Shown one piece after another: positions 1 to 11,108 of a stretch of 11,108 bases of DNA. The notes under the pieces are model-generated. The model saw only the letters and a list, made by a program, of their open reading frames with translations, was not told where the DNA came from and did no database searches. How positions within the stretch are numbered: the stretch's first letter is position 1; every line of letters starts with the position of its first letter. A program made the translations under genes and the position numbers. The stretch spans positions 1 through 11,108 of IMG/VR virus record IMGVR_UViG_3300034091_000153. One strand, given 5' to 3'.

Positions 1-79
1 AAAAGCTATCCGCGCTTCTGAGGCCGTATCCGTTCTCCAAAGGAGTGGTACAGAATCTCGATTCAGTCTTCTTTGCTAA

Positions 80-108
80 TCTTTACGCCATATTCGCCCG
101 CGTGTCAA
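80..108 (-). promoter_or_regulatory. Putative sigma70 promoter for downstream (out-of-window) genes
   Basis: Minus-strand TTGACA (108-103), 17 nt, TAAAGA (85-80), overlapping the end of the 83..409 ORF. The -35 is perfect; the -10 is imperfect. Confidence 0.45.
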
Positions 109-409
109 CTGCTTTTTTCTGGAGGCTGAAAACCTCGTCCGTCATTTCGTCCAATTCTGACCCCAGGCGAATCCTCCCCGTTTGCTCTGTGAGGACCGAA
201 ACGACGCCTCCCTGATTCATGTTGACGTTCACTTTCCCCGTCACTTTCCCGCCATGAATGAGCGACTGGATATGGGCAATGGCTTCGGGGATGCGCTCTT
301 TCTTTCTGAGCGCCACGGTTTCACGGTAGGAGACAATCTTCTCGCTCTTTACCACTTCGATTCCTAAGTCCTTTTCGATCTGCGTGCGGGTGTCCACTCT
401 TGCCTCCAT
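83..409 (-). CDS. Phage hypothetical protein, 108 aa
   Basis: ATG overlaps the portal stop (TAATG at 411-407). Protein-like composition, same strand as the morphogenesis block. Confidence 0.8.
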   Translation of the reverse strand: MEARVDTRTQIEKDLGIEVVKSEKIVSYRETVALRKKERIPEAIAHIQSLIHGGKVTGKVNVNMNQGGVVSVLTEQTGRIRLGSELDEMTDEVFSLQKKAVDTRANMA

Positions 410-2454
410 TAACTCGATTTGTTCACAGCACGTACTTGCCCCGATTGCGACCCCTTCATCGCGGGCTGCATGTCCTTTTTACCGCTTTGTTTTCTGCCGC
501 CGCCCTTGCCTTGTCCTGGGCCTTGAGGCTCGGGAGGGTTCAATCCGAGAGCAGCCGTCTTTCGGGCGAGAGCCGCCTTAACTTCGAGTTCCCATTCAGC
601 ATCTTCCAGTTGCTCCTCTTTCCATGCCTCATGACGAATTTGGTAATCGGGAACACCAATCTTTTCCATCGTGGTTTCGATGTCTATCGGAACCTTTTGT
701 TGGAGCATGAAGATTTGCGTCATGCGCTCAATCGTATGCGTGATATTGAGGAGTTGCGTCGGAGTATTTACCACTTTGAGTCGTTCGCAGAACCAGTCCG
801 CTCTTTGCTGCCGCGTGTGAGCACTGACATTGCTTTGATCCTCACCGGGAAGATGCGACGGCACCAGAGAGTTGGGATCGTTGTCGAACGTCTCAACTCC
901 TACCCCTTCCGGCCCAATCATGTCCATAATCATGTCTACGGTGAAGTATTGCGCGATGTTGTACTTGAGCATGTTCGCGTCTTTGGAGTTGGCAATCCAC
1001 TGATTCAACGCGATGCCCTTTGCTACCGGACCAAGATTCTCAATGAACTTGTCGAACGCCTGATCCGACATATTCCCCTTGACTTCGCGCAGGCTGGCAA
1101 TATCGGAAAGCCCCAAAGCGGCTTTGACAGCGGCGCTCAACATATCCACGCCCTTGTAATCGGCCTCCTCAACTGATACGCCTTCGGGCAGCAATGAACG
1201 GGTCCACTTGGAAGGATCGCCCTTGCCGCCGACTCTCACGCCTTGCGCGTGGAGCAAGTCGAGTTTGTCCATCTGCGTGCGAGAGACGCCTGTCGAGACA
1301 TCGGTTCCAAGCGGCGGGTCTTTCATGATCGCCAGAGTCGAATTGATGTCCGAAAGCCTGTCTCGGCGGGCGACTTCCAGACCTTTTACGCCAGAAACGA
1401 GCGAGTATCCTAGTGGAGACCAAACCCAGTCGTTGACTTCGTGCTTTGTCACTGGGATCGAACCATGCCAGTCGAACGCTGTGTCGTCATAAAGAGGGAC
1501 TGGACACGACGGCGAAGTGACCGCAAGCCTCATGCGTGGATACATCTTGCAGTCCGACATCTCGGCTTTTCGGGACTTGGGCAGCCCGGTGTCGGGGTCA
1601 ACAGTCACAATCAAATCGCCCAGCGTCGGAACCTTGTAGCCCCACGTCGATCCATCCACGCCCATCTGCTGCGTGTAGCCAGTGTCATTGATTCTTAGAT
1701 CATGAATGAAGTGGTAACGAATTTCGCAGTACTTCTCAATCCAATCCGAGTTGTTTGACCCGCCAAAACGCCAGCGGTCGTAGAACTCATAGCGCCTGAG
1801 CATGTTCTGCGTGACGTTGACCCCAGAGCGGGAGTACTGAGAAATCGGAGTGAGCCACTGCTGAAACTTTGGGAACCGCGCGTGTGCTTCCGAAAGGCCC
1901 ATCGGAAAAATGATCGTGCCCGCATAGCCATCGTCAAGATCGCCATTGTGCGGAAGCTGGTCGGGAAGAAATTCTCTCGGCCCAAGCGCCTCGAATTTCA
2001 TCTTGGCTGGTCCGATTCCGTGCCACGGGCGCGAGAATTTTTGCCACTTGTATCCGCGCCCCATGATGGCCCACTGGAGAGCTTTGCGGGTATTCGGAAC
2101 GTAGAGCGAGTCCCAAAACACAAATTTGAAGATGTCATTATAAAGAGCAACTGTCTTTTTGTTCTGCTTTGCCTTTGATCCCATCGTGGCAATCTGCCGG
2201 AGGTCGGTAATGGTCTCGACAAAGGAGCGGATGTCCGGCTGGAGCAGATTCGAGGGCATATCGCGCTCTTGCCCTGTTCCCATCAAAAGCTGAATGTCGT
2301 TGGTGAGATTGGCGATTCCAGGCTGCGCTTGCAACCAAGCGTCCCCGCTTTGCACCAGCTCATCGAACCAGCCCTTGAGGTAGGTTCCTCCCGCCTCGCG
2401 TGGAGGCGCTTGCCACGAGAGCACCTTTCCGTCGTCAGCGGCGTCTGTTATCAC
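409..2454 (-). CDS. Probable phage portal protein, 681 aa
   Basis: Long ORF just downstream of TerL, with size and position typical of a long (P22-like) portal. GTG start overlaps the previous stop (GTGA 2454-2451). Low-complexity Gly/Lys/Gln C-tail. Function inferred from synteny and general sequence character. Confidence 0.75.
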   Translation of the reverse strand: MITDAADDGKVLSWQAPPREAGGTYLKGWFDELVQSGDAWLQAQPGIANLTNDIQLLMGTGQERDMPSNLLQPDIRSFVETITDLRQIATMGSKAKQNKKTVALYNDIFKFVFWDSLYVPNTRKALQWAIMGRGYKWQKFSRPWHGIGPAKMKFEALGPREFLPDQLPHNGDLDDGYAGTIIFPMGLSEAHARFPKFQQWLTPISQYSRSGVNVTQNMLRRYEFYDRWRFGGSNNSDWIEKYCEIRYHFIHDLRINDTGYTQQMGVDGSTWGYKVPTLGDLIVTVDPDTGLPKSRKAEMSDCKMYPRMRLAVTSPSCPVPLYDDTAFDWHGSIPVTKHEVNDWVWSPLGYSLVSGVKGLEVARRDRLSDINSTLAIMKDPPLGTDVSTGVSRTQMDKLDLLHAQGVRVGGKGDPSKWTRSLLPEGVSVEEADYKGVDMLSAAVKAALGLSDIASLREVKGNMSDQAFDKFIENLGPVAKGIALNQWIANSKDANMLKYNIAQYFTVDMIMDMIGPEGVGVETFDNDPNSLVPSHLPGEDQSNVSAHTRQQRADWFCERLKVVNTPTQLLNITHTIERMTQIFMLQQKVPIDIETTMEKIGVPDYQIRHEAWKEEQLEDAEWELEVKAALARKTAALGLNPPEPQGPGQGKGGGRKQSGKKDMQPAMKGSQSGQVRAVNKSS

Positions 2455-2927
2455 TTGGCCATCGCTCCTGTCGCGGCATCTTTGACGATTCTAGTCTGAT
2501 CGCCGCCCTCCTCATACATTTCTGCGACTAGTCGCGGGATGGCCTCCATCTTCTGTTTCAGGATTCGGTCATATTCTCGATCCCAAGTGTCAAGCACGCG
2601 AATATTGACGGCGGCATTCCATCTGTCCAGTTGTGAGTTCCGCGCCAGAATCCCGTCTCTCACAGATTTGCGAAAGGCTTTTTCCCTTTCGAGTTTTCGT
2701 ACAGCAGCTTGCTCCTCATCGTCCTTGTGCTGTTGACGATATTGGTTCATGTAGCGGTCAAGCTCAGAGGCGTGAAAGCACACGATTGTCTCGTATCGGA
2801 TTCCTTGCGGTACGTTGAGCGGAGGACACCCCGAAATGCCGAAACTTAGGATGCGCCCGCTGTCAAGGTCACGAAAGACACAGGTCCGTTCCTTGCCTGT
2901 TAGCTGGACTGAGTTCGTAGCGGCCAT
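2451..2927 (-). CDS. Phage hypothetical protein, 158 aa, charged helical C-terminal half
   Basis: The ORF track gives 2451..3122, but ATG 2927 (MAATNSVQ...) avoids overlap with TerL. Stop is coupled to the portal start. Confidence 0.8.
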   Translation of the reverse strand: MAATNSVQLTGKERTCVFRDLDSGRILSFGISGCPPLNVPQGIRYETIVCFHASELDRYMNQYRQQHKDDEEQAAVRKLEREKAFRKSVRDGILARNSQLDRWNAAVNIRVLDTWDREYDRILKQKMEAIPRLVAEMYEEGGDQTRIVKDAATGAMAK

Positions 2928-2970
2928 ACTGCCAATACTATACCCTATTTCAAACAGAAAGCGGACGGAA

Positions 2971-5259
2971 TCACGCAATGACGCTCCGAGTACACCACTC
3001 GTCAGGCATGGCTTCCTTGACTTTTTTTTCGAGCGGCCAGCGGCTTTGTATGCGCGAAGCGGAGTTCTCAAGTTCATGGAACGTCGTCCACCCCATAGCC
3101 GAAGCGAAGATATTGTCGTCATGCTGGCCTTGGGAATGGATCATCTCACTCTTTCCTTGCTCACCTGTATATTTACGAACGAAAGTTGCAAGCTGCCGGA
3201 TCAGTATGGGATCGTTGAGAACCATCCACCCCGTATTCACGGCGTCCACCCAGCGGTCAAGGAGGTACGGTCTCGTGTAAACACGGGTGAACCAGCCCTC
3301 CTGATGCCCGGAGTCAGGCAAAATGTTGCCCTTCTTATCGATCCTGAGCATGACGTGATGATCCAGAAATCCCATGATTTTCAGTTGGCTCTGGCATTCA
3401 TCTCCCGGCTTCCTGATTTGCTCGACGATGAACTTGACGATAAGGGGATTTGAAGAGGTGACATTACACTTTCCATCTGTTCCGTAAAGGACCGCCACTG
3501 CCGCCGCGATGCGCGACATTTGCGGCGAATTGACACGGATCGAAGTAAACGACGCCACCTGCACATCCGGCTCCTTACCATGTCCATGTTTCTGAACAGA
3601 AAGGCTGGCGCGATCCTCCTTCGGCTTGTTTAGGCCACCCGCTGTGTCGATAGCAATGCAATACTCAGCGCCCACTTGCGGCTCCTCGAAAATCAAGAGT
3701 TTGTCGAAACAGGCTTCATCAGTGGAATCATCGAACGAACGCATAGAAACCAGATTCCAACGGTACTCGTTATCATCCAGCCCTTTCCATTCCAAGATGA
3801 TTTCTGGCTCATCTGGATTTATCTCCTCGGCATTGGGCTGATATGGTTGATTTTCGCTGCCCATCAAGATTGTGCGTCCAGTAACGGCATAGGCGACATA
3901 ATTCTGTTCGCGGGCTTCGGTAACGAGGTTGATAGTTTCGCTGGCGAATACAGAATCATTCTTCGATTGAAACGCATCTTGGGGGGTCACGGCATTGGCG
4001 GCAAGGAACTCTCTCTCCGCGTGTTTGGCAATTGCTTCCTCATATCCGCATTGCCAGAACCATTGAAACTCACGCGGCATCTCCCACCGCTGGCCTAGTA
4101 TTTTCCAGAGATAGTCAGTGGACCGGACGTAAAGCTCGCCCCGCCTACGCATCTTCCGCGTAGCATCGGTGATGTTCTGCTCCCACGGTTCGGGGACGGG
4201 ATGTTGGCGCAACCAATCGGCCGGCGGATAAAGGTCACTAGCGCAGGCTGGGGGAATGAAGAACGCGGTGAAGCGCCCTTTCTTTGCAGCATAGAGTTCC
4301 CAACTCTCTTTCTGCCACGGCGTCGCGGTCGATCCCGTTCCTTCCAGCACCATGAACAGCGAGGCAATCTGGTGACAGGCCGGGAACAGACCTTCATCCA
4401 AGGTGTGCTTGGGATTCGTGTAGTCGCCGAGTTCGCTCAGGTGAACACAGGAAGGCGAATCGCCTTGAGCGATACCGACTTCCTGTGCGCCCGCCTGTAC
4501 CGACAACCGGGAACCGTTGGTCCAGCGCGGCTCGGCTGACTTCGTGGAAGTCTGACCGACGCGCAACCAGAACGGCAACTTGTCCTGACAGGTGTCGATC
4601 ATGTTCTTGAGCTTCTGCGATTGGGGGACTTGCACCGACGCCATGACCGCGTAGGTGTTTGCCACGTAGAGGATGCGGTGCAAAAAGAAAAGCGCCGTGA
4701 CCGTCGAGACGCCCAACTGGCGAGCCTTCAAGATGAAAAGCTGAATTGCAATCTGGAGATCATCGCATTCGGCCAGGAACGCAAAAAAGATTCTCTGCGC
4801 ATTCCGAAAATCGAAGTGAATGATCTGCGTGTTTGCGGCGCGGATGTAGGCATAGCGGGTGACAAAGTATTCTGCCGATGCTGAGCATAGGAAACGTTCA
4901 TTCGCAACCCATCGCTTGATTTTATTGACCGTTGCCACAGAGGGAGATTTGTCGTCCTTCCAGAAAAAGTAAGACCTTGCGCCGGTTTTCGATTTCGACA
5001 CATCGGCGTACTTCTGAATCTCCTCCTGCATGTAGTCGCACTCGGCTACGTCGTGGAAGCGCGGTTCCCAGCCGTTCCGGCGTGCGAAGTCTGCGACTGT
5101 GAGATTGACGATGCGAGTGCTATACGTTTGGCACCACCCTCGGCGCAACGCCGCCGTACACTTCGAGTTCGGCTCGCCCATGTCGGGGAAAGCATTATCC
5201 CAGGCTTCATCGGCATCGGTGTCAGCATCCCGCTCCTCTGGAGGCCGCCACCATCTCAC
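2971..5259 (-). CDS. terL: Terminase large subunit (ATPase plus RNase H-like nuclease), up to 762 aa; start uncertain
   Basis: Walker A-like ILKARQLGVST, Walker B-like CVHLSELG, coupling-motif-like LEGTG, nuclease acidic motifs IAIDTAGG, DRASLSV and HDDNIFA. Lies upstream of the portal. Confidence 0.93.
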   Translation of the reverse strand: MRWWRPPEERDADTDADEAWDNAFPDMGEPNSKCTAALRRGWCQTYSTRIVNLTVADFARRNGWEPRFHDVAECDYMQEEIQKYADVSKSKTGARSYFFWKDDKSPSVATVNKIKRWVANERFLCSASAEYFVTRYAYIRAANTQIIHFDFRNAQRIFFAFLAECDDLQIAIQLFILKARQLGVSTVTALFFLHRILYVANTYAVMASVQVPQSQKLKNMIDTCQDKLPFWLRVGQTSTKSAEPRWTNGSRLSVQAGAQEVGIAQGDSPSCVHLSELGDYTNPKHTLDEGLFPACHQIASLFMVLEGTGSTATPWQKESWELYAAKKGRFTAFFIPPACASDLYPPADWLRQHPVPEPWEQNITDATRKMRRRGELYVRSTDYLWKILGQRWEMPREFQWFWQCGYEEAIAKHAEREFLAANAVTPQDAFQSKNDSVFASETINLVTEAREQNYVAYAVTGRTILMGSENQPYQPNAEEINPDEPEIILEWKGLDDNEYRWNLVSMRSFDDSTDEACFDKLLIFEEPQVGAEYCIAIDTAGGLNKPKEDRASLSVQKHGHGKEPDVQVASFTSIRVNSPQMSRIAAAVAVLYGTDGKCNVTSSNPLIVKFIVEQIRKPGDECQSQLKIMGFLDHHVMLRIDKKGNILPDSGHQEGWFTRVYTRPYLLDRWVDAVNTGWMVLNDPILIRQLATFVRKYTGEQGKSEMIHSQGQHDDNIFASAMGWTTFHELENSASRIQSRWPLEKKVKEAMPDEWCTRSVIA
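5172..5247. repeat. 76-bp perfect direct repeat, copy in the 5' end of terL
   Basis: gctcgcccatgtcggggaaagcattatcccaggcttcatcggcatcggtgtcagcatcccgctcctctggaggccg, identical base by base to 5766-5841. Confidence 0.98.
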
Positions 5260-5438
5260 TTCCCCGTTTCGATCAACATATTTATGCGCTGATACAAAAG
5301 GGGACGCAGAGATTCGAGTGAATCTGCACCCTTCATTTCTGTATTTGCCGAGTAGAGCTTCCCGCTATCTGTTCTTACAAGCAGAATGGCGGTTGTTTTT
5401 CCGTGTTGCTTGACTGCATGTAAGTGTAATTCTTTCAT
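5256..5438 (-). CDS. Small hypothetical protein, 60 aa
   Basis: ATGA overlap with the upstream ORF at 5438-5435. Its TGA overlaps the terL GTG (GTGA 5259-5256). Confidence 0.65.
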   Translation of the reverse strand: MKELHLHAVKQHGKTTAILLVRTDSGKLYSANTEMKGADSLESLRPLLYQRINMLIETGK

Positions 5439-5713
5439 TCCATGTACCCCTTAATCCGTTGGATTTCAGGCGGAAGAATATGCTCCCACCGCGTTCCGGG
5501 AAAGGGCTTCTTCGTGCCATCTGTGGAGTGCCAAACCCAATGGCCCTGTGCGATGTACATCCCCGGCATCTCCCATCCCAGGCGGATGCGGTAGCACCTG
5601 CACTCAGCCTCAAGCGCATTGTTCTGGACCAAAATAGTGCGTAGAGAATTCTCAAGCAGCAAAATCCTCCGACTGCCCCATCTGCGAAGCGCCCAATTAA
5701 GAATCTTCTTCAT
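5435..5713 (-). CDS. Small hypothetical protein, 92 aa, Trp/Arg-rich
   Basis: ATGA overlap with the TerS-like stop (5713-5710), with GGAGG upstream inside the preceding gene. Confidence 0.7.
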   Translation of the reverse strand: MKKILNWALRRWGSRRILLLENSLRTILVQNNALEAECRCYRIRLGWEMPGMYIAQGHWVWHSTDGTKKPFPGTRWEHILPPEIQRIKGYME

Positions 5714-6510
5714 TTTGTCTCAGCCTCCAAGAGCCTATGTTTCGCAGCCGAAAATCCCTGAATCTGCTCGCCCATGTCGGGGAAAGCATTATCCCAGGCT
5801 TCATCGGCATCGGTGTCAGCATCCCGCTCCTCTGGAGGCCGTCCAAAGCCGAAGTTGATCTCCACTCCGCCCTTTTTGGTTGGTAGGAATCCCACCGCCT
5901 CGTGCATGACCCGCTGCGCCGCCACGTCTCCATGATCGTAGCGCAGAACCTTGCCATTTTCATCGAATACCGGTTTGCCGCTCACGATAACAGGTACTCC
6001 CTCGATAGCGGAGTCAACCGTCGCCTGTACTACGTCTGGATGGGCCAGAATTGCCTTGAGCGCGCTTTCTGTGGCCTTCATGGACTGGGCGGCCATCAGG
6101 ATCGCTCCAAGCATCTCTACGGGGCTTACACGCGCTCTGACGCACATCGCCTCGAATGACAAAGCGCCAAGGTCAGCAGCGCCGATTTGCCGCATGGCAC
6201 CCACAAACTTCATGGCGCACGGCTGATTCGAGACAGCGGCAAAGGACAGGATGCGCTGGCGTGGTAAACGGCCAGATTTCCCGCCAAGACAGCGCGTGAG
6301 GATTTCTGAGGGTTCGGTAGAGCAGAGCGCCACTTCGTCAGGATCGATGTCCAGGCGCTTCATCACCGTAAGCGGAGTTCGATTACGACTGAGCGCGAAA
6401 CCTTTGCTCGAAGCGCCCGACTGTTTCTTCCGGCTCAAGTTCGTTGTACTCCTGGACGGTTTGGGGAAGGGGACGGTCCCCGACTCGGCTGATGGTGGCT
6501 TCTGTTTCAT
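5710..6510 (-). CDS. Terminase small subunit-like protein; start may be 6549, 6510 or 6366/6363
   Basis: Largest ORF upstream of terL. The helical segment VVQATVDSAIEG...GDVAAQRVMHEAVGFLP, then beta-like GGVEINF and an acidic tail, resembles the C-terminal oligomerisation region of many TerS proteins. Inferred from pattern and synteny. Confidence 0.6.
   Translation of the reverse strand: MKQKPPSAESGTVPFPKPSRSTTNLSRKKQSGASSKGFALSRNRTPLTVMKRLDIDPDEVALCSTEPSEILTRCLGGKSGRLPRQRILSFAAVSNQPCAMKFVGAMRQIGAADLGALSFEAMCVRARVSPVEMLGAILMAAQSMKATESALKAILAHPDVVQATVDSAIEGVPVIVSGKPVFDENGKVLRYDHGDVAAQRVMHEAVGFLPTKKGGVEINFGFGRPPEERDADTDADEAWDNAFPDMGEQIQGFSAAKHRLLEAETK
5766..5841. repeat. 76-bp perfect direct repeat, copy in the 3' part of the TerS-like gene
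   Basis: Identical to 5172-5247, offset 594 bp. Both encode RPPEERDADTDADEAWDNAFPDMGE on the minus strand. Confidence 0.98.
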
Positions 6511-6604
6511 CTGCAACAGGATACTCCCTATCTGCCCAGCGTTCGGCAACTTTCACAGCTCGGGAGAGAATGTCGAGCAGGCGGTCAATCTGTTTGGTGG
6601 TCAT
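6383..6604 (-). CDS. Hypothetical protein, 73 aa
   Basis: ATG overlaps the end of the upstream ORF. Natural-looking helical/acidic sequence MTTKQIDRLLDILSRAVKVAERWADREYP. Confidence 0.7.
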   Translation of the reverse strand: MTTKQIDRLLDILSRAVKVAERWADREYPVADETEATISRVGDRPLPQTVQEYNELEPEETVGRFEQRFRAQS

Positions 6605-6929
6605 ATTTCAGCCCCGTTGGGAAGGTTTCCATGTATTCGTACTCCAGAGCGCCCGGAGCACGTCTATAGAAGTCGATCAAATCTGCCGTGTCGAATCCTA
6701 CCGAGAATCCCTGAATGGTGGCTCCCTCCGGTATCGTAAACAGGCCGCGATACTTTTCAATCTCAGTGGTACATCCCGTCAGCGAGTTGCGGTAGAAGAA
6801 CCGATAGCTCCACACCCCCGAATCAGAAAGTGCCCATCCGTTCGGAGGCGCAAAGCAATAGATTTTCCTCGGCACCAACGTGGCGACGGCCGCAGCACCG
6901 AGAAGAGATAAAAAGGCCCGACGGTTCAT
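6585..6929 (-). CDS. Hypothetical protein with twin-arginine (Tat)-like signal, 114 aa
   Basis: N-terminus MNRRAFLSLLGAAAVATLVP matches RRxFL plus a hydrophobic stretch. GGAGGAG RBS and ATGA overlap. Confidence 0.75.
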   Translation of the reverse strand: MNRRAFLSLLGAAAVATLVPRKIYCFAPPNGWALSDSGVWSYRFFYRNSLTGCTTEIEKYRGLFTIPEGATIQGFSVGFDTADLIDFYRRAPGALEYEYMETFPTGLKYDHQTD

Positions 6930-7405
6930 ACGCTCCTCCGCCGCCCCGTCCCCCGCACAGACCGACTCATGGTCACGGCAGGCTCTTCCGGCTTCTTCAA
7001 CTCCGTGGGCTTGGGAATCGGCTGCTCCGTCTCACGGCGGAAGCGGTCAGGGGGAATCTCGGGAATTACCCCCGTCAGCGTCACAGCATCCTTACCCGGC
7101 GCCCGTCGATTGTCCCCGATGCCGGCCCGCGTGACGCGCCCGAAGTCGTCAAGCTCGTAATCGACCCACCAGCGTAGGAAAACCGTATCATTCTGCTTCC
7201 ACCAGGTCAGCGTCCACGATGCCTTGAACTTCGCGTAGGCGCTGCCGATGGTCAGGGAGCATGTCTTGGCTAGTCCCTCTTCAATCTGCGCTCGCAGTGT
7301 CTCCTGAATCTCGGCAGGAACGCCCTCGGTCATGCGCTTGGCAATGCCGCGCCGGATTTCGAGGCCGTTCAATGGCTGGGGAATTGTCAGTGTCGCGGTG
7401 CTCAT
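6926..7405 (-). CDS. Hypothetical protein, 159 aa
   Basis: ATGA coupling at both ends; AGAGG upstream of the start. Confidence 0.8.
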   Translation of the reverse strand: MSTATLTIPQPLNGLEIRRGIAKRMTEGVPAEIQETLRAQIEEGLAKTCSLTIGSAYAKFKASWTLTWWKQNDTVFLRWWVDYELDDFGRVTRAGIGDNRRAPGKDAVTLTGVIPEIPPDRFRRETEQPIPKPTELKKPEEPAVTMSRSVRGTGRRRSV

Positions 7406-7620
7406 GCTTGCGCCTCTCTGTATCTGGCCTGCAATGCCCTCATTTTCTCACGAACTAAAAGGCTTGGCCGATGCCTTCCCGCCTCGATGTTCGATATGGT
7501 GCGGCGGGTGACGTAGAGAACATCAGCCATCTGGCCCTGAGTCAGCTTGTGCTTTGTGCGCCACTGCCGCCACTCGCGGGCGTAGTTGCGCTTGGGGTCG
7601 CCCACAAGACGGCGCTTCAC
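7402..7620 (-). CDS. XRE/Cro-family helix-turn-helix regulator, 72 aa
   Basis: WRTKHKLTQGQMADVLYVTRRTISNIEAGRHRPS is a classic HTH_3 pattern. Likely start is GTG 7620 (GAGG RBS, GTGA overlap), not 7785. Confidence 0.88.
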   Translation of the reverse strand: MKRRLVGDPKRNYAREWRQWRTKHKLTQGQMADVLYVTRRTISNIEAGRHRPSLLVREKMRALQARYREAQA

Positions 7621-7853
7621 GACGGCCTCACTATTCTTGGCCCCTGATGCTCCGCCATGCCCACAAACTGCGTGCTGAGCGTGTAGCCGCAGTGACCGCA
7701 CCAGATGATTGCCACCAGATGTCCCGCGCCTGTCGGAACCACGTTGCAGGCAAACTCCAGCGGAGCGTGCTTGCAAGATGGGCATTTCGGCTGTGCCATT
7801 GGTCTCGGAACGCGGGTCAGGATAGCTTCGTCCCGCTCGGTAATGTCGCTCAT
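7617..7853 (-). CDS. Zinc-ribbon protein, 78 aa
   Basis: CPSC...CGHC. ATG 7853 is preceded by AAGAGGG. Confidence 0.75.
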   Translation of the reverse strand: MSDITERDEAILTRVPRPMAQPKCPSCKHAPLEFACNVVPTGAGHLVAIIWCGHCGYTLSTQFVGMAEHQGPRIVRPS

Positions 7854-7978
7854 GTTTACCCTCTTGGTACTGACTGAAACGGTTACGACTTCGATTGCTG
7901 GCCGCGACGGTAGGCTTCGATCACATTCCAATTCATCTTTGGTATCGTTCCCGTCCGCTCATGCTCATCAACAGGTAT

Positions 7979-8530
7979 CTATTTATCTGAGACTGATTTG
8001 ATGAGCAAGTCCTTAACCACCTCCGGCACTTCCGGCTCCCTGAGAGGATGGCACACTTCGCATACATCGTGCTGCTTCTGGCGAAGATTCCAAGTTGGAG
8101 CCAAATCTCTATCTCCAGCGGGGTAAAAGGCTACTTTGCAGTGTGTGCAGGTTAGGCGCGTGAGCTTTCCCGTCTCCCGATCCCAAACAGGGCTTAGATC
8201 GTCCGATAGACAAGCACAAAAAGGGCATACATCCAATTGGGAGAGTTGAGGCACTTCCGGCTCCGGCGCGAGGAACATGCGGCGCTGCCACTCTGTCGCC
8301 ACGAATTCATATATTTCACCTTCACAGCACCCTCGATGCGAACTCCTGTAGTCGGACATTATCCGATGCACTTCGGGTATTGGAGGCACAATCGGATTCT
8401 CGGCCACCCAGCGCAGGGCTTCTTCGAGGCACGGCAAAATATCGTTTGGGTTGAAGTGGTTGTAATCCTGCACGGCCATTTTCGCCGTTTCGAGCATCCC
8501 TTCTGGCACCTGAATCTTCTTCTCGCTCAT
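7979..8530 (-). CDS. Mosaic hypothetical protein with a Lar-like Zn-binding module, 183 aa; frame stays open to 7883 after a TAG
   Basis: Strong AAGGAG RBS. CPFC...CTHC...WNLR resembles the Lar restriction-alleviation pattern. EPEVP occurs twice. Confidence 0.8.
   Translation of the reverse strand: MSEKKIQVPEGMLETAKMAVQDYNHFNPNDILPCLEEALRWVAENPIVPPIPEVHRIMSDYRSSHRGCCEGEIYEFVATEWQRRMFLAPEPEVPQLSQLDVCPFCACLSDDLSPVWDRETGKLTRLTCTHCKVAFYPAGDRDLAPTWNLRQKQHDVCEVCHPLREPEVPEVVKDLLIKSVSDK
8025..8264. repeat. 15-bp direct repeat pair (8025-8039 and 8250-8264) flanking the Zn module
   Basis: ggcacttccggctcc twice, offset 225 bp (75 codons). Confidence 0.85.
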
Positions 8531-8637
8531 CGCTTCTCCTTGGCTTGCAGATTGAATTGCGCGGGCCGGGCTTGATACCGGCTAGGGGCTTGCATATGGC
8601 CTTTAACGCTTTTGCAGCCGCCAATAATTCTAGCGAC

Positions 8638-8967
8638 TCACGCCGGGAAATTCCGGCCACATTCTTGGCAGCGTAGTTGATCCGGCCCCCAGGAAACTAC
8701 CTTTTCGGAACTCTGGCAGCTTGGACAGGCTCTTGCCTTGGGACGCACTTCCCGCTTTCGTGGCGCAGCCTCCGTCTGACGTTTTTCTCGCTGTACCGCG
8801 ACAGGCATTTCTCGCACCTGATCCGCGCGTCCTTTTGCTTCGGCAACGATTTTCCCATTCTGCCTCTCTCGGTCCCAGTAAGGACTCTTACACTTTCCGC
8901 ATCGCACTGGCCGCACCAACCGTGTGCACCATTGCTGTCCACATCGCAGGCATGTCTTGATCTCCAC
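8638..8967 (-). CDS. Double zinc-ribbon putative DNA-binding protein, 109 aa; first gene of the minus-strand block
   Basis: CLRCGQQW...PVRCGKCKSPYW and CPSC...CQEC. GTG 8967 sits at the predicted +1 of the adjacent promoter (ORF-track start is 8982). Confidence 0.8.
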   Translation of the reverse strand: MEIKTCLRCGQQWCTRLVRPVRCGKCKSPYWDRERQNGKIVAEAKGRADQVREMPVAVQREKRQTEAAPRKREVRPKARACPSCQSSEKVVSWGPDQLRCQECGRNFPA

Positions 8968-8973
8968 ATTAGT

Positions 8974-9001
8974 AGTGTACACGATATAGGAGCACTGTCA
9001 A
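8974..9001 (-). promoter_or_regulatory. Sigma70-type promoter for the minus-strand block
   Basis: TTGACA (9001-8996), 16 nt, TACACT (8979-8974). Palindrome GTGTACAC (8975-8982) covers the -10. Confidence 0.7.
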
Positions 9002-9004
9002 GAA

Positions 9005-9545
9005 CTATTTTCAGGAACCCGTCACTGGCCGCTGGAACGGTCAAAGCCCTTGCGCCGCCACACCCCGGACAACTTCCGCGCACTACTGGCACCGCTCGCC
9101 GCGCAACGCCAATAGAGGCACCAACTTAGCGCCAGTAACGGCATCAGAGTGCCCCCTGCGCTGTAGGTTCCCGCCGCGGGCGCACCGGCGAAGCCCGCGG
9201 AAGGCCCCACGCCACTGCTCCCCGCACCGCCTATGGCGCCGCCGCCGAAGTTGATACTCGCGCTGTGGATCTGCGCGGTCGAAAGAGAGATTGCCTTGGC
9301 TCCTGCCTCGGCGCCCGTAGCACGAGGCGCGGTTGCCTTTGGCGCGACAGCTCTTGTCGAAGATGTGATCCGGCTTGCCGGACAATCGCGCCAGGACTGG
9401 CTCGCCCACGCAAGGCCGTACTGCCGCATAGCCATCATGCCCCAGCCAATTAGCGCCCAATCCGCACGCGATCCGCAAGACCCGTATTTGACGGCACGAA
9501 GAGATTACCCCTTTGAGGACGCCTCCGTCCATATTGATATGCGAC
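9005..9545. other. GC-rich, hairpin-dense intergenic region between divergent units (candidate structured RNA, or packaging/origin region)
   Basis: No convincing ORF; about ten short stems found by eye (see findings). Confidence 0.4.
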
Positions 9546-9571
9546 ACTGTAAAATAATTTGCATTGGGGTA

Positions 9572-9651
9572 TTGACAAGTATGATAGAGTGCGCTATGGT
9601 GGTTGTGTAAGTGAGAGGACAAACACCATGTCCTCATGGAGATTGAAAATG
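9572..9651 (+). promoter_or_regulatory. Sigma70 promoter, conserved hairpin leader and RBS (copy 1)
   Basis: TTGACA (9572-9577), 17 nt, TATGGT (9595-9600). Leader GTAAGTGA-GAGGACA-aacacca-TGTCCTC-AT-GGAGA-ttgaaa-ATG. Confidence 0.8.
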
Positions 9652-9957
9652 ACACTCAAAACTTACACTCACATTACAGTCACGCAGGACGGCTGGTCTG
9701 TGTCTTGCACGACCGGGGCGGGCATCAATGGCGCCATCCTCTCACTTCGGCGCTTTCGCATCGCTGGACGCGACATGGGTTGCAATGGAACCAGAGGATA
9801 CGGCGACGGCAGACTCTTCGCCACCACCCAGGCAGCGTGGCAATGGGCCTTCGATCACGGTTATATTCGCCTTCACTTTACCCATCCCGAGACTCGCGCA
9901 AGGCGTAAAGCCACCCAGTCTTGGGACTGGATGACGCGTAAACTACGATTTTCCTAG
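9649..9957 (+). CDS. Early-type hypothetical protein, 102 aa
   Basis: ATG 9649 with GGAGA 6 nt upstream, downstream of the promoter. The ORF-track start at 9559 lies upstream of the promoter. Confidence 0.8.
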   Translation: MTLKTYTHITVTQDGWSVSCTTGAGINGAILSLRRFRIAGRDMGCNGTRGYGDGRLFATTQAAWQWAFDHGYIRLHFTHPETRARRKATQSWDWMTRKLRFS

Positions 9958-9984
9958 CCGGCCTGGGGCCCGAAGGAACCAACA

Positions 9985-10191
9985 ATGAGTGAATTCAAGT
10001 TTTTTCAGTGTCTTTCCTGCGGATATAGCGGCTCGATTAGTGAAACTGAGATCGCCAAGCACAGGTCGCGGTGTAGTACAGGCCCAACTGCGCCCCTCAA
10101 ACACCCGATTCCAGATGACCTGAAAGCGCTGTATGGTTTCGCACTCAAGGGAGAATACCGCATTTTCGTTTACTTTCACCATCAAGTGTGA
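9985..10191 (+). CDS. Small putative Zn-finger protein, 68 aa
   Basis: GAAGGA RBS; CLSC...H...C. Confidence 0.65.
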   Translation: MSEFKFFQCLSCGYSGSISETEIAKHRSRCSTGPTAPLKHPIPDDLKALYGFALKGEYRIFVYFHHQV

Positions 10192-10197
10192 TAAGGT
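10169..10197 (+). promoter_or_regulatory. Putative promoter for the HTH gene
   Basis: TTTACT (10169-10174), 17 nt, TAAGGT (10192-10197), preceded by a TGn extended -10. ATG follows after 6 nt. TAAGGTG could also act as an SD. Confidence 0.5.
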
Positions 10198-10203
10198 GCG
10201 TTC

Positions 10204-10395
10204 ATGGCAAATTCACAGCAACTCGACGCTGATCTTCTCACTGTCGCGGAAACGGCACGGTATCTCAAAGTCTCTGAGCAGACCGTGCGCAAGCTCATAA
10301 AAGCCGGTAAGCTCGTAGGCCGCAAGATCGGGACCGGGATCAATTCGCGCCTGCGCATCTCAGCATCCAGCATCGAAAGATTCATGCGCTCATAA
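10204..10395 (+). CDS. Excisionase-like (HTH_17/MerR-type) DNA-binding protein, 63 aa
   Basis: LLTVAETARYLKVSEQTVRKLIKAGKLVGRKIG...LRISASSIERF is the canonical HTH_17 pattern. Confidence 0.9.
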   Translation: MANSQQLDADLLTVAETARYLKVSEQTVRKLIKAGKLVGRKIGTGINSRLRISASSIERFMRS

Positions 10396-10428
10396 GCTGC
10401 TCATTATAGCCCACCACGCAAAAAACTC

Positions 10429-10457
10429 TTGACACTATAGAGCGACGTATATATGAT
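10429..10457 (+). promoter_or_regulatory. Near-consensus sigma70 promoter
   Basis: TTGACA (10429-10434), 17 nt, TATGAT (10452-10457), with an A-tract upstream. ATG at the predicted +1 (10464). Confidence 0.85.
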
Positions 10458-10463
10458 AGCCGC

Positions 10464-10628
10464 ATGAAGAATCCGCACGCACAAGCCTTGGGGAAGCTCG
10501 GAGGCCAAGCAACGGCCAAGAAGCCACTCACCAACGCGCAACTCGAAGCACGCCGGAAGAACGCTGCGCTAGCCAGGTCAAAAAGATTTCCACAGAAAAC
10601 TGAGATTTCCACAGGTAAAACCTCTTGA
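10464..10628 (+). CDS. Small basic protein, 54 aa (KNPxAxALGxxGG type); not in the ORF track
   Basis: Manual translation MKNPHAQALGKLGGQATAKKPLTNAQLEARRKNAALARSKRFPQKTEISTGKTS*. Has its own promoter and resembles small histone-H1-like/KGG-like basic proteins of mobile elements. Confidence 0.8.
   Translation: MKNPHAQALGKLGGQATAKKPLTNAQLEARRKNAALARSKRFPQKTEISTGKTS
10584..10614. repeat. 12-bp direct repeat AGATTTCCACAG x2
   Basis: 10584-10595 and 10603-10614, period 19 bp. Confidence 0.85.
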
Positions 10629-10698
10629 CTATTATACAGCGCCGTATTAAGCTGTATTTGTAAGTGAGAGGCAACCAGCCTCATGGAGAATGAAAATG
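10625..10698 (+). promoter_or_regulatory. Sigma70 promoter, conserved hairpin leader and RBS (copy 2)
   Basis: TTGACT (10625-10630), 17 nt, TAAGCT (10648-10653). Leader GTAAGTGA-GAGGC-aacca-GCCTC-AT-GGAGA-atgaaa-ATG. Confidence 0.8.
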
Positions 10699-10890
10699 CA
10701 GAGCACACTCGCCGGGTACCTGGAACAGGCGTTTGTAGCAGGCGAACGGGCAGCGGCAGATGCGGACGCCGACGCGAGAGATATGTGCTCCGAATGTGGC
10801 CACAGCCGTGATTCACACAAAGAACAGTACGCCGGAATTTGCATCGGCTGTCCCTGTACTGGATGGGAGGAGCCGCATCGTGAAGAATAA
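10696..10890 (+). CDS. Small Cys/His-rich metal-binding protein, 64 aa
   Basis: CSECGH...H...CIGCPC. GGAGA lies 6 nt upstream of ATG 10696. Confidence 0.75.
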   Translation: MQSTLAGYLEQAFVAGERAAADADADARDMCSECGHSRDSHKEQYAGICIGCPCTGWEEPHREE

Positions 10891-11108
10891 CCATGAACTT
10901 CATCCAGCCGCAGAGTTCGGCGTGATCCTCAATGCTCACACAGTCGAAGGGGCTCGCCTTCTGTGCGACCCCGAGGCTGTCCGCTTCATTATCGCGTCAG
11001 GCATCGAAACCAGAGGATTGCAGGAAGAAATTGACTTCACGGTCGAAGTAACGCGCCGTTATGTCTTGGGAGCCTACCGGGACGTGTTCGATGCGGACGG
11101 TGAGCAAT
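10880..11108 (+). CDS. Hypothetical protein, truncated by the window end; not in the ORF track
   Basis: GGGAGGAG RBS, GTG 10880, open to the end: MKNNHELHPAAEFGVILNAHTVEGARLLCDPEAVRFIIASGIETRGLQEEIDFTVEVTRRYVLGAYRDVFDADGEQ... Confidence 0.75.
   Translation, partial: MKNNHELHPAAEFGVILNAHTVEGARLLCDPEAVRFIIASGIETRGLQEEIDFTVEVTRRYVLGAYRDVFDADGEQ

What the first reader, a model, noticed from the sequence alone, without database searches (positions are those of the whole stretch)
5172..5841. Perfect 76-bp direct repeat links terS-like and terL in frame: possible excisable cassette giving a TerS-TerL fusion
Seen: 5172-5247 and 5766-5841 are 76/76 identical and 594 bp (198 codons) apart, and both genes read the repeat in the same minus-strand frame. 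One crossover would delete the last 18 TerS codons, the 92-aa and 60-aa ORFs and the first 4 TerL codons, leaving one continuous TerS-TerL ORF (981 aa from ATG 6510). Identity even at wobble positions implies a very recent duplication, ongoing conversion, or an assembly artefact. Inference: a recombinational switch between split and fused terminase, or a cargo cassette with a long target-like duplication. I know of no described example of this arrangement.
Basis: partly seen in the sequence, partly recalled or inferred. Interest (0 to 1): 0.85.

Follow-up and report, generated by a model that had tools for sequence, protein, structure and literature searches.

The report
Recombination scar between phage terminase genes
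A perfect 76-base duplicate of the end of a phage's putative small-terminase gene sits in front of its large-terminase gene, and is best read as a recent scar of gene shuffling at an insertion hotspot, not as a programmed switch that fuses the two proteins.

Summary
Window 5172-5247 and 5766-5841 are 76/76 identical, 594 bp apart and in the same minus-strand frame. Deleting one unit gives a 981-aa ORF. It is not an assembly artefact: the same 11,108 bp occurs with no mismatch in three assemblies, one a MEGAHIT k141 contig.

The switch reading has no support. None of 16 distinct relatives has the cassette or the duplication. No fused protein appears among 209 TerL homologues or the top 150 of 371 'TerS-like' homologues. 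The cassette holds no recognisable recombinase or nuclease.

The terS/terL junction is an insertion hotspot. Four relatives carry four other inserts, and one (L007) has a diverged duplicate of the terS tail beside an HNH-like gene.

The window holds a second scar. The last 30 nt of orf60, its stop and the following ATG (5285-5252) are the old terS end and old terL start codon. A 127-nt block (GTGG, repeat copy 2, 47 nt of unknown origin) now separates that ATG from terL codon 2. The homologous start position reads ACG, so terL opens only from GTG 5259, through copy 2.

Best reading: a recent ectopic copy, or a converted relic, left by illegitimate recombination.

The parts
5710..6510 (-). Putative small terminase ('TerS-like', 266 aa). 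Assigned by position only.
   Evidence: It lies directly upstream of terL in all 16 distinct relatives and forms a conserved family (A1). No Pfam, PHROG, NCBIfam or PDB match. The best fold hits are two phage TerS entries at non-significant E 0.018 and 0.077.
5766..5841 (-). Repeat copy 1 (R1), at the orthologous place in terS. It encodes residues 224-248.
   Evidence: Relatives have the homologous RPxEERD...AWDxAFPxLG segment at this position.
5710..5765 (-). Current terS tail ('tail_A', QIQGFSAAKHRLLEAETK*). It is of the AETK type, as in relative L005. Its stop overlaps the orf92 start (ATGA).
   Evidence: Significantly similar to the tails of L004, L005, L006, L018 and L019 (z 3.9-7.1). Subtype comparison.
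5435..5713 (-). orf92, a cargo gene of unknown function, predicted as a long N-terminal helix plus a conserved C-terminal motif.
   Evidence: Four homologues at 51-70% identity in other phage contigs. In one unrelated phage it also lies between an Sf6-type TerS and TerL. AlphaFold2 model of low confidence.
5256..5438 (-). orf60, an ORFan cargo ORF. Its start overlaps the orf92 stop (ATGA) and its stop overlaps GTG 5259 (GTGA).
   Evidence: No homologue among 5.8 billion proteins. SD-like site at -8.4 kcal/mol.
5252..5285 (-). Relic of the earlier terS end and terL start. It comprises the last 30 nt of a GGK/AGK-type terS tail (now the C-terminus of orf60, INMLIETGK*), a TGA stop, a 1-nt spacer and ATG 5254-5252.
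   Evidence: 24/30 nt identical to the terS 3' end of L037. Mean 15.7/30 over 16 relatives, shuffle p = 0.0004, and rank 1 of 294 stop-ending 30-mers. Collinear with the stop, one spacer base and start codon of L037, L042 and L055.
5222..5254 (-). A 10-codon ORF opened by the relic ATG, out of frame with terL, ending at a TGA inside copy 2.
   Evidence: Read from the sequence. ATG 5254 has the better SD spacing (6 nt, against 1 nt for GTG 5259).
5172..5247 (-). Repeat copy 2 (R2), the extra copy. It encodes residues 5-29 of the TerL ORF as called.
   Evidence: Absent upstream of terL in every relative. Only this lineage's TerL has the 45-residue N-terminal extension.
5125..5171 (-). 47 nt of unresolved origin between R2 and the conserved TerL body. 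It holds an SD-like GAGGGTGG (5134-5141), an in-frame TTG (5146-5148) and ACG (5125-5127) where relatives have the terL start codon.
   Evidence: No significant similarity to terS tails, to the relic block, to sequence upstream of terL in relatives, or to the rest of the roughly 18 kb of this genome that was held. Weak leads only.
2971..5259 (-). Large terminase ORF (762 aa from GTG 5259). The conserved body starts at TAT 5124, which is codon 46.
   Evidence: PHROG terminase large subunit hits, best E 1.4e-10. Weak matches to the T4-type gp17 ATPase domain. 209 homologues, the typical full-length ones 716-724 aa and starting at M/L/V-YS.

Best explanation
The repeat is a real recombination scar in a phage whose terS/terL junction is a hotspot for inserted genes. 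I read the history in two steps.

Step 1. Cargo (orf92 and the 5' part of orf60) entered inside the old terS tail, about 30 nt before its stop. It came together with a replacement tail of another subtype. This matches homology-facilitated illegitimate recombination with a related phage. The old tail end, the stop and the old terL start codon remain as a relic at 5285-5252.

Step 2. A 127-nt block was placed between that old ATG and terL codon 2. The block is GTGG, a 76-nt copy of the phage's own terS segment from 594 bp upstream, and 47 nt of unknown origin. Copy 2 is therefore one of two things. It may be a recent ectopic (templated) copy made during an illegitimate repair or template-switch event. 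Or it may be an older displaced terS fragment kept identical to copy 1 by gene conversion. With 0 differences in 76 sites, divergence is below about 4% at 95% confidence.

Consequence. The old ATG is now out of frame, and the homologous start position reads ACG. The only ATG/GTG/TTG-initiated frames into terL therefore start upstream of the conserved body. Two of the three candidate starts, including the gene-callers' GTG 5259, read through or from within copy 2. TerL is most likely made from GTG 5259 by termination-reinitiation after orf60 (GTGA overlap). It would then carry an acidic, probably disordered N-terminal extension that repeats 25 residues of TerS.

A crossover between the copies can occur and would give an in-frame TerS-TerL fusion. 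I take this to be a rare, probably non-viable by-product and not a regulated switch.

Shown: the repeat, its presence in three assemblies, the relic junction, the lost start codon, the hotspot and the absence of fusions. Inferred: the order of events, the mechanism, the start codon actually used and the fate of the deletion product.
For: - Repeat and frame.
- Three identical assemblies, including a k141 contig.
- Hotspot: 12 of 16 distinct relatives have terS and terL 0-5 nt apart, and 4 carry different inserts of 222-1868 nt.
- Parallel scar in L007: an HNH-like gene followed by a second terS tail (888-935), 27/45 nt identical to its own tail and 36/45 to that of L019.
- Relic of the old terS end, stop and ATG upstream of copy 2.
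- Canonical start replaced by ACG while an SD-like site of normal strength is kept (-8.4 kcal/mol).
- All four genes are chained by ATGA/ATGA/GTGA overlaps, and no promoter or terminator lies in the cassette.
- Lower G+C in the cargo.
- orf92 is mobile among unrelated phages.
- The segment copied is predicted disordered (pLDDT below 50) and is variable in remote homologues, so an N-terminal copy is likely to be tolerated.
Against: - The origin of the 47 nt after copy 2 is unresolved, so the exact event cannot be reconstructed.
- A discrete 76-nt ectopic copy with two abrupt borders has no well-documented mechanism in phages. The conversion alternative needs an older homologous copy, for which only weak traces exist (12/24 in register, p about 0.01, uncorrected).
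- GTG 5259 has a poor SD spacing, so the start actually used is unknown.
- No reads were examined, so minority deletion variants cannot be excluded.
- The three assemblies may come from related samples.
Confidence: 0.6

Rival explanations
1. Recombinational switch or excisable cassette. Homologous recombination between the two copies is used by the phage to toggle between separate TerS and TerL and a single-chain TerS-TerL, or to shed the cargo.
For: The geometry allows it. The repeats are direct and perfectly identical, the spacing is a multiple of 3, and the product is a 981-aa open frame. Deletions between direct repeats that fuse a gene body to a displaced downstream module are known for orphan Rhs toxins (Koskiniemi et al. 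2014, as cited in PMC5361080).
Against: - No fused protein among 209 TerL homologues or the top 150 of 371 TerS-like homologues.
- No deletion-type relative or variant in the contig or protein collections.
- A deletion is irreversible, so it is not a toggle.
- The fusion loses the conserved TerS tail.
- No recombinase in the cassette.
- Contigs run through both copies unbroken in three assemblies, so the recombinant junctions cannot be abundant (inference).
Confidence: 0.05
2. Assembly artefact. Only one copy exists and the assembler looped through a repeat of about k-mer size.
For: 76 bp is close to k = 77, which some assemblers use. Identity is perfect.
Against: The structure is identical in three separate assemblies with contigs of 11, 30 and 52 kb. 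One has the MEGAHIT k141 naming, where k exceeds the repeat. The two copies have different unique flanks on both sides, and each flank has its own comparative explanation.
Confidence: 0.03
3. Selected functional duplication. Either the TerS C-terminal acidic peptide is carried in cis at the TerL N-terminus to modulate holoterminase assembly, or the 76 bp is a DNA site (for example part of pac) that works better in two copies. Identity would be kept by selection and conversion.
For: The copied segment contains residues invariant among close relatives (R224, P225, D234, D236, W239, F243, P244, G247). The copy is in frame and open, and it is the only conventional way into terL. From general knowledge, pac sites often lie in or near terS.
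Against: It is unique to one lineage among 16 relatives and 209 TerL homologues. The segment is variable in remote homologues and predicted disordered. Protein-level selection does not explain identity at synonymous sites. No binding or packaging data exist.
Confidence: 0.1
4. Decaying prophage. The 127-nt block is simply a lesion that has inactivated the terL start in a clonal, no longer packaging prophage. The repeat then has no consequence at all.
For: The ancestral ATG is out of frame and the homologous start is ACG. Repressor-type HTH and HTH_17 genes lie nearby. Zero SNPs over 11 kb in three data sets fits a clonal element.
Against: TerL is open for 762 codons with no other lesion. All neighbouring genes are intact and chained by overlaps. 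An in-frame GTG overlaps the preceding stop. The contigs are 30-52 kb viral contigs, with no host flank seen in the parts read.
Confidence: 0.12

Closest known systems
Accessory-gene (moron-like) and homing-endonuclease insertions at conserved gene junctions of tailed phages, here terS/terL
   Same: Small genes of foreign composition sit between two conserved, normally adjacent packaging genes. Different relatives carry different inserts at the same junction.
   Different: There is no promoter or terminator of its own, so it is not a classical moron. No endonuclease is recognisable in this cassette. The insert is flanked by a perfect 76-bp duplication of coding sequence, which such insertions normally lack.
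Displacement of a gene's 3' end by homology-facilitated illegitimate recombination, leaving 'orphan' 3' fragments (Rhs/CdiA orphan modules; T6SS effector-immunity arrays, PMC5361080)
   Same: The incoming DNA brings a substitute 3' end for the upstream gene. The old 3' end is pushed downstream as a relic (5256-5285 here; the second tail in L007). Repeated homology then allows deletions that fuse the gene body to the downstream module.
   Different: Here the downstream partner is a different essential gene (terL), not an alternative toxin tip. The repeat is an internal 76-nt piece and not the whole displaced end. No array of successive orphans is present.
Integrating elements that carry a replacement 3' end of their target gene (e14 and phage 21 in icd; many tRNA-gene integrations). 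Cited from general knowledge.
   Same: A duplicated target-gene segment flanks the inserted DNA. The gene stays intact because the element supplies a new end.
   Different: No integrase or att-type core is present. The cassette is 518 bp with two tiny ORFs, and the displaced copy has become part of the next gene's reading frame.

Membership tests
Terminase small subunit (TerS) | Gene immediately upstream of, co-oriented with and translationally linked to terL | tested here: met
   In 12 of 16 distinct relatives it lies 0-5 nt from terL.
Terminase small subunit (TerS) | Sequence or profile match to a described TerS family | tested here: not met
   No Pfam, PHROG or NCBIfam hit for the protein itself. 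No TerS family hit in Pfam or PHROGs for 85 remote homologues. No PDB sequence match.
Terminase small subunit (TerS) | TerS-like fold (N-terminal DNA-binding helices, oligomerisation core, C-terminal TerL-binding tail) | tested here: inconclusive
   AlphaFold2 model with mean pLDDT 61 and a helical core at 45-170. No significant PDB hit. The two best BFVD hits are TerS entries, but at E 0.018 and 0.077 with TM below 0.2.
Terminase large subunit (TerL) | Profile match to TerL families, including the ATPase region | tested here: met
   PHROG 5989, 2 and 6681 'terminase large subunit', best E 1.4e-10. Weak matches to the gp17 ATPase domain, E 0.28. No Pfam hit.
Programmed DNA switch (site-specific or homology-driven) | Both states present in the population or among close relatives | tested here: not met
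   Only the split state was found. There are no fused proteins and no deletion junction in the collections searched. Reads were not available.
Programmed DNA switch (site-specific or homology-driven) | A dedicated recombinase encoded in or next to the element | tested here: not met
   orf92 and orf60 have no family hits. Other ORFs in the window likewise have none.
Moron | Own promoter and terminator flanking the inserted gene | tested here: not met
   No sigma-70-like promoter and no terminator excess in 4900-6700. The genes are chained by 4-nt overlaps.
Free-standing homing endonuclease cassette | HNH, GIY-YIG, LAGLIDADG or similar nuclease gene in the insert | tested here: not met
   No such hit for orf92 or orf60. 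The L007 insert, by contrast, has a weak HNH_3 hit (E 0.0015, below cut-off).
Homology-facilitated illegitimate recombination scar | One junction in homologous sequence and the other at a non-homologous site, with a displaced remnant of the recipient gene | tested here: met
   The current tail is homologous to relatives' tails. The right-hand junction falls inside the old tail, and its last 30 nt, stop and ATG survive at 5285-5252.
Assembly artefact | Structure not reproducible, or repeat at least as long as the assembler's k | tested here: not met
   Three assemblies are identical, one named k141.

The most novel reading that the evidence does not exclude
The duplication is functional. This phage makes a TerL that carries, in cis, the conserved acidic C-terminal peptide of its own small terminase, acting as a built-in mimic or tether that changes how the holoterminase assembles. 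In addition or instead, low-frequency recombination between the copies produces a working single-chain TerS-TerL. Perfect identity would be maintained by conversion.
Probability: 0.07. Interest if true: 0.75.

Novelty: new variant of a known kind. Interest (0 to 1): 0.38.

Why it matters
If the reading is right, this is a clean natural example of how an essential phage gene survives the destruction of its own start. An illegitimate event wedged 127 nt behind the terL start codon, and the gene now appears to be read from a fortuitous GTG through a borrowed piece of the neighbouring gene. It also documents, with two independent scars (this window and L007), that cargo enters the terS/terL junction by recombination that displaces the 3' end of terS. 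That is useful for annotating metagenomic phages, where terL starts and 'TerS-TerL fusions' can be miscalled. It is also useful for understanding where accessory genes accumulate. It does not open a long-standing question unless the TerL extension or the deletion product proves functional.

Tried and rejected
1. The 47 nt after copy 2 as a decayed terS tail. Gapped alignments to 12 tails were not significant (z below 1). Only a fixed-register match of 12/24 nt (p about 0.01, uncorrected) was found. A frame-2 'AEGGAK' motif plus the SD-like site looked suggestive by eye but was not tested separately. Left open.

2. The 47 nt as the 3' end of a small gene like the 76-aa insert of L048. That would share the frame of the relic ATG and end in PNV* overlapping the terL start. 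At peptide level p = 0.007 before correction for about 15 comparisons. At nucleotide level not significant. No homologue of that ORF in viral contigs, and a degenerate pattern found only the window's own genome. Left as a lead.

3. Tandem duplication of the whole terS-end unit. The relic block and the end of the 47 nt are not similar (10/40, p = 0.58). Rejected.

4. A second source for the 47 nt within the same genome. Nothing longer than 11 nt in about 18 kb.

5. Search for the repeat core in metagenome contigs gave 0 hits. In viral contigs only the two known contigs were found.

6. Function of orf92. The AlphaFold2 model is too poor for a fold search, and there are no family or defence-system hits.

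7. TerS identity through remote homologues. 371 were found, none annotated by Pfam or PHROGs as TerS.

8. Literature search for natural TerS-TerL fusions. None found.

9. Rfam scan of the window gave no hits.


Full report
**The observation.** The repeat is exactly as described. Window 5172-5247 equals 5766-5841 (76/76). It extends to 79 nt with one mismatch, and the spacing is 594 bp. No other direct repeat in the window exceeds 27 nt at 74-83% identity, so chance is excluded.

The genes around the repeat lie on the minus strand:
- a 266-aa ORF from ATG 6510 to stop 5710 ('TerS-like')
- orf92, 5435-5713
- orf60, 5256-5438
- a 762-aa ORF from GTG 5259 to 2971

Both copies encode RPPEERDADTDADEAWDNAFPDMGE in the same frame. 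Joining the flanks in a script gives a 981-aa ORF.

**Not an artefact.** The window is IMG/VR contig 3300034091_000153. The same 11,108 bp, with both copies and no mismatch, is part of a 52-kb contig from IMG 3300035696. It is also part of a 30-kb ENA contig named k141_2047225. By MEGAHIT's naming convention (my knowledge) that contig was built at k = 141, which is longer than the repeat. Each copy has its own unique flanks, and both sets of flanks make comparative sense, as shown below. Reads could not be checked, and the samples may be related.

**What the genes are.** The large ORF is a large terminase. It hits PHROG terL families at E 1.4e-10 and weakly matches the gp17 ATPase domain. It has 209 homologues.

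The upstream ORF belongs to a conserved family (alignment A1). That family sits directly in front of terL in every relative, but it matches no TerS family, PDB sequence or fold at a significant level. Among 371 remote homologues, 85 were scanned and none gave a TerS hit in Pfam or PHROGs. 'TerS' is therefore a positional assignment.

orf92 has four homologues (51-70% identity) scattered in other phage contigs. In one unrelated phage it again lies between an Sf6-type TerS and TerL, next to a tRNA-Trp. orf60 has no homologue at all. Neither ORF matches any nuclease, recombinase or defence family.

**Relatives.** Searches gave 16 distinct relatives with a readable junction. Their TerL is 74-87% identical to the window's.

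In 12 of them terS and terL are 0-5 nt apart. TerS ends in ...KHKLLEGGK* or a variant, and TerL starts with ATG, TTG or GTG followed by TAY AGC/TCN (M/L/V-YS...).

Four relatives carry four different inserts at this junction:
- L005: two ORFs, 606 nt
- L007: an HNH-like ORF plus another ORF, 1.1 kb
- L019: about 1.9 kb, including an ORF that looks by eye like a DNA methyltransferase (no Pfam hit)
- L048: one 76-aa ORF

None has orf92, orf60 or a second copy of the repeat. All typical full-length TerL homologues in the 5.8-billion-protein collection are 716-724 aa and lack the first 45 residues of the window's TerL. The longer ones (1062-1106 aa) mostly carry intein domains. None is a TerS-TerL fusion. 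The top 150 TerS-like homologues are all 294 aa or shorter.

The junction is thus an insertion hotspot. The duplication is private to this lineage, and natural fusions were not found.

**A second scar, which changes the picture.** The last 30 nt of orf60 (5285-5256, INMLIETGK*) are a displaced terS tail end.
- 24/30 nt are identical to the terS end of L037 (KHKLLEAGK*).
- The mean over the 16 relatives is 15.7/30, with shuffle p = 0.0004.
- It ranks first of 294 stop-ending 30-mers on this strand, above the true terS end, which is of the other (AETK) subtype.

The collinearity continues. The window has GGGGAAGTGA-G-ATG where L037 has GGGGAAGTGA-C-TTG-TAC, L042 has ...TGA-C-GTG-TAC and L055 has ...TAA-G-ATG-TAC. 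So the earlier terS stop, the one-base spacer and the earlier terL start codon (ATG 5254-5252, with good SD spacing) are still there, immediately upstream of copy 2.

It follows that the cargo entered about 30 nt before the old terS stop, together with a new tail. That current tail is homologous to the tails of L004, L005, L006, L018 and L019. It also follows that the block 5251-5125 has been wedged between terL codon 1 and codon 2 (TAT 5124). The block is 127 nt: GTGG, copy 2 and 47 nt.

Because 127 = 3n + 1, the old ATG now opens only a 10-codon ORF that ends inside copy 2. GTG 5259, five bases upstream and overlapping the orf60 stop, is in frame with terL. At the position homologous to the relatives' start codon the window has ACG, still preceded by an SD-like GAGGGTGG of normal strength (-8.4 kcal/mol).

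**A parallel in L007.** There an HNH-like gene (weak HNH_3 hit) is followed by a second terS tail (888-935, ETWSADKHKLLEGGK*). This tail is 27/45 nt identical to L007's own tail and 36/45 to that of L019. Displaced terS 3' fragments are thus a recurrent by-product of insertion here. In L007 the copies are diverged, as expected for donor and recipient of different lineages.

**Mechanism.** The left part fits homology-facilitated illegitimate recombination, with a homologous anchor in terS and an illegitimate joint in the old tail. The same process has been proposed for displaced 3' ends in Rhs and T6SS loci (PMC5361080).

For copy 2 itself two routes remain open.
- A recent ectopic, templated copy of 76 nt made during an illegitimate repair or template-switch event in the first codons of terL.
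- An older displaced terS fragment homogenised by conversion with copy 1.

Zero differences in 76 sites bound the divergence of the copies at about 4% (95%). The nearest sampled relatives differ by 13-16% even at the TerL protein level.

The 47 nt after copy 2 would decide between the routes, but their origin is unresolved. They show no significant similarity to terS tails, to the relic block, to relatives' sequence upstream of terL, or to the rest of the genome held. Two weak leads remain: 12/24 nt in register with the current tail (p about 0.01), and a peptide-level resemblance to the end of L048's small ORF in the frame of the relic ATG (p = 0.007 uncorrected).

**Consequences.** The four genes are chained by ATGA/ATGA/GTGA overlaps, and no promoter or terminator lies in the cassette. 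TerL is therefore most plausibly translated by reinitiation at GTG 5259, which is also what two gene callers chose. That gives it a 45-residue extension whose core repeats 25 TerS residues.

This segment is acidic. It is predicted disordered (pLDDT below 50) and is variable in remote homologues, so it is probably tolerated and not required. Initiation at TTG 5148 or ACG 5127 cannot be excluded.

A crossover between the copies would remove the conserved TerS tail, with invariant S254, K257, H258, L261 and E262, and would tie TerS to TerL. I expect that product to be defective. It was not seen in any collection.

**Comparison and verdict.** This works like displaced-3'-end scars at recombination hotspots and like cargo insertion at conserved phage gene junctions.
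- It is not a classical moron, because it has no promoter or terminator of its own.
- It is not a homing-endonuclease cassette.
- It is not a recombinase-driven switch.

Two features are unusual. A perfect internal coding segment of one packaging gene has been copied into the start of the next. And that essential gene has lost its canonical start and is apparently read through the copy. I found no paper describing a natural TerS-TerL fusion or this arrangement.

I rate it a new variant of a known kind, of moderate interest. A functional reading, either a TerS-mimic extension or a usable fusion, remains a low-probability possibility.

Noticed in passing
window 5125-5141: At the position where all relatives have the terL start codon (ATG, TTG or GTG before TAY AGC), this phage has ACG. 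An SD-like GAGGGTGG of normal strength still precedes it. This could be near-cognate initiation or a recently dead start.
   Followed up: partly
window 5222-5254: The relic terL ATG has good SD spacing and now opens a 10-codon ORF (MVAASRGAGC*) that ends inside repeat copy 2. It could act as an upstream ORF affecting terL translation.
   Followed up: no
proteins P0025, P0044, P0072, P0093, P0110; L042:2449-3572: Several TerL homologues of this family are 1062-1106 aa and carry intein or LAGLIDADG domains (PF14528, PF14890). L042 has an insert of about 1.1 kb splitting TerL near residue 272. TerL itself is also a target of mobile elements.
   Followed up: no
L007:284-935: An HNH-like ORF (weak HNH_3 hit) inserted after terS is followed by a second, diverged copy of the terS tail (888-935). 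This is the same architecture as the window but without homogenisation.
   Followed up: yes
L028:2259-3260; L029:267-1300: In an unrelated phage with an Sf6-type TerS (PHROG 1482) and a different TerL (PHROG 979), an orf92 homologue (70% identical) also lies between terS and terL. A tRNA-Trp (2863-2938) and a small zinc-ribbon-like ORF lie alongside it.
   Followed up: partly
L005:1561-1683 and window 6588-6929: The first ORF inserted at the L005 junction shares its N-terminal 41 residues (59% identity, twin-arginine-signal-like MNRRxFLxLLG) with the window's 114-aa ORF, which lies upstream of terS. A small gene, or its 5' part, has moved around the terminase genes.
   Followed up: partly
L019:5398-5433: A perfect 18-bp tandem duplication (two copies) lies inside an ORF of the 1.9-kb junction insert. 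The first ORF of the insert starts with a GTG overlapping the terS stop and looks by eye like a DNA methyltransferase, but has no Pfam hit.
   Followed up: no
L004, L008, L011, L018 (terS stop/terL start): In these relatives the terS stop TAG is followed directly and in the same frame by the terL ATG. tblastn therefore aligns 'through' the stop. This can mimic a fusion in automated comparisons.
   Followed up: yes
window 9595-9651 and 10648-10698: Two adjacent short repeats (24 nt at 79% identity and 20 nt at 95%) recur with spacing of about 1050 bp in the region of small regulatory genes. They may be a repeated promoter, operator or ribosome-site motif.
   Followed up: no
L036:7414-8402: An ENA contig carries two inverted copies of the TerL 3' end back to back. 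It is probably a chimeric or palindromic assembly.
   Followed up: no
L054, L055: Relatives occur on contigs binned as an Acidobacteriaceae MAG and as a Candidatus Saccharibacteria MAG. The host of the family is therefore uncertain, and at least one binning is likely wrong.
   Followed up: no

What the first reader, a model, noticed from the sequence alone, without database searches (positions are those of the whole stretch)
5173..5259. TerL may carry a tethered copy of the TerS acidic C-terminal peptide
Seen: if terL starts at GTG 5259 (coupled to the upstream stop by GTGA), residues 5-29 are RPPEERDADTDADEAWDNAFPDMGE, identical to the near-C-terminal segment of the TerS-like protein. Established: in lambda gpNu1 and P22 gp3 the TerS C-terminal region contacts TerL. 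Inference: an in-cis copy could occupy the TerS-binding site and either pre-activate TerL or compete with TerS, independent of any recombination.
Basis: partly seen in the sequence, partly recalled or inferred. Interest (0 to 1): 0.7.

Follow-up and report, generated by a model that had tools for sequence, protein, structure and literature searches.

The report
TerS tail copy fused to TerL
In one uncultured soil or peat phage, a 76-base piece of the gene just upstream of the DNA-packaging motor gene (TerL) has been copied in frame onto the front of TerL; the copy is real, but nothing yet shows that it is translated or does anything.

Summary
A 79-nt direct repeat (76-nt exact core, 5172-5247 = 5766-5841) encodes the same 25 residues twice. 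One copy sits 18 residues before the end of the gene upstream of TerL. The other forms codons 5-29 of the 762-aa TerL ORF, if that ORF starts at GTG 5259.

- **Context.** The two copies bracket a 2-gene insertion (ORF92, ORF60) at the TerS-TerL junction. Relatives carry other insertions there, including an HNH endonuclease.
- **Uniqueness.** About 25 related loci and 32 aligned TerL homologs have one tail copy and start TerL at M/L/V-Y-S. Only this genotype, seen in three assemblies, has the duplication.
- **Start codon.** At the conserved start position this phage has ACG. An upstream start (GTG 5259, overlapping the ORF60 stop as GTGA) is therefore plausible.
- **Rival start.** The ACG is preceded by a well-spaced SD-like site. 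Three relatives use ATC or ATT at that position, so near-cognate initiation cannot be dismissed.
- **Structure.** AlphaFold gives residues 1-43 pLDDT about 30, so there is no sign of docking. The copy also lacks the second conserved half of the tail.
- **TerS identity.** This rests on gene position and one weak fold match.

Most likely this is a recent duplication scar that is tolerated as a disordered N-terminal extension. A regulatory role is untested.

The parts
5172..5247 (-). Repeat copy 1, 76-nt exact core (79 nt as 5169-5247). It forms codons 5-29, and part of codon 30, of the long TerL ORF.
5766..5841 (-). Repeat copy 2, the source copy. It encodes the conserved acidic W-D-x-A-F-P motif of the TerS-like protein, 18 residues before its stop.
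2971..5259 (-). TerL ORF, 762 aa from GTG 5259. The homologous core begins at Y46, and homologs are 716-724 aa.
5257..5259 (-). GTG, the first start codon of the ORF. It overlaps the ORF60 stop as GTGA. Its SD is poor (GGGGA, 1 nt spacing).
5125..5127 (-). ACG (Thr45), at the position where relatives have ATG, TTG or GTG, and rarely ATC or ATT, as the TerL start.
5133..5141 (-). SD-like GAGGGTGGT, 5 nt upstream of the ACG. Duplex energy with the anti-SD is -7.8 kcal/mol.
5179..5181 (-). In-frame ATG (M27) inside the repeat, with no SD. A start here would leave out the acidic motif.
5146..5148 (-). In-frame TTG (L38) in the 45-nt linker, with a weak SD. It would give a 7-residue extension only.
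5256..5438 (-). ORF60, a 60-aa protein. It overlaps ORF92 as ATGA, has no family match and has no relative among the loci held here. The database-wide homolog search failed, so wider relatives are untested.
5435..5713 (-). ORF92, a 92-aa protein. Its start overlaps the TerS-like stop as ATGA, with GGAGG upstream. It has a single homolog (60% identity) among 1.84 billion representative proteins, in an unrelated context.
5710..6363 (-). TerS-like gene, 217 aa from ATG 6363; the ORF stays open up to TTG 6549. It has a helical N-terminal domain and a conserved acidic/aromatic C-terminal tail.

Best explanation
**What it is.** A 76-79-nt stretch of the resident TerS-like gene, covering the first half of its conserved C-terminal tail motif, was recently copied. 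The copy landed in the short spacer between an inserted two-gene cassette (ORF92, ORF60) and TerL. It happens to be in frame with TerL and free of stops.

**How TerL is probably made (inferred).** TerL is most likely translated, at least in large part, from GTG 5259. This would happen by termination-reinitiation at the GTGA overlap with ORF60. The product would carry a 44-residue, intrinsically disordered N-terminal extension that contains the 25-residue acidic TerS peptide. The conserved start position now reads ACG but keeps an SD-like site, so a minor native-length isoform made by near-cognate initiation is possible.

**What the peptide does (inferred).** The extension is most likely a tolerated scar of the rearrangement, not an evolved regulatory device. 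Any effect on TerS binding is untested.

**Shown versus inferred.** Shown:
- the repeat, its frame and its sharp borders;
- its uniqueness to this genotype;
- the ACG at the conserved start;
- the chain of gene overlaps;
- the low pLDDT of the extension.

Inferred:
- which start is used;
- that the peptide is neutral.
For: - **Repeat and frame:**
- **Sharp, non-homologous flanks, meaning a discrete patch:**
- **Junction is an insertion hotspot.** ORF92 and ORF60 are absent from all relatives. Other relatives hold an HNH endonuclease, a PAPS reductase plus a methyltransferase fragment, or other small genes at the same junction.
- **Normal state.** In most relatives the TerS-like stop abuts the TerL start.
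- **Start codon.** Of 24 distinct relatives, 21 have ATG, TTG or GTG at the conserved position. The window has ACG.
- **GTG 5259.** It is the first start after the upstream in-frame stop and overlaps the ORF60 stop. The same 4-nt overlap links ORF127/159, ORF159/114, TerS-like/ORF92 and ORF92/ORF60, and as GTGA it links ORF223 to the 681-aa ORF.
- **Initiation efficiency in E. coli.** GUG initiates at 10-100% of AUG. [quoted passage not shown]
- **Gene callers.** They gave 762 aa in all three assemblies.
- **Extension is disordered.** pLDDT is 27-33 for residues 1-43 and 68-93 from residue 44 onward.
- **No sign of decay.** TerL keeps all the columns that are invariant across the aligned family.
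Against: - The SD before GTG 5259 is poor.
- The best SD-like site among the TerL start candidates lies before the ACG.
- Three relatives start TerL at ATC or ATT, with in-frame stops just upstream. This family therefore tolerates near-cognate starts.
- All 32 aligned homologs begin at M/L/V-Y-S, and the Tyr is invariant. A free native N-terminus may matter.
- The three assemblies are one genotype, so there is no sequence variation with which to test selection.
- There are no expression data.
Confidence: 0.5

Rival explanations
1. TerL starts at the ACG by near-cognate initiation, driven by the well-placed SD-like site. The functional protein then has the native M-Y-S N-terminus. The upstream repeat is translated little or not at all, and matters only as DNA.
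For: - SD-like GAGGGTGGT lies 5 nt before the ACG, at -7.8 kcal/mol. This is the same spacing and strength as in three relatives whose only possible start is ATC or ATT.
- Eight of 24 relatives use the weak starts TTG or GTG. Low TerL translation therefore appears to be the norm in this family.
- The native N-terminus is conserved in every homolog.
Against: - In E. coli, ACG falls in the 0.1-1% of AUG class, below AUU and AUC.
- I know of no natural bacterial or phage gene shown to start at ACG (own knowledge, not searched exhaustively).
- Ribosomes elongating from GTG 5259 would run through the site.
- Unlike the three relatives, the upstream frame here is open and holds three canonical in-frame starts.
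Confidence: 0.25
2. The extended TerL is made, and its tethered acidic peptide occupies the TerS-tail binding site in cis. There it either pre-activates TerL or competes with TerS.
For: - In lambda and P22 the TerS C-terminus binds TerL. In P22 it binds the first 23 TerL residues (PMC9611059).
- The copied motif is the most conserved part of the tail. F is invariant, P is nearly invariant, and an acidic run precedes them.
- The TerL N-terminal region is itself conserved, and the copy sits right next to it.
Against: - AlphaFold2 shows no confident docking (pLDDT about 30). This is a weak negative, because the alignment has no depth over the extension.
- The copy lacks the second conserved half of the tail.
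- It occurs in one genotype only among roughly 50 relatives.
- That the tail binds TerL in this family is assumed, not shown.
- The TerS identity is itself weak.
Confidence: 0.1
3. TerL starts at the internal ATG (M27, 5181) or TTG (L38, 5148). This would give a short extension of 18 or 7 residues without the acidic motif.
For: Both are canonical in-frame start codons upstream of the lost start.
Against: Neither has a usable SD (-4.0 at spacing 15, and -5.0 at spacing 1). Both lie inside an ORF that upstream-initiated ribosomes would be reading.
Confidence: 0.1
4. The repeat matters as DNA. One version: it is a substrate for homologous recombination that deletes 594 nt and fuses the TerS-like ORF in frame to TerL. 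Another version: it duplicates a packaging-site element.
For: - The 76-nt exact direct repeat has a spacing that is a multiple of 3 and both copies are in the same frame, so a deletion would give an in-frame fusion.
- pac sites often lie inside TerS genes (own knowledge).
Against: - Relatives package with a single copy.
- No deletion variant was found in IMG/VR.
- The fusion would lose the last 18 residues of the TerS-like protein.
Confidence: 0.05

Closest known systems
Lambda gpNu1-gpA and P22 gp3-gp2 terminase subunit contacts
   Same: - A small gene sits directly upstream of TerL.
- Its conserved C-terminal tail is the natural candidate for the TerL contact.
- In those systems the TerL N-terminus is the contact site (PMC9611059).
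   Different: - There is no sequence or significant fold relationship to gpNu1 or gp3.
- Here part of the tail is duplicated onto TerL itself. I found no report of this (not an exhaustive search).
- Binding is untested.
T4 gp17-type large terminase (Pfam Terminase_6N)
   Same: The ATPase region of the family profile matches gp17 structures 3ezk, 3cpe and 2o0h at E about 3e-7. PHROG TerL families also match.
   Different: - The family is very divergent. No member passes Pfam thresholds (best E = 0.03 in 7 of 33 members).
- It has an extra conserved N-terminal region of about 70 residues.
- This member alone has a 44-codon upstream extension.
Moron or homing-gene insertion at a phage gene junction
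   Same: A short cassette of small genes sits between two conserved, normally abutting genes. Different cassettes, one of them an HNH endonuclease, sit at the same junction in relatives.
   Different: The cassette is bounded by a 76-79-nt direct repeat of host-gene coding sequence. This is far longer than a transposon target-site duplication, and no endonuclease or transposase lies in this cassette.
Near-cognate start codons in bacteria, such as AUU of infC
   Same: A weak start paired with a good SD sits at a conserved start position. Relatives use ATC or ATT there.
   Different: The codon here is ACG, which is less efficient in E. coli, and a canonical in-frame GTG lies upstream.

Membership tests
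Large terminase subunit (T4 gp17-like) | Homology to the TerL ATPase domain (Walker A region) | tested here: met
   The A2 profile matches gp17 chains at E = 2.6e-7 to 6.5e-7. phrog_5989 matches at 1.4e-10 and phrog_2 at 4.3e-7.
Large terminase subunit (T4 gp17-like) | C-terminal RNase H-like nuclease domain | tested here: inconclusive
   The phrog_2 match runs over residues 89-543.
Small terminase subunit (TerS) | Gene directly upstream of TerL and expressed with it | tested here: met
   In most relatives the stop abuts the TerL start. In the window the two genes are separated only by the 2-gene insertion.
Small terminase subunit (TerS) | Sequence or fold match to a known TerS family | tested here: not met
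   There were no Pfam or PHROG hits for the window protein. The PDB sequence search found nothing and Foldseek against PDB found nothing. The best BFVD hit is a TerS, but only at E = 7e-3, probability 0.6 and TM 0.17.
Small terminase subunit (TerS) | N-terminal DNA-binding (helix-turn-helix) domain and ring-forming oligomerisation core | tested here: inconclusive
   AlphaFold2 predicts a confident all-helical domain over residues 1-120, but it matches no HTH family. Oligomerisation cannot be tested with these tools.
TerS C-terminal tail binding the TerL N-terminus (lambda, P22 type) | Physical binding of the tail to TerL | not testable with these tools
   Only indirect evidence exists. The tail motif is conserved and so is the TerL N-terminal region. 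The cis copy is not docked in the AlphaFold2 model.
Translationally coupled genes (NTGA overlap) | The start codon overlaps the upstream stop by 4 nt, within a co-directional operon | tested here: met
   GTGA lies at 5256-5259. Five other 4-nt overlaps occur in the same gene chain. Actual coupling was not measured.
Transposon target-site duplication | A short duplication (about 2-15 bp) flanking an element that has terminal inverted repeats and a transposase | tested here: not met
   The repeat is 76-79 nt. No inverted repeat bounds the insert, and no transposase or endonuclease family matches ORF92 or ORF60.

The most novel reading that the evidence does not exclude
The 762-aa form is the functional TerL of this phage. 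Its tethered half-copy of the TerS tail acts as a built-in pseudo-ligand, either autoinhibitory or pre-activating, for the TerS docking site at the TerL N-terminus. It may have been fixed as a suppressor after the native start codon was lost. That would make it a natural experiment in how the TerS tail controls the packaging motor.
Probability: 0.08. Interest if true: 0.65.

Novelty: new variant of a known kind. Interest (0 to 1): 0.33.

Why it matters
How TerS switches TerL between its nuclease and motor states is still poorly understood. Stable TerS:TerL complexes are known from only a few phages (PMC9611059).

A TerL that naturally carries part of the TerS tail in cis would be a ready-made construct for studying that contact. 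This holds only if the long form is made and the peptide binds.

As the evidence stands, the value is more modest:
- It is a clean example of how an insertion hotspot plus a short templated duplication can rewrite the 5' end of an essential phage gene.
- It shows that this uncharacterised terminase family, from phages linked to Acidobacteriota, repeatedly uses weak or near-cognate start codons for TerL.

Tried and rejected
- **Assembly artefact: rejected.** Three assemblies, from two JGI samples and one ENA assembly, carry the identical structure. The only other way to resolve the four junctions would need a 594-bp circle.
- **Decaying prophage: rejected as unsupported.** TerL keeps every family-invariant column and has no frameshift.
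- **Older, longer duplication homogenised by gene conversion: no support.** The flanks on both sides are not more similar than shuffled sequence.
- **Recurrence in relatives: not found.** The tail motif is present once per locus in about 25 other loci. No homolog has an N-terminal extension.
- **Pre-duplication or ATG-bearing variants in IMG/VR: none**.
- **Identity of ORF92 and ORF60.** There are no family hits. ORF92 has a single homolog, in another context. The ORF60 homolog search failed.
- **TerS identity.** Pfam, PHROGs, the PDB sequence search and Foldseek against PDB were all negative. Only a weak BFVD TerS hit appeared.
- **RNA and signals.** There were no Rfam hits in the window. No promoter-like site was found in 4900-6700, and terminator-like sites were no more frequent than in shuffles.
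- **Literature on natural TerS-TerL fusions.** The terms tried returned nothing relevant.

Full report
**1. Observation**

All genes in the window lie on the minus strand. The repeat finder reports a 79-nt direct repeat at 5169-5247 and 5763-5841, 78/79 identical. Its start-to-start spacing is 594 nt, which is 198 codons. A script shows a 76-nt exact core, 5172-5247 = 5766-5841. By my arithmetic this could not arise by chance in 11 kb.

Both copies are read in the same frame and give the same 25 residues.
- **Copy 2** lies 18 residues before the stop of ORF 5710-6549.
- **Copy 1** forms codons 5-29 of the 762-aa ORF 2971-5259. That ORF's first start codon, GTG 5259, overlaps the TGA of the preceding 60-aa ORF as GTGA.

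The flanks of the two copies are unrelated (p = 0.36 and 0.42 against shuffles). The duplication is therefore a discrete patch with sharp borders.

The window is IMG/VR contig 3300034091_000153. The same sequence, 100% identical over all 11,108 nt, is in a 52-kb JGI contig and a 30-kb ENA contig. This rules out a one-off mis-assembly. It also means there is only one genotype to study.

**2. What the genes are**

*TerL.* The 762-aa protein is a large terminase.
- PHROG TerL families match at 1.4e-10 and 4.3e-7.
- A profile of 33 family members matches the ATPase domain of T4 gp17 structures at about 3e-7.
- No member reaches Pfam thresholds, so the family is divergent.

*The upstream protein.* It has 93 homologs, all unnamed, of 160-283 aa. 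Gene callers start it at ATG 6363, giving 217 aa.
- The AlphaFold2 model has a confident all-helical domain (residues 1-120) and a low-confidence tail.
- Pfam, PHROGs, the PDB sequence search and Foldseek against PDB give nothing.
- The best BFVD match is a TerS, but it is weak: E = 7e-3, TM 0.17.

Calling it TerS therefore rests mainly on position. In most relatives its stop codon directly abuts the TerL start.

Its C-terminal tail is the best conserved linear motif in the protein. The tail consists of an acidic run, then W-D-x-A-F-P with an invariant F and a near-invariant P, then a W-S..K-H-K-L-L-E-G helix. The duplicated patch covers only the first of these two halves.

**3. Context: an insertion hotspot**

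Between the two repeat copies lie ORF92 and ORF60. They are chained to their neighbours by ATGA, ATGA and GTGA overlaps.
- Neither occurs in any related locus.
- ORF92 has a single homolog (60% identity) among 1.84 billion representative proteins, on a 1.2-kb contig with unrelated neighbours.

In relatives the same junction is either empty or holds other cargo:
- an HNH endonuclease plus a PHROG-24928 protein (L007);
- a PAPS reductase and a methyltransferase fragment (L019);
- homologs of two genes that in the window lie upstream of the TerS-like gene (L005).

The junction is therefore a recurrent insertion site. Only this phage has a second copy of the tail: about 25 other loci with both genes have exactly one.

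**4. Where does TerL start?**

All 32 aligned homologs begin M/L/V-Y-S, and the Tyr (Y46 in the window) is invariant. At the DNA level, the conserved start position in 24 distinct relatives reads as follows:

| Codon | Relatives |
|---|---|
| ATG | 13 |
| TTG | 6 |
| GTG | 2 |
| ATC | 2 |
| ATT | 1 |

The window has ACG there (5125-5127). The native canonical start is gone. The upstream frame is open for 44 codons and holds three canonical in-frame starts: GTG 5259, ATG 5181 and TTG 5148.

*For GTG 5259.*
- It is the first start codon after the upstream in-frame stop.
- It repeats the 4-nt overlap pattern used at five other junctions in this operon, including another GTGA at the 681-aa ORF.
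- GUG is a canonical initiator, at 10-100% of AUG in E. coli. ACG belongs to the 0.1-1% class (bioRxiv 10.1101/063800).
- Gene callers chose it in all three assemblies.

*Against GTG 5259.*
- Its SD is poor.
- The best SD-like site among the TerL start candidates, GAGGGTGGT at 5133-5141, lies 5 nt before the ACG at -7.8 kcal/mol.
- The three relatives with ATC or ATT have in-frame stops just upstream and no canonical alternative. They carry SD-like sites of the same strength and spacing. This family evidently tolerates near-cognate TerL starts.

I conclude that the extended isoform is probably made, because ribosomes terminating on ORF60 sit on a canonical start. A native-length isoform initiated at ACG cannot be excluded. 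ATG 5181 and TTG 5148 have no usable SD.

**5. Does the peptide do anything?**

In lambda and P22 the TerS C-terminus binds TerL, and in P22 it binds the first 23 residues of TerL (PMC9611059). A copy placed just before the conserved TerL N-terminus is therefore in a suggestive position.

Nothing positive supports a function, however.
- AlphaFold2 leaves residues 1-43 at pLDDT 27-33, while the core from residue 44 onward reaches 68-93. This is a weak negative, because the alignment has no depth over the extension.
- The copy lacks the second conserved half of the tail.
- The arrangement is unique to one genotype.
- There is no sequence variation with which to test selection.

The simplest reading is a recent templated duplication at the edge of an insertion. 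It happened to be in frame and is tolerated as a disordered N-terminal tag. The ATG-to-ACG change could have come before it, with the new upstream start acting as a rescue. It could also have come after it, once the internal Met was no longer needed. The order cannot be told from these data.

**6. Comparison and novelty**

The module works like a classical TerS/TerL pair with a T4-type TerL. Membership of TerL in the large-terminase class is met. Membership of the upstream protein in any known TerS family is not met, although its position fits.

The 76-79-nt repeat is not a transposon target-site duplication. It is too long, has no inverted repeats and has no transposase.

I found no report of a TerL carrying a duplicated TerS tail (not an exhaustive search). 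I rate it a new variant of a known kind, of modest interest unless the long form is shown to be made and the peptide is shown to bind.

**7. Limits**

- The ORF60 homolog search failed.
- No multimer prediction tool, expression data or read-level data were available.

Noticed in passing
L027:378-380, L034:2966-2968, L108:504-506: Three distant relatives have ATC, ATT and ATC at the conserved TerL start position. Each has an in-frame stop 2-15 codons upstream, no canonical start in between, and an SD-like site at spacing 4-5 (-7.8 to -10.3 kcal/mol). A further 8 of 24 relatives use TTG or GTG. Weak or near-cognate initiation of TerL looks like a recurrent trait of this family.
   Followed up: partly
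L007:284-880; L019:4175-6053; L005:1561-2180: The TerS-like/TerL junction is an insertion hotspot in relatives. L007 holds an HNH endonuclease (phrog_99, 7e-34) plus a phrog_24928 protein. L019 holds a PAPS reductase (phrog_424, 3e-49), a C5-methyltransferase fragment and a 168-aa ORF. L005 holds homologs of window ORF114 and ORF183.
   Followed up: partly
proteins P0020, P0039, P0067, P0088, P0105: Several TerL homologs are 1062-1106 aa long and carry LAGLIDADG or intein-splicing Pfam domains (PF14528, PF14890). Inteins therefore interrupt TerL in some members of the family.
   Followed up: no
L004:5126-5131, L011/L012 and L018:6130-6135, L008:1223-1228, L003:587-592: In six relatives the TerS-like stop (TAG) and the TerL start codon are adjacent codons in the same frame. 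Read-through of a single stop would fuse the whole TerS-like protein to TerL.
   Followed up: no
window 5226-5238 and 5820-5832 (minus strand): Inside each repeat copy the codons for E-E-R-D form GAGGAG, followed 4 nt later by an out-of-frame ATG (-8.2 kcal/mol). In the TerL copy this opens a 60-codon +1-frame ORF (5046-5228). It is probably meaningless, but it is the strongest SD-plus-ATG combination in this stretch.
   Followed up: no
L022:1-1749 versus L023:1-1467: The 30-kb ENA contig and the 52-kb JGI contig differ by a single mismatch (99.99% identity) over their shared 14.5 kb, then diverge completely upstream. The JGI contig begins with a zinc alcohol dehydrogenase gene and an HI1420-downstream-like gene. 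This could be a mosaic boundary or a prophage edge.
   Followed up: no
window 409-2454 (-) and 2451-3122 (-): The 681-aa ORF after TerL, in the position where a portal gene would be expected, has no Pfam or PHROG match. It starts at a GTG that overlaps the preceding stop as GTGA. Homology of the preceding ORF to relatives begins only around residue 65-71, so its real start is probably downstream of the ATG at 3122.
   Followed up: no
L105-L110, L145, L155, L161, L173: Relatives of this TerL in genome bins fall mostly in Acidobacteriota MAGs (Terracidiphilus, Acidobacteriaceae, Acidisarcina, Acidipila, Terriglobales). That suggests the host group. One close relative sits in a bin labelled Saccharibacteria, possibly through mis-binning.
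   Followed up: no
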